Part shown: positions 1-64,000 of the stretch, in pieces
How the letters are laid out: each line of letters starts with the position of its first letter
Position numbering within the stretch: the stretch's first letter is position 1
From: an uncultured Chitinophagales bacterium
GTDB lineage: Bacteria; Bacteroidota; Bacteroidia; Chitinophagales; JADIYW01
Length of the DNA: 64,000 nucleotides
Assembly (NCBI GenBank): GCA_964472755.1
Contig: CAYYMF010000004.1
Location: 3,120 to 67,119 of the forward strand
Reading direction: 5' to 3'
Made by a program: the position numbers and the translations under genes
Notes under the pieces: model-generated
The model's input: only the letters and a program-made list of their open reading frames with translations
The model's database searches: none
What the model was told of the DNA's origin: nothing

Positions 1-271
1 AAAACAATTAAGTTATTTCCGAAATGAAGACAGACAGTTTTTAAAATATTTCTATCAAGGAGCTATCAATGTAGAATTAGATGGTAGTGATAGAATTTTA
101 GTTCCTAAACGTTTGCAAGATTTAGTAGGAATTAAGTCAGATATCGTGATTAATGCCTATCATGATGCTATTGAAATTTGGGGTAGTGAAGCATACTATG
201 CAGATTTAAAAGAGCCTGAAAATTTTGCAGATATGGCTGATGCGATTTGGAGTAAATTAAGTAACAAATAA
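1..271 (+). CDS. mraZ: MraZ transcriptional regulator, C-terminal part (truncated by window start)
   Basis: Frame from nt 2 reads KQLSYFRNEDRQFLKYFYQGAINVELDGSDRILVPKRLQ...IEIWG to TAA at 269-271; typical second SpoVT/AbrB repeat; directly upstream of rsmH. Confidence 0.9.
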   Translation, partial: KQLSYFRNEDRQFLKYFYQGAINVELDGSDRILVPKRLQDLVGIKSDIVINAYHDAIEIWGSEAYYADLKEPENFADMADAIWSKLSNK

Positions 272-280
272 TCGGAAAAT

Positions 281-1177
281 ATGAGTTATCACCAACCGGT
301 TATGTTGCAAGAGTGTTTAGATGGGTTGAATATACAGCCGAATGGTATCTATGTAGATGTAACATTTGGCGGTGGTGGACATTCAAAAGAGATTCTAAAA
401 AGATTGGGAGAAAATGGAAAGTTATTTGCCTTTGATTTAGATGATGATGCTCAATATAATAAAATAGACGATAATAGATTTGTGTTGATACAAGCTAATT
501 TTAGACATATAAAAAGGTTTTTACGACTGCATAATATTACGAAGGTAGATGGTATTTTAGCAGATTTTGGAGTTTCTTCTCATCAAATTGATGCTGCTGA
601 TAGAGGCTTTTCTATTCGTTATAATGCCGATTTGGATATGCGTATGCAACAAACACAAATGCTTACTGCAAAACAAGTGGTGAACACCTATTCTGCTGAT
701 CAATTGCAAAATATTTTAGGATTTTATGGTGAAGTACCTAACGCTAAAACATTAGCAAATGCTATAGTTCAAGAGCGAGAAGTAAAAGATATAGAAACAA
801 CGATGCAATTAGTGGATTTGTGTTTGAACTATTCAAGAGGAAAGGAGCATAAGTATATGGCTCAAGTATTTCAAGCCATACGAATTGAAGTGAATGATGA
901 ACTCAATGCAATTAAAGATTTTTTGGCTTCGGCATTAGAAATATTAAATGTTGGCGGCAGATTGGTTACCATGTCTTATCATTCATTGGAAGATAGGTTG
1001 GTAAAAAATTTTATTAAAACTGGCAATGTAGAAGGAGATGTACAAAAAGATTTCTATGGAAAGATAGCTAAATATTTTAACCAAATTAACAAAAAACCAA
1101 TTGTTGCAAATGAGGAAGAAATAAAAGAAAATTCAAGAGCTAGAAGTGCAAAATTGCGTATTGCTGAAAAGATATAA
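281..1177 (+). CDS. rsmH: 16S rRNA m4C1402 methyltransferase RsmH (MraW)
   Basis: YHQPVML, DVTFGGGGHS, GVSSHQID, SYHSLEDR, RARSAKLR motifs; dcw position. Confidence 0.97.
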   Translation: MSYHQPVMLQECLDGLNIQPNGIYVDVTFGGGGHSKEILKRLGENGKLFAFDLDDDAQYNKIDDNRFVLIQANFRHIKRFLRLHNITKVDGILADFGVSSHQIDAADRGFSIRYNADLDMRMQQTQMLTAKQVVNTYSADQLQNILGFYGEVPNAKTLANAIVQEREVKDIETTMQLVDLCLNYSRGKEHKYMAQVFQAIRIEVNDELNAIKDFLASALEILNVGGRLVTMSYHSLEDRLVKNFIKTGNVEGDVQKDFYGKIAKYFNQINKKPIVANEEEIKENSRARSAKLRIAEKI

Positions 1178-1560
1178 TGGAAGATGAAAAAGATATAGCA
1201 ACCAATTCAAACATTCAACCTGTTGAAAAATCTAAAGCTCAACGGATTGTAGAAGGAACACTAAAATTGTTAGGGTTAGATGAATTTGTAAGTTATATCC
1301 AAGTATTAAAGAATGCATTTGTAATAATAGTTATCGTAATCATTGCAATTGTTGAAATTTTTAATACGCATTTGGCAGAAAGAATGACAAGAAATATAAA
1401 CAAGAAAAAACAACATATAAAAGAATTGAGATGGGAGTACATGTCTGCAAATGCTGAAAAAAATGAAAAAACTAAACAATCAGAAATACAAAAAATTGTA
1501 TCACCTGAAAGTGTAAAGGCATTACAGGAACCACCAAAAAAAGTAGAACTAGATAATTAA
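1177..1560 (+). CDS. ftsL: FtsL-like cell division protein (Bacteroidota type)
   Basis: Single TM helix followed by coiled coil (IKELRWEYMS); between rsmH and the PBP gene. Confidence 0.75.
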   Translation: MEDEKDIATNSNIQPVEKSKAQRIVEGTLKLLGLDEFVSYIQVLKNAFVIIVIVIIAIVEIFNTHLAERMTRNINKKKQHIKELRWEYMSANAEKNEKTKQSEIQKIVSPESVKALQEPPKKVELDN

Positions 1561-1570
1561 AAACAACACA

Positions 1571-3673
1571 TTGAATATTAAAACTAACATATTATTAAGA
1601 ATTTATATAGTAGGCATTTTGTGTGCTGTGTTTGGTTTTGTCGTAATGGGAAGAGTTTATCAAATTCAAACAGAAAGAGACGGTTATTGGCGAAATATTG
1701 CGGATTCTTTAACAACAAAAATTTTTACAATTCCAGCAGATAGAGGAAATATTTATTCTGCAGAAAATGAATTGTTAGCAACAACTGTACCTTATTTTAA
1801 TTTATTTATAGATTTTGGTTCAACAGCAATGAGTGATGAAATTTTCAAAGCAAATATTGATTCTTTAGCCTATTATATGTCTGTAACTAAGAAAGATAAA
1901 CCTATACAGCAATATAAAAAGGAATTAACTACGGCAAGAAAACTAAAAAGAAGATACTATCCAATTTTTAAAAATATTGAATTTGTACAATTAAATAAAA
2001 TAAAGCAGTGGCCACTTTTTAGAGAAGGAAAATATTCAGGTGGTTTAATTGTAGAGACATTACAAAAAAGACATAACCCTTTTGGATATATTGCTGGAAG
2101 AACGATTGGATATATTAAAAATGATGGACCAAGTGTTGGTTTAGAAGGAACTTATAATTCTTATTTGGCGGGTGTTAGTGGAATAATGCCTAAGCAGCGA
2201 ATTGCTGGTGGCACTTGGATGCCTATTCATAAAGCTGGAAGCATAGAACCTCAAAAAGGAAAAGATATACATACCACTATTGATATTTCAGTTCAAGATA
2301 TTGCAGAGACAACATTAATGGATGCAGTTATTAACTACAACGCTGATTTTGGTTGTGCAGTAGTCATGGAAGTAAAAACGGGTGCAATTAAAGCAATTGC
2401 TAATCTTGGTAAAAATAAAAATGGAACTTACAGTGAAACTTATAATTATGCAGTGGGAATGGGCAATGAACCAGGCTCGGTTTTTAAATTAGCAGGATAT
2501 TTAGCATTATTTGATGATGGTTATATCACTTTAAATGATTCTATTAATACAAACCACGCATCAGCTACTTTTGGAAAATTCCGTTTGACAGATGATGGAC
2601 ATAATACGCAATATCAATTTCTGAATCCAAACAAAGCTATGGCTATTTCCTCAAATGTGGCTATAGCTAAATGGGTAACACAATTTTATGAAGGAAATAA
2701 GAAAAAATATTATGCTAAGTTGGCACAATTTGGTCTAACTGCTAAAACTAAAATTGAATTATCAGGCGAGCCTGCACCTTACATAAATACACCAGATAAG
2801 TGGTCTGGAATGTCACTGCCTTGGATGGCACATGGTTATGAAGTAAAACTTACACCTTTACAAATTTTAGCTTTCTATAATGCCGTTGCTAATGGTGGAA
2901 TTAGAACACAACCACATTTAGTGAATTATATTTCTGAAGGTACCAATATTATTAAGACTTTTGATTATACAGATGGACAAAGAATTTGTTCTAAAGAAGC
3001 TGCTTTAAATGCAACAGAAATTCTAAAATCAGTTGTAAATGATAAAAGTGGGACAGGAAGAAATATTAGCACACCTTATTATCAAATAGCTGGAAAAACA
3101 GGAACTGCAAAAATCAGTTTTGGGAAAGAAGGCTATTCTAATAAAAATCTATCCACTTTTGTAGGCTTTTTTCCTGCCGATAATCCATTGTATTCTTGTA
3201 TTGTTGTGATGGGAAATCCTCAAGGTTTGGTAACAACTGGCGGTTATGTTGCAGCACCAGTTTTTAGAACGATTGCAGATAAAATTATTTCTTCTAATGT
3301 GAAAAATAATTTGGCAATAAATAAAGATACATCGTTAAAAAGCATTAATCCTCCAACATTTATTGCCAATACTCAACAAATAAAATCAATAGCAAAATTA
3401 TATGATGTAAAGGTAGATGCCAACCATTTAGATGCAGAATATGCTTATGTAGATATTGATCCAGTTGATAAAAAAGTTAAAGTTAGAACGATTAAAAATG
3501 ACCCGACTATCATACCAAATGTGAGAGGTATGTTGTTAGATGATGCTATCTATTTATTAGAAAATATGGGCTTTAAGGTCGGCTTTACAGGCAAAGGAAA
3601 AGTTCAGTCGCAATCTATAGAGTCTGGACAAATTTTTATGAAAGGAACTTATATCCATTTAACACTAAACTAA
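1571..3673 (+). CDS. ftsI: Class B penicillin-binding protein with C-terminal PASTA domain (FtsI/PBP3)
   Basis: N-terminal TM, RGNIY dimerisation motif, SxxK (SVFK), SSN, KTG motifs, PASTA (IPNVRGM); TTG start. Confidence 0.92.
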   Translation: MNIKTNILLRIYIVGILCAVFGFVVMGRVYQIQTERDGYWRNIADSLTTKIFTIPADRGNIYSAENELLATTVPYFNLFIDFGSTAMSDEIFKANIDSLAYYMSVTKKDKPIQQYKKELTTARKLKRRYYPIFKNIEFVQLNKIKQWPLFREGKYSGGLIVETLQKRHNPFGYIAGRTIGYIKNDGPSVGLEGTYNSYLAGVSGIMPKQRIAGGTWMPIHKAGSIEPQKGKDIHTTIDISVQDIAETTLMDAVINYNADFGCAVVMEVKTGAIKAIANLGKNKNGTYSETYNYAVGMGNEPGSVFKLAGYLALFDDGYITLNDSINTNHASATFGKFRLTDDGHNTQYQFLNPNKAMAISSNVAIAKWVTQFYEGNKKKYYAKLAQFGLTAKTKIELSGEPAPYINTPDKWSGMSLPWMAHGYEVKLTPLQILAFYNAVANGGIRTQPHLVNYISEGTNIIKTFDYTDGQRICSKEAALNATEILKSVVNDKSGTGRNISTPYYQIAGKTGTAKISFGKEGYSNKNLSTFVGFFPADNPLYSCIVVMGNPQGLVTTGGYVAAPVFRTIADKIISSNVKNNLAINKDTSLKSINPPTFIANTQQIKSIAKLYDVKVDANHLDAEYAYVDIDPVDKKVKVRTIKNDPTIIPNVRGMLLDDAIYLLENMGFKVGFTGKGKVQSQSIESGQIFMKGTYIHLTLN

Positions 3674-3678
3674 AAGAA

Positions 3679-5136
3679 TTGAATAAATTAAATGAAATAT
3701 TATTTGGATTGAACTACAATATTGTAGGGAATGATACTATTGAAATTAATGAATTAAAAATTGATTCTAAAAGTATTCAACCAAATGATGTTTTTATTGC
3801 GATTAAAGGAACAAGTGTTGATGGTCATACTTTTATAGATACGGTTATTCAAAAAGGTGCAAAAGTTATTGTTTGTGAACAATTACCAAATAATATCAAC
3901 GATTCCATAACTTATATTCAAGTAGAGGATACAAGAAAAATAGCTGCTTTATTAGCATGTAATTTTTATCATCATCCATCTAAAAAGACAAAACTTGTAG
4001 GTGTAACTGGCACCAATGGCAAGACTACAATTGCTACTTTATTATATCAATTATATAGAAAAGCTGGTTTTAACGTTGGTTTGATTTCTACTATAGAAAA
4101 TAAAATCAATGAAGAAATTATTTCTGCAACACATACGACACCAAACCCAATCGCTTTGAATCAATTGTTGGATATGATGGTACAACAAAATTGTGATTAC
4201 GTCTTCATGGAAGTAAGTTCACATGCAGCTCATCAAGATAGAATTGCAGGTTTAAATTTTGCAGGAGCAATTTTTTCAAATATTTCTCACGACCATTTAG
4301 ATTATCATAAAACATTTGACGAATATATTAAGGCAAAGAAAATATTCTTTGATCAATTGCCATCATCAGCTTTTGCTCTAGTGAATATTGATGATAAACG
4401 TGGTGAGGTAATGTTGCAAAATACATTAGCCAAAAGATATACTTATGCTTTAAAATCTTTAGCTGATTTTAATTTTAAAATCTTAGAAAATAATTTATCA
4501 GGTTTAGTTTTGAAATATAAACATCAAGATATTTATACGCATCAAGTTGGCAATTTTAATGCATATAACTTGTTAGCCATTTTAGCCACAGCTATTTTAT
4601 TAGGAATGGACGAACAAAAAGCACTTGGTCGTATTTCTGAATTGCAAAGTGCTGAAGGCAGATTTGATATTGTAAAATCAAATCGAAATAATATTGTCGG
4701 AATTGTAGATTATGCACACACGCCTGATGCTTTGAAAAATGTTATAGACACAATAAATACGGTAAGAACTGGCAACGAATCTTTGATTACAATAATTGGT
4801 TGTGGAGGAAATAGAGATAAAGCGAAACGTCCAGAAATGGCTTTGATTGCTGCAACGCTTAGTACCAAAGTTATTCTGACATCTGACAATCCTAGAGATG
4901 AAGAACCTGAGCAAATTATTGCTGAAATGCAAGCGGGTATTCCTCCTCACTTAACTAAAAAAGTAGTTACTATTTTGGATAGAAAAGAAGCCATTAAAAC
5001 TGGTGTTTTATTGGCTCAAGCGAATGATGTCATCTTATTAGCTGGTAAAGGACATGAGAAATATCAAGAGGTAAAAGGTATAAAACATCCATTTGACGAT
5101 AAGCAAATATTAAGTGGAATTTTAAATAATATATAA
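3679..5136 (+). CDS. murE: UDP-MurNAc-tripeptide synthetase MurE
   Basis: GVTGTNGKTT, MEVSSH, DHLDYH, DYAHTPDA, DNPR motifs; TTG start. Confidence 0.97.
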   Translation: MNKLNEILFGLNYNIVGNDTIEINELKIDSKSIQPNDVFIAIKGTSVDGHTFIDTVIQKGAKVIVCEQLPNNINDSITYIQVEDTRKIAALLACNFYHHPSKKTKLVGVTGTNGKTTIATLLYQLYRKAGFNVGLISTIENKINEEIISATHTTPNPIALNQLLDMMVQQNCDYVFMEVSSHAAHQDRIAGLNFAGAIFSNISHDHLDYHKTFDEYIKAKKIFFDQLPSSAFALVNIDDKRGEVMLQNTLAKRYTYALKSLADFNFKILENNLSGLVLKYKHQDIYTHQVGNFNAYNLLAILATAILLGMDEQKALGRISELQSAEGRFDIVKSNRNNIVGIVDYAHTPDALKNVIDTINTVRTGNESLITIIGCGGNRDKAKRPEMALIAATLSTKVILTSDNPRDEEPEQIIAEMQAGIPPHLTKKVVTILDRKEAIKTGVLLAQANDVILLAGKGHEKYQEVKGIKHPFDDKQILSGILNNI

Positions 5137-5146
5137 AAAATAGAAG

Positions 5147-6445
5147 ATGCTATACTATTTATTCAAATACCTAAAAGAACATTACGATTTCGTCGGTGCA
5201 GGTTTGTTCCAATATATTTCGTTTCGAGCATCTATGGCAATTTTATTGTCTTTGATTATTACCATGATAATTGGTAGAGGAATAATAAAATGGTTGCGTA
5301 AACAACAAATTGGAGAAAGTGTACGTGATTTGGGATTAGAGGGACAAACGCAAAAGAAAGGTACACCAACAATGGGTGGAATTATCATTATTGCGGCTAT
5401 TTTAATACCAACTTTATTATTTGCTAAACTAGACAATATTTATGTGTTGTTATTGATATTAACAACAGTTTGGATGGGCGGTGTAGGTTTTTTAGATGAT
5501 TACATAAAAGTATTTAGAAAAGATAAAGAAGGCTTAAAGGGAAGGTTTAAAATTATTGCTCAAGTTTTATTAGGCTTGATTATAGGTGCGGTTTTGTATT
5601 TCCATCCATCTGTAAAAGTTAGAGATTTTAATAATGTTTTCGTGTATAAATATGAAAATGGAAAAGTAAATTGGAGAGAGCCAATTGAGACTAAACCAAC
5701 TTCAAAAATTATATATGAAAGCCAAGGTGTTCAAGATGGTGAATACTTATATTCTCACGAGACAAAAACAAGTAAAACCAATGTTCCATTTTTTAAAGAT
5801 AATTTATTGGATTATGGTTATGTCTTAAAACCATTCGTAAAAGATTACCACAAATGGGCTTGGATTATTTTTATTCCTGTGGTTATTTTTGTACTTACAG
5901 CTGTATCTAATGCTGCTAATTTGACTGATGGAATTGATGGTTTAGCATCGGGAGTTTCAGCAATTGTACTAATCACCTTAGCAATCTTTGCTTATGTATC
6001 AGGGAATATTAAGATAGCAGATTATCTGAATGTATTGTACATTCCAAATTCTGGAGAAGTCGTGGTAGTTTGTGCAGCTTTAATTGGTGCATGTATTGGA
6101 TTTTTATGGTATAACGCCTTTCCTGCAACAGTTTTTATGGGAGATACTGGTTCATTGATGCTAGGTGGTGTTATTGCCACGATAGCCATAATATTAAAAA
6201 AAGAATTATTGATTCCTGTTTTATGTGGAATATTTTTAGTGGAAAATTTGTCGGTAATGATTCAAGTTTCTTATTTCAAATATACGAAGAAGAAATATGG
6301 AGAAGGTAGAAGAATATTCAGAATGGCACCTTTGCATCACCATTATCAAAAAATGGGTTACCACGAAACCAAAATAGTAACAAGATTTTGGATAGTAAGC
6401 ATTTTACTCTCCGTACTTACATTTTTAACATTAAAAGTAATATAA
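5147..6445 (+). CDS. mraY: Phospho-MurNAc-pentapeptide transferase MraY
   Basis: [39 protein letters not shown] motifs. Confidence 0.97.
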
Positions 6446-6451
6446 ACGATA

Positions 6452-7795
6452 GTGAACGACAATAGAAATATAGTAATATTAGGTAGTGGCGAAAGTGGCG
6501 TTGGAGCGGCTATTCTTGCACAAAAGCAAGGATATGGTGTATTTGTTTCTGATTTTGGAACTATTAAAGAGGTGTATAAATCAGAATTAACTAAGCGTAA
6601 TGTTGAGTTTGAAGAAGGCAAACATACGGAAGAAAAAATATTAGCAGCTGATATTATTATAAAAAGTCCTGGCATTCCAGACAAAGCTCCTATTGTCAAA
6701 AAGATAAAGGAAAAACAGTTAGAAATTATTTCTGAAATTGAATTCGCTTATAGATTTACAAAAGCTATGATTATTGCAATTACAGGTTCTAATGGGAAGA
6801 CAACGACAACATCATTGGTCTATCATATTCTGAAGAATGCTGGTTTAAACGTTGGTCTTGGCGGAAATATTGGAGATAGCTTTGCTAAGCAAGTGGCAGA
6901 AGATGATAAAGCATATTTTGTATTAGAAATTTCTTCGTTTCAATTAGATAATTGTACAACTTTCAAGCCTCATATTGCAATCCTAACTAATATAACTGAA
7001 GACCATTTGGATAGATATGATTATAAGTTTGAAAATTATATCCACTCTAAGTTTTCTATTGCTAAAAATCAAACAGAAGATGATTTTTTCATCTATTGTA
7101 TCGATGATGAAGTAAGCAAAAAATACATCAAGCAATTCGCTATTAAAGCAAAACAAATTCCATTTTCTTATTATCAAAAACTAGAAGAAGGTGGATATGT
7201 AGAAGATAAAAATCTCATTATTAATATAAACAAAAACAAATTTATCATGCCAACAAACGAACTTGCATTACAAGGAATCCACAACACGTACAATAGTTTG
7301 GCTGCCGGAATCGGAGCAAAACTTTTTAACGTAAGAAATGAGAAAATTAGAGATAGTTTTCAGGATTTTAAATCTTTAGAACATCGTTTAGAATTTGTTG
7401 CAACTGTCAAGGGTATTGACTTTATCAATGATTCAAAAGCTACGAATGTAAATTCTACTTGGTATGCTTTAGAATCTATGATTAAACCAACAGTATTGAT
7501 TTTGGGTGGCGTGGATAAAGGAAATGATTATACACTTATCAAAGATTTAGTGAAAGAGAAAGTTAAAGCTATAATTTGCTTAGGTAAGGATAATGAGGCT
7601 TTACATAAAGCATTCGCTGATGAAGTTGGTTATATCGTAGATACACAAAGTATGGAACAGGCTGTAAATATGGCTTATAATATTGCAGAAAAAGACGAAG
7701 TTATATTGTTATCGCCTTGCTGTGCTAGCTTTGATTTGTTTGAAAATTACGAAGATAGAGGCAGACAATTTAAAAGAAATGTTTTGAATCTATAA
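6452..7795 (+). CDS. murD: UDP-MurNAc-L-Ala:D-Glu ligase MurD
   Basis: GSGESG, ITGSNGKTTT, EISSFQL, NDSKATN, LSPCCASFD motifs; GTG start. Confidence 0.97.
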   Translation: MNDNRNIVILGSGESGVGAAILAQKQGYGVFVSDFGTIKEVYKSELTKRNVEFEEGKHTEEKILAADIIIKSPGIPDKAPIVKKIKEKQLEIISEIEFAYRFTKAMIIAITGSNGKTTTTSLVYHILKNAGLNVGLGGNIGDSFAKQVAEDDKAYFVLEISSFQLDNCTTFKPHIAILTNITEDHLDRYDYKFENYIHSKFSIAKNQTEDDFFIYCIDDEVSKKYIKQFAIKAKQIPFSYYQKLEEGGYVEDKNLIININKNKFIMPTNELALQGIHNTYNSLAAGIGAKLFNVRNEKIRDSFQDFKSLEHRLEFVATVKGIDFINDSKATNVNSTWYALESMIKPTVLILGGVDKGNDYTLIKDLVKEKVKAIICLGKDNEALHKAFADEVGYIVDTQSMEQAVNMAYNIAEKDEVILLSPCCASFDLFENYEDRGRQFKRNVLNL

Positions 7796-7818
7796 TACTA
7801 GAAATTGAAAAACTAGAG

Positions 7819-9033
7819 ATGTTTAAGAATTTAATCAATAATATAAAAGGAGATAAGTATATTTGGTACATTGCGGCCATATTAGCAGTCTTTTCTATGT
7901 TATTGGTGTATAGTTCTGCTCGAACTTTGGCATATAAATCATTGCATGGAAGTACAGAATTATTATTAGTAAAACATCTCATAAATTTAGGAATTGGTTT
8001 TGCAGTTATTTATTTTGTACATAGAGTAGATCACCGTTATTTCTCTAGAGTAGCACAATTAATGTTGATTCTCTCCATATTCTTATTGGCATATACGCTG
8101 GTTTTTGGTATTAGCACAAATGATGCAACTAGATGGGTTAAAATTCCAGTAATTGGTTTGAGATTCCAATCATCAGATATTGCACGTTTAGCATTGATAA
8201 TGTACACTTCAAGTACAATATCAAAAATGCAAGGTGTAATAAAAGATTTTAAAGAAGTAAGTATTTATTTGATGGGACCAATTGTATTGATTTGTGCTTT
8301 AATTATGTTAGAAAATCTATCTACAGCTACTATCTTATTTATGACTTGTATTGTTATCTTATTTATTGGCAGAGTAAGTACTAAATACATCTTGTTTATA
8401 TTTGGAGGAGGTGTGCTTGTCGGTGGTTTATTATTTGCACTTTCTTTCTTTAAAGTAGTAGATTTTGGTAGAGCTGATACTTGGGTGGGTCGTGTTGATT
8501 CGTGGTTGCATCCAGATTATAGTAGTGATGACCTCTTTCAGCAAAAACAAGCTAATATTGCTATGGCAAAAGGTGGCTTTTTTAGAATTGCTCCTGGAAA
8601 AAGCACACAATGTAATTTCTTGCCAGAAGCCTACTCAGATTATATTTTTTCAACTTTAGTTGAAGAATATGGTTTCGTAGGAGCAATTTTTATTTTGTGT
8701 TTGTATTTGTTTTTTCTTTATCGAATTGTTGTTTTATATAACAAAAGTACAAAAGCATTTGGTGCTTTAATGGCAGTGGGATTAGGTATGAGTATTACGA
8801 TGCAGGCTGTGATGCACATGGCTGTAAATACACACTTATTGCCAAATACAGGTATAACTTTGCCTTTAATAAGTTGGGGAGGCACAAGTATAGTTGCGAA
8901 CTCAATAGCTTTAGGCATTATTTTGAGTGTAAGTGCTTATGTTGAAAAAGCACCAGCAACTAATTCGGAAGTTGGTTTAGTAAAAAAGCGTAGTCCTAAG
9001 AAAAAAGATATTGTTAATGATATTCATGGATAA
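7819..9033 (+). CDS. ftsW: SEDS family peptidoglycan polymerase FtsW
   Basis: Multi-TM; ATRW, FQSSD, LPEAYSDYIF, LPNTGITLPLISWGGTS motifs. Confidence 0.93.
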   Translation: MFKNLINNIKGDKYIWYIAAILAVFSMLLVYSSARTLAYKSLHGSTELLLVKHLINLGIGFAVIYFVHRVDHRYFSRVAQLMLILSIFLLAYTLVFGISTNDATRWVKIPVIGLRFQSSDIARLALIMYTSSTISKMQGVIKDFKEVSIYLMGPIVLICALIMLENLSTATILFMTCIVILFIGRVSTKYILFIFGGGVLVGGLLFALSFFKVVDFGRADTWVGRVDSWLHPDYSSDDLFQQKQANIAMAKGGFFRIAPGKSTQCNFLPEAYSDYIFSTLVEEYGFVGAIFILCLYLFFLYRIVVLYNKSTKAFGALMAVGLGMSITMQAVMHMAVNTHLLPNTGITLPLISWGGTSIVANSIALGIILSVSAYVEKAPATNSEVGLVKKRSPKKKDIVNDIHG

Positions 9034-9046
9034 TAAATAAAACGAA

Positions 9047-10147
9047 TTGGGAGAAAGTAAAAAATATATTATTGCAGGAGGAGGAACTGGAGGACATATC
9101 TTCCCAGCTATTGCAATTGCTGATGCGATAAGGCAAAATAATGCAGATGCTGAAGTGTTATTTGTTGGTGCAAGTGGAAGAATGGAAATGGAAAAAGTGC
9201 CACAAGCAGGTTATAAAATTATTGGATTAGAGGTAGTAGGTATCCAACGAAGATTGACAATAGAGAATTTATTAGTGCCAATAAAATTATTAAAAAGTTT
9301 ATTGCATGCACGAAATATTATTAAAGAATATAGACCTGATGCATGTATTGGCGTTGGTGGTTATGCGTCAGCACCTGTTTTGTTTATGGCAGCTTTGATG
9401 GGCATTCAAACATTTATTCAAGAACAAAATTCTTATCCAGGCATTACTAATAAAATTTTATCCAAGTTTGCTAAAAAAATATTTGTCGCTTATGATAATT
9501 TGAATTTATTCTTTAATCCTAATAAAATAAAATTAACTGGAAACCCAGTAAGGAAAGATATTTCAGGGACTTTGCCATTGAAGAAAGATGCTTTAGATTT
9601 TTTCCAACTAGATGAATTAAAAAAAACGATTTTAGTAATTGGTGGAAGTCTTGGAGCTAGAACAGTGAATGAAGCAATTGAAGCTAATTTAGAACTATTT
9701 GTAAAACAAGATTACCAAGTCTTGTGGCAGACTGGAAAAGCTTATTATGCTGGCATTATTGAACGGACTGATAAATTGGCAATTAAACAAATTAAGATTC
9801 ATCAATTCATCAAAGAAATGAATTTGGCGTATGCTGCTGCAGATGTTATTGTTTCTAGAGCTGGTGCTTTGTCCATTTCTGAACTTTGTATTATCGGAAA
9901 GCCCTGTGTTCTGATTCCTTCACCAAATGTTTCTGAAGATCATCAAACAAAAAATGCAATGGCATTAGTCAATAAAAATGCTGCTTTAATGATAAAAGAT
10001 AATGAAGCGGTAAAAAAATTAGGGAATGTACTTGTTGATTTATTGAATAATGACCAACAACAGAAAATACTTGCAGAGCATATAAAAATGTTAGCAAAAT
10101 CAGATGCTGCGAATGAGATTGTTCAAGAAATTGTTAGTAGTAAATAA
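9047..10147 (+). CDS. murG: MurG GlcNAc transferase
   Basis: GGGTGGHIFP, EQN, GNPVR, GGSLGA, SRAGA, DHQTKNA; TTG start. Confidence 0.97.
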   Translation: MGESKKYIIAGGGTGGHIFPAIAIADAIRQNNADAEVLFVGASGRMEMEKVPQAGYKIIGLEVVGIQRRLTIENLLVPIKLLKSLLHARNIIKEYRPDACIGVGGYASAPVLFMAALMGIQTFIQEQNSYPGITNKILSKFAKKIFVAYDNLNLFFNPNKIKLTGNPVRKDISGTLPLKKDALDFFQLDELKKTILVIGGSLGARTVNEAIEANLELFVKQDYQVLWQTGKAYYAGIIERTDKLAIKQIKIHQFIKEMNLAYAAADVIVSRAGALSISELCIIGKPCVLIPSPNVSEDHQTKNAMALVNKNAALMIKDNEAVKKLGNVLVDLLNNDQQQKILAEHIKMLAKSDAANEIVQEIVSSK

Positions 10148-10163
10148 AAAATGAATTAATAAA

Positions 10164-11543
10164 ATGGAGTTAGATAAAATTAAAAGCGTTTACTTTTTGG
10201 GGATTGGTGGAATTGGAATGTCTGCCTTAGCAAGATATTTTAATATCCTTGGCAAAAAAGTAAGTGGCTATGATAAAACTCCAACAGTATTAACGCATGA
10301 TTTAGAACAAGAAGGCATTGCAATTACTTATGATGATAGTGAAGAAACTTTAGATAAAAATGCAGACTTAGTTGTGCTTACACCGGCAATTCCAAAAGAT
10401 AGCAAACAATTGGCATATTATAATTCTTCTGATATTTTGGTATGGAAACGAGCAAAAGTATTAGGATTAATTGCTAATTCAGGATTTAATATTTCAATTG
10501 CTGGTTCACACGGAAAGACTTCTACTTCTACATTTACAGCACATTTACTCAAAACTGGCAATAAAGATATTGCAGCATTTTTAGGTGGAATTTCGATTAA
10601 TTATCAATCCAATTTTATTGAAGGCAGGACTTATATAGTTGCTGAAGCGGATGAGTTTGATAAGTCTTTTTTAAATCTTACTCCAGATATAGCACTTATT
10701 ACTTCAGTGGATACGGATCATTTGGATATTTATGGAAATTTAGACGCAATTAAGGCTTCTTTTAGTGCATTTTGTAAGCAAATTAGACCTAATGGAATTT
10801 GTATTTATAATAAACAAGTAGATACTAAAATACTTAATCCTGATGTCAAAAATTTGAGCTATAGTTTGTTGGATACTACTGCAGATTTTTATACTGAACA
10901 TCTTAGTGTAAATAATGGAACTTATATTTTTGATATTATTCATCCCAATGGGAAAATAGAAAATGTTATTTGCAATTATGGCGGCCAACACAATATTGAA
11001 AATGCATTAGGTGCAATTGCGATTGCTTTGCAAGTCGGTGTTGATATAGAAAAAATAAGAACAGCTATTGCAAGTTTTAGAGGTGTAAAAAGAAGATTTG
11101 AAACACATTTTAAAAATAATCGTTTTGTCTATATTGATGATTATGCCCATCACCCAAGAGAAATAGATGCCGCATTGGCTGCAACAAGAGAGTTATATCC
11201 AAATAGAAAAATAACAGCTATTTTTCAACCTCATTTATTTTCAAGAACTAGAGATTTATGTGATGAGTTTGCACAATCTCTTTCTAAAGTAGATGAACTG
11301 ATTTTATTAGATATTTATCCAGCTAGAGAGTTGCCAATAGAAGGTATTACGAGTAAAATTATATTAGATAAAGTTACGATTCCAAATAAGAAAATTATAC
11401 CTAGAGAAAGTTTATTGAATTATCTAGATAGTAATATAGAAAATATTGATGTAGTCATTACAATTGGTGCTGGAAATATTGACACAACGGTAGATTCAAT
11501 TACAGCATTATTAGAAAAAAATAGTAAAGAAGTTAATGAATAA
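10164..11543 (+). CDS. murC: UDP-MurNAc:L-Ala ligase MurC
   Basis: GIGGIGMS, GSHGKTST, EADEFD, DDYAHHP, FQPHLFSRT. Confidence 0.97.
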   Translation: MELDKIKSVYFLGIGGIGMSALARYFNILGKKVSGYDKTPTVLTHDLEQEGIAITYDDSEETLDKNADLVVLTPAIPKDSKQLAYYNSSDILVWKRAKVLGLIANSGFNISIAGSHGKTSTSTFTAHLLKTGNKDIAAFLGGISINYQSNFIEGRTYIVAEADEFDKSFLNLTPDIALITSVDTDHLDIYGNLDAIKASFSAFCKQIRPNGICIYNKQVDTKILNPDVKNLSYSLLDTTADFYTEHLSVNNGTYIFDIIHPNGKIENVICNYGGQHNIENALGAIAIALQVGVDIEKIRTAIASFRGVKRRFETHFKNNRFVYIDDYAHHPREIDAALAATRELYPNRKITAIFQPHLFSRTRDLCDEFAQSLSKVDELILLDIYPARELPIEGITSKIILDKVTIPNKKIIPRESLLNYLDSNIENIDVVITIGAGNIDTTVDSITALLEKNSKEVNE

Positions 11544-12300
11544 GCAGACCAAAAATATTATTATCCGTTTATCTGTATTGCTTTTTGTCATTGCATTCTT
11601 TGCCGTTTCATTGATTGCAAGAACAAGTGCTAATAATTTTAAAGTAACTGATATTACAATTCTCATTGACGAATTGGAAGATAATTTTATGATTTCAAAA
11701 GATGATGTTTATTATTTAATCACTAAAAATTTCAGTTTAAAAACACAAGCAATAGATAATAAAACATTGTTTGATATTGAACAAATGATTGATACAATTT
11801 CGTGTGTAGAATCAACACAAGCATACATTGATAAGGATAAAAAACTATGTGTTAGCATTAAGCAAAGAACGCCAATTGCTAGAGTGTTTAATCAATTTGG
11901 ACAGAATTTTTATATAGATAAATTTGGAATGAAGTTTATGCCAAAGCAAAATGAAACCATTAAAGTACCTATTGTTACTGGGACTATCACTGAAGTGCTT
12001 GGTGGAAATGATACCATAAAACAAAAATCATTAATTGAAACATTAAAAGTATGTCAGTATTTAATACAAGAAAATACTTGGTATAACTTAATTGGACAAA
12101 TAAATATTAATGAAAAAAAAGAAATTGAATTGATTCCAAGAATTGGAAATGCCCTTATTTTATTGGGGAATTCAAATGATTTAGAAGAAAAGTTCAATAA
12201 ACTCAATGTTTTTTATACAGAAGTTTTAGATAAAGTTGGATGGGAAAAATATAGAGTTATCAACATAATGTATAAAGATCAAGCAATTTGTTTTAAATAA
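11536..12300 (+). CDS. ftsQ: Cell division protein FtsQ/DivIB
   Basis: Single N-terminal TM, QRTPIAR and ELIPRIG motifs; between murC and ftsA. Confidence 0.85.
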   Translation: MNKQTKNIIIRLSVLLFVIAFFAVSLIARTSANNFKVTDITILIDELEDNFMISKDDVYYLITKNFSLKTQAIDNKTLFDIEQMIDTISCVESTQAYIDKDKKLCVSIKQRTPIARVFNQFGQNFYIDKFGMKFMPKQNETIKVPIVTGTITEVLGGNDTIKQKSLIETLKVCQYLIQENTWYNLIGQININEKKEIELIPRIGNALILLGNSNDLEEKFNKLNVFYTEVLDKVGWEKYRVINIMYKDQAICFK

Positions 12301-12311
12301 AATTCAGAAAT

Positions 12312-13754
12312 ATGCAGAATATATTATCATCAGAAATGAACGAAGAAAAAATTGATTCCGAAAAAATTGTATGTGCTATTGATATTGGAACATCAAAAGT
12401 TGCTGCATTAGTTGGAAAAAGAAATCAGTTTGGTAAAGTCGAAATCTTAGGCGTTGGATTAAGCCAATCTTTTGGTGTACAACGTGGGGCTGTTGTAAAT
12501 ATTACTAAAACTGTTGAATCTATCATTAAAGCAGTAAAGCAAGCAGAGGCAAGTTCTGGCTTTAAGTTTAAAAATGTGCATGTTGGCATTGCAGGACAGC
12601 ATATTAAAAGTATAAAGAATAGAAGTCAGGTAAATAGGGCAAATACAGATACTTGGATTACACATGAAGATGTTCGTTTGTTAAAAGAGGAATCTAATAA
12701 ATTGGCTTTGCCTCCAGGCGATAAAATTTTACATGTCTTACAACAAGAATTTATTATTGATAATGAGCCCAATATCCAAGATCCAGTTGGTATGATGGGC
12801 GTGAAATTAGAAGGTAATTTTCATATTATTACGGGTGGTATTTCTCATATAAAAAACATAGAGCGATGCGTTAATGCTGCGGGTCTTGAAGTTGCAAGTA
12901 TTCAATTAGAACCATTAGCTTCTGCTGATGCGGTCTTGTCTAAACAAGAATTAGAGGCTGGAGTTGCTTTGGTTGATATAGGTGGAGGAACAACTGATAT
13001 TGCAATTTTTGAGAATTTTATTATTCGTCATACAGCTGTTATTCCTTTAGGTGGAAATATAATTACTGAAGATTTAAGAGATTTTAAAATTCTTCGTGAA
13101 CAAGCAGAAAGATTAAAAGTTGAATTAGGTTCAGCAATTGCAACAGATGATTTAAAAGACCAACAAGTTCGTATCAAAGGCATTCAACCAGGTGCTCCAG
13201 GAATTGAATTAAATTTACAAAGTGTTGCTAAGGTAATTGGTGCGAGAATGATTGAGATTTTGGCAAATGTAGATCACCAAATTAGATTGTCAGGTTACGA
13301 TAAAAAATTAATTGGTGGAATCGTTTTAACTGGCGGTGGTTCTCAATTAAAACATTTAACACAATTAACAGAATTAGAAACTGCACAAATTGCAAGACTT
13401 GGTTATCCAAGAGAACATTTAGCTCCTTCAAAAATTAAGAATATAGATAATCCAATTTTTGCTACAGGTATAGGTTTATTAATCCGTGCATTTAAAATGT
13501 ATGATGAAGAACAATTGATTGCAAAAGAAAAAAGTTTGTTAGAGGTTAAAGTTGAAGATTCAATTGCACCAGTTAACATTGAAAAGCCGATTGAAATCAA
13601 AGTTGAAAAACCTAAGGAAGAAGAAACGCCTTTAAATATTGAAGATGAAACTCCTGAGTTGCCAAAACAACCTAAAAAACTATCTATTTTTTCAGTTTGG
13701 GGAGGAAAAATTGAAAAGTTTATGAAAAGTGATAATGACTTTTTAGATGTTTAA
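12312..13754 (+). CDS. ftsA: Cell division protein FtsA
   Basis: IDIGTSKV, VDIGGGTTD, VLTGGGSQL actin-fold motifs. Confidence 0.96.
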   Translation: MQNILSSEMNEEKIDSEKIVCAIDIGTSKVAALVGKRNQFGKVEILGVGLSQSFGVQRGAVVNITKTVESIIKAVKQAEASSGFKFKNVHVGIAGQHIKSIKNRSQVNRANTDTWITHEDVRLLKEESNKLALPPGDKILHVLQQEFIIDNEPNIQDPVGMMGVKLEGNFHIITGGISHIKNIERCVNAAGLEVASIQLEPLASADAVLSKQELEAGVALVDIGGGTTDIAIFENFIIRHTAVIPLGGNIITEDLRDFKILREQAERLKVELGSAIATDDLKDQQVRIKGIQPGAPGIELNLQSVAKVIGARMIEILANVDHQIRLSGYDKKLIGGIVLTGGGSQLKHLTQLTELETAQIARLGYPREHLAPSKIKNIDNPIFATGIGLLIRAFKMYDEEQLIAKEKSLLEVKVEDSIAPVNIEKPIEIKVEKPKEEETPLNIEDETPELPKQPKKLSIFSVWGGKIEKFMKSDNDFLDV

Positions 13755-13809
13755 TTAGTAAAAGTTTAGATAAATATAGATTAATAAATACAAAATAAAA
13801 TATACAATT

Positions 13810-15384
13810 ATGGAATTTGAAATATTCAACGAAAACAACTCAATCATCAAAGTACTAGGTGTTGGTGGTGGTGGCTGTAATGCAGTAAATCACATGTTTG
13901 CTGGTGGTATCCCTGGCGTAAATTTTGCGGTTTGTAATACAGATAATCAAGATTTGCAAAAAAGTCCAGTAGCTACAAAAATTCAATTAGGAAAAGACTT
14001 ATTGGAAGGATTAGGTGCTGGTGCAGACCCTGAAGAAGGCAGACGAGCAGCTTTAGAAGCTGAAGAAGAAATTAGAATGTATTTGTCTAATAATACAAAA
14101 ATGGTTTTTGTTACAGCAGGAATGGGTGGTGGAACTGGAACTGGTGCTGCACCTGTTATTGCAAAAATTGCTAAAGATTTAGGAATTCTTACAGTTGGTA
14201 TTGTTACTTCTCCATTTATGAATGAAGGTAAACCAAAAAGAGAAAAAGCGAATAGAGGTATTCAGAATATGAAAGAAAATGTAGATGCCTTGATTCTAAT
14301 TTCTAATAATAAATTGTATGAAATTTTTCCAGATTTAGATATTGATGAAGCTTTTGGTAAAGCAGATGATATTTTGACAACTGCTGCCAAAGGTGTTACA
14401 GAAATTATTACTAAACCAGGTAAAATCAACGTGGACTTTAATGATGTTAAAAGAGTGATGCAAAATAGTGGCGTTGCGATTATTGGTATTGGACACGGAA
14501 GCGGCGAAAATAGAGCCAAAGATGCGATTGACTCTGCTGTTAATTCACCGTTATTGGAAGAGCAAGATATCTACGGAGCAAAAGGTGTTGTATTGTATAT
14601 TAGCTATGGTTCTGATTTTAAAATGAAAGAGTTGGATATGATTATCCAAAAAGTACAAAACGAAACAGAAACAGATTGCGAAGTTATCTGGGGTGTTTGT
14701 AAAGATGAATCTTTAGGTGAAGATATTGCAATTACGTTAATTGCAACAGGATTTGAGTCTGGAGAATCGAATAAAGAAAGAAAAAAACAATTAGAGCAAG
14801 AACAACAAAGAAAAGTTCAAGAAGAGAAAAATAAAGTTGTACATACTTTATCAAATGTTTCAACAAATAAACTTCCTGATGTAAATAGGGAAGAACTAAC
14901 TACAAATTCGGTGAATACCGTTGAACTCGAATCACCAAAAAGTAATTCACATATTGAATTAGAAATTGAAAATTTTTCTACGCCAAATGCACCAAAGTCA
15001 GAAGATGAAGATTTTGAAATTAAGTTAGTTACAAAACCTCGTATTTCTATTGATGATGATTTTGTTTTGATAAATAAATCAAGCCAAACAGATTTATTTG
15101 AAGAAGATACTTTTGGCAATGACAATAGAAATCTTTTCTCCATGGAGGAACAAAGTTTAGAACGTGATTTAATAAAAAAGCGTATTGCAATGGAAATGCA
15201 GAAAAACGAAGTAAGTCTGCACGAAATGGAAAAACAGCCGGCATATAAGAGATACGGAATACATTTAGACCAACCAACATCAGCAGAAAAATCTGAAATT
15301 TCAAACTATGTAATTTACCAAAATGAAGTAAGTAAAAGTATCGAAATTAAGCCAAATGCGATGAAGGATATTACATTAGATTAA
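13810..15384 (+). CDS. ftsZ: Cell division protein FtsZ with long C-terminal linker
   Basis: GVGGGGCNAV, AGMGGGTGTG tubulin signature, NVDFND, C-terminal PAYKR. Confidence 0.98.
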   Translation: MEFEIFNENNSIIKVLGVGGGGCNAVNHMFAGGIPGVNFAVCNTDNQDLQKSPVATKIQLGKDLLEGLGAGADPEEGRRAALEAEEEIRMYLSNNTKMVFVTAGMGGGTGTGAAPVIAKIAKDLGILTVGIVTSPFMNEGKPKREKANRGIQNMKENVDALILISNNKLYEIFPDLDIDEAFGKADDILTTAAKGVTEIITKPGKINVDFNDVKRVMQNSGVAIIGIGHGSGENRAKDAIDSAVNSPLLEEQDIYGAKGVVLYISYGSDFKMKELDMIIQKVQNETETDCEVIWGVCKDESLGEDIAITLIATGFESGESNKERKKQLEQEQQRKVQEEKNKVVHTLSNVSTNKLPDVNREELTTNSVNTVELESPKSNSHIELEIENFSTPNAPKSEDEDFEIKLVTKPRISIDDDFVLINKSSQTDLFEEDTFGNDNRNLFSMEEQSLERDLIKKRIAMEMQKNEVSLHEMEKQPAYKRYGIHLDQPTSAEKSEISNYVIYQNEVSKSIEIKPNAMKDITLD

Positions 15385-15409
15385 ATACAATGTAATTGCT
15401 TAAAATTTG

Positions 15410-15435
15410 AGCGAACCCAAAAGGTTCGCTTTTTT
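15410..15435 (+). terminator. Intrinsic terminator after ftsZ
   Basis: AGCGAACC-caaaa-GGTTCGCT stem followed by T-run. Confidence 0.85.
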
Positions 15436-15473
15436 ATTTGAAAATTTATTTTTTTCGCTTACCTTGAACATCA

Positions 15474-16079
15474 ATGAACGATTTTTTTAGCAGTTTTTTT
15501 CAAGGAATGTATGCGACAAGCTATTGGGAATGGCAAGCCATAATTTGTGGTATTTTATATCTCTATTTTGCAATAAAGGGTAAGGTAATATGTTGGATTT
15601 TTGGATTTATTAATGCTGCAACTTATGTTTATGTTTGTGCTGATGCTAAATTATATTTAGATGCTATCTTACAAATATTTTATGTTTTAATGGCTATTGT
15701 TGGCTATCTGAATTGGAATAAAAAAGATACAACTCAAATTCATATATGGAATATAAAACAACATTTTTTTATAATTATATTGACAACAATTTATAGCTTA
15801 ATATTGGGTTTTGTTTTTAAAAAATATACACATCAAGCATCACCTTTTTTAGATGCATTTGCTACTTGCTTTAGTTTAGTAACTACTTATATGGTTGCTC
15901 GTAAAGTATTAGAAAACTGGATATATTGGATTGTAATTGATAGTGTTTTAGCTTACTTGTATTATACTAGAGGCCTAGAAATGTCAAGTGTTTTAATGAT
16001 AATCTATACATTTATGGCAATAAAAGGATTCTTAGAATGGAATAAAAATTATCGTGAACAATTAGCCCTAAAAGTATGA
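15474..16079 (+). CDS. pnuC: Nicotinamide riboside transporter PnuC family
   Basis: Multi-TM; PFLDAF, MVARKVLENWIYWIVID motifs. Confidence 0.88.
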   Translation: MNDFFSSFFQGMYATSYWEWQAIICGILYLYFAIKGKVICWIFGFINAATYVYVCADAKLYLDAILQIFYVLMAIVGYLNWNKKDTTQIHIWNIKQHFFIIILTTIYSLILGFVFKKYTHQASPFLDAFATCFSLVTTYMVARKVLENWIYWIVIDSVLAYLYYTRGLEMSSVLMIIYTFMAIKGFLEWNKNYREQLALKV

Positions 16080-16603
16080 TACGCATTGCAATAACAGGAC
16101 CAGAATCTACTGGAAAAACCACGCTTTCTGAAGCTCTTTCGATGCATTTTGATTGTAATTGGGTGCCCGAATTTGCTCGTTTATTTTTAGAAAATAAAAA
16201 TGGTGTCTATACAGCTGAGGATTTAGAGGTCATTGCAAAAGAGCAATTAAACGCTTGGCAAGCATATTCAAACGATGAACTATGTTTTTATGATACAGAA
16301 ATGTTAGTGATGAAAATTTGGTCATCTTTTAAGTATGGAAAAGTAAGTGATTTTATAGAACTAGCTTACCAAAATCAAAAGATTGATTTATTTTTATTAT
16401 GCAAACCCGATATCGAATGGGAAGCAGATGCATTGCGAGAGCATCCAGAAAAAAGAGAAGAATTATTTGAATTGTATTTTAATGCTTTGAGTGAAAATAA
16501 AATTCCCTTCGAAATTATTGAAGGGAATTATGAGGAGAGAATTCAAAACGCAATAAAATTGGTGGAGGATTTTCTGCAAAAATCCTCCACTAATTTATTT
16601 TAA
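16076..16603 (+). CDS. NadR-like P-loop kinase/ATPase (AAA_28)
   Basis: ITGPESTGKTT, VPEFAR, WEADALRE; overlaps pnuC stop (ATGA). Confidence 0.85.
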   Translation: MIRIAITGPESTGKTTLSEALSMHFDCNWVPEFARLFLENKNGVYTAEDLEVIAKEQLNAWQAYSNDELCFYDTEMLVMKIWSSFKYGKVSDFIELAYQNQKIDLFLLCKPDIEWEADALREHPEKREELFELYFNALSENKIPFEIIEGNYEERIQNAIKLVEDFLQKSSTNLF

Positions 16604-17796
16604 TCATCAGATGAACCAAATTTCATCTTGTTAATCCATATAATAACACCAGTGATTGGTAAACTAGTCGCTATTAAACAAACAATAAAATAAAGTATTT
16701 TTGAATATAAACCATAAGTAGTGCCAACATGTAATCCACGAATTTGTTTCATAATTCTTTCGCCCAATGACATGTCATTAAATAACTCTATTTTCTCAAT
16801 ATTTCCAGTTTCGGAATTGATGAATAATTTATCCGCTGCTTCAACATTAAATCTATCCTTATTGAATTTTGTTATTTCATAAGGACTACCATCTTGAGCA
16901 ATTTTACTAATTATTGTTTTACCTTGATAAACTAATTTTGCATTAGCAATAGCAATGGCTTTTTCATAAGAAATTGCTGGAATTATTAATGATTCTTGAG
17001 TTTCAATTGCTTTATCTTCTTTTTTATCTTTACCTTTTTCACCCTTATTTCCTCTGCCGCCACCAGGACCTCCTTTCTGTTCCATTTCTTTCCCTGTGAG
17101 CAATTTATACAGTCCGTTATTGTACCATTCATACGACCAAGTCAGTCCAGTTAATGTCATTATTAATAAGAAAATTAAACTATAGAATCCTAAAACATTA
17201 TGCAAATCATGATTAATTCGTTTCCATCTTGCACGCCACATAATTGTAAAACCTGGCTTAAAACTTCTCCAACTTCTAATTTTTTTAGGTAGCCAAATAA
17301 CAAATCCTGATAGGCATAAAAATAAAAAGATAAGTGTTGCTGCTCCAGTAATTGGTCTGCCTTTTTCTATGTCTAACAATAACCATCTGTGTAATTTAAA
17401 CATTGTAAAAAAGAATTCTGATGCTGGACCTTTTACATCACCAATTACTTTCCCAGTATATTGGTTCACCATAAAATTAGTACCTCTTCGGTCTTCTGCA
17501 TTTTGCTTTACATTGATTTCATAAGGTCTAGTGTTTTCTTCTGTATAGACTACCCTTGATACTTTTCCTTTTGTTTCTTTTTCTGTATTTGCAATTAATT
17601 TTTCAATAGGTATAATTTGCTGTTTAGCCTCGATATTATATTTATTAGGTTCTATCCATTCTTCAATTTCAGTTTTGAATACATATACTGTTCCCGTAAA
17701 GCAAATAACAAATAATACAATGCCACTTGCAACACCAAGCCATAAATGTAAATCTCCTATAAGTTTTCTAAAAGTATATTTTTCCTTTTTTTTCAT
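16600..17796 (-). CDS. PepSY-associated TM helix protein (probable ferric reductase partner of the TonB receptor)
   Basis: LHLWLG, LHRWL, DLHNVLGFY, TGLTWS, LHVG conserved His motifs. Confidence 0.9.
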   Translation of the reverse strand: MKKKEKYTFRKLIGDLHLWLGVASGIVLFVICFTGTVYVFKTEIEEWIEPNKYNIEAKQQIIPIEKLIANTEKETKGKVSRVVYTEENTRPYEINVKQNAEDRRGTNFMVNQYTGKVIGDVKGPASEFFFTMFKLHRWLLLDIEKGRPITGAATLIFLFLCLSGFVIWLPKKIRSWRSFKPGFTIMWRARWKRINHDLHNVLGFYSLIFLLIMTLTGLTWSYEWYNNGLYKLLTGKEMEQKGGPGGGRGNKGEKGKDKKEDKAIETQESLIIPAISYEKAIAIANAKLVYQGKTIISKIAQDGSPYEITKFNKDRFNVEAADKLFINSETGNIEKIELFNDMSLGERIMKQIRGLHVGTTYGLYSKILYFIVCLIATSLPITGVIIWINKMKFGSSDD

Positions 17797-17819
17797 AAAA
17801 TAATTTTTGCTTTAAATAA

Positions 17820-17849
17820 ACAGACATCTTCCTTGATGAAGATGCCTGT
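17820..17849 (-). terminator. Terminator-like hairpin between TonB receptor and PepSY gene
   Basis: Minus strand CAGGCATCTTC-atcaag-GAAGATGTCTG followed by TTTATTT. Confidence 0.65.
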
Positions 17850-17871
17850 CGTTTTGGATTGGATATGTTTT

Positions 17872-20301
17872 TTAAAATTTATAACTAATTGAAAGAGATG
17901 CGTTGATAGGTTCAGTTTGATTGATATAACCACCTCTGAAATACGAATTTAATCCTATTTTATTGGTTAGGTTATTCATATATAATCTTGCAGAAAATGC
18001 TTTGTAAGTATAACCAATTTGTGCATTCAAAGTTGTGTAAGCTGGCATATCAAAAGGTTTTTCTCCACCCATATTTCCGTGTCCATCAGGCGTTAAACTG
18101 TATTCATTTACTGGTCTTTTGCCTACATAATAAACACCTGCACTTAAACTCAAGCCTCTTAATGCTCCTTGACTAAATTGGTATTGTATCCAACCATTTG
18201 CAGTATGTGTAGGTGCATTCATTGGAGCAGAACCATTCACATAAGAAGGTGAATTTTTATAGCGTGCTTTTAAAAATGCATAACCTACCATAACAGTTAA
18301 ATCTTTAGTGATACGCCCATTTAATTCTGTTTCTATTCCATCTCTTAATAAATCACCAGCTTTGAAATAATATCCAGTGGTTACATTTGTTCCTTCAAGA
18401 TATTCTGAATTTGATAAATTTGCTGTATAGATATGAAAATAAGTTAAGTTGTAACGAAGTCTATCTTTAAACCAAGCAGTTTTTATTCCAGCTTCAAATT
18501 GTTGGGTTCTAGATGACCCAATTTCTTGTCCGTTACTCATTAAATTAGAAGCAGATCGTAAGCTTGTAGAGTTGGTATAAGAACCAAAAATATTTATACT
18601 TTCTGTTGGAGAGAGCATTAAACCAACACTTGGATTCCAAGCTGATTGTCTTTTTCCTTTTGTTCCTAATGGGTCTTTAGTGTAGATTTCTGAATAACGA
18701 ACGCCAATGAACAATTTTAAGTATTTATGTAATTCAATAATATCTTGTGCTAAGATACCGAAAGTATGGTAAGCAGAAACAACAGGTGTTTTAGGATTGA
18801 ATACAATATTTACACCTAGTTTCTCATTGCCCATATCATCATACTTAACTACTTTGCTTAAATCATTCGTAAAGTCTCCATAAATATCAATAGTATCAAT
18901 AGTTACTGCATCAAAAGATGTTGTAGTTGCATTGGCAGATCTATAATCGAAACCAGTTTGGATAGTATGTTTAAATGGACCAGTTTTTATATTTTGAGCA
19001 ATAAAATCAAATTGTAATGTTGAGTTTTTATCATCTCTCAAACTTTTAGTAACATCACGTTTTCTTAAATTAAAATCTTTATTTTTAAATGCTGCATTTG
19101 AAGTGGTCGAAATATTATCTACTTGATAAGACGAGAAACCATATGCTGCACGAATCATTAATTTATCATTGATGTTGTGGTCAAATCTTGCCATAAAGCT
19201 TGACATCTTGGTATTGTTATTATCAGTATTAAATCCTAAAAACTTATCTTTAGGTATAATGTAAAGTGCATTTTCTCCTTGTCCAGGTGCTAAGTTGATG
19301 GCATCATTTTTTGGTGTACGGTTGTCATTAAAATAATCGCCTTCAATTATAAAACTTGTTTTTTCTGATACTTTCCATGCAAAAGATGGATTGAAATAAA
19401 AACGATGTGCACTCGTTCCTTCTCTAAAAGTTTTGCCATATTCATATACACCATTGAAACGAATACCTATGTTTTTCTTTTGTGTTAATACTCTTTGAAT
19501 ATCAAATGAAGGACGAACTTGATGCCAGCTTCCATAACGAAGACTCACATTGCCTAAGTTTGTAAAGTTGGGTGTTTTGGTAACCACATTGATTACTCCA
19601 CCCGCATTTCCAATGTCTGTTATCACACCTTGAGTAATTGCTGCAGAACCTTTTATCATCTGAATAGATTCTACACCTTGCATATCCACAACACCTGATG
19701 CTGTCTGAAATTGTGAATCCATACGGATACCATTTTTCAAAACAGGAACACCTCTAAAACCTCTTGTGGACATAGATTCTTTTACACCGCCATAACTCCC
19801 GAATAAAGTTACGCCCGGAATATTACGAACTGCATCTGTAATAGTCAATGCACCTTGTGCTTCTATTACTTTATAAGAAATTACCGAAACGGTTTGAATA
19901 TTGTCATTTGGATTAATCGGCAAACGTGTAATCATTTCCAAACCTTTAGGTTTGTCATTACGCTCTCCAAAAATTTCTACATTATCTAAATTTAAAATTG
20001 TATCACTTGCTAATGTAACAGTTAAATCTTGTTCTTCTTCGTTCACATTAACAGTTGTGGTATAAGGTTGGTAGCCTGGACTTAAAACTTCTAATTGATA
20101 AGAACCATAAGGAATATTTGATAATAACGCAATGCCATCTTGATTAGCAACTGTGTCTCTGTCTGCATCAATTAAACTAGCTTGGAACAAGGCAATACCA
20201 TTTTTGTCCCCATCTATACTTTTGATTTTTAAGTCTGCTGTCTGTGCATGCACGAATCCATTTAGAGATAGTGCCACGAATAATAATTTTAAGCGATTCA
20301 T
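17872..20301 (-). CDS. TonB-dependent (siderophore-type) receptor
   Basis: Signal peptide, N-terminal carboxypeptidase-like domain, plug (RNIPGV, RGF, IKGS..GG.IN), beta-barrel, terminal YKF. Confidence 0.93.
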   Translation of the reverse strand: MNRLKLLFVALSLNGFVHAQTADLKIKSIDGDKNGIALFQASLIDADRDTVANQDGIALLSNIPYGSYQLEVLSPGYQPYTTTVNVNEEEQDLTVTLASDTILNLDNVEIFGERNDKPKGLEMITRLPINPNDNIQTVSVISYKVIEAQGALTITDAVRNIPGVTLFGSYGGVKESMSTRGFRGVPVLKNGIRMDSQFQTASGVVDMQGVESIQMIKGSAAITQGVITDIGNAGGVINVVTKTPNFTNLGNVSLRYGSWHQVRPSFDIQRVLTQKKNIGIRFNGVYEYGKTFREGTSAHRFYFNPSFAWKVSEKTSFIIEGDYFNDNRTPKNDAINLAPGQGENALYIIPKDKFLGFNTDNNNTKMSSFMARFDHNINDKLMIRAAYGFSSYQVDNISTTSNAAFKNKDFNLRKRDVTKSLRDDKNSTLQFDFIAQNIKTGPFKHTIQTGFDYRSANATTTSFDAVTIDTIDIYGDFTNDLSKVVKYDDMGNEKLGVNIVFNPKTPVVSAYHTFGILAQDIIELHKYLKLFIGVRYSEIYTKDPLGTKGKRQSAWNPSVGLMLSPTESINIFGSYTNSTSLRSASNLMSNGQEIGSSRTQQFEAGIKTAWFKDRLRYNLTYFHIYTANLSNSEYLEGTNVTTGYYFKAGDLLRDGIETELNGRITKDLTVMVGYAFLKARYKNSPSYVNGSAPMNAPTHTANGWIQYQFSQGALRGLSLSAGVYYVGKRPVNEYSLTPDGHGNMGGEKPFDMPAYTTLNAQIGYTYKAFSARLYMNNLTNKIGLNSYFRGGYINQTEPINASLSISYKF

Positions 20302-20308
20302 TTTGTTT

Positions 20309-20327
20309 ATTTAGACTAAGATTAAAT
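20309..20327 (-). promoter_or_regulatory. Fur-like palindromic box in 5' UTR of TonB receptor
   Basis: Minus strand ATTTAATCTTAGTCTAAAT; same motif recurs at 37297 and 60763. Confidence 0.6.
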
Positions 20328-20340
20328 AATAATAATGACG

Positions 20341-20371
20341 CAAAAGTAGATTGCTAATAGTCATTTTGCAA
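20341..20371 (-). promoter_or_regulatory. Housekeeping promoter of TonB receptor
   Basis: Minus strand TTG-N20-TACTTTTG matches the Bacteroidota -33/-7 consensus. Confidence 0.7.
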
Positions 20372-20409
20372 TACCTAAATTGGGTAATTTGATACCTAAA
20401 TTTGGGTAA
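20371..20409. promoter_or_regulatory. Tandem operator: two near-palindromic direct repeats 21 bp apart
   Basis: ATACCTAAATTGGGTAA (20371-20387) and ATACCTAAATTTGGGTAA (20392-20409), abutting the -33 element. Confidence 0.65.
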
Positions 20410-20519
20410 ATGTGAAAAAAACTTAATAAAATTGGAGTTTTTAATCCTCTTTTTAGATTGTATTTATGATTTTACTTTAAGAGCGACATTATCCTGAAAA
20501 ATTTATTTAATAGAATTAA

Positions 20520-20687
20520 ACCCAAAATATGCAATAGATATTCTATTACAATTGAAAACACCTGCAAAATATAACGCTACGCTAACTTTTGCTCATTCAC
20601 CATAGAGGTTACTATGTTTCAATCGCAAAAGTTTATATTTTATTGGTGTTTTCACTTTCATAACGAATCCTATTGCATAATTCGGGT
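20520..20687. mobile_element. 168-bp MITE-like element, copy A (IS982-like ends)
   Basis: Imperfect TIRs ACCCAAAATATGCAATAG / ACCCGAATTATGCAATAG; TTAA on both flanks; ~95% identical to reverse complement of 39554-39721; no intact ORF. Confidence 0.85.
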
Positions 20688-20736
20688 TTAATTCAGTATT
20701 TTTGGCTTTTATTTTTAAAATCAGATATAATTTAGA

Positions 20737-21813
20737 ATGAAAACTACAGCACTTACGGATACACATATTGCTCTTGGAGCCAAAATGGTGGATTTTGCAG
20801 GATTTAATATGCCAGTTCGTTATACTTCAGATATTGAAGAACATAATATTGTTAGAAATGGGGTAGGTGTTTTTGATGTATCACACATGGGCGAATTTAT
20901 TGTGAAAGGAGTTGAAGCATTACCATTCTTGCAAAAAATTATATCTAATGATATTTCAACTTTAGAAATTGGGAAAGCAATGTACGGTTATTTACCGAAT
21001 GAAACAGGTGGAATTGTCGATGATTTATTGGTGTATAAAATGGCCGATGAAGAATATATGTGTGTGGTAAATGCTGGAAATATTGATAAAGATTGGGCTT
21101 GGTTTACACAACATAATACCAGTAATGCGCAATTAAAAAATATTTCAGATAATATTGCTTTATTGGCAATCCAAGGGCCAAAAGCAGCAGAAGCATTGCA
21201 ATCATTAACAGAAGTAGATTTAAAAAGCTTGCCTTATTATCATTTTACTGTAGGAAAATTGGCGGGTATTGAGAATGTCATTATTTCAGCAACTGGATAT
21301 ACTGGAGCTGGTGGTTTTGAAATATATTTTGACAAATCTAATGCAGAAACTATCTGGAATCAAATTTTTGAAGCAGGAAAACCTCAAAATATACAACCAA
21401 TTGGTTTGGGTGCTAGAGATACCTTACGTTTAGAAAAAGGTTTTTGTTTGTATGGCAATGATATTGATGATACTACTTCTCCATTAGAAGCTGGATTGGG
21501 TTGGGTAACCAAATTCAATAAAGATTTTATAGCAAAGGATATTTTATTGAAACAAAAAGAAAATGGACTTAGTAAAAAGTTAGTGGGTTTCAAAATGATT
21601 GATAGAGGTATTCCTCGTAGTCAGTATTTGATTAAAGATGCCGATAATAATGAAATTGGTCATGTAACATCAGGAACTCAGTCTCCAACCTTAGGTTATG
21701 GAATTGGCTTAGGTTATGTGAATATTGAGCATTCAAAAGTAGGTACAGAAATTTTTATTGAAGTAAGAAATAAATTAATAAAAGCTGTAGTTTCAAAAAT
21801 TCCTTTCCTTTAA
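20737..21813 (+). CDS. gcvT: Glycine cleavage system aminomethyltransferase GcvT
   Basis: [41 protein letters not shown]. Confidence 0.97.
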
Positions 21814-21844
21814 TAAGTATTAATAAATCAAGTATAAAAATAGT

Positions 21845-23371
21845 ATGGCACAAGCGACAGATAGTTTACAGAAGATAGTAGCGCATTGCAAAGAATATGG
21901 CTTTATTTTTCCTTCATCAGAGATTTATGATAATTTGGGTGCAGTTTATGATTACGGCCCATTTGGTGTAGAATTAAAAAATGCGATAAAAGAATATTGG
22001 TGGAAAAGTATGGTACAATTGAACGAAAATATTGTCGGTATTGATGCCTCGATTTTTATGCATCCAACAACTTGGAAAGCATCAGGTCACGTAGATTCTT
22101 TTTCTGATCCATTAATTGATAATAAAGATTCTAAAAAAAGGTATCGTGCCGATGTGCTTTTGGAAGAAAAGATTGATAAATTAAAAGAAAAAGGACAAAA
22201 GGAATTAGAAAAAAAAGGTATAGATAAAAATGCTACTGAAGAGGATAAAGCAAAAGCAAGTAGAGATTATGCCAAAGGCTTAGAATTGGAAAAAGCATAT
22301 ACTGAAGCAGCACAAGCTAGTGATTTTGCACGTTACAAAGCCTTGATTGAAGAATATGAAATCGTTTGTGAAATATCAGGTACTAAAAATTGGACAGATG
22401 TTCGTCAGTTTAATTTGATGTTTGGAACACAATTAGGTTCTGTTGCTGAAGATTCTAATATAATATATTTAAGACCAGAAACCGCACAAGGAATTTTTGT
22501 GAACTTCTTGAATGTACAGAAGTCTGCTCGATTAAAAATACCTTTTGGAATCGCTCAAATAGGAAAAGCATTTAGAAACGAGATTGTAGCAAGGCAATTT
22601 ATTTTTAGAATGCGTGAGTTTGAACAAATGGAAATGCAGTTTTTCATCAAACCAGGAACACAAAAAGAATGGTTTGCAAAGTGGAAAGAAACACGTCTAA
22701 ATTGGCATTTGGCCTTAGGAACAAACCCTGAAAGTTTACGCTTTCATGTACATGAAAAATTAGCACACTATGCTGATGCTGCGGAAGATATTCAATTCCG
22801 TTTTCCTATTGGATTTAAAGAGTTGGAAGGCATACACTCCAGAACAGATTTTGATTTGGCAAATCATCAACAATTTTCAGGAAAAAAATTGCAATATTTT
22901 GATAGTGAAATCAATGAGAATTATGTACCTTATGTGGTCGAAACTTCAATTGGTTTAGACCGAATGTTCTTGCGTGTTATGAGTGAAAACTTAAAAGAAG
23001 AAACATTAGAAAATGGCGAAACAAGAACGGTGTTGAGTTTGCCACCAGCCTTAGCTCCAATAAAAGTAGCTATTCTTCCATTGACTAAAAAAGATGGTTT
23101 GCCTGAAAAAGCAAGAGCGATTGAAGCTAAATTAAGATTTGTTGGAAGAACTTTCTATGAAGAAAAAGATACTATTGGAAAAAGATATAGAAGAATGGAT
23201 GCAATAGGAACACCTTATTGTATTACTATAGACCACCAAACACTTACTGACAATACGGTAACTTTACGTGATAGAGATACGATGCAACAAGAACGTATTA
23301 GTATTGATAATTTAGAACAATTTATTGCAGATAAGGTAAATATGAATACCTTGCTTAGAAAGTTAGTATAA
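21845..23371 (+). CDS. glyQS: Glycine-tRNA ligase (homodimeric GlyQS type)
   Basis: YDYGPFG, YLRPETAQGIF, FRMREFEQME, ELEGIHSRTDFDL, anticodon-binding domain. Confidence 0.97.
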   Translation: MAQATDSLQKIVAHCKEYGFIFPSSEIYDNLGAVYDYGPFGVELKNAIKEYWWKSMVQLNENIVGIDASIFMHPTTWKASGHVDSFSDPLIDNKDSKKRYRADVLLEEKIDKLKEKGQKELEKKGIDKNATEEDKAKASRDYAKGLELEKAYTEAAQASDFARYKALIEEYEIVCEISGTKNWTDVRQFNLMFGTQLGSVAEDSNIIYLRPETAQGIFVNFLNVQKSARLKIPFGIAQIGKAFRNEIVARQFIFRMREFEQMEMQFFIKPGTQKEWFAKWKETRLNWHLALGTNPESLRFHVHEKLAHYADAAEDIQFRFPIGFKELEGIHSRTDFDLANHQQFSGKKLQYFDSEINENYVPYVVETSIGLDRMFLRVMSENLKEETLENGETRTVLSLPPALAPIKVAILPLTKKDGLPEKARAIEAKLRFVGRTFYEEKDTIGKRYRRMDAIGTPYCITIDHQTLTDNTVTLRDRDTMQQERISIDNLEQFIADKVNMNTLLRKLV

Positions 23372-23378
23372 GTGTGAT

Positions 23379-25337
23379 TTAATTAGGTATGGGTATTTTT
23401 TCTATACGAACTAAGAGTTGTTTGTAAGCTTCACTGACTTTAATATCTGGATTTTGTGTGCCTTGAGTTATTTCACTCTTTATTTTATTGTAAGATTGTC
23501 TATTGCTTAAACCTTTCTCTAATGCAATAACTAAAAATGCATGACCAAAATAAGTATCTCCATTTTGAAAATATAAATAAGCAGCACTTTCATAAGGAAC
23601 ATACCAATCAGGATAGGTTTTACTAATTTTTTCTAAAAAATTAAAGGCACTATCTCTTTTTCCATTTTGCATTAAAGCATTGGGATATTTGTAATAAACT
23701 GATTCATTGCTTTTTTCTAATCTATAGACATTAGCGTAACAAAGCGTAGCACTATCATAATTTTGTCTTTTGGAAGTCATATCTCCCATCAAATCCCAAC
23801 TCACAACTGAAGTATCAAATTTCTTTATAATTTTTAAAAATTGTTTTTCAGCTTCAGCAGTTTTTCCTAAGCCATAATAAGCAATGCCTTCAGATTCTTG
23901 TGTATGGATATCATCAGAATTTAGGGTGTTTGCTTGTTTTGCATATTGTAAAGCTTTCATAAAATTACTTTCCTGTTCACTTGGGTTACTACTATTCATA
24001 CCCATTTGAGCATAATGAGTGGAGGCAATTCTATTGGCTTCAAAGGATTGTTGTAAATGCGGCATATCTGCTTCAAACAAAGTTTCTTTACTAAACCAAG
24101 CATTATTTCTTGCCTTTACAAATGGAAAATACAGCAGCATTATTAAAATAGTAATTGCAATTGGAATATATTTTGATTGTATGTTTTTGGATAAATTGGA
24201 AACTTTCTTTTCAATTTTTGAAGGTAAAAAATCAACAATTAAAACGGCAAAAGCAAATATAAAACCCAAACTTGCTATAAAAACATATCTATCAGCAACA
24301 ATCCCTTGCACTTCAGTAATAAAGTTGGCACAATACAATAATGAACTATAGAAAATTAGAATGCCTAATGTGAAATGCTTATTCTTTTTGTACATAATAA
24401 ATGCAGCAAATAAAGGCAAGATAACTACCACCAATTGTACTAATGTTATTAGATTTAAAAATGACCGCAATGGAATCATATTGAATCCGAAATAGAAATA
24501 ATAGCCTTTGGGAATTACCATAAATTTTAGATAATAAAAATAAGAGGCAACAGCCATTCCCAAACGATTAAAAAAAGTGTTATCTGCTATCAATGGATTT
24601 TCAGTTACTTGAAAGCTTTTTTCGAATGCCGTATCATCATAAGGTATTAAATAATCTATAAAGATGGTAGCCAGAATCATTAACACGAGTAGTCCAACAA
24701 AATAGACTATGATACTTTTTTTTATAGAACGATTATAAACAAAGAATGCAAGTAAAGGCAATATAAATATTAAGTTGTATGCATCTCTCTTAGAATATAT
24801 ACCCAATACATAAAATATGGCAATGAATAAAAAATATAACTTCTTTTTTGTTACTTCATAATTGATATAACTATTAAGTGCCAACACAACAAAAAGCATA
24901 CTGAATAAACCATCTCTACTTTTTAAGTTATTGACGACACCAGCGTGAACAGGATGGACTATAAAAAGTAAAGTAGTAATTAATGCAATTGGAACAGCAT
25001 TTTTTATAGGTAATCTTTGTAATACATAAAATATAGTACAACATAAAATTATATAAATAAGCAGGTTGATAATATGCGATACCTTTGGGTTGATACTGCC
25101 TTGCACAAATTGTTCTAAAGCAAAAGTGAACATTGCAATCGGGCGATAATCTGAAATATCAAAACGTTTAGCAAATACACTAAATATTTCTTTAAATGAA
25201 GAGCCTTCATTTGGAATGCTATTAAAAATATATTGGTCATCTAAGCTATATCCATTTTTTATAGCAGAAGAATAATAAACAAAAGTGATGAACGTAAATA
25301 ATAAATAGTATATTATGTTTCTTTTAGAAAATATCAT
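23379..25337 (-). CDS. TMTC-like GT-C membrane glycosyltransferase with C-terminal TPRs
   Basis: LDDQYI, YRP, HIINLLI, LFIVHPVH, SRDG, ADRY motifs; TPR-like helices at C-terminus. Confidence 0.75.
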   Translation of the reverse strand: MIFSKRNIIYYLLFTFITFVYYSSAIKNGYSLDDQYIFNSIPNEGSSFKEIFSVFAKRFDISDYRPIAMFTFALEQFVQGSINPKVSHIINLLIYIILCCTIFYVLQRLPIKNAVPIALITTLLFIVHPVHAGVVNNLKSRDGLFSMLFVVLALNSYINYEVTKKKLYFLFIAIFYVLGIYSKRDAYNLIFILPLLAFFVYNRSIKKSIIVYFVGLLVLMILATIFIDYLIPYDDTAFEKSFQVTENPLIADNTFFNRLGMAVASYFYYLKFMVIPKGYYFYFGFNMIPLRSFLNLITLVQLVVVILPLFAAFIMYKKNKHFTLGILIFYSSLLYCANFITEVQGIVADRYVFIASLGFIFAFAVLIVDFLPSKIEKKVSNLSKNIQSKYIPIAITILIMLLYFPFVKARNNAWFSKETLFEADMPHLQQSFEANRIASTHYAQMGMNSSNPSEQESNFMKALQYAKQANTLNSDDIHTQESEGIAYYGLGKTAEAEKQFLKIIKKFDTSVVSWDLMGDMTSKRQNYDSATLCYANVYRLEKSNESVYYKYPNALMQNGKRDSAFNFLEKISKTYPDWYVPYESAAYLYFQNGDTYFGHAFLVIALEKGLSNRQSYNKIKSEITQGTQNPDIKVSEAYKQLLVRIEKIPIPN

Positions 25338-25445
25338 ACGATAAAAATATAAAGTAAATTTTGGATTAAGCTATAATTAGAAAAATTTTCTAAAATAAAG
25401 TTCAATTCAGCTTTTTATCAAAATATTTTTATTCTACTATATTGA

Positions 25446-26132
25446 TTAATAAAAACTACTTCGGTCTGTTTTTCTCCAATAAATAGTGGCAATAGCTCCA
25501 AAAATTGCTCCTCCAATATGTGCATAATGTGCAACGTTATCCAATCCATATTGAGCAAATCCAATATCATAAATTAAAATGACTAATGGAATCATATATT
25601 TTGCTTTAATAGGTACTGGCACAAACATAAACATCAAAGGCGTATTGGGAAATAAAATCCCAAAAGCAGCCATTAATCCATACAATGCACCTGAAGCACC
25701 AACTAAGCCAGGAAAATAAATTTCTGAAAGTGTTTTATTGATTTCAGCCATTTCATAAGTAATCATCACTGTTCCAGCAGTTTTATAGGCCATAATTGCA
25801 CTGATTAATAAATGAAAGGCTATTGCTCCAAATCCAGAAATAAAATAAAGTTGGATAAATCGCTTTGGCGGCATGATTCTTTCTAATACGGAACCAAAAA
25901 GAAACAAAGCATACATATTAAAAAGGATATGCATAAATCCGCCATGTGCAAATAAATGTGTAAATAATTGATAAGGTTTAAATGCGGGATTGCTCGGATA
26001 ATGCATTGCCAGCATATCTGTTGTCTGTGGAAATATAGATTGGATAACAAAAACAATGATATTGATTAGGATAATATTTTTTACAATAGGGGTAAGGTTT
26101 TGTAGAAATCCAGAGCGTCCAAATTGTGTCAT
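25446..26132 (-). CDS. Rhomboid family intramembrane serine protease
   Basis: HLFAHGGFMHILFNM, GASG catalytic Ser, AHYAHIGG catalytic His. Confidence 0.95.
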   Translation of the reverse strand: MTQFGRSGFLQNLTPIVKNIILINIIVFVIQSIFPQTTDMLAMHYPSNPAFKPYQLFTHLFAHGGFMHILFNMYALFLFGSVLERIMPPKRFIQLYFISGFGAIAFHLLISAIMAYKTAGTVMITYEMAEINKTLSEIYFPGLVGASGALYGLMAAFGILFPNTPLMFMFVPVPIKAKYMIPLVILIYDIGFAQYGLDNVAHYAHIGGAIFGAIATIYWRKTDRSSFY

Positions 26133-26195
26133 AAACTCATCTATTTTATCGAAACAAAATTAAGCGAAATCTTGTTGTTGAATTGTTAATATTTT

Positions 26196-28025
26196 TTATT
26201 TATCAAATAATAATTGAATGTCTTCTATCGTGTAAGTCGTAAATGTTTTTAATCCAACTGGATTGATGTTAGGTTGTTTACAGGCAAACAAGCTATCTAT
26301 AATATTTTGCATACTTTTTTCATCGAGTATTGTAGATGATTTTATGGCAGTGTGATAGGCTACCGATTTTGCAATTTGTTGGTGTTGAGATAAATTATCC
26401 GTTTGCAAACTTTCTTTATATTGTTGTAAGATGTTTTCAATTAAAGCATGTTCATCTTCATTGGCTAATTCTGGTGGTAAACCGTGAACTATAATACTAT
26501 TATTCCCAAATGGCTCTATATCTAAACCAATTTTTCTTAAATCGGGCAATACTTCTTCCAAATATTGGTAATCACCAGCACTCAAATTGATAGTACGTGG
26601 GAATAAAGTTTGTTGTGAACTACTTTCTTTTGTTTCTAATCTTTCTAAATATTGCTCATATAAAATACGTTGATGTGCTCGGTTTTGGTCAATCAATATA
26701 AAACCCTTTTTCACTTGCATCAAAATATATTTTTGATGAATTTGAGTTGGTTTAAATGCCACTTTAGTTTCAAAATCTTCATCATCTTCGTAATCTAATT
26801 TACTTTGAAGGGTTATGATTTTTTGTTCCGTTTCAGCGTCTAATTGATAGAGTTTTTCCCAATTATCAAACGCAGGAGCATGCCTTACTTCGTAATGTTC
26901 AGAATGAAGCTGATTATTTATTTCTGCTTTATTCATTCTCGAACCTAAAGTCTTGAACTCATTTTCAGCACTGCTTTGAGGATTAGTTAGAAAATTTATA
27001 TTTGCTTGATGTTCAAAATCTAAGGTGGGCATGATGCTATATTGTGCCAAAGCATATTTAGCGGAAGCACGCAATAAGGCATAAACAGATTTCTCATCTT
27101 CAAATTTTATTTCTTGTTTATTTGGGTGAACATTAATATCTATTGCAGAAGGCAAAATATTTATAAATAAACAATAAAAAGGATATGTTTTATCTTGAAT
27201 TAGATTTTCATAAGCACTTTGTATGGCATGATTAAATAAATTGCTTCGGATAAACCTATTGTTCACAAAAAAGAATTGTTCGCCTCGAGTTTTCTTAGCT
27301 AATTCAGGCTTTCCTATAAAGCCATAAACACTTACATATTCCGTATTTTCTTCTATTGGTACTAATTTGTCATTGTGGTTTTTGCCAAAAACACTCACAA
27401 TACGTTGTCTTAAATTTCCTTGTTTTAAATGATAAATTTCAGAACCATTATTGTGTAATGAAAAAAATATGGAAGGATTTGCTAAAGCTACATGCAAAAA
27501 CTCATCTATAATATGTTTGGTCTCAATTTGATTGGATTTCAAAAAATTTCGACGAGCAGGAACATTGTAAAATATATTTTTTACTGAAATTGAAGTGCCA
27601 TCATTTGTAGCACATGGTTCTTGCAAAACTATTTTTGAACCTTCGATAATCACACAAGTTCCAATGTTTTTATCTTGCATTTTAGTTTTCAATTCTACAT
27701 GAGCCACAGCTGCGATTGAAGCCATGGCCTCACCTCTAAAACCCATAGTATGTAAGTTGAACAAATCATTGATATTGCTAATTTTAGAAGTTGCATGACG
27801 TTCAAAACACATACGAGCATCTATTTCTGTCATACCACAACCATCGTCAATAACTTGAACTAATGAACGTCCCGCATCTTTAACAATAAGTCGGATATTT
27901 TTTGCCCCTGCATCAACAGCATTTTCTAATAATTCCTTTACGATAGAAGCTGGACGTTGAATCACTTCTCCCGCAGCAATTTGATTGGCGATAGCATCTG
28001 GTAATAATTTTATCTTTTCAGACAT
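26196..28025 (-). CDS. mutL: DNA mismatch repair protein MutL (start revised to ATG 28025, MSEKIKLL)
   Basis: NQIAAGEVIQRP, ELLENAVDA, RHATSKI, GFRGEAM, DINVHP, DQNRAHQRI; upstream ORF extension covers a TATTTTTG promoter. Confidence 0.97.
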   Translation of the reverse strand: MSEKIKLLPDAIANQIAAGEVIQRPASIVKELLENAVDAGAKNIRLIVKDAGRSLVQVIDDGCGMTEIDARMCFERHATSKISNINDLFNLHTMGFRGEAMASIAAVAHVELKTKMQDKNIGTCVIIEGSKIVLQEPCATNDGTSISVKNIFYNVPARRNFLKSNQIETKHIIDEFLHVALANPSIFFSLHNNGSEIYHLKQGNLRQRIVSVFGKNHNDKLVPIEENTEYVSVYGFIGKPELAKKTRGEQFFFVNNRFIRSNLFNHAIQSAYENLIQDKTYPFYCLFINILPSAIDINVHPNKQEIKFEDEKSVYALLRASAKYALAQYSIMPTLDFEHQANINFLTNPQSSAENEFKTLGSRMNKAEINNQLHSEHYEVRHAPAFDNWEKLYQLDAETEQKIITLQSKLDYEDDEDFETKVAFKPTQIHQKYILMQVKKGFILIDQNRAHQRILYEQYLERLETKESSSQQTLFPRTINLSAGDYQYLEEVLPDLRKIGLDIEPFGNNSIIVHGLPPELANEDEHALIENILQQYKESLQTDNLSQHQQIAKSVAYHTAIKSSTILDEKSMQNIIDSLFACKQPNINPVGLKTFTTYTIEDIQLLFDK

Positions 28026-28133
28026 ATAGCAAAAATACAAAATTTTAAGCAGTTCGTTTTTGCTAACCAGCATTAGTTATCGACAAATAATCAACACTTC
28101 TTTTTATCAAATCAGAAATAAACAGAAATAATT

Positions 28134-29432
28134 TTATTGTTTATTATCTCCTGGCTTTTTGTTTCGTCTATGATGATTAGGTCGATTATTAGATTTTTGA
28201 GGTTTTTGTTCTGAGTTGTCTGTAGGCGTTTTTTTATCTTCCTCTTTTTTAACAATCGTTTGTCCATCTTGTTTATTAGAAACGTTTGTATTGGGCTTGG
28301 TGCGTTGCTTATTATTATCTTGTCTAGCTTTTTGTTTTCTTTTTTTATCATTTCGCTCTAAAGAAGATAAAGAAATTTGACCAACCAACTCCACAAATTC
28401 TCCATTATCCGTCTGGTCTTCTTGTACTTCTGCTAAGTCAGTTAAGTTCACAGGTTTCTTACCTGCTTTATTCATTTCCAAAACAGATTTTGCATTCTCA
28501 AAAGATAAAGTGTAGGCTTTATTGGTTTCTTTCTCAATATAAGTCATTAATCCTTTTAGGATATCTGTTTTTATTAATTTAGCTACACTGGCTTCACTTT
28601 CAATAAATTCAGCCTTTTGAGGCATATCTCTCAAGGCATCTAAATAAGTATCTAATTCAAAGTTTAAACAACATTTTAGACGACCACATTGTCCAGATAA
28701 TTTAGTTTGGTTGATAGATAAATTCTGATACCTTGCCGCTGTCGTATTCACAGATTTAAAACTGGTCATCCAAGTAGAACAACATAACTCACGACCACAA
28801 GAACCAATACCACCAACGATAGCAGCTTCTTGTCTTGCACCCACTTGTCGCATTTCAATTTTAATCTTAAATTCATTGGCTAATACTTTTATCAATTCTC
28901 TAAAATCGACTCTGCCATCAGCAAAATAATAAAAAGTAGCTTTTTTGCCATCAGCTTGATATTCTACTGCTCCTAGTTTCATATCCAAACCAAGATTTCT
29001 TGCAAGTACTCTGGCTTTAAGCATCGTTTCTTTTTCCAAATCACGTACTTTATCCATCAATTCCAACTCACTGTCTTTTGCAATTCTTAGTACTTGTTTA
29101 AACTCGTAAGTTTTTTCATTGATTTTCTTTTTACGCATTTGTAGTTTAACCAATTCGCCTTTGAGATTGATACGTCCAATATCATATCCTTGAGTGGCTT
29201 CAACGACTACATAATCGCCCACAAAAACCTCTAATGGTTTCTCTAATTTATAAAAACCCTTGCGCGAGCCGTTTTTAAAACTTATTTCAAATATATTATA
29301 CGTTGAAAAATTATCTATAGAAATATCTGCCAACCAATCATACACCTCAAGTTTTGAACAACCACCACTCGCACAATGTCCGTTGTTCTTACACCCATTC
29401 GGAGTAGAAGAACCACAACCTGAACATCCCAT
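28134..29432 (-). CDS. ricT: PSP1-domain protein RicT (YaaT)
   Basis: GIGSCGRELCCS, LSGQCGRLKCCLNFE; Cys-rich N-terminus. Confidence 0.9.
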   Translation of the reverse strand: MGCSGCGSSTPNGCKNNGHCASGGCSKLEVYDWLADISIDNFSTYNIFEISFKNGSRKGFYKLEKPLEVFVGDYVVVEATQGYDIGRINLKGELVKLQMRKKKINEKTYEFKQVLRIAKDSELELMDKVRDLEKETMLKARVLARNLGLDMKLGAVEYQADGKKATFYYFADGRVDFRELIKVLANEFKIKIEMRQVGARQEAAIVGGIGSCGRELCCSTWMTSFKSVNTTAARYQNLSINQTKLSGQCGRLKCCLNFELDTYLDALRDMPQKAEFIESEASVAKLIKTDILKGLMTYIEKETNKAYTLSFENAKSVLEMNKAGKKPVNLTDLAEVQEDQTDNGEFVELVGQISLSSLERNDKKRKQKARQDNNKQRTKPNTNVSNKQDGQTIVKKEEDKKTPTDNSEQKPQKSNNRPNHHRRNKKPGDNKQ

Positions 29433-29537
29433 AATTCAAAAAATTTATTTTACCAAAGGTAAGTATTTTAAATTTATTTTTTGAAAGCAAATATTATCAA
29501 TCATTTTTTTACTATTTTTGATAAGAATATTTATGAT

Positions 29538-29987
29538 ATGAGTACAGAAATTGAAAGCCAAGACCCAAATCTACAACCACAGTCAAGTATATTCCATAAA
29601 GGCAAAAAAGCAACGGTTAGTTTCTTTAAAAAATTATTCTTCATCTTATTAGCAATAATATTTATTGGAATTGCAGGATTCTTTGCTTGGTCAAATATTA
29701 CTTACAGTTCAGGAAGCAGAGCAGGTGTATTAATTACTTTTAATCAAGAAGGATATCTTTTTAAGACGTATGAGGGCGAATTAAATTTAGGCGGAATTAA
29801 TGCACTTCCAGGCAATACAATAGCCAATAATATGTGGAAGTTTTCTGTTAAAGACGCTGATGTAGCTACTAAATTAGATACATTGCAAGGTAAAAAAGTA
29901 AGATTACAATATAAGGAAAAAGCAAAAAACTTTTTTTGGCAAGGCCAAACAAATTTCTTTGTAGATGGCGTAGAGGTTATTCCTTAG
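29538..29987 (+). CDS. Conserved single-TM hypothetical protein (start revised to ATG 29538)
   Basis: One TM then YSSGSRAGVL..F..EG..FKTYEGELN; TATTTTTG promoter at 29513-29520 excludes the longer start. Confidence 0.7.
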   Translation: MSTEIESQDPNLQPQSSIFHKGKKATVSFFKKLFFILLAIIFIGIAGFFAWSNITYSSGSRAGVLITFNQEGYLFKTYEGELNLGGINALPGNTIANNMWKFSVKDADVATKLDTLQGKKVRLQYKEKAKNFFWQGQTNFFVDGVEVIP

Positions 29988-30010
29988 TAATTATAATACA
30001 TCTCTAATAT

Positions 30011-30047
30011 AAAAAGAGCCAAAATTTTAAAAATCTTGGCTCTTTTT
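30011..30047. terminator. Bidirectional intrinsic terminator
   Basis: AAAAAGAGCCAA...TTGGCTCTTTTT between convergent genes. Confidence 0.85.
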
Positions 30048-30065
30048 TCTTAATACTTGCTAAAA

Positions 30066-31463
30066 TTAATGAGATTCTAACATGTTTTTTGGATCTAAAA
30101 TTTCATCTAGTTTATCTTGAGACAATAAATCATGTTCCAATACTAAATCATAAACACTCTTTCCTGATTCTAATGCTTCTTTTGCAATTTTGGTAGAATT
30201 TTTATAACCAATATGTGGGTTTAATGCAGTAACAATTCCGATACTATTTTTTACTTTATTAAAGCAAATTTCTTTATTAGCGGTAATGCCTACCACACAT
30301 TTTTCTTCTAGAGCTACTAATGAATTACATAAAAAATTAATACTTTCCATAATGGCATGACACAAAACAGGCTCCATTACATTTAGCTGCAATTGTCCAG
30401 CTTCGGCAGCAAAGGAAACCGCTAAATCATTGCCTATTACTTTATAACATACCTGATTGACTACTTCTGGAATTACTGGATTTACTTTTCCTGGCATGAT
30501 AGAAGAACCAGGTTGCATGGGTGGTAAATTTATTTCAGATACGCCAGCTCTTGGTCCCGATGAAAGCAAACGTAAATCATTACAAATCATTGAAAGTTTC
30601 AATGCTAAGCGTTTTAATGCTGAAGAATAAGAAACATAAGCACTTGTATCTGGCGTTGCTTCAATTAAATTACGAGATAGAACTATAGGGAATCCAGTTA
30701 TAGAAGCTAAATTATCTGCACATTTTTGAGCATATCCTTTAGGTGCATTTAAGCCAGTTCCAATTGCAGTTGCACCCATATTGACCTCACACAAACCATT
30801 TGCTGCATGATTTAAAATTGGAATGTCATTTTCTAATGTAGTCGCAAATGCTTCAAACTCTTGTCCTAATGTCATAGGAACTGCATCTTGTAATTGCGTA
30901 CGACCCATTTTTATAACATCTGAAAATGCTTCACCTTTAGCTCTAAATGCTGTTACAATTGAATTAGTTTGCTTAACTAATCGCTCATTCATTAAAATTA
31001 AAGCAATTTTAATAGCTGTTGGATACGCATCATTGGTAGATTGAGATTGATTGACATGGTCGTTAGGAGAACAATATTGGTATTCACCTTTTTGATGGCC
31101 CAAAATTTCTATTGCTCTATTAGCGACCACTTCATTGATATTCATATTGATAGAAGTTCCTGCTCCACCTTGTATCATATCTACTGGAAATTCTTGGTCA
31201 AATTTACCAGCAATAACCTCATCGCAAGCAGTAATCATTGCTTTGTAAATACTTTCTTCTAAACCACCGAGTTCAAAATTGGTTTGTGCTGCTCCTTTTT
31301 TTGTGTAGCCTAATGCTTTAATAAATTCAGGATAAGCTGATAAATATTGATTGGAGATTTTAAAATTATTAATTGCTCGTTGTGTTTGTACACCATAATA
31401 AGCATTGATGGGAACTTCTAATTCGCCTAATAAATCACTTTCTTTTCTAAATTCCATAATCAT
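30066..31463 (-). CDS. aspA: Aspartate ammonia-lyase
   Basis: GGAGTSINMN, SQSTNDAYPT, KMGRTQLQDA, GSSIMPGKVNP signature. Confidence 0.96.
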   Translation of the reverse strand: MIMEFRKESDLLGELEVPINAYYGVQTQRAINNFKISNQYLSAYPEFIKALGYTKKGAAQTNFELGGLEESIYKAMITACDEVIAGKFDQEFPVDMIQGGAGTSINMNINEVVANRAIEILGHQKGEYQYCSPNDHVNQSQSTNDAYPTAIKIALILMNERLVKQTNSIVTAFRAKGEAFSDVIKMGRTQLQDAVPMTLGQEFEAFATTLENDIPILNHAANGLCEVNMGATAIGTGLNAPKGYAQKCADNLASITGFPIVLSRNLIEATPDTSAYVSYSSALKRLALKLSMICNDLRLLSSGPRAGVSEINLPPMQPGSSIMPGKVNPVIPEVVNQVCYKVIGNDLAVSFAAEAGQLQLNVMEPVLCHAIMESINFLCNSLVALEEKCVVGITANKEICFNKVKNSIGIVTALNPHIGYKNSTKIAKEALESGKSVYDLVLEHDLLSQDKLDEILDPKNMLESH

Positions 31464-31637
31464 TAAATTATTTTTAAAATAACTCGTGAAGATACAAAAT
31501 TTATCAGAATTCTTGGAATCGTATTTTTTTTTGAGAAGAGAACGCTACTTTTTTTCTTAATCTAGCCAATATAAACTAAAATTTGAGCTATACATTTATA
31601 ATATTATTACTTTTGTAGTATATTTAGTTTCGATTGT

Positions 31638-32213
31638 ATGAAAACTCTGCCAACGCATTCATTTATAGGATTACTAAAACAATTTGGTCCAATTTCTGAT
31701 GACGCAGCTGTCGCATTTACAGAGCAAATTGAAATATTTACCTATCCCAAAAAGACTATCATTTTAAAAAAAGGGAATATTTGTAGTTATCTATGTTATA
31801 TAGAAAAAGGTTTAGCACATCTTTATTCAGATGAAGGTAAGAAAATGTTTACGAACGATATCGTTAAAAATGGCGAAATCTTAACATCTTTCACTAGTTT
31901 TGTTTCAGAACAACCCTCCAGTGAAAATATTGAATTATTAGAAGATAGTGTATTGCAAGGTATTAGTTTTGAAAATTTGCAATTATTGTACAAAAAATAT
32001 CCGGAACTAGAAAGGATAGGGCGTTTAGTGGCAGAATACCATTATAATTCATTAGCCGCTCAAACGCATAGACTTCGTTTTTTTACAAGTGCCGAACGAT
32101 ATAATTATTTTTATGAATCCAAATTTGAGTTAGTACAAAGAGTGCCTCTTGGTATTATCGCTTCTTATCTAGGTATGACTTTAGAAAATCTTAGCAGAAT
32201 TAGGAGTAAATAA
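31638..32213 (+). CDS. Crp/Fnr family cNMP-binding regulator
   Basis: cNMP-binding fold, SAEERY-like, IASYLGMTLENLSRIR C-terminal HTH. Confidence 0.88.
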   Translation: MKTLPTHSFIGLLKQFGPISDDAAVAFTEQIEIFTYPKKTIILKKGNICSYLCYIEKGLAHLYSDEGKKMFTNDIVKNGEILTSFTSFVSEQPSSENIELLEDSVLQGISFENLQLLYKKYPELERIGRLVAEYHYNSLAAQTHRLRFFTSAERYNYFYESKFELVQRVPLGIIASYLGMTLENLSRIRSK

Positions 32214-32272
32214 AATTACCCTACATACAAAATTCGTAGTAGAGTATTTATGCTGAAATATTAAATGTTTAT

Positions 32273-32536
32273 TTAAACGCTCAAGCCTATTGATTGTGCA
32301 ACATTCACTTCTTGGTACTTTTCAGCACTCCAATCAAAAACTTTACTTCTAAGGTAATTGTCTAGCGTTTCAATACTGTCAGCTTCCCATACACAGGTTG
32401 CTTCGGTGGAATCTTGATTAGGCAAGACTTGTAATATTCTGCTTACGCCAACTTCTGGTAATTTTGGTAAACTTTCTTGTGCACTTGCCCAAAATTTATC
32501 AGGTTGTGCAATGCTGTGTTTAACTACTATAATCAT
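32273..32536 (-). CDS. Small hypothetical protein, probable dimeric alpha-beta barrel
   Basis: 87 aa; ATCVWEADS..TLDNYL pattern resembles DUF3303/DUF4242-like proteins (by eye). Confidence 0.55.
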   Translation of the reverse strand: MIIVVKHSIAQPDKFWASAQESLPKLPEVGVSRILQVLPNQDSTEATCVWEADSIETLDNYLRSKVFDWSAEKYQEVNVAQSIGLSV

Positions 32537-32648
32537 AATTTATGTTTTAATTCTATCAAAGTTATAAAATTAAATTTAATTTTTATAACTAATTTTAACT
32601 AACTATTTTTAGTATATATATTTATTTTAGTACAAACAAACTATATCT

Positions 32649-34736
32649 ATGAAAAAGTTTCTATTACTCTCAATTTGTTTTTTTATTGCACTTGATTTTA
32701 TTGCATCTACTGTAAATATTAATAATATCGAGATTATCCGAGATAAATTTGGTGTGCCACATATTTTTGGCAAAACAGATGAGGAGACGGCTTATGGTTT
32801 GGCTTGGGCAACTTGCGAAGATGATTTTAGTTCGGTACAAGAAAACCTATTGACTGCAAGAGGACGTCTAGCAGAAGTAAAAGGCAAAGATGGTGCAATA
32901 TTGGATTTTATTGCCAATTTTGTTGGTGCTAGAGAAAGTGTAGATAAACTTTATTCAAATAGTTTTTCGCCTAAATTTAAAAATATTCTTTCTGCTTATG
33001 TTGCTGCAGTCAATAAATATGCAGCAGAAAACCCTAAAGAAGTTTGGTTGAAAGATATTTTTCCAATTACTGAAAAAGATGTTTTGGTGGGTTATTCCAT
33101 AGGTATGGCTTTGATGACCAATGTGCCGTTTTCTGTTATGAAAATTTCTGATGGCAATATGTGGAAATTTGAACAATTGAAACAAGTGAAAGGCTCGAAT
33201 GCTTTTGCTGTTAATAATAATAAAACTAAAGATGGAAATACCTATTTAAGTATCAATTCACATCAACCTTTAGAAGGCCCATATTCTTGGTATGAAGTAC
33301 AATTACATTCTGAGGAAGGTTGGAATATTTTGGGCGGTACATTTCCAGGAGGTGTTACTATTTTTCACGGAGCAACTCCAAATTTAGCTTGGGCTCATAC
33401 CGTAAGTTTTGCTGATTTAGATGATGTTTATAAACTAAAAATGCATCCTTCTCAAAAACTAACTTACTATTATGATGGGAAATGGCTGAAACTAAAAGAA
33501 AGAGTTTGCAAGATGAAAGTAAAAATATTTTGGTTTATTAAAATCCCTGTAAAGAAAAAGTATTATGAAAGTATATATGGCCCAACCTTAGAAAAAGACG
33601 GAGTTTTTTATTCTATTCGCTTTCCTTCAAAATTTGATATAAGAAGTGCCGAACAATGGTATCGAATGAACAAATCTACCAATTTAGCTGAATTTAAAGA
33701 GGCACTAAAGATGCAGGCTTTTACTGGTTTGAATATAATTTATGCCGATAAGGAAAATAATATTTATTATGTGGACAATGCACAATTTCCACGTCGAAAT
33801 AAAAATTATGATTGGTGGCATGTTTTGCCTGGAGATACGTCTGCTACTTTTTGGAATGCCAATGATTATTATCCTTTTGATAGTTTATTTCAGTTGCAAA
33901 ATCCTGTTTGTGGTTGGATACACAGCAATAATCAAACACCGTTTTTCTCAACTTTAGAAGACGAAAATATCGATAGAAAAACTCACCCAATGAACGATTA
34001 TTATTTTGCTTTTAATAACAATCGAAGTCTAAGAACAAACTATTTATTTGCATCAAGTGGTAAAATCTCTTATGATGAATTTAAGCAAATAAAGTTTGAT
34101 AATAAATTTATGTCTCCTGCATATACTTATTCAATGTCTAATATTGAAGATATATTTCAAAAATTAGATATTAATAAATATCCACAAATTAAAGAAGCCA
34201 TGATTGTTATAAAAAAATGGGATAGAGGTTCGGATTATACTAATAAACAAGCATCTATTATGGCATTGACTATTGATTTTTTAAAAGAGAAATTGATAAA
34301 AAATGGTATGTTTCCAGCTGTTCAAAATGTAATTTCTGAAGCAGCATTAGTGGATTGTGTTGATAAAGCACAAAAGCATTTAATGAAACATTTTGGCAAA
34401 TTGGAAGTTCCATTAGGAGATGTCCAAAAATTAGTCAGAGGGGATAAAGCATTGCCTGTTTCAGGTATGCCTGATGTGATTACGGCGATGGATTTAACAA
34501 AATATAAAAATGGAATGTATAAAGCTATTTCTGGTGAGTCTTATATTGAATTGATACAGTTTACAAAAGAAGGCGTAAAAATAGAAAGTATTCAACCTTA
34601 TGGGCAAAGCAATAAAAAAGGCAGTAAACATTATGACGACCAAATGGAAATGTTTGTAAAGCATAAACTCAAACCTATGTCTATGGATTATAATGAATTA
34701 TTAGCGAATAATGAAAGTGTATATCACCCGAAATAA
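32649..34736 (+). CDS. Penicillin acylase family Ntn-hydrolase (S45), secreted
   Basis: Signal peptide, IIRDKFGVPHI, GSNAFAV (catalytic Ser), NSHQP, NIIYAD, NNNRS. Confidence 0.92.
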   Translation: MKKFLLLSICFFIALDFIASTVNINNIEIIRDKFGVPHIFGKTDEETAYGLAWATCEDDFSSVQENLLTARGRLAEVKGKDGAILDFIANFVGARESVDKLYSNSFSPKFKNILSAYVAAVNKYAAENPKEVWLKDIFPITEKDVLVGYSIGMALMTNVPFSVMKISDGNMWKFEQLKQVKGSNAFAVNNNKTKDGNTYLSINSHQPLEGPYSWYEVQLHSEEGWNILGGTFPGGVTIFHGATPNLAWAHTVSFADLDDVYKLKMHPSQKLTYYYDGKWLKLKERVCKMKVKIFWFIKIPVKKKYYESIYGPTLEKDGVFYSIRFPSKFDIRSAEQWYRMNKSTNLAEFKEALKMQAFTGLNIIYADKENNIYYVDNAQFPRRNKNYDWWHVLPGDTSATFWNANDYYPFDSLFQLQNPVCGWIHSNNQTPFFSTLEDENIDRKTHPMNDYYFAFNNNRSLRTNYLFASSGKISYDEFKQIKFDNKFMSPAYTYSMSNIEDIFQKLDINKYPQIKEAMIVIKKWDRGSDYTNKQASIMALTIDFLKEKLIKNGMFPAVQNVISEAALVDCVDKAQKHLMKHFGKLEVPLGDVQKLVRGDKALPVSGMPDVITAMDLTKYKNGMYKAISGESYIELIQFTKEGVKIESIQPYGQSNKKGSKHYDDQMEMFVKHKLKPMSMDYNELLANNESVYHPK

Positions 34737-34750
34737 TTACTTTTGTCGTA

Positions 34751-35467
34751 TTGGCAAATTCATTTTTTAAATTCAAACAATTCGTCGTACATCAAGATAA
34801 ATGTGCCATGAAAGTATGCACTGATGCTTGTTTGTTTGGTGCTTGGATAAATATTCCAAAGCATACGAAACATATTGTAGATATTGGCACAGGAACAGGA
34901 TTGTTAAGTTTAATGTTAGCACAACAATCGGAAGAACAAGTAAAAATCGATGCTGTAGAATTAGAAGAAAATGCTTTTGAACAAGCTATAAACAACTTTG
35001 CAGAATCTATTTTCTCTGAAAGAATAAAAGGAATTTATGTTAATTTTTTCAATTATAAAACTGAAAAAAAATATGATATTTTAGTTTGTAATCCTCCGTT
35101 CTATAAACAACAATTTGCCACAAAAAACAAAGCAAATATCTTAGCCAGACATAGTGATAATTTTGATTTTAATGACTTTTTTTTGCGTTGTTCTCAGTTG
35201 TCTAATGAAGATGCCAGTTTGTTTTTATTGATGCCTTTTTATAGAAAAAATGAAATTGAAAAAATTGCATTACAAAATAAATGGTATCCAAAAGAAATAA
35301 CTCTAGTTGTAAATAAAATAGGACAACAACCTATCCGAGTAATGTTTCATTTTGTAAAGAATATAGAAATACAAGTTTTAAAAAATGAACTTATAATTTA
35401 TCAAGAAAACAATGCTTATACAGACGAGTTTACAGAAAAATTAATCCCTTTTTACTTTAATCTATAG
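34751..35467 (+). CDS. yfiC: tRNA1(Val) adenine-37 N6-methyltransferase
   Basis: FKFKQF, MKVCTDACLFG, DIGTGTG, CNPPFY; TTG start. Confidence 0.9.
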   Translation: MANSFFKFKQFVVHQDKCAMKVCTDACLFGAWINIPKHTKHIVDIGTGTGLLSLMLAQQSEEQVKIDAVELEENAFEQAINNFAESIFSERIKGIYVNFFNYKTEKKYDILVCNPPFYKQQFATKNKANILARHSDNFDFNDFFLRCSQLSNEDASLFLLMPFYRKNEIEKIALQNKWYPKEITLVVNKIGQQPIRVMFHFVKNIEIQVLKNELIIYQENNAYTDEFTEKLIPFYFNL

Positions 35468-36612
35468 CCATCGTCTAATGTTTTTAAGAAAGCAATGATA
35501 TCTGCAATATCTGTATCACTTAATTTCAAATCACCCATATCTTCCGTATTCATTGTAGGCGTATATTCTGGTACGTATTTAGCATTTACATCTCTTGTAT
35601 TGTAAAATTCTAAGACTTCTTCTAAAGTTTCAAATACACCATTATGCATATATGGTGCAGTTTTATTGATATTTCTTAAAGAGGCAGTTTTAAATCGTCC
35701 AATTTCTAATGGATTGATAACAATAGGTTTGCCAACAAATTCCGCTTTAGCAAATCCTGAATCTAATGGTAAGTGTATTTGACTTGGATGTTTTGGTACG
35801 CCAATATTATCATAAGAAAAATCTGCAAAAACGATAGTGTTTGTAAATTTATTTGCTTCTGAAAGATGACACAGTGAGCATTTGCTTTTTGTCGTATCTT
35901 GAAATAATTTCCAACCACGCATTTCGGCATCACTCAATTTTACTTTTCCTTGCAAATAAAAATCAAATTTTGAAGTATATGGATTGACTTGTTTTGAGGT
36001 TTGAAAAGATTTTAAGGCCAACATCGTCGCATACATAACCATTTGGTCATCTTTTGTATTGCTAATTTTAAAAAGTTTCTTTAAATCATTGAAATACGGA
36101 GCTTTTCTGATTTTAGAAGCAACTTGTCCAATATCTTTATTGTTCATTTCCTTTGGATTCAACAAAGGCGAAGTAACTTGAGCTTCAATAAATTCAGCTC
36201 TCCCATCCCAAAAATAACCACCCACATCTTCAGGCAAGCCTCTGATAGAATCACCGTGTCTGTCTGGTGCTAAAATATTATATGCAATCGAAATGGTATT
36301 TCTATCTGATGGATTTAATGGGTCTATACCAACTGAAAATGCAGTATGTCTGCCATCTGCAAAACCTGCTGATGGAGAATGACAAGTACCACAACTGATA
36401 CCAACGGGCTCAGAAAGTGAAGCATCAAAAAATATCTGTTTCCCTAAAATTCCAGTATCTGATAGAAATTGATTATTGTGTACAAAATCGCTATCATCAG
36501 AAAAATAAAATGGTTCTAAAACTGAAAAATTATTTTCTTTGTTGCAGGAAGTTGTACAAGAATACGTTGCTAATAAACTTAGCAAACATATATATAAAGC
36601 CTTTTTTTTCAT
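35452..36612 (-). CDS. Di-heme cytochrome c peroxidase/MauG family, probable lipoprotein
   Basis: Two CXXCH motifs (CGTCH, CSLCH), FWDGRA, FKTASLRN, PYMHNG. Confidence 0.9.
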   Translation of the reverse strand: MKKKALYICLLSLLATYSCTTSCNKENNFSVLEPFYFSDDSDFVHNNQFLSDTGILGKQIFFDASLSEPVGISCGTCHSPSAGFADGRHTAFSVGIDPLNPSDRNTISIAYNILAPDRHGDSIRGLPEDVGGYFWDGRAEFIEAQVTSPLLNPKEMNNKDIGQVASKIRKAPYFNDLKKLFKISNTKDDQMVMYATMLALKSFQTSKQVNPYTSKFDFYLQGKVKLSDAEMRGWKLFQDTTKSKCSLCHLSEANKFTNTIVFADFSYDNIGVPKHPSQIHLPLDSGFAKAEFVGKPIVINPLEIGRFKTASLRNINKTAPYMHNGVFETLEEVLEFYNTRDVNAKYVPEYTPTMNTEDMGDLKLSDTDIADIIAFLKTLDDGYRLK

Positions 36613-36623
36613 TCGATTTTAAT

Positions 36624-37280
36624 TTAGGAGATTTCGCTTTCTTCCACTAATTTATTTTGAATTGCATACACGATAATTTCTGAAGTCGATTTTAATTTCA
36701 ACTTTTTCATTATATTTTTCTTGTGTGTATATATCGTATGTGTACTTAAAAATAAATGATCTGCAATGGTTTTTGCGTTCCAACCTTTGGCAGTAAGTTT
36801 TATAATTTCAGATTCTCTTGAAGATATATTAAACGGCGTACAATCTTCAGTTTTGTGAATATGGTTGTCAATAATAATATCAACTACTTTATGGCACATA
36901 AATTTTTGACCTTGTGCAGTCGCAATAATCGCTGCTTGAATTTCCTCTTCATCACATTCTTTGGTCAAAAAACCTAATGCTCCATCTTCAATTACTTTCA
37001 GAATATTTTCTTTAAAACTATCTGAAGATATAATTAGAATCTGAATTTTCTTATTGTATTGTTTGATTTGTCTAATCGTATCAACACTAAATTTACTGTT
37101 ATGTAGGTAATCAATAATGATTACATCTGGCATGTTTTTTTTGATACTCTCTAATAATGTTTTTTCAGAATCAACTACATCTAATAATACAAACTCTGGA
37201 AAATCGCTCAGTACTTGTTTTAGTCCTTCACGAGCCAATAATTGTGCATCTGCAATAATTAATCCTATCTTTTTTTTCAT
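36624..37280 (-). CDS. NarL/LuxR family response regulator
   Basis: Receiver domain (DVIIID, GFLTK) plus HTH SSRESEI...STHTIYTHKKNIMKKL. Confidence 0.92.
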   Translation of the reverse strand: MKKKIGLIIADAQLLAREGLKQVLSDFPEFVLLDVVDSEKTLLESIKKNMPDVIIIDYLHNSKFSVDTIRQIKQYNKKIQILIISSDSFKENILKVIEDGALGFLTKECDEEEIQAAIIATAQGQKFMCHKVVDIIIDNHIHKTEDCTPFNISSRESEIIKLTAKGWNAKTIADHLFLSTHTIYTHKKNIMKKLKLKSTSEIIVYAIQNKLVEESEIS

Positions 37281-37296
37281 ATTTTGAAAAACGGCT

Positions 37297-37343
37297 ATTT
37301 AGAATTTATAAAAATAAAGAATTTTATTAGAATTATAAAATAA
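37297..37343. promoter_or_regulatory. Tandem Fur-like boxes upstream of response regulator-peroxidase operon
   Basis: ATTTAGAATTTATAAAAAT (37297-37315) and a second similar copy TTATTAGAATTATAAAATAA (~37324-37343). Confidence 0.5.
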
Positions 37344-37385
37344 GCAATAGTTAATATTTTGTTTTTATATGTTTCTAATATTGAG

Positions 37386-38414
37386 CTAATTCATATCTTT
37401 AGAAAATTCGATGATTTTTTCTGCTACTGTTTTGGTATCAGAATAGTTAAGAGTTAATGAAAACACAGTTTCAGGATTTCTTTTTTGAATACATCGTAAA
37501 TACCCTTTGTCATAATAAACCAATACTGTTCTAATAAAATCTTCCATACGATTTTCTTGTATTGCAGCTATTGCATTTTTAGTTTGTAATGGACCTAATC
37601 TTTTGCGGATATGTTCGGTGGCACTAATTAAAAAATCCTTATCCAAAATGCCATAAGTTTCTAATAAAAAGGCAACTCTTGTTTCTAAATCAATTTCTAA
37701 GTTAATAACCTTTGCCGCTTGCATTTGATACCAAAAAAATCGTGGAATACCAATATTTCCAATCACAACACTCTCATCTTCTAACCAAATTTTCTTAGAC
37801 AAATCCATTTTTCTAAGTTGATGCATTAATTTGTTTTCAAATTGTTCTTGAGAAATAGTTTGCAGCATATTTCTGCTACCAAATGCAGAACCTTGATGTT
37901 GTGCTAAACCTTCTAAGTCTATTACTTGTTCTCCAAGCATTTGTATTTCATTCAAAATCGTTGTTTTGTGTGAACCTGTTTTGCCACCCAAAATCATTAT
38001 AGGATATGGTTTCTCAAATTGTTGTAATACCCAATTTCGATAACTTTTATAGCCACCATTAATTGTATAAACTTCAAAGCCATAAAAATCTAAAGCCCAC
38101 GCCATAGCTCCACTACGCATTCCACCTCGCCAACAATGCACACAAATTTTTTTATTTGGTGCAATTTTTAATGAAGCTTCAATAAATCCTCTCCACTTTG
38201 TACCAACAACATCAAATCCTAATAAAATGGCTTGTTCTCTGCCAATCTTTTTATAAGTTGTACCAATTTTTACCCTTTCTTCATTACTAAAAATAGGTAA
38301 ATTAATGGCATTTGGAATATGCCCTTTTTGGTATTCCGATGGTGTGCGAATATCTATTAAAGGCATATTGCCTTTTAAATTAAAATAATCTTCAATGTTG
38401 ATTTTTTGTATCAT
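37386..38414 (-). CDS. mnmH: tRNA 2-selenouridine/geranyl-2-thiouridine synthase MnmH (SelU)
   Basis: Rhodanese domain (DIRTPSEY, GHIP, CWRGGMRS), GGYKSYR, P-loop-like GKTGSHKT, DLEGLAQHQGSAFG, EDES. Confidence 0.93.
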   Translation of the reverse strand: MIQKINIEDYFNLKGNMPLIDIRTPSEYQKGHIPNAINLPIFSNEERVKIGTTYKKIGREQAILLGFDVVGTKWRGFIEASLKIAPNKKICVHCWRGGMRSGAMAWALDFYGFEVYTINGGYKSYRNWVLQQFEKPYPIMILGGKTGSHKTTILNEIQMLGEQVIDLEGLAQHQGSAFGSRNMLQTISQEQFENKLMHQLRKMDLSKKIWLEDESVVIGNIGIPRFFWYQMQAAKVINLEIDLETRVAFLLETYGILDKDFLISATEHIRKRLGPLQTKNAIAAIQENRMEDFIRTVLVYYDKGYLRCIQKRNPETVFSLTLNYSDTKTVAEKIIEFSKDMN

Positions 38415-38527
38415 CTTTCAGGAAATAAAGTTAGTATTCTAAGTGAAATTGTGAACTGTTTTTAAAGGAAAAATTGTATTTTAGGAATAAATATTAAGAA
38501 CCATAGTAAAAGCGTATATTTGTACCA

Positions 38528-39553
38528 ATGCAAAATCCAAATTTAGATGCAAGTGGCGATTATTTGTCTAAAACTGAAAAGGAATTAGAAAAAGTATTAC
38601 GTCCTCAAGCAATTGAACAATTTGCTGGACAACCTCAAATTATTGAAAATCTGAATGTTTTTATTCAGGCTGCAAAATTGCGTGATGAAGCATTAGATCA
38701 TGTTTTATTACATGGACCTCCAGGTTTAGGAAAAACGACTTTATCTCATATTATTGCGAATGAATTAGGCGTAGAAGTAAAAATGACTTCTGGACCAGTG
38801 TTAGAAAAACCTGGCGATTTGGCTGGTTTACTTACTAATTTACAACCTAACGATGTTTTATTTATTGACGAAATTCATCGTTTGAATACTACTGTTGAAG
38901 AATATTTATATTCCGCTATGGAAGATTATAAAATAGATATTATGATTGATAGCGGACCCAATGCTAGAAGTATTCAAATCAGTTTGAATCCTTTTACATT
39001 AATTGGTGCTACAACACGTTCAGGTTTATTGACAGCTCCTTTACGTTCTCGATTTGGTATTACTTTTAGATTAGAATATTATTCTAAAGAAGTTTTGCAA
39101 AAAATTATCCAACGTTCTTCCAATATTTTGAATACTGAAATTGATGAAAAAGGCTCTATGGAAATCGCAAAACGTAGCCGTGGTACGCCTCGTATTGCAA
39201 ATGCTTTGTTGAGAAGAGTACGAGATTTTGCACAAATCAAAAGTGATGGGAAGATAGATTTAAAAATTTCTCAATATGCTTTGAAAGCACTGAATGTTGA
39301 TGAACATGGCTTAGATGAAATGGATAATAATATTTTAGCTGCTATTATAGAAAAATTTGGTGGAGGTCCTGTTGGAATTACAACTATCGCAACTGCGGTT
39401 GGTGAAGAATCTGGCACGATTGAAGAGGTTTATGAACCTTTTTTAATTCAAGAAGGTTATCTGAAAAGAACGCCTAGAGGTCGAGAGGCAACAGCAAAAG
39501 CTTATACACATATTGGTAAAGTTCCACCGTCCCAAACTGGTAGTTTATTTTAG
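38528..39553 (+). CDS. ruvB: Holliday junction helicase RuvB
   Basis: [38 protein letters not shown]. Confidence 0.98.
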
Positions 39554-39721
39554 ACCCGAATTACGCAATAGGATTCGTTTTGAAAGTGAAAATACCAATA
39601 AAATATAAACTTTTGCGATTGAAACATAGCAACCTCTATGGTGAATGAGCAAAAGTTAGCGTAGCGTTATATTTTGCAGGCGTTTTCGATTGTAATAGAA
39701 TATCTATTGAATAATTTGGGT
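39554..39721. mobile_element. 168-bp MITE-like element, copy B (inverted relative to copy A)
   Basis: Starts ACCCGAATTACGCAATAGG immediately after ruvB TAG, ends ...TAATTTGGGT; about 8 substitutions vs copy A, no indels. Confidence 0.85.
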
Positions 39722-39734
39722 TAAATCTAAAAAT

Positions 39735-40301
39735 TTATTTTTTGATTATTTTATTCGCATTAGCTTTGGCAAATGCTTCCCAACCAGAATATTTAGTTGA
39801 GGTATTTTGCAAGCCTAAAAGAGAAAAATGATGACACATAGCAACTGCCAAACCATCAGTGGCATCTAATTGTTTGGGCAAGGCATTCGTTTTTAAAATC
39901 TGACAAAGCATTGCAGCAACTTGCTCTTTTGCTGCATTCCCATTTCCAGTAATGCTTTGTTTTACTTTCTTTGGGGAATATTCCTGAATGGGTATTTTTT
40001 TTGATAAAGCAGCCGCAATTGCCATTCCTTGTGCCCGACCTAATTTCAACATTGATTGAACGTTTTTGCCAAAAAATGGTGCTTCAATTGCTAATACATC
40101 AGGTTTATACATATTGATGATTTCTAAAACCTCATCATAAATTTTACACAATCTATCGTAATGGTCGTCATATTTTTCTGTATAGATAGTTCCAATTAAG
40201 ATTAATTCCGCATTTCTGGTATCTGAATTGATAATACCGTAACCAGTGGTATGACTACCTGGGTCAATACCTAAAATTGTAATTTGCTTTTTCTCTGCCA
40301 C
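39735..40301 (-). CDS. ruvC: Crossover junction endodeoxyribonuclease RuvC (start revised to GTG 40301)
   Basis: ILGIDPG, AIEAPF, KLGRAQG, DATDGLAVA; the TTG at 40307 lies inside a TAATTTTG promoter element. Confidence 0.95.
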   Translation of the reverse strand: MAEKKQITILGIDPGSHTTGYGIINSDTRNAELILIGTIYTEKYDDHYDRLCKIYDEVLEIINMYKPDVLAIEAPFFGKNVQSMLKLGRAQGMAIAAALSKKIPIQEYSPKKVKQSITGNGNAAKEQVAAMLCQILKTNALPKQLDATDGLAVAMCHHFSLLGLQNTSTKYSGWEAFAKANANKIIKK

Positions 40302-40356
40302 GCCCAAAATTAATTGTTTTAGCTTATAAAATAAAAAATTACTTATTTTTATCCAA

Positions 40357-41331
40357 TTGAAAAAAGTATTGCAAAATAAGTATATTAATTTTCTAATTAA
40401 ATTAGGTGTTCTAATATTCCTTTTTGTTATTCTTTATAAGCAATTAATTTTAAATCAGAGTTTTAAGGAAGCTATAAAACATTTTAAAGTATCTACTGAT
40501 GGAAATGTATATTTAATATTTTTGGTTTTTATTTTAATGATTATAAATTGGAGTATTGAAACTGTAAAATGGAAGTTTTTGATAGATAAAATTCATTTTA
40601 TTTCTTGGCTAGATGCTTTAGAAGGGATATTATTTGGGATTACATTCTCTATGTTTACACCCAGTCGAGTAGGAGAATTTGGTGGTCGAGTTTTTGCTCT
40701 AAATTCAGATAGAATACAAGCTATTGTTTCAACCATTTTAGGAAGTGCTACTCAATTAGTTGCGAATATCTCGTTGGGTGCAATAGGCTTTCTTTCTTAT
40801 CTTATAGTTATTGAGCAATCAGGAAAATATACATTAAGCATTATCTTATTTTTAGTAGTACTGCTTATTTTATTATTGCACATTTGTCTTTTTAATTTGG
40901 ATATAATTGCAACAAAATTTCCTAAAATAAAGCAATTGGAAAATATTAGAAAGTATATTGATATTATAAGTCTTTATTCTAATATTGATTTACTAAGAGT
41001 AGAATTGCTTTCTGTTGTTCGATATATTATTTATAATATTCAATTTATATTGTTGTTGTATTATTTTAAAATAGAAATTTCATTTCCTAATGCAATAATT
41101 ATATCGATGACTATTTTTCTATTTCAAACGATAAATCCGTTAAATATTGCATTAATAGATTTTGGTTTTAGAGGAAATGTTGCCTTGTTTTTCTTGATGC
41201 CGTTTACGGATAATAGTCTAAATATTTTGGCGGCAACTATTTTCTTATGGTTTGTAAATCTGGTAATTCCTGCTATATTTGGAGGAATTTCAGCATTGAG
41301 GTTTAAATTTGTTTCAGAAGAACAACAGTAA
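40357..41331 (+). CDS. Lysylphosphatidylglycerol-synthase-like TM domain protein (flippase-like)
   Basis: Multi-TM; NWSIETVKW, TPSRVGEFGGR motifs. Confidence 0.75.
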   Translation: MKKVLQNKYINFLIKLGVLIFLFVILYKQLILNQSFKEAIKHFKVSTDGNVYLIFLVFILMIINWSIETVKWKFLIDKIHFISWLDALEGILFGITFSMFTPSRVGEFGGRVFALNSDRIQAIVSTILGSATQLVANISLGAIGFLSYLIVIEQSGKYTLSIILFLVVLLILLLHICLFNLDIIATKFPKIKQLENIRKYIDIISLYSNIDLLRVELLSVVRYIIYNIQFILLLYYFKIEISFPNAIIISMTIFLFQTINPLNIALIDFGFRGNVALFFLMPFTDNSLNILAATIFLWFVNLVIPAIFGGISALRFKFVSEEQQ

Positions 41332-41341
41332 AAATAAATAT

Positions 41342-42886
41342 ATGAGTATAGATGTAATGGTAATTTTAATTGGTTCTATTTTCTGTGGACTGATGATTTT
41401 GTTTACCTATTTGACCAATAGAGCTATTCAACCTAAACAACTTTTTCTACTTTTCTTTACAGAAATGTGGGAACGTTTTTCCTTTTATGGTATGCGTGCT
41501 TTATTGATTTTATATATGACAAATGTGTTGTTGTACAAAGATAAAGATAGCAATTTAATGTACGGTGCTTATAATGCTTTGGTTTACATCACACCATTAT
41601 TTGGCGGAATATTGGCAGATAGAATTTTAGGCTTTAAAAAATCTATCATATTTGGTGGTGTTATGATGGCTATCGGTCATTTAGTTTTAGCAATTCCGAT
41701 GAATCAAACTTTCTTTCTTGGTCTAGGATTTTTAATAGTAGGAAACGGATTTTTTAAACCTAATATATCTAGTTTTTTAGGAAAATTTTATGAAGAAAAT
41801 GACAAAAGGAGAGATGCAGGTTACGCTATTTTTTACATGGGTATTAATGTCGGTGGATTTTTAGGAAGTGCTATTTGTGGCTATCTGGGACAGAAAGTTA
41901 GCTGGCATCTTGGTTTTGGAATTGCTGGTGTATTTATGATAATTGGATTAATTACATTTTTGCTAAATAGAGATAAATTAGAAGGGAAAGGTGGTGTAAG
42001 TGATGCCGAATTTTTGAGTACAAAATCGCTAATTGGAATTGATTGGGAGAAAACAATTTATTTAGGGTCAGTTTTGTTTGTGTTTGTTGCGATTTTAATG
42101 ATTGTGTTTAATGATATTACTCAAATATTTTTTGCCATTATCGGATTAATTACCATCGCCTATATTTTATTTGTGGCTTCTAAAGAAGAAATGAAACCTA
42201 AGCAAATGCTCTGGGTTGCTTTGGTAATGATTATTTTTTCATCACTTTTTTGGGCATTTTATGAACAAGCTGGTGGCGCTTTGAACTTAATGGCAGAACG
42301 AAATGTAGATATGAAAGTTGGAAATACAGAATTGTCTTCGGCTATGGTCAATAATTCGATAAATCCGTTTTATATTATTTTCCTTACACCTATTTTTGCT
42401 TTTATGTGGAATTGGTTAGATAAACGAAATTTAAAACCTAATGACCCACTCAAATTTGGATTTGCGTTTGTATTCTTAGCAATTGGTTATTATGCTTTTG
42501 TTTATGGTGGCAATAAAGGCATCGATACAGGCTATATGCCATTAATTTATTTTTTATTGGGCTATTTTTTTATTACAGTAGGCGAGCTTTTCCTTTCTCC
42601 AATTGGTTTATCGATGATAACCAAACTTTCTCCTCCAAAAATTATTGGATTTATGATGGGTACTTGGTTTTTAGCAAGTGCATTTGGACACGAATTGGCA
42701 GGTTGGATAGGTTCTAAAATGGCTATTCCTGAAGCTAATTCTGATGGTTCAGTTTTTACTGCAATTCAATCATTACCTATTTATTTAGCAGGATGTAATC
42801 AAATTGCATTAGTTTCAATTGTAGCTTCGGTTTTTATTATGATAAGTTCTTTGATTGTAAAAAAATGGATGCATGGTGTTAAATAA
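41342..42886 (+). CDS. POT/PTR family oligopeptide:H+ symporter (start probably ATG 41342)
   Basis: EMWERFSFYGMR, GNGFFKPN, FYMGINVG, FWAFYEQAG, ELFLSPIGLS. Confidence 0.94.
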   Translation: MSIDVMVILIGSIFCGLMILFTYLTNRAIQPKQLFLLFFTEMWERFSFYGMRALLILYMTNVLLYKDKDSNLMYGAYNALVYITPLFGGILADRILGFKKSIIFGGVMMAIGHLVLAIPMNQTFFLGLGFLIVGNGFFKPNISSFLGKFYEENDKRRDAGYAIFYMGINVGGFLGSAICGYLGQKVSWHLGFGIAGVFMIIGLITFLLNRDKLEGKGGVSDAEFLSTKSLIGIDWEKTIYLGSVLFVFVAILMIVFNDITQIFFAIIGLITIAYILFVASKEEMKPKQMLWVALVMIIFSSLFWAFYEQAGGALNLMAERNVDMKVGNTELSSAMVNNSINPFYIIFLTPIFAFMWNWLDKRNLKPNDPLKFGFAFVFLAIGYYAFVYGGNKGIDTGYMPLIYFLLGYFFITVGELFLSPIGLSMITKLSPPKIIGFMMGTWFLASAFGHELAGWIGSKMAIPEANSDGSVFTAIQSLPIYLAGCNQIALVSIVASVFIMISSLIVKKWMHGVK

Positions 42887-42933
42887 CAAATAAAAGTCAT
42901 TTTAGTTCTTGATTTTATGTAATTTTACTAAAG

Positions 42934-42949
42934 TTGGCACTTTATTTGT
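42934..42949 (+). promoter_or_regulatory. Candidate sigma-54 (-24/-12) promoter
   Basis: TTGGCAC-TTTAT-TTGT vs consensus TGGCAC-N5-TTGC, 27 nt before ATG 42977. Confidence 0.5.
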
Positions 42950-42976
42950 TGCTAATTTGTTGAAATAGATGAGTTA

Positions 42977-43348
42977 ATGAGAGTAGTTGTTCATATATTT
43001 ATATTAATTGCAGTGGTAACATTTTTTGTTATCTATAATTTTTCTGGAGCGAATAAGCATAAAGCTAATGGCGATATTGTGATTGTAGGAAATGATACTT
43101 TGGGTAGAAATTGGGATAATTTACCAAGTGCAAAGGAAATTGAAGCAGCCAAATTTAAAGAGCAAGTTAGCAATAGTTCTATGAATTTTAATTTTGAAAA
43201 CCAACAAGAAAGAACTCAAAAAGGAGATTCAAAAACTTTTGAGTCTATAGGCTTTAGCAACCGTATCAGTGAAAGCCAAAATAACAGAGAAACTATTATT
43301 TCTGACAATGGTGCTGAAATCGTAGTAGGCACTTATGAAAATTACTAA
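42977..43348 (+). CDS. Hypothetical protein, N-terminal membrane anchor
   Basis: 123 aa ORF with hydrophobic N-terminus filling the intergenic gap; no motif recognised. Confidence 0.6.
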   Translation: MRVVVHIFILIAVVTFFVIYNFSGANKHKANGDIVIVGNDTLGRNWDNLPSAKEIEAAKFKEQVSNSSMNFNFENQQERTQKGDSKTFESIGFSNRISESQNNRETIISDNGAEIVVGTYENY

Positions 43349-43424
43349 ACTTCACTAAATTAATATTGATTTTCAAATGAGTTTTTGTCGATTTATTTAT
43401 ACTTTTGCATTTTTAAAATAGAAG

Positions 43425-44657
43425 ATGGAAATTGTAAATAATGAATATCAGATAAGTGGTGTATCAGTTTTAGAGGTTTGTAAAGAATTTGGAACACCTT
43501 TATATGTTTATGATGCAAGTGTCATAGAAAGGAATTACAATCGTTTAATAAACGCTTTCAAAACAACGAATGTTGAAATTCATTATGCTTGTAAAGCATT
43601 AACCAATATCAATATTTTAAAATTAATGAAAAAGATTGGTGCTAACTTGGATACGGTTTCTATACAAGAAGTACAAATTGGATTGAAGGCAGGATTTGCA
43701 CCTCAGGAAATAATGTACACACCGAATTGTGTTGGAATGGAGGAGATTTCTAAAGCAGTTAGTTTAGGCGTAAAAATAAATATTGATAATATTTCTATTT
43801 TAGAGCAATTTGGGAATAAATATGGTGATACTTATCCCATTTGTATTCGTATCAATCCACATATTATGGCTGGTGGAAATACTAAAATTTCTACAGGTCA
43901 TATTGATTCAAAATTTGGAATTTCTGTCTATCAATTAAGACATATTGAACGTGTAGTAAAATCTACCAATTTAAAAGTAGAAGGCTTACACATGCATACG
44001 GGTTCTGATATTTTAGATGTAGATGTATTTTTGAATGGAGCTGAATTGTTATTTGATGCAGCCAAGCATTTTAAAGACTTAGAATTTTTAGATTTAGGAA
44101 GTGGATTTAAAGTAAAATATAGCAAAGACGATTATTCTACCAATATTGAAGAATTAGGAGAAAAAATCAGCGAGCGTTTTAATACATTTTGTGCTGCTTA
44201 TGGAAAAGATTTGAAATTAATTTTTGAACCTGGAAAATTCTTAGTTTCAGAATCTGGCTTTTTATTTGTAAATGTAAATGTTATTAAACAAACCATGTCC
44301 ACCGTATTTGCTGGCGTAGATTCTGGTCAAAACCACCTTATCAGACCAATGTTTTACGATGCTTACCACCACATTACTAATGTCTCTAATGCTGAAGGAA
44401 AGAATAGAATATATACAGTTGTTGGTTATATTTGCGAAACGGATACTTTTGGTTGGGATAGAAAACTAAATGAGGTTCGAGAAGGCGATATTTTATGCTT
44501 GCACAATGCTGGTGCTTACGGTTTCTCTATGTCATCAAATTATAATTCAAGATACCGTCCAGCGGAAGTTTTAATTAAAGATGGTAAAGCTATTTTAATT
44601 AGAAGAAGAGAAAATTTAGAAGACATTTTAGCCTCACAAATTGACGCTGAAATATAA
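43425..44657 (+). CDS. lysA: Diaminopimelate decarboxylase
   Basis: GTPLYVYD, YACKAL (PLP Lys), HMHTGS, EPGKF, GYICETD, GAYG. Confidence 0.96.
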   Translation: MEIVNNEYQISGVSVLEVCKEFGTPLYVYDASVIERNYNRLINAFKTTNVEIHYACKALTNINILKLMKKIGANLDTVSIQEVQIGLKAGFAPQEIMYTPNCVGMEEISKAVSLGVKINIDNISILEQFGNKYGDTYPICIRINPHIMAGGNTKISTGHIDSKFGISVYQLRHIERVVKSTNLKVEGLHMHTGSDILDVDVFLNGAELLFDAAKHFKDLEFLDLGSGFKVKYSKDDYSTNIEELGEKISERFNTFCAAYGKDLKLIFEPGKFLVSESGFLFVNVNVIKQTMSTVFAGVDSGQNHLIRPMFYDAYHHITNVSNAEGKNRIYTVVGYICETDTFGWDRKLNEVREGDILCLHNAGAYGFSMSSNYNSRYRPAEVLIKDGKAILIRRRENLEDILASQIDAEI

Positions 44658-44722
44658 CACATTTTAACCACTTATTTGATGTATAATATATAAATTTGGT
44701 CAATCAATGAACTTAATTTATT

Positions 44723-45484
44723 ATGGAAAACAATCAAAATTTACTTAAAGCTTTAATTATTGCAATTGCTATAATTTTATCCGCTTTCATCTTTAAGAGT
44801 GCAGTTAAAAATAGAAATGCAAATGAAGATACTATCTCCGTTACAGGCTTAGGAACAGTAGATTTTATTTCTGATGAAATTAATTGGTCAGGAAGCTTTG
44901 ATGTTGTTGCTCCAGATGCAAAAACAGCTTATAATACAATAGTTGCCGATAGAAAAAAGGTTAGAGATTTCTTTATATCAAAAGGCTTTAAAGACAACGA
45001 ATTTGTTTTTGGAGGTGCTGAAGTCAATAAAAAATATAGAGATGTATCTTATGAAACAAGTAATGGCGGTGTGCGTTATGAATCGGTTTTTGATGGTTAT
45101 TTAGCTACACAAACGATTTCATTTTATAGTAAGAAAAATGATGCTTTAATGTCAAAAATTGAGAAAGTAAAACAAGAAACGGCTGAGTTGATTAATCTAG
45201 GTATTGAATTTACTTCTAATGAAACACAATATACTTATTCTGATTTACCAAGTTTGAAACATAATTTAATAGAAAGTGCTACAAAAGATGCAAGAGAAAG
45301 AGCCGAAAAAATAGTTAAAAATGGCAATGGAAGTTTGGATAAATTAAAAAGTGCAAGTATGGGTGTTTTTCAAATTACAGGCAGAGATTCAAATGAAGAT
45401 TATAGTTATGGTGGCATAAATGATACTTATAGCAAAGAAAAATCAGCACGAATTACAGTTCGTTTGACCTATATCTTAGATTAA
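44723..45484 (+). CDS. SIMPL domain protein
   Basis: ISVTGLG, ATKDARERA, LKSASMGVFQITG, YSYGGIND. Confidence 0.85.
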   Translation: MENNQNLLKALIIAIAIILSAFIFKSAVKNRNANEDTISVTGLGTVDFISDEINWSGSFDVVAPDAKTAYNTIVADRKKVRDFFISKGFKDNEFVFGGAEVNKKYRDVSYETSNGGVRYESVFDGYLATQTISFYSKKNDALMSKIEKVKQETAELINLGIEFTSNETQYTYSDLPSLKHNLIESATKDARERAEKIVKNGNGSLDKLKSASMGVFQITGRDSNEDYSYGGINDTYSKEKSARITVRLTYILD

Positions 45485-45532
45485 TTTTAAGATCTTTCTG
45501 TTTATATTTGCAAATTAATTATTTGCAGTTCA

Positions 45533-46018
45533 ATGTTATTACCTTATCATAAAATACCTGATGATGCGAAAGTCTGGATTTATCAAGCAGACAGACCAAT
45601 TGAGCTAGATGAATTAAATTTTATTAATGATTTTATAGAAGCATTTGTTGACCAATGGCAATCAGAAAATCAAGATGTTTTGGGCTATGCAGCTGTCTAT
45701 TATCGCAGATTTATTGTTCTTATGGCTGATGCAAATACAATTGATGAAGAAGCTATAGAAGAAATTATTGATATAGTAAAATTTATAGAAGATGAAATAG
45801 GAATAGATTTCTTTCAAAGCAAAGCCATATGTTATAAAATAGGGTTACAAGATATTGATTCTTTTTATTTGGAAGATATTAAAAGACTTATCGATAATGG
45901 AACACTTTCCAAAGAAACACTTTTTTTTGATATTCAAATAGATAAAAAATCAGATTTTGATAAAAATTGGGGAAAATTAAGAGCTATAGATTCTGTTTTT
46001 TCTAAATATTTTAGGTAG
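45533..46018 (+). CDS. Conserved Bacteroidota hypothetical protein
   Basis: MLLPY..IP..AKVWIYQADR pattern; own TATATTTG promoter at 45503-45510. Confidence 0.65.
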   Translation: MLLPYHKIPDDAKVWIYQADRPIELDELNFINDFIEAFVDQWQSENQDVLGYAAVYYRRFIVLMADANTIDEEAIEEIIDIVKFIEDEIGIDFFQSKAICYKIGLQDIDSFYLEDIKRLIDNGTLSKETLFFDIQIDKKSDFDKNWGKLRAIDSVFSKYFR

Positions 46019-46063
46019 AATACTACAAATACACTATCTTTAGTTTTTGTAAATTTATTTTTT

Positions 46064-46660
46064 ATGAAAGCCTTATTCTACATATTATTTATTTTCCTAT
46101 TGTCGGGATGTGCGGCAACATACAAAACGTTTACTGTAGAACAATTTCCTTACAAAGAATTACAAACAGAAAACCCTAAAATTGCTTATGCTACAAGACA
46201 AGGTGTGATGTTTAATACGAACAATTTTAAGTATGCAAAACGAGAACAAAAACAAGCATATAACCTAATTGCATTTAAAATTGTAAATAAAAGTACCGAA
46301 CCTATTAATGTTAGTGATTTTAAATATTCTTGTGGTGGTGCAACTGTAATTACACCAATTTCTATGGATACTTATATTAAAGAAAATAAGCAAAAAGCTG
46401 GTTTGTATTGGTTATATTTAGGTTTAGTATCTCCCAATCCGTTTATGGGAAAGAATGGTTTAGGAAAAGTAATTCCTGTTGGTGCTGCACCTGCAATTAT
46501 CAATTTTGCACTAGCACATAAAGCCAATAAAAAAATGAATAAAAATATTGGAGCTTATGATATGACGAATAAAGTCATACAACCAAATGATACAATTTAT
46601 GGTATTCTTCCATTCAAAGGCTCATCAAATTGCGGAGAAATATACATCACAATGCCTTAA
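46064..46660 (+). CDS. Hypothetical lipoprotein
   Basis: Lipobox LLSGC after hydrophobic signal. Confidence 0.65.
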   Translation: MKALFYILFIFLLSGCAATYKTFTVEQFPYKELQTENPKIAYATRQGVMFNTNNFKYAKREQKQAYNLIAFKIVNKSTEPINVSDFKYSCGGATVITPISMDTYIKENKQKAGLYWLYLGLVSPNPFMGKNGLGKVIPVGAAPAIINFALAHKANKKMNKNIGAYDMTNKVIQPNDTIYGILPFKGSSNCGEIYITMP

Positions 46661-46665
46661 TGTAA

Positions 46666-47355
46666 ATGCTTAAACGCTTTTATTCCAACACACTTCCATT
46701 AATTCTTGATGCTGATTCAAGACATGCAGCAAAAACACTTCGTTGTAAAGAAGGGGATAAAATTGAAGTGATTGATGGACAAGGAAAATTATTTGAAGCA
46801 ATTATTGCTCATATTGGAAGAAATGAAATTCAACTGAATGATATTAAATTAATTCAAGAAGTTACGAATGTACAACTGCTTTCGATAGCAATAGCACCAA
46901 CTAAAAATCCTTCAAGATTAGAATGGTTTGTTGAAAAAGCTACTGAATTAGGTATCAAAAATATTTATCCAATTCAAACGAAAAGGACAGAGAAATCAAG
47001 TGTCAAGGAAGAGCGATTGAATAATATTATTATTTCTGCCATTAAACAAAGTAAGCAATTATATTTACCAACCTTATTTCCGCTTCAATCTTTTGAGGAA
47101 GTTATCCGTCAAACACAATCTATATCTCAAAAATTTATAGCATATTGTGCGGATAATCCAGTACGATTGCAAAATATTTTTCAAAACGATAAAGAAGTCA
47201 TCGTTTTTATTGGGCCAGAAGGCGATTTTACTTCTGATGAAGTTGAATTGGCTCAAAAAAATGATTTTGTAGCCATTAGTTTGGGTAATTCAATACTCAG
47301 AACAGAAACTGCTGGGATATATATATCAGCATTGATTCGTTCTCTTCAAGGTTAA
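46666..47355 (+). CDS. rsmE: 16S rRNA m3U1498 methyltransferase RsmE
   Basis: HAAKTLR, EKATELG, IGPEGDF, SLGNSILRTETA. Confidence 0.95.
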   Translation: MLKRFYSNTLPLILDADSRHAAKTLRCKEGDKIEVIDGQGKLFEAIIAHIGRNEIQLNDIKLIQEVTNVQLLSIAIAPTKNPSRLEWFVEKATELGIKNIYPIQTKRTEKSSVKEERLNNIIISAIKQSKQLYLPTLFPLQSFEEVIRQTQSISQKFIAYCADNPVRLQNIFQNDKEVIVFIGPEGDFTSDEVELAQKNDFVAISLGNSILRTETAGIYISALIRSLQG

Positions 47356-47489
47356 TAAATTCTGTCGTATAAAGTTGTTAGTTGGAGGTTGAAACTGGAC
47401 TGAATTCCATTATTGAATGATTACAGAAAATCATATACTTTCAGCCATGAACGGCATTGAAAAATTATTTCAATACTAAATTATTTTAA

Positions 47490-47918
47490 TTATATCTGCT
47501 TGACCATCATTGTTAGTCGGGTAATATTTAATAAATTTTTTTTGCTTTCATCATAAATCTTTATTTCCCAAACCTGCGTTGTTTTGCCAATATGAATTGG
47601 TTTTGCAATGCCATGAACAAATCCAGAGCTTACACTTTTTAGATGGTTAGAATTGATATCTAAGCCAACTGCATATTCTTTGGTATTGTCTAAACATAAA
47701 TTTGCACCCAAACTTCCAATGGATTCAGCTAAGGCAACATGTGCACCGCCGTGCAAAATTCCAAATGGTTGTCGAGTTCTTTCATCAACTGGCATTCTTG
47801 CCTCAATAAAATTATCACCGATTTCTACATATTCCATACCTAAAGCTTCCATTAAAGTACCTTTTTTCCTTTTTTCCAAAGCATCAATTGGAACATCTGC
47901 TACTTTCCAAATTCTCAT
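47490..47918 (-). CDS. Hotdog-fold thioesterase (PaaI/MenI-like)
   Basis: MPVDERTRQPFGILHGGAHVALAES, VGLDINSNHL, GKTTQVWEI. Confidence 0.9.
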   Translation of the reverse strand: MRIWKVADVPIDALEKRKKGTLMEALGMEYVEIGDNFIEARMPVDERTRQPFGILHGGAHVALAESIGSLGANLCLDNTKEYAVGLDINSNHLKSVSSGFVHGIAKPIHIGKTTQVWEIKIYDESKKNLLNITRLTMMVKQI

Positions 47919-47992
47919 TTCGTATTGTTTTGTTCATCAAACATAATAAATTATTGCGTTCTTTTTTTTACTTTCGTTTGAAATAGTAATTT

Positions 47993-48970
47993 TTGTTTAC
48001 ATTAGATAAAATAGCAAAATATATTGATGCCAGCATCGAAGGTAATAAAGATTATCAAGTAGAGGCTATTGCAAAAATTGAAAATGCTACAGCTCAACAT
48101 ATTAGTTTCCTAACTAATGAAAAATACATCGATTATGTAAATAAAAATGAGATTGGTATCTTATTAGTTTCAGAGGCAATTTATCAAACCATAAAATCTA
48201 AGAACATTGCTACCGACCAAATTAAAGGTGGATTTCTAATTCTAGATGATGCGTATGTTGCCTTGCCGAAAGTATTAGAATTATTTGCAACTCAATCAAC
48301 GAAAAATCAAGATTATAAAATAGATACAAATTCTATTATTTATCCTAATGTCTTTATTGGTGCAAATGTTCAAATTGGTAAGGATTGTATTATTTATCCA
48401 AATGTTTCAATTTATGCAGATTGTATTGTTGGTAATCGTGTAATTATTCACTCAGGAGCAGTAATTGGTGCTGATGGCTTTGGTTTTGCACCTCAGAAAG
48501 ATGGAACCTATAAAAAAATTCCACAATTAGGAAATGTTATTATCGAAGATGATTGCGAAATCGGTGCAAATACTTGTATTGATAGAGCTACAATAGGTTC
48601 AACTATTATTCGAAAAGGGGTAAAATTAGACAATCTTATTCAAGTTGGTCATAATGTTGAAATAGGCGAACATACTGTAATTGCTGCACAAACTGGAATC
48701 GCTGGTTCAACCAAAATTGGACATCACAATATGATTGGTGGACAAGTTGGTTTTGTTGGACATATTAGCATTGCACCATATACAAAAATCAATGCTCAAA
48801 GTGGTGTAGCTCAAAGTGTAAAATCTGAAAATGAAATAATTGGAGGCTCGCCTGCCATTCCTTTGAAACAATTTTTTAAATCATCGGTAGTATTTAAACA
48901 GTTGCCAGAATTACAAAAACAGATTATTACTTTGCAAAATGAAATTCAAAAATTAAAAGAAGAAAAGTAG
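47993..48970 (+). CDS. lpxD: UDP-3-O-acylglucosamine N-acyltransferase LpxD
   Basis: [34 protein letters not shown], hexapeptide repeats; TTG start. Confidence 0.93.
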
Positions 48971-50317
48971 ATGTTAGAGCAAATTGCAAAATATATTCAA
49001 GATAATAATTTAGCGAATAAAGGTACTCCAATTCTAGTGGCTTGCAGTGGAGGTGTCGATTCTATGGTTTTAGTCGATATTTTCCTAAAATTAGATTTTA
49101 AAATCGCAATGGCACATTGTAATTTTCAATTGAGAGGAGAGGAAAGTGATGAGGATGAAAACTTTATTAGAACTTATGCTGAAAAAAATAATATTCCGCT
49201 GTTTGTAAATAGATTTGAAACGATAGCGTATAAAAAGAATGCTAAAATATCTACACAGATGGCTGCTCGTGATTTAAGATATGAATGGTTTGAACAAATT
49301 AGAAAAGAAAATGATTTGCATAGTATTGCGACGGCACATCATTTAGACGATCAATTAGAAACTATTTTGTTGAATTTTACAAAAGGCACAGGTGTAAATG
49401 GCTTGAGTGGTATTCGTGCTAAAAATAATTTTATCATTCGACCTTTATTACAAATATCAAAACAATCTATTTTACAATTTGCACAAGAAAATAATATTGC
49501 ATTTAGAGAAGATAGTTCCAATAGAACAGACAATTATCAACGTAATAAAATACGACATCATGTAACACCAAAATTATTAGAAATTAATACAAATTTATAC
49601 GAAAATGTATTGCAATTTTCATCAATTATGCAAGACACTCAAGCTTTGTTGGAATTACAAATGGAAACTATAAGAAAGAAATGTGTGTCTGTAAAAAATG
49701 GGAATACAATAATAAAGATTAATTATGTAAAACAACATCTTGCAAAGAAAACAGTATTGTATTATTTATTAAAAGATTTTGGATTTACAAGTAGTCATAT
49801 TGAGCAAGTTTTTGAAGCAAAAGAAAGTAGTAAGCAATTTTTTTCTGAAACTCATCGCTTAATTATAGATAGAAATGAGTGGATTGTTACTACAATAGAA
49901 AATGAAATATTATCACATTTATTGATGGATAAAATTCCAAATAATATTCAATTTAATCAATATAAAATACAATGTTCTGTTGTGCCGATTGAACATCTAA
50001 ACATTAAGGATAGCAAAAATTATGCATATATTGCTTTAGAAAAATTAGAATTTCCATTGATGCTTCGTTACTTAAAAGATGGTGATTATTTCTATCCATT
50101 TGGTATTGGAAAACCAAAAAATCCGCTTAAAGTAGGTAAGAAAAAAATAGGAAAATACTTTAGAGATGAAAAATTGAGCTTACTGGAAAAAGAACAAACG
50201 CCGATTTTGTTTTCAAAGGAACGTGCTGTTTGGTTGGTAGGACATCGTATTGATGATAGATTTAAAGTAACAGAAGCAACGAAAGAAGTTTTAAAGTTTA
50301 AAATCATAAAAGGATAG
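48971..50317 (+). CDS. tilS: tRNA(Ile)-lysidine synthetase
   Basis: ACSGGVDSM, ARDLRY, TAHHLDDQLET, IRPLL, RNKIR. Confidence 0.96.
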   Translation: MLEQIAKYIQDNNLANKGTPILVACSGGVDSMVLVDIFLKLDFKIAMAHCNFQLRGEESDEDENFIRTYAEKNNIPLFVNRFETIAYKKNAKISTQMAARDLRYEWFEQIRKENDLHSIATAHHLDDQLETILLNFTKGTGVNGLSGIRAKNNFIIRPLLQISKQSILQFAQENNIAFREDSSNRTDNYQRNKIRHHVTPKLLEINTNLYENVLQFSSIMQDTQALLELQMETIRKKCVSVKNGNTIIKINYVKQHLAKKTVLYYLLKDFGFTSSHIEQVFEAKESSKQFFSETHRLIIDRNEWIVTTIENEILSHLLMDKIPNNIQFNQYKIQCSVVPIEHLNIKDSKNYAYIALEKLEFPLMLRYLKDGDYFYPFGIGKPKNPLKVGKKKIGKYFRDEKLSLLEKEQTPILFSKERAVWLVGHRIDDRFKVTEATKEVLKFKIIKG

Positions 50318-50331
50318 TTTAAATACTACAA

Positions 50332-51123
50332 ATGATAAAAGATATTATAAAAAATAAAAGCACTCGCTTATTTATCATCTTGGGTGGTTTTTTTATTGCT
50401 AATGCACTGATTGCTGAAACAATAGGTGTGAAAATTTTCTCATTAGAAGCTACTTTTGATTTGCCGCCTGCAAATATTCCAATCTTTGGCTATCCATTTT
50501 CTTTTAATCTGACAGCAGGTGTATTGCTTTGGCCTGTTGTGTTTGTGATGACAGATATTATCAATGAATATTATGGCAAAAGAGGTGTGAAATTTTTATC
50601 GAATTTAACTGTTGGGTTGTTGGCGTACGCCTTTATAATGTATTATTTAGCTATTCAACTAGTACCAGCCGATTGGTGGATTACGAGTAAAACAATGAAT
50701 GGTGTAAATGATATGCAAGCTGGTTACCAACAAATATTGGGACAAGGTGCCGCAATTATTTTTGGTTCATTAACAGCGTTCTTATTGGGACAAGTTATTG
50801 ATGTGGGTATTTTTCATAAAATTAAACAAATGACTGGTGAAAAGTACATCTGGTTACGCTCCACAGGCTCCACAGTCGTTTCACAATTCATTGATAGTTT
50901 TGTGGTGTTGTTTATTGCCTTTTATTTTGTGCCGAAATATTTAACAGGACAACCGTGGCCTTTTAAGATGATTTTAGCTATTGGCATCGGAAATTATATC
51001 TATAAATTTATTGTTGCTATTGTACTTACGCCTGTCATTTATTTTGCTCATCATTATATTGATAATTATTTGGGCGATGAAATTGCAACTAAAATGAAAA
51101 ATGCAGCCACTCAGAATAATTAG
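50332..51123 (+). CDS. yhhQ: Queuosine precursor transporter (YhhQ/Vut_1)
   Basis: TDIINEYYG, AFLLGQVIDV, WLRSTGSTVVSQFIDS. Confidence 0.9.
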   Translation: MIKDIIKNKSTRLFIILGGFFIANALIAETIGVKIFSLEATFDLPPANIPIFGYPFSFNLTAGVLLWPVVFVMTDIINEYYGKRGVKFLSNLTVGLLAYAFIMYYLAIQLVPADWWITSKTMNGVNDMQAGYQQILGQGAAIIFGSLTAFLLGQVIDVGIFHKIKQMTGEKYIWLRSTGSTVVSQFIDSFVVLFIAFYFVPKYLTGQPWPFKMILAIGIGNYIYKFIVAIVLTPVIYFAHHYIDNYLGDEIATKMKNAATQNN

Positions 51124-51169
51124 AATTGCATAGTTTTTGTTGTCAGATATTCTATAAATTTGTATCGTT

Positions 51170-52939
51170 TTGAATATTGATTATAAAAAGATTGGTTTAA
51201 GCTTATTAGTAATAGTTGTGATTATTGCTTTTTATGCTATATCATTTATAAAAAAAGATAAGCAATCAGATGCTGTTATCAATTTTGATTTGACGAAAAT
51301 TAAAGAAAGAGGCATCTTGCGTGTCATTACAGAGTATAATTCCATCAGTTATTTTATTTATAAAGATGAAGTTGCTGGTTTTGATTATGAAATAATGGAA
51401 CGATTTGCAGAAAGTATTGGTGTGCGAACAGAATATATTATTGCTCATAATCATCAAGAAATGTATAATTTTTTGAGACAAGGTAAGGGTGACATCATTG
51501 TAACTGGTTTATATAAAACCAATGCCTCAGGTGTGGCTTATTCTATACCTTATAGAAAATCAGAGCAAGTTTTAGTTCAACGTAAAGCAGGAAAATATAT
51601 TCGAAAATCAGATAGTACAACGCTATATTTTCAGCATATAAATGATATAAGATCATTGGAAGCGAAAGATGTTTTTTTAACACTAAATTCGCCTTATATA
51701 GAACAGCTAAAACACTTAGCAGATACACTTGGGTTTAATGTAAATATCAATTTGGTGAGTGATGAAAGAAGTATTGAGGATTTAATAAATGCAGTTTCCG
51801 ATGCGGAAATTGACTTTACAGTCGCCGATAAAGATTTAGCCTTAACCAATAACTCATTTCTAGGAAACTTAGATTTAGGTATTCAGTTCGGAAAAGAAAA
51901 AGAATTACATTATGCAACTCGAAAATCATCAAAAGAATTACAAATTATTTTAAATGAATGGCTAAGCCATTTTATTAAATCAAGTGATTACAAACAAATT
52001 GCCAATAAATATTTTAAGTTTGATAGAAAGATTATTGATCAATTTAATGAAACAGAATACTTAACCAAAGGACAAATTTCTGTATATGATAATATTATTC
52101 AATATTTTGCCAAAGGCATCAATTGGGATTGGCGTTTAGTAGCAGCTTTGATGTATCAAGAATCTAAATTTGATCCAAACGCCACTTCGTGGGCAGGTGC
52201 AAAAGGATTAATGCAATTGATGCCAGGAACAGCAAGGCAAATGGGTTTGCATACAGGTTTGTATCAGCCAGAACAAAATGTACAAGCAGGAACAAAATAC
52301 CTAAAATATTTAGAACAATTTTGGAAAGAAGTTCCAGATTTTACACAACGAATAAAATTTATTTTAGCATCTTATAATGCAGGTGTTGGACACGTTCAAG
52401 ATGCTGCAAGGTTGGCAAAAAAATACGGCTATTCCGATACAGAATGGGATGGAAACGTGGAGTATTTTATTTTGTATAAATCTAACCCAAAATTTTATAA
52501 TGATAGAGTCGTAAAATATGGTTATGCAAGAGGTAGTGAAACCTTCAATTATGTCCGAAATATCATTAAAAAATATTTTTATTATACAGATAATATCAAT
52601 GATTCAACCAATTTAGATTTTGCATTACAACAAAAAGATTTAATTCCGTTTAATGGAATCGATGGTGTGTACAATCCAAGTGTTGGGCTGTTACAAGAAC
52701 GTGTTAGAAAAGAGTTGTTTGTTTCTAAAAAACTCTTTGAACAAAATCAAGATTTAGTTCCATTAAACAATAAAAATAATCCTTTTGATAAAGAGCCCAA
52801 TGAACTATTCAAAGAAAAGAATAAAAGCAAAAAACTCTTTGAACAAAAGAATAATCTATTTCGTAAAAATGATACAGCAAACCATCAACAATTGATGATT
52901 AAGAACGAAAATAATATTAACCAGTTAAAGCCTCGTTAG
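51170..52939 (+). CDS. mltF: MltF-like lytic transglycosylase (substrate-binding domain + SLT domain) with C-terminal extension
   Basis: IKERGILRV, GFDYE, WDWRLVAALMYQESKF (catalytic Glu), GLMQLMP, ASYNAGVGHV. Confidence 0.88.
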   Translation: MNIDYKKIGLSLLVIVVIIAFYAISFIKKDKQSDAVINFDLTKIKERGILRVITEYNSISYFIYKDEVAGFDYEIMERFAESIGVRTEYIIAHNHQEMYNFLRQGKGDIIVTGLYKTNASGVAYSIPYRKSEQVLVQRKAGKYIRKSDSTTLYFQHINDIRSLEAKDVFLTLNSPYIEQLKHLADTLGFNVNINLVSDERSIEDLINAVSDAEIDFTVADKDLALTNNSFLGNLDLGIQFGKEKELHYATRKSSKELQIILNEWLSHFIKSSDYKQIANKYFKFDRKIIDQFNETEYLTKGQISVYDNIIQYFAKGINWDWRLVAALMYQESKFDPNATSWAGAKGLMQLMPGTARQMGLHTGLYQPEQNVQAGTKYLKYLEQFWKEVPDFTQRIKFILASYNAGVGHVQDAARLAKKYGYSDTEWDGNVEYFILYKSNPKFYNDRVVKYGYARGSETFNYVRNIIKKYFYYTDNINDSTNLDFALQQKDLIPFNGIDGVYNPSVGLLQERVRKELFVSKKLFEQNQDLVPLNNKNNPFDKEPNELFKEKNKSKKLFEQKNNLFRKNDTANHQQLMIKNENNINQLKPR

Positions 52940-52940
52940 C

Positions 52941-54099
52941 TTAGTTGGTTTTTAAAACAATAATTCCGTGTGCTGGTATTGTAAACAACTTTTTCGCTCC
53001 AATCTTGCCTAAATCTTGATGCAACCATAAATCTCTAACCGTAACGTCTTATTCAATTCCGATTTTATTAGTATATAATGTATAATCAACAGATTTGTTG
53101 CTTTTATTAAAAATAGCAATCGCAAATTGGTCGCTATTTTTGCCTAAAGGTTTTACCCAAACATCAACTTTTTTACCTTTTATAATTCTTTTTACTTGCT
53201 TAAATCCTTCATCTTGATTAAGTGCAATTAATTCTTTATTAGCTAATATCTCAAGTGTTTGTTTGGACATATTTCTTAAATCATTCCCAGTCATTAATGG
53301 AGAGTTCATCATGTACCACATCGAAAAATGAGATTTATCTTCATCGTAAGTCATGCCATTGCCTACTTCCAACATATCCATATCGTTATAATGTCCAGGC
53401 GATGCATAAGGATAAAGATTGGCACTCTTTCCTATAATGTATAATATTCTTGAAAATTTAGGAAAGATATCATAAGATATACGCCAAGAATCTGCTTTGT
53501 CAATAGCCCATTTGCCTGGAAATGCCCAACGACAGATAATATAATTGATTGACTTGTCAATCTTTTTTATAGCATTATATATATTTAGGTATTCAGTTTC
53601 CTCATCTAAACGCATCGCTTCTGCACCGCACCAATCTACTTTCAAAAAGTCAAAATTCCATTGATTGAAAAATAAATCTACGTCTTCAGGAATATGTCCA
53701 TAAATACCAACACCAAACCCTTTTTTGTCTTTATCTTTACTGTAATATCCACAAGTGTTTTTTCCAGCATCAGTATAAATTCCAGCTTTTAATTCTTTTT
53801 GATGAATGTAATCTACCAAATTTCGCATACCTTAAGGAAGTTTAGTGGTGTCAATTAATAAATTTCCTTGTGCATCACGACCGCCAAAATAACCATCATC
53901 GATATTGATAAAACAATAACCATCATCATATAAACCAGATTTTATCATAGCGTCTGCTTGTCTTCTGATGACTTCCTCATTGACATTAAGTTTAAAATGA
54001 TTCCAACTGCTCCAACCCATAATTGGTGGTTGCTTATCTTGTGCATTTACTGAAAAGATTAAAAAAAAATAGTAATGTTGGAATAAGTAATAATTCCAT
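52941..54099 (-). pseudogene. GH27 alpha-galactosidase pseudogene (1 frameshift + 2 in-frame TAA)
   Basis: Signal peptide from ATG 54099 out of frame by one base at T9 tract (54061-54069); PPIMGWSSWN; TAA at 53832-53834 (KLP*GMR); KVDWCG; WRISYDI; TAA at 53049-53051 (GIE*DVTVRDLW...PAHG) ending at TAA 52941. Confidence 0.9.
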
Positions 54100-54129
54100 T
54101 TTTTTTGTTTTTATTTTAAATTTGATTAA

Positions 54130-54830
54130 TTAGATATTTACACCGAAAAGATAGCCTACAAATGCAGTTACGCCCATCGCTAAAGTTCCCCAAAATACGA
54201 CTCGTACTATTGCTTTCCATACTTTTGCTCCACCTGTTTTGGCAGAGATAATGCCTAATAAAATTAAGAATAAAATAGAGAATCCATACAAAGTGAATTC
54301 CATATTCTGGATAGGAAAAAATAGTGTGACCAATAAAGGCACCAAACCACCAGAAATAAATGCAGTTCCTGATGCAAATGCTGCTTGAATTGGATTGGCT
54401 TTCATAACTTCACTAATGCCCAATTCTTCTCTTACGTGTGCAGCTAGGCATCTATAGCAGATAGTTCTTTAGCAACTTGCATTGCAGTTTTTGATTTCAA
54501 TCCTCTTTGTTCGTATATAGCTGCTAGGGCTTTTAATTCTTCTTCGGGCATTTCTTTTAATTCTTTGGCTTCACGAGCAATATCGGCCTGTTCTATGTCA
54601 GTTTGGGAACTTACAGAAATATATTCTCCTGCAGCCATAGACAATGCACCAGCAACTAAACCAGCAATAGTAGCTAAAATAATAGGTGCTTTGTTAGCAT
54701 TTGCTGCAGCAACACCTATGGCAATACTAGAAATAGAAATAATTCCGTCGTTTGCGCCCAAAACTGCCGCTCGAAGCCAATTACTTCTATGGATATAATG
54801 ACGACTTACGTATTGCTCAATATTAACCAT
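54130..54830 (-). pseudogene. VIT1/CCC1 Fe/Mn transporter with a single -1 frameshift (or sequencing error)
   Basis: LRAAVLGANDG, SMAAGEYISVSSQ; one extra G at GG 54447-54448 (plus strand) restores DALAAHVREELGISEV and a 233-aa protein. Confidence 0.85.
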
Positions 54831-55209
54831 ACTTCTCAGTTCTCAAAGATAGTAATTGTTCAAGAGAATCTAAAATAGATTTTAAAACTACTGCTTGATT
54901 GTAATGCTCATCTTTTGCTCCATATAATAGACAAACTGATTGTTTTTTAGCTATATCTAGAATGTGTTGTAATGCAGCCTTTTGTTGTTGAAGTTCTGAT
55001 TTGTATTTTTTTGAAAATTCAGGGAACAATTCAGGTTGATGATTGAACCATTTTCTCAATTCAGTGGAAGGTGCAATTTCTTTTATCCATTCATCAATTT
55101 TTGCATGCTCTTTGCTAATACCTCTTGGCCATAAACGGTCAACTAAAATTCTGTAACCATCATTAGCTGTTGGTGCTTCGTAAATTCTTTTTATTTTGAT
55201 ACTATGCAT
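54823..55209 (-). CDS. DUF488 family protein (YeaO-like; start probably ATG 55209)
   Basis: IKIKRIYE, DGYRILVDRLWPRG, IAPSTELRKWF, NQAVVL. Confidence 0.88.
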   Translation of the reverse strand: MHSIKIKRIYEAPTANDGYRILVDRLWPRGISKEHAKIDEWIKEIAPSTELRKWFNHQPELFPEFSKKYKSELQQQKAALQHILDIAKKQSVCLLYGAKDEHYNQAVVLKSILDSLEQLLSLRTEKYG

Positions 55210-55464
55210 TTTGTTGTTTTCTTTATAACAAGTTTTTGAAGTTATAGTTGTGCGTTTAATTTTATTAGATATAACATCATTTTTAATTGATTGGTTCATC
55301 TAAAAGCATAAATTTTATGGTTGGAAATTCTTGCACGATAAATATACCTGTAATTTTAGATTAGAAAATTTTACTATTACAATCAATAATTAAAGTGCAT
55401 TTGCTTATCTGTTCTTATAATCTGCTAGAAAAAATAATCTATCTTTGTAAAAAAATAGTTTATA

Positions 55465-55800
55465 ATGTCTGAAATTATTCCATGCCCAAAATGTAAATCT
55501 GAATATACTTATTTTGATGAACCTATGATGATTTGTCCAGAATGTGCTTACGAATGGAATCCAAATGAAATACAACAGGAAGAAGGATTGACTGTAAAAG
55601 ATGCTAATGGAAATCTTTTAGCTGATGGAGATGCAGTTGTAATCGTTAAGAATTTACCTGTTAAAGGAATGCCACAGCCAATAAAAGCAGGAACTAAAAT
55701 TAAAAATATCCGTTTGGTAGAAGGCGACCATAATATTGATTGTAAGATAGAAGGTTTTGGAGCAATGTCGATAAAATCAGAATTTGTAAAAAAAGCATAA
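55465..55800 (+). CDS. yjdM: Zinc-ribbon protein YjdM/PhnA
   Basis: [35 protein letters not shown]. Confidence 0.92.
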
Positions 55801-55923
55801 CTATAGCTGAATTTTACTAAGTATAAGACTTGATAATAATTCTATACTTTGTAATTTGTTCATTTTGAATTATGATACATGCTATATTGTTTTTTTGTAA
55901 ATTAAAGAACTAAAAGTTAAAAA

Positions 55924-55955
55924 TTTGCTAGTTTGATGAAAATATACTATATTTG
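55924..55955 (+). promoter_or_regulatory. Promoter of rimP-nusA-infB operon
   Basis: TTTG (55924-27)-N20-TATATTTG (55948-55), exact Bacteroidota consensus. Confidence 0.8.
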
Positions 55956-55971
55956 CATTCGATTTGAAGGG

Positions 55972-55998
55972 AAGAGGACTAAAAAAGTCCTCTTTTTT
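55972..55998 (+). promoter_or_regulatory. rimP leader terminator-like hairpin (attenuator)
   Basis: AAGAGGACT-aaaaa-AGTCCTCTT + T-run between promoter and rimP ATG. Confidence 0.75.
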
Positions 55999-56011
55999 AT
56001 TACAGATAAAA

Positions 56012-56488
56012 ATGGAAAATTTAATTCAATTAAAAGAAAAGATAGAAAATCATTTGCAAACCTATTTTGCAAAGACCTTTTTATTTATTGCTGAAGTAAA
56101 AGTGTTACCTACTCAAAAAATTGAAGTTTTTGTAGATAGGACCGATACAAATATTTCTATTGATGAATGTGTTAAAATCAGTAGAAATTTAGAAGAATAT
56201 TTAGAAACAAATGGTTTAGTTGGTGAGAAATATACATTAGAAGTATCTTCGCCAGGCTTAGACCAACCATTTAAAGTACCACAACAATTTGAAAAAGCTA
56301 TCAACCAAAAAGTTGAGGTTTTAAGAGTAGATGGCGAAAAATTTATTGGAGCACTTTTGTCTTATGATGGCGAAAAGGTTACCATAAAATCAGAAAAAAA
56401 AGTTAAGAAAGAAATCATAGAAGAAATAATAGAAATAAATCTTCAAGAAATCAAATCAATTAAAAAACATTTTATTTTTAAAGTATAA
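56012..56488 (+). CDS. rimP: Ribosome maturation factor RimP (start revised to ATG 56012)
   Basis: ISIDECVKISR, YTLEVSSPGLDQP; longer ORF start lies within the leader hairpin. Confidence 0.93.
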   Translation: MENLIQLKEKIENHLQTYFAKTFLFIAEVKVLPTQKIEVFVDRTDTNISIDECVKISRNLEEYLETNGLVGEKYTLEVSSPGLDQPFKVPQQFEKAINQKVEVLRVDGEKFIGALLSYDGEKVTIKSEKKVKKEIIEEIIEINLQEIKSIKKHFIFKV

Positions 56489-56493
56489 AAAGT

Positions 56494-57729
56494 ATGAATA
56501 CTGCAGATTTAATAGAGTCATTTTCCGAGTTTAAGGACTTTAAGAACATTAACAGACCCACAATGATGAGGGTGTTAGAAGATGTATTTAAAACATTACT
56601 TAGAAAGAAATATACATCTGACCAAAATTTTGATATTATCGTAAATCCTGATAAGGGCGACTTAGAAATATGGCGACATCGTGATGTTGTTGAAGATGGT
56701 GCCGTTGAAGATAGATTGGCACAAGTAGAAATCAGCTATGCTAAAAAAATTGAACCAGATATGGAAGTGGGTGAGGAATTATATGAACCTATTTTATTAG
56801 AGTCATTTGGTCGTCGTTCAGTATTGGCAGCAAGGCAAACTTTAATTTCAAGAATTTTAGATTTAGAAAAAGACGAGGTTTATAAAAAATATAAAGATAG
56901 AATTGGTGAAATTATCAGTGCCGAAGTTTATCAAGTATGGAAAAAAGAAATTTTGTTATTAGATGATGATGGTAATGAATTAATATTACCTAAAAACGAA
57001 CAGATTAAAACAGATTTTTATAAAAAAGGTGATACCATTCGTGCCGTTATTAAAGATGTAGAATTAAGAGGTAATACACCACAAGTTATTTTATCTAGAA
57101 CTGCTCCAGAATTTTTAGCTAAATTATTAGAGCAAGAAGTACCTGAAATTTTTGATGGCTTAATCATTATTAAAAAAATAGTTAGAGAACCAGGTGAACG
57201 TGCAAAAGTTACTGTTGAATCTTATGATGATAGAATTGACCCAGTAGGTGCATGCGTTGGTATGAAAGGTTCTCGTATTCATGGCATTGTAAGAGAATTA
57301 AGAAATGAAAATATCGATATCATCAATTATACAAATAATTTAATGTTGTTAATTCAACGTGCTTTAACGCCTGCAAAAATTGAATCTATTTCAGTTGATG
57401 AAGAAAAGAAAAAAGTTTCCGTATTTTTGAAACCAGATCAAGTATCTTTGGCAATTGGAAAAGGAGGATACAATATTAAATTAGCTGGAAAATTAACAGG
57501 CTATGAAATTGACGTATTTAGAGATACCGATGAAATTCAAGATGATGTTGATTTAGAAGAATTCAAAGACGAAATTGACGATTGGATTATCAAAATTTTA
57601 AAAGATATGGGCTGCGACACAGCTAAAAACGTACTGGAAATTGATAGAGACGACTTAATTAGAAGAACAGACTTAGAAGAAGAAACTGTTGATGAGATTA
57701 TAAGAATTCTGAGTGCAGAATTTGAATAA
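56494..57729 (+). CDS. nusA: Transcription termination/antitermination factor NusA
   Basis: S1 and KH domains, REPGERAKV, DPVGACVGMKGSRI, LAIGKGG. Confidence 0.97.
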   Translation: MNTADLIESFSEFKDFKNINRPTMMRVLEDVFKTLLRKKYTSDQNFDIIVNPDKGDLEIWRHRDVVEDGAVEDRLAQVEISYAKKIEPDMEVGEELYEPILLESFGRRSVLAARQTLISRILDLEKDEVYKKYKDRIGEIISAEVYQVWKKEILLLDDDGNELILPKNEQIKTDFYKKGDTIRAVIKDVELRGNTPQVILSRTAPEFLAKLLEQEVPEIFDGLIIIKKIVREPGERAKVTVESYDDRIDPVGACVGMKGSRIHGIVRELRNENIDIINYTNNLMLLIQRALTPAKIESISVDEEKKKVSVFLKPDQVSLAIGKGGYNIKLAGKLTGYEIDVFRDTDEIQDDVDLEEFKDEIDDWIIKILKDMGCDTAKNVLEIDRDDLIRRTDLEEETVDEIIRILSAEFE

Positions 57730-57767
57730 TTATTACTTAAAAATAAAAAATCATTTTATAGCATAAT

Positions 57768-60548
57768 ATGTCCGAAACAAAAACAATAAGATTAGCCAGT
57801 GCTGCCAAAGAATTAAATGTTGGCATAGGTACTATTGTAGATCACCTACAAAACAAAGGCTATTCTGAAATAGACAGCAAACCAAATACTAAACTAACAG
57901 AGGAACAATATAATGTGCTTCTAAAGGATTTCTCTTCATCAATAGAAATTAAAGAAAGAGCCGAACAATTGAATATCGGTAAACGTAAAGATGAAGAAGA
58001 AATTTATGTAAAGAAAGAGGAGAAAGTTGAGAAGATAGAAGTTCCTGAGCCAAAAGAAGAGCCAAAGCCAGAACCTGAAATTAAGGAAGTGAAAATAGAA
58101 CCAATTTCTGCAGAGTCGGAAATTGATACACTTAAAGTTGTTGGCAAAATTGATTTAGATGCACTAAATAAAAAGCCAGCTAAGAAAACGACTAAGAAGA
58201 AAGAAGAAGTTGTCACTGAAGCTCCAATTGAAACTAAAGTTGAGTCAGAACCAAAAAAAGAAGAAACTCAGCCTAAGACAAAAAAAGAAAAAGTTGAAGT
58301 TGTTGAAAAAGTTGTTACGAAAGAACCTGAAAAGGAAGTAGAATTAATAAAAGCTGAAGCAGAAAAATTAGCAGGTCCAAAAATCTTAGGAAAGATTGAA
58401 TTAAAACAAGAGAAGCGACCAGAACAAATTTACAGACAGGAAGAGAAACAGCGTAAAGAAAAGGAAGAGGAAAAGAAAAAAGAGGAAGCTAGAGAACAGG
58501 AAAAAAAGAAACGTGCTAGAATTCACGCTAATAAAGTGGATGTAAAAGTTTTTGAAAAATCAAATCCTGGGAAAACATCAGATAATAATTTCAGAAAAGA
58601 TAATAATTTCAGAAAAGGAGGGAAGTTTACAAAACCTGAACCAGAAGCGGTTTCTGAAAAAGATATTAACGACAAGATTAAAGCCACAATGGCTAAACTT
58701 GCTGGAACAAGAGGCAAATCAACTGGGGTAAAATACAGAAGAGATAAACGTGAAGAACATGCAAGAAGAGCAGAAGAAGAATCAGTAGATTCAAGAATAT
58801 TACAAGTTACTGAATTTATTACGGTTTCTGAATTAGCAAGTTTAATGAATGTTGAACCTACAGCAATTATTAAAGTTTGTATGGGATTAGGTGTCTTCGT
58901 TTCTATCAATCAAAGAATTGATGCTGAAATTATAGAATTGGTTGCTGGTGAGTTTGATTATGAAGTGCAATTTACTACGATTACCGAGCAAGAAGAAGAG
59001 GAAATGGCGGAAGTTGACGATCCTAAAGATTTAGTTCCAAGATCGCCAATTGTTACCATTATGGGACACGTGGATCATGGTAAAACATCTTTATTGGACT
59101 ATATTCGTGATGGAAACGTAGTCGCAGGTGAGATGGGTGGAATTACACAACATATTGGTGCTTATGAAGTAACAACAGCAAAAGGTAATAAAATAACTTT
59201 CTTAGATACACCAGGTCACGAAGCGTTTACGGCGATGAGAGCCAGAGGTGCAAAATTGACAGATATTGTAATTATTGTAGTCGCTGCCGATGATAAAGTC
59301 ATGCCACAAACTCGTGAAGCGATTAGTCACGCACAAGCAGCAGGTGTACCAATGATTTTTGCAATTAACAAAATTGATAAACCAGCAGCAAATCCAGATG
59401 CTGTGCGTACGCAACTTTCTGAAATGAACATTTTAGTAGAAGAATGGGGCGGAAAATATCAATGTCAAGAAATATCTGCCAAAAAGGGTTTAAATATTGA
59501 TATTCTTTTAGAAAAAGTATTATTAGAATCAGAATTATTAGACTTAAAAGCTAATCCAAATAAAAAAGCAATTGGTTCTGTAATTGAGGCAAGTTTGGAT
59601 AAAGGTCGTGGATATGTTTCAACTGTGATGGTACAAGATGGCACTTTGAAGATTGGAGATGTGATGGTTGCTGGACAATATCACGGAAAAGTGAAAGCAT
59701 TATATAATGAACGTGGTTTAAGAATTAACTCAGCTGGTCCATCTTCTCCTGTTCAGGTTTTAGGTTTGTTGGGTGCTCCAAATTCAGGTGATAAACTAAA
59801 AGTTTATGATGGAGAAAGTGAAGCAAAAGAGGTTGCCAATAAACGTGCTACAATTCTAAGAGAACAAGGGTTAAGAGCGAAAAAACATATTACTTTAGAT
59901 GAAATTGGAAGACGTCTAGCTTTAGGAAACTTTAAAGAGTTGAATTTAATTATCAAAGGTGATGTAGATGGCTCTGTGGAGGCATTGAGTGACTCATTAT
60001 TGAAATTATCTACCGAAGAGGTTCAAATTAATATCATTCACAAAGGTGTTGGTCAAATTTCTGAATCAGATGTATTATTGGCTTCTGCTTCAGATGCAAT
60101 TATTATTGCATTCCAAGTTAGACCATCAGCAAATGCGAAATTAATTGCAGAAAAAGAAGATATACAAATTAAGATGTATTCTGTTATTTATAATGCAATT
60201 GAAGAAGTGAAATCAGCAATGGAAGGTTTATTAGAACCTAAATTTGAAGAGAAAATAGTAGGTAATGTTGAAGTTAGAGAAGTATTTAAAGTAAGTAAAA
60301 TTGGTACAATCGCAGGTTGTTATGTTACTGATGGTAAAATTGTTCGCTCTAACGGAGTTCGTATTATTAGAGATGGTATTGTGGTGTATGAAGGTGGCTT
60401 AGACTCATTGAAACGTTTCAAAGACGATGTAAAAGAAGTTACTAAAGGTTATGAATGTGGTATCAAAATTAAGAACTACAACGATATTGTTGAAGGCGAT
60501 ATTATCGAATCATTCGAACAAGTAGAAGTAAAACGTAAATTGAGCTAA
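57768..60548 (+). CDS. infB: Translation initiation factor IF-2
   Basis: [34 protein letters not shown]. Confidence 0.98.
58581..58616 (+). repeat. Perfect 18-bp tandem duplication in infB (DNNFRK x2)
   Basis: GATAATAATTTCAGAAAA twice in tandem. Confidence 0.85.
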
Positions 60549-60575
60549 ATTTTTGTTTTGCATACTAATAATTAT

Positions 60576-60607
60576 AAAATGGCTGCCTTTGTGCAGCTAT
60601 TTTTTTT
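60576..60607 (+). terminator. Intrinsic terminator after infB
   Basis: AAAATGGCTGC...GCAGCTATTTT + T-run. Confidence 0.8.
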
Positions 60608-60762
60608 CCTAAATCCTTTTAAAATAGTTATTCATATTAACATTAAGATTTGTTTAGCTTATAAATATTAATTGGGTAATTATCTTGTATTTATTTGAAT
60701 AGATTTATAGAATATTACTAAATTTTACTTAATTTAATTGGGTATTGAGCGATAAATACATT

Positions 60763-60781
60763 ATTTAGAATCATTATAAAA
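60763..60781 (+). promoter_or_regulatory. Fur-like box upstream of Fe-S oxidoreductase operon
   Basis: ATTTAGAATCATTATAAAA; putative promoter TTG(60805)-N20-TATTTTAG(60828) downstream. Confidence 0.55.
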
Positions 60782-60853
60782 TAAGGCTTTTCATTAGAAA
60801 AATATTGCAGAATACGTTCAAACATCGTATTTTAGTCAAAATTTTCCAAAAAA

Positions 60854-62194
60854 ATGTTTTTAACAATTATTCAGATGATTTTATTCTACGCCATAACTGG
60901 TGCAGTAGGATATTTTGCTTTCAAAAAATTCAAAGAGGTTTATGACAATATCAAAATGGGACAACCAGAAAGGATTGATACATCATTCAGTTTTAGACTA
61001 AAAAATATGTTCTTAATTGCATTTGGGCAAAAGAAAATGTTTAAAATTACCTTTCCTGCAATGTTGCACTTAGTTATTTATTTATCTTTTGTAATCACAC
61101 AAATCGAGTTGATTGAGATTATGTTAGATGGAGCAACTGGACAGCACAGAATACTATTTCATTATATTTTCCAAGGTAATATTTTAGAAGGATTTTATCG
61201 TTTTGTAGTTAGTTTCATAGAAGTATTATCGTTATTAACTTTCTTTGTTACAATTGTATTTATTTTAAGAAGAACAATTTTTAAAATTAATAGATTTAAT
61301 AAGCCAGAAATGAAAGGCTGGCCAACAAAAGATGGCTTACTCATTTTAGCTTTTGAATTAACTTTAATTACATTCATCTTTATGATGAATGGTGCGGATA
61401 GAGCATTGCAATTACAAGGGGACCCACATTATATAGATACCAAAGGCTTTTTATTAAGTAACTTTTTAGGTCATAGTCTGATGAATTTACCTCACGGTGC
61501 ATTAGTGATGATGGAAAGAATTGGTTGGTGGGGACATTTAAGTATGGTATTTGCTTTTATGTTGTATCTCCCATATTCAAAACATTTACATATTTTATTG
61601 GCATTCCCAAATACTTTCTTTTCAAGACCAGAACCTAAAGGACAAATTCGTAATATGGAAAGTGTTATGCACGAAGTAAAATCCATGTTTGATGATGCTT
61701 ACCAAGCTCCTGAAGTTGAAGGAGAAATTAAATTTGGTGCTAAAGATGTGTTTGATTTATCTTGGAAAAGTTTGTTAGATGCCTATACTTGTACAGAGTG
61801 CGGTCGTTGTACCCAAGCTTGTCCTGCAAATCAAACAGGAAAATTATTATCTCCTAGAAAAATCATGATTGATACACGTGATAGAATGGAGGAAATTGCA
61901 AGAAATAGAAAAATTCATGGACCTGATTTTACAGACAATAAAACCTTATTGAATGATTATGTTACAGCCGAAGAATTAAAGGCTTGTACAACTTGTAATG
62001 CTTGTGTGGAAGAATGTCCTGTTAATATTTCTCCATTAAATATCATTTTAGAATTGAGAAGAAATATGATTATGGACGAAAGTAATTCTCCGCAGGAATG
62101 GAATACAATGTTTGCTAATATGGAAAATAATCAAGCACCTTGGCAATTCTCAATGGAAGACAGATTGAACTGGACGGACGATTTGAATAAATAA
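60854..62194 (+). CDS. Membrane-anchored Fe-S oxidoreductase (TM cytochrome-b-like domain + 2x[4Fe-4S])
   Basis: ~5 TM helices with His residues; CTECGRCTQACP and CTTCNACVEECP. Confidence 0.88.
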   Translation: MFLTIIQMILFYAITGAVGYFAFKKFKEVYDNIKMGQPERIDTSFSFRLKNMFLIAFGQKKMFKITFPAMLHLVIYLSFVITQIELIEIMLDGATGQHRILFHYIFQGNILEGFYRFVVSFIEVLSLLTFFVTIVFILRRTIFKINRFNKPEMKGWPTKDGLLILAFELTLITFIFMMNGADRALQLQGDPHYIDTKGFLLSNFLGHSLMNLPHGALVMMERIGWWGHLSMVFAFMLYLPYSKHLHILLAFPNTFFSRPEPKGQIRNMESVMHEVKSMFDDAYQAPEVEGEIKFGAKDVFDLSWKSLLDAYTCTECGRCTQACPANQTGKLLSPRKIMIDTRDRMEEIARNRKIHGPDFTDNKTLLNDYVTAEELKACTTCNACVEECPVNISPLNIILELRRNMIMDESNSPQEWNTMFANMENNQAPWQFSMEDRLNWTDDLNK

Positions 62195-62236
62195 TAAAGT
62201 AAATCAATATTTTAATAACTAACAACAATACTCAAT

Positions 62237-63022
62237 ATGCAATATAAAGTTCCTGTAATGGCAGATTTGGCTGCCGAAGGTAAATCTCCAGATGTATTAT
62301 TTTGGATAGGATGTGCAGGTAGTTTCGACCAAAGAGCTCAAAGAATTACTCAAGCATTCGTGAAGATTTTAAATCAATTAAATATCAGTTTTGCAGTATT
62401 AGGCAAAGAAGAAGCTTGTACTGGAGATCCAGCAAGAAGGGCTGGTAATGAATTTATTTTTCAAATGTTGGCACAACAAAATATTGCAACCTTAAATGGT
62501 TATGGTATCAAGACTATTGTAACCACTTGTCCGCATTGTTTTAATACCATAAAAAATGAATATCCAGCTTTAGGCGGAAAATATGAAGTTTTACATCATT
62601 CCGTTTATTTACAACAATTATTAAATGATGGTAAATTAAAAGTAGAAGGTGGTGCATTCAAAGGAAAAAGAATTACTTACCACGACTCATGTTATTTAGG
62701 AAGAGCCAATGATATTTATGAAGCTCCAAGAGATTTAATTAAAGCATTAGATGCAGATTTAGTTGAAGTAACTAAAAGCAGAGCAAATGCAATGTGTTGC
62801 GGTGCTGGTGGTGCTCAAATGTGGAAAGAAGATGAGCCAGGTACAAAACGTATCAATACAGAAAGAACTGGACAATTAACTGAAGTAATGCCTGATATTA
62901 TTGCAGTGGCTTGTTCTTATTGCAATACAATGATTACTGACGGTGTGAAAAGTGAAAACAAACAAGACGAAATCAAAGTTGTGGACTTAGCGGAACTAAT
63001 TGCTGAGAATAATAAGTTTTAA
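62237..63022 (+). CDS. CCG-domain Fe-S protein (HdrB/GlpC-like)
   Basis: GCAG, CTGD, TCPHC, HDSCYLGR, CCGAGG, ACSYC. Confidence 0.88.
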   Translation: MQYKVPVMADLAAEGKSPDVLFWIGCAGSFDQRAQRITQAFVKILNQLNISFAVLGKEEACTGDPARRAGNEFIFQMLAQQNIATLNGYGIKTIVTTCPHCFNTIKNEYPALGGKYEVLHHSVYLQQLLNDGKLKVEGGAFKGKRITYHDSCYLGRANDIYEAPRDLIKALDADLVEVTKSRANAMCCGAGGAQMWKEDEPGTKRINTERTGQLTEVMPDIIAVACSYCNTMITDGVKSENKQDEIKVVDLAELIAENNKF

Positions 63023-63041
63023 ATTGAATATTTAATAATAG

Positions 63042-63080
63042 AAAGAGGCTGTCAAAAAATTTTAGGACAGCCTCTTTTTT
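63042..63080. terminator. Bidirectional intrinsic terminator
   Basis: AAAGAGGCTGTC...GACAGCCTCTTT + T-run. Confidence 0.88.
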
Positions 63081-63823
63081 TATTGAAATTTCCTTTTATG
63101 TAATTGAGGAACTAAAATGCCGACTGCTGAACCAATGGCATAACCTACTAAAATATCTGTAAAAAAGTGTTTGCCCGCACCATATCTACATAATCCTGTA
63201 ATCGCTGGGATTAGTGCAGCACTTGTCCACATAAGTGGTTTGAATTTAGAATCTGGATGTAAATCAGCAAATACTTTTGCCATAAAAAATGTACTTGCTG
63301 CTGTCGTACTTGTATGTCCTGAAAAGAATGACGCAGTAGCATCTTTTCCAACTTTACTTTCTGCACTTAATTTATCATTATAAACATAAGGTCGCTTACG
63401 TTTCACAATTTCTTTGGTCATCAAGGTTAAACCCGAAGTTAAACCATAAACTTCTATCCACATTGGCAAATAGTATTTCCATTCTTTTCTTACTGCTTTA
63501 TCAATAAACATTAATGCAGGAGCCAAACTTGCACCATATAATAAAATATCTGATGAAATTTTTGCACCTTTATTATCGTGAAAGATGGCACTTCTATCAA
63601 ATTTATTGACCATAGAAGGAGAAAGTGCATTAATCTCATCAGCGGTAATTACCTTTTTATTCTTGTGCAAAAAATATGCAGCAGCACCTGTTCCAACTGT
63701 TATCCCAATTATTGGAGCATCAACGCCCCATTTATATTTATATTTTGATGTATAAGTATTATTTTGTGCAATAATATTTAAACCAAATAGAAGTAGGAAT
63801 AGAAAAGAAATTATTTTATTCAT
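63080..63823 (-). CDS. PAP2 family phosphatase
   Basis: KEIVKRKRP, SFFSGHT, RYGAGKHFFTD motifs. Confidence 0.9.
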   Translation of the reverse strand: MNKIISFLFLLLFGLNIIAQNNTYTSKYKYKWGVDAPIIGITVGTGAAAYFLHKNKKVITADEINALSPSMVNKFDRSAIFHDNKGAKISSDILLYGASLAPALMFIDKAVRKEWKYYLPMWIEVYGLTSGLTLMTKEIVKRKRPYVYNDKLSAESKVGKDATASFFSGHTSTTAASTFFMAKVFADLHPDSKFKPLMWTSAALIPAITGLCRYGAGKHFFTDILVGYAIGSAVGILVPQLHKRKFQ

Positions 63824-63880
63824 TTTACTAAAATAGTGTATTTTGTAATCTTTTTAATAATTTTGAATTATAAAATAGAT

Positions 63881-64000
63881 ATGAATAAAAATTTACCAAT
63901 ATTTGTCTTGTTTCTAGCAATTTGCTTTCCATTATTCTCACAGCATTATTCAAATATCATTCATGGAAAAATTATTGATGTTGATAAGAATACCACAGTA
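63881..64000 (+). CDS. Secreted protein, N-terminus only (probable carboxypeptidase-like domain / TonB receptor); runs off window
   Basis: MNKNLPIFVLFLAICFPLFSQHYSNIIHGKIIDVDKNTTV: signal peptide then I.GKIID. Confidence 0.55.
   Translation, partial: MNKNLPIFVLFLAICFPLFSQHYSNIIHGKIIDVDKNTTV

Follow-up and report, generated by a model that had tools for sequence, protein, structure and literature searches.

A family of non-coding palindromic elements with IS982-type ends dispersed in Bacteroidota

Introduction

ERIC/IRU and YPAL of enterobacteria and Correia/NEMIS of Neisseria are palindromic, transcribed MITEs that duplicate TA and for which RNA effects have been demonstrated. Insertion sequences of the IS982 family are described in the literature as having ends that begin with AC, terminal repeats 11-35 bp long and direct repeats that range from 2 to 10 bp but mostly measure 6-9 bp; the ends of ISPlu11, for example, read ACCCGAATTCTGC… (PMC7335449 Fig. 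S1). Within Bacteroidota, an IS982-family MITE, MITECca01/02, has been reported from Cardinium and is derived from ISCca4 (PMC9769881).

Here we analyze a pair of short repeats in a 64-kb stretch of DNA from an uncultured Chitinophagales bacterium (hereinafter, the window, that is, the whole stretch analyzed). The names of homologues likewise assign the host to Chitinophagales. The initial annotation of the window, made from its letters, had proposed that the two repeats represent a non-autonomous element with IS982-like ends. Dispersed multi-copy relatives, target duplications, an empty allele at one of the two sites and the lack of an encoded protein all agree with that proposal, and we conclude that the two copies very probably belong to a family of non-coding MITEs with IS982-type ends that is moved in trans and is widespread in Bacteroidota.

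Results

Two inverted copies of a 168-bp element

The two copies, denoted A and B, are inverted relative to each other and share a length of 168 bp, differing by 8 mismatches without any indel (95.2% identity), which confirms the initial description of this repeat (about 8 substitutions, no indels). In a repeat search across the window, they were recovered as a 177-nt inverted pair of 94%; all remaining inverted pairs were at most 41 nt long and at most 81% complementary, the next best being 41 nt at 73%. Four sites in the window match a degenerate pattern of the element ends, and these are the ends of copies A and B alone (0.35 sites expected; none of 100 shuffles reached four), and a search of the 64-kb window with the family profile (nhmmer) detected no further or degraded copies. 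Two copies are thus documented in the host, a count that covers the 64-kb window.

Each copy is bounded by 18-nt terminal inverted repeats (End1 and End2; Table 1) that are alike at 15-16 of the 18 positions within a copy, match the imperfect inverted repeats quoted in the initial annotation, and are conserved over 18 diverse family members. Copy A is located between a divergent gene for a TonB-dependent receptor (minus strand, start at 20301) and gcvT (plus strand, start at 20737), and its apical hairpin is the window version of a near-invariant family centre, ACCATAGCGGTGCTATG. Copy B lies between the convergent genes ruvB (plus strand, stop at 39551-39553) and ruvC (minus strand, stop at 39735-39737). 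The sole ORF that overlaps copy A encodes 57 aa (20593-20766) and enters from the flank. The fragment MVNEQKLA followed by a stop, which had been read as a possible dead transposase start, does exist in the sequence, but nothing was found in support of such a role. Elsewhere in the window (63030-63089), there is an unrelated, perfectly abutting 30-nt inverted repeat (…AAAGAGGCTGTC…GACAGCCTCTTT…) that resembles a bidirectional terminator.

Table 1. Coordinates of the two element copies and their parts in the window
Feature	Position	Strand	Basis
Copy A of the MITE, End1 to End2 on plus strand	20520..20687	+	nhmmer, 129.8 bits; site empty in relative L131
Copy A, End1 terminal inverted repeat, ACCCAAAATATGCAATAG	20520..20537	+	sequence; end-pattern search
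Copy A, End2 terminal inverted repeat, ACCCGAATTATGCAATAG (read on minus strand)	20670..20687	-	first 9 nt as in prototype IS982 end
Copy A, left target duplication (TAA)	20517..20519	.	sequence; flank survey; empty site
Copy A, right target duplication (TTA; 1 mismatch to the left one)	20688..20690	.	ATA here in the empty allele of relative L131
Copy A, apical hairpin of the rod, CATAG-AGGTTA-CTATG	20601..20616	+	folding; family alignment
Copy B of the MITE, End1 to End2 on minus strand	39554..39721	-	nhmmer, 127.2 bits
Copy B, End2 terminal inverted repeat, ACCCGAATTACGCAATAG	39554..39571	+	end-pattern search
Copy B, End1 terminal inverted repeat, ACCCAAATTATTCAATAG	39704..39721	-	end-pattern search
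Copy B, flank TAG (stop codon of ruvB; also one half of the target duplication)	39551..39553	.	sequence; flank survey
Copy B, flank TAA (other copy of the target duplication; 1 mismatch to TAG)	39722..39724	.	sequence; flank survey

A family of short elements in several orders of Bacteroidota

A scan of one genome per GTDB species with a pattern that covers all four observed ends yielded at least 99 matching stretches, nearly all of them from Bacteroidota. Among the matches listed, 60 of the 64 paired ends are 155-169 bp apart (59 of these at 164-169 bp), and none is about 1 kb apart. The short elements of 164-169 bp align with the window copy over their entire length. Two copies in the Chitinophagales MAG HK-STAS-BACT-18 (L064 and L111) are 94% identical to the window copy, and identities of 70-74% were observed for the copies from Roseivirga, Roseivirgaceae, Cytophagales, Labilibacter and Echinicola, and for the two abundant subfamilies in the Cyclobacteriaceae MAG D96SM.bin.1, in which one subfamily sequence is present 16 times in identical form. 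Dozens of copies were found in the MAG JAKISE01, at least two in JACJXS01, and at least 10 other genomes carry copies. Carriers include Echinicola shivajiensis AK12, Rhodonellum psychrophilum DSM 17998, Cyclobacterium qasimii, Labilibacter sediminis and Maribacter spongiicola. The high copy number per genome that the initial annotation had suggested holds for genomes other than the host's, one Cyclobacteriaceae MAG containing dozens of copies. The family is spread over several orders of Bacteroidota and is far more widespread than the single window could reveal.

The Microscilla plasmid pSD15 carries one copy, and a phage-like IMG/VR contig (IMGVR_UViG_3300006077_000719; L119 442-535) contains a 94-bp version that has these ends too and is flanked by a perfect duplication of TAA; the plasmid and the phage-like contig are possible vehicles for horizontal spread between hosts. 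In the search of viral contigs, the paired-end pattern, the internal 18-mer and the exact consensus end each produced no match, and the 12 matches of the internal 18-mer to JGI metagenome contigs were all chance matches of 18-20 nt. There were no matches in Rfam 15 at the gathering thresholds, the best sub-threshold hit being MIR7993, a generic long hairpin (35.9 bits, with the threshold at 100). The end and centre strings are absent from the searchable literature, and keyword searches of it returned no prior description of the family; the 164-169-bp family seems to be undescribed before, although the kind of element is ordinary.

Several variants were encountered. A 'micro' element of about 41 bp (L057 1312-1352) is nothing more than the two terminal repeats joined back to back (ACCCAAAATAAGCAATAGAAATTCTATTGCTTATTTTGGG). 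In Echinicola and Cyclobacterium, variants ~190 bp long (L028 7414-7604; L096 12-201 and 206-394) have an additional small hairpin rich in G+C (CCCGACAGTGGTCGGG / CCCGATTAATTCGGG) within the End2 arm, and the two copies of this type in L096 are arranged head to tail with 4 bp between them. In addition, some Cyclobacteriaceae copies (L049 4470-4733 and L061 ~3502-3934; also L025, L048 and L113) are split by a different MITE of about 260 bp that has canonical IS982 ends (ACCTGAGTTCGACCTAAGGAATGCTGTCAG) and 5-bp duplications (TATTA, TAATA), so that two IS982-type MITE families are nested in one genome.

The MITE also breaks short-read assemblies. Five of the six fetched contigs with identical RuvB (L001-L006) end exactly 57 nt into copy B, the sixth (L003) ending at the ruvB stop; the contig of relative L132 covers only the last 23 nt of copy A; and in JAKISE01, many contigs break off ~100 bp inside a copy. 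Such breaks require only two copies and hence are no evidence of a higher copy number.

Target duplications and the empty allele of site A

Examination of the flanks of 67 complete copies reveals a perfect 3-bp T-N-A duplication in 53 (TTA in 26, TAA in 22, TCA in 3 and TGA in 2). Three of the complete copies, including copy A, have TTAA on both sides, and another signature, a 2-bp TA duplication, was also observed in three. In both window copies, the paired flanking triplets differ by one base. Only one of the 54 classifiable copies is located inside an ORF.

Another line of evidence on the mobility of the element comes from relatives. In L131 (GcvT 94% identical, same 809-aa receptor gene), site A is empty and reads …AATAGAAT-ATA-ATTCAG…, whereas the filled site of the window reads …AATAGAAT-TAA-(168 bp)-TTA-ATTCAG…; in L132 (GcvT 98% identical), whose contig starts inside the element, site A is filled. 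The filled site is longer than the L131 allele by 168 + 3 bp, which implies a 3-bp duplication (TAA on one side and TTA on the other, with one mismatch) and argues against duplication of the 4-bp TTAA: the 4-bp model predicts an empty site shorter by one nucleotide, which misfits the L131 allele. The TTAA flanks of copy A pointed out in the initial annotation are indeed present on both sides, but a 4-bp duplication is not supported, the family duplicating 3-bp T-N-A; the palindromic empty site that had been reconstructed, GAATTAATTC, is not supported either, the actual empty allele of L131 being GAATATAATTC. The search across other genomes that had been suggested along with that reconstruction turned up dispersed copies, target duplications and an empty site A.

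As for copy B, the element most likely was inserted exactly at the TAA stop of ruvB, which subsequently mutated to TAG. In relatives whose RuvB is 87-94% identical, ruvB is followed after 2-13 bp by another gene and is not adjacent to ruvC, so that copy B sits at a break of gene order; the convergent ruvB-ruvC arrangement (window 38528-40307) is specific to the window's genome when compared with L127-L130. An inversion between copies A and B, considered as a cause of the mismatched flanks, is not supported because it would perfect one pair of triplets but worsen the other.

IS982-type termini and the search for a parent transposase

The prototype IS982 of pSK11L, read directly, starts ACCCGAATTGCTAG… / ACCCGAATT / ACCCGAATTGCTAGTT…, which verifies the start that the initial annotation had quoted; its first 9 nt are identical to those of the window End2, ACCCGAATTATGCAATAG. 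The starts of the element are ACCCG and ACCCA, and ACC[CT]G is the start of every IS982-family element that we inspected, namely, ISRa1 (ACCCGTTGTGCATT…), the Bacteroides and Empedobacter elements (B. fragilis / Empedobacter type, ACCCGTAGTGCATTATAGAAA…), the IS1187-like elements (ACC[CT]GTTGGCGGAATTAA…) and more than 40 others. The B. fragilis type has ACCCG, T9 and ATAGAAA at positions 15-21 in common with End1. Compared with the published repeat consensus, AC(N)6T(N)5TT, the element has the AC and the T9, whereas positions 15-16 are AT rather than TT. The 3-bp duplication falls inside the published range of 2-10 bp, but the fixed T-N-A is atypical of the family. Apart from this target and the one deviating position of the repeat consensus, the element agrees with the published family description. 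In the ISRa1-like elements, the transposase stop codon is located within or beside the right repeat, and TA flanks both sides.

A full IS982 transposase between the same terminal repeats, which the initial annotation had proposed to look for, was found neither in the loci nor in the ~50 IS982-family elements inspected. A tblastn search for IS982 transposases gave no match in the window or any fetched locus (~0.9 Mb of flanks), and no DDE_Tnp_1 or DDE_Tnp_1_3 transposase was detected between the same ends in the fetched loci or the inspected IS982-family elements. More generally, no autonomous element with these ends was present in the ~0.9 Mb of flanks, pSD15, the plasmid collection, viral contigs or the ~50 real IS982-family elements. 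The transposases of pSD15 belong to IS256, IS200/605, IS1182 and IS21, with none from IS982, and probing at the DNA level with the nested canonical IS982-type repeat gave only noise.

Several candidates were discarded. The ORFs adjoining unpaired ends encode a histidine kinase, LipB, patatin, an MFS transporter, DinB, FdhD and TrmD rather than transposases. Inverted pairs with ACC… ends separated by 700-1600 bp are chance pairs only, as exemplified by window 52485-53590, which extends across two unrelated genes. ISRa1-like transposases and the ~50 real IS982 ends were considered as a parent, and none has the ends of the MITE.

The eight codons preceding End2 read LITN[PS]IA plus stop, with variation mostly in third positions, and resemble the C-termini of ISRa1-like transposases (…SII and …NLA, each before the stop); on the other strand, an ATG lies ~85 nt from End2, a spacing that is usual for the start of a transposase. 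When each half of the element was aligned to the left and right ends of real insertion sequences, the similarity was not significant (z < 2). Because no full-length insertion sequence with these ends was identified, the link to IS982 is a matter of terminal sequence and layout.

A side observation concerns the Empedobacter stercoris plasmid pLPY03 (NZ_CP104212.1; L135, 8422-9900), on which the extended-spectrum beta-lactamase gene blaRAA-1 is preceded, in the same orientation, by an IS982-family element that terminates 134 bp upstream of it. IS982-family elements located upstream in the same orientation have been reported to drive resistance genes.

A rod fold conserved in pairing and asymmetric between strands

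Each window copy folds as a nearly full-length rod, and the rod predicted in the initial annotation is real, with z = -7.9 for the plus strand and z = -9.6 for the minus strand of copy A. Covariation was assessed in an alignment of 18 sequences from at least 10 genomes, as had been suggested as well. Standard pairs are formed in 94.3% of the cells, compared with 83.2% in shuffles; 16 pairs are changed on both sides, compared with 9.9 in shuffles, a number attained in none of 500 shuffles; sliding the partners lowers the covariation score from 0.307 to 0.04-0.075. The compensatory changes are found in the internal arms and the apical hairpin, whereas the helix of the terminal repeats shows zero double changes and varies by mismatch alone. 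Thus, the terminal repeats are constrained in sequence and the internal arms and the apical hairpin in structure, the arms being conserved in pairing rather than in sequence.

The two strands of the element are not equivalent. The family profile scores ~128 bits in one orientation versus 19 bits in the other. The End2-to-End1 strand folds more stably in all 43 unique copies, by 14.5 kcal/mol on average, although the strands of shuffled sequences differ by ~7 kcal/mol too, so that base composition accounts for roughly half of the asymmetry in folding energy. For the same consensus pairs, the End2-to-End1 strand contains 43 G·U versus 13 A·C cells, or 35 versus 11 when counted as events by position and subfamily (p = 5e-4). 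In tandem gene contexts, 19 of the 24 copies place the End2-to-End1 strand in the sense transcript of the neighbors (p = 0.007), with the caveat that the ORF calls behind this count are crude and most of the copies come from one MAG. Scans for sigma-70 promoters and intrinsic terminators remained at the chance level (the tool lacks Bacteroidota promoters). The compensatory changes, together with the G·U excess and the orientation bias, suggest that the rod is selected on one strand, probably as RNA.

Discussion

The observations presented here define a mobile, non-coding, multi-copy element that duplicates 3-bp T-N-A and for which an empty allele exists. It combines short length and lack of coding capacity with terminal inverted repeats, a duplication of constant length, dispersed copies and an empty site, all hallmarks of MITEs; a further hallmark, an autonomous partner with the same ends, was not detected in the loci, pSD15, the plasmid collection, viral contigs and ~50 IS982-family elements. 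From the ends, we infer mobilization in trans by an IS982-family DDE transposase. The element is composed of two 18-nt IS982-type terminal inverted repeats (ACCCGAAATATGCAATAG-like), two mutually pairing internal arms and a small apical hairpin, with no gene. A DDE transposase supplied in trans, most likely from the Bacteroidota branch of the IS982 family, would bind both ends, excise or copy the element and insert the latter into an A/T-rich target of the form T-N-A. When the staggered cut is repaired, 3 bp, and occasionally 2 or 4, are duplicated. The preservation of the ends in sequence is what would be expected for transposase binding. Upon read-through from neighboring genes, the rod most plausibly would form a stable RNA hairpin.

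The argument for mobility leaves little room for the interpretation that the pair arose long ago by local duplication of an immobile sequence, either a non-coding palindrome or an ncRNA gene, confined to these two sites. The two documented copies in the host window and the imperfect flanking triplets at both of them are compatible with such an origin, but dozens of copies reside at unrelated sites elsewhere, with perfect duplications, copies are found on a plasmid and a phage-like contig, and site A is empty in L131, so we regard this origin as highly improbable. A different question is which enzyme moves the MITE. The IS1031 group within the IS5 family typically duplicates 3-bp T-N-A, as do PIF/Harbinger elements, and a transposase from outside the IS982 family, for example, an IS5-family enzyme of a T-N-A-duplicating group, would account for the target preference and for the failure to find an IS982-type parent among the searched loci and inspected elements. 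The ends of IS5-family elements, however, are generally described as starting with GA or GG, which the ends of the MITE misfit, whereas ACCCG… is the start seen in every IS982-family element inspected; moreover, the TA flanks of the ISRa1-like IS982 elements represent the same T/A-rich context, and three MITE copies have a 2-bp TA duplication. An enzyme from outside the IS982 family thus appears unlikely.

The remaining alternative adds to the identification of the copies as a MITE rather than replacing it: the element might be mainly a structured RNA module that is mobile by chance, the rod being transcribed in the End2-to-End1 direction through read-through or from its own promoter and acting in cis or in trans. 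Such a module might stabilize 3' ends, be targeted by RNase III/E, form a barrier resembling a terminator or regulate the parent transposase in antisense, and selection for the rod RNA would explain the upkeep of the family. This possibility derives from the compensatory changes in the arms and apical hairpin, with the ends varying by mismatch only, and from the strand asymmetries, that is, the greater stability of the End2-to-End1 strand in every unique copy, the excess of G·U events, the orientation relative to the neighbors and the profile polarity. Several of these admit another explanation, at least in part: base composition contributes to the energy difference, C-to-T changes favored by transcription on the non-template strand could raise the G·U count to the same extent in the absence of selection, template switching from arm to arm could maintain the palindrome without selection, and the orientation count depends on crude ORF calls and on copies that come mostly from one MAG. 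Furthermore, no Rfam family matches, and no terminator-like or promoter-like signals rise above chance. We consider a primarily RNA-based identity of the element possible but not the favored interpretation. The more specific suggestion that the rod is a functional RNA carried on a mobile element, the End2-to-End1 hairpin of which would alter the stability or termination of the neighbors' transcripts or silence the parent transposase, is offered tentatively and with considerable doubt. If it holds, this phylum-wide MITE family would serve as a dispersed post-transcriptional module of Bacteroidota, a phylum in which elements of this sort have received little study.

The identification of the copies as members of a mobile MITE family has several ramifications. 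Copies are found at gene boundaries, one abutting the ruvB stop and another located 49 bp upstream of gcvT, and mark differences in gene order between close relatives. Because the family is shared by numerous genomes of Bacteroidota as well as by a plasmid and a phage-like contig, it can be used as a marker of horizontal exchange. The family also points to a putative IS982-type transposase that duplicates T-N-A. Should the strand-specific hairpin act as RNA, the copies would provide a natural set of insertions for studies of 3'UTR and 5'UTR control in Bacteroidota, and the interest of the family would grow if the hairpin proves to be RNA-active or if a T-N-A-duplicating transposase turns up.

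Among the known systems, ERIC/IRU, YPAL and Correia/NEMIS have no sequence relation to the present MITE, belong to another host phylum and have a different or unknown parent family; their RNA effects have been demonstrated, whereas any such effect of the present MITE is hypothetical. The architecture is nevertheless similar, with a length of 100-170 bp, a rod formed by the whole element, intergenic location, a short A/T duplication and an orientation-dependent potential at the RNA level. MITECca01/02 shares with the present family its non-autonomous character, IS982-type ends, Bacteroidota host and multiple copies, but is ~240 bp long, was reported as unique to one strain and has ISCca4-type ends (ACGTGAGTTCGA…) along with a parent in the same genome (PMC9769881); the family described here consists of elements of 164-169 bp, extends over several orders, and no parent was found. 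In comparison with the IS982 family itself, the MITE lacks a transposase gene, has a length of 168 bp as opposed to ~1 kb, duplicates a fixed 3-bp T-N-A where the family mostly duplicates 6-9 bp, matches no inspected member beyond position 9 of the repeat and, beyond the repeats, shows no significant similarity to real IS ends. What it has in common with that family are the ACC[CT]G termini, the 18-nt terminal repeat with T at position 9 and the T/A-rich target.
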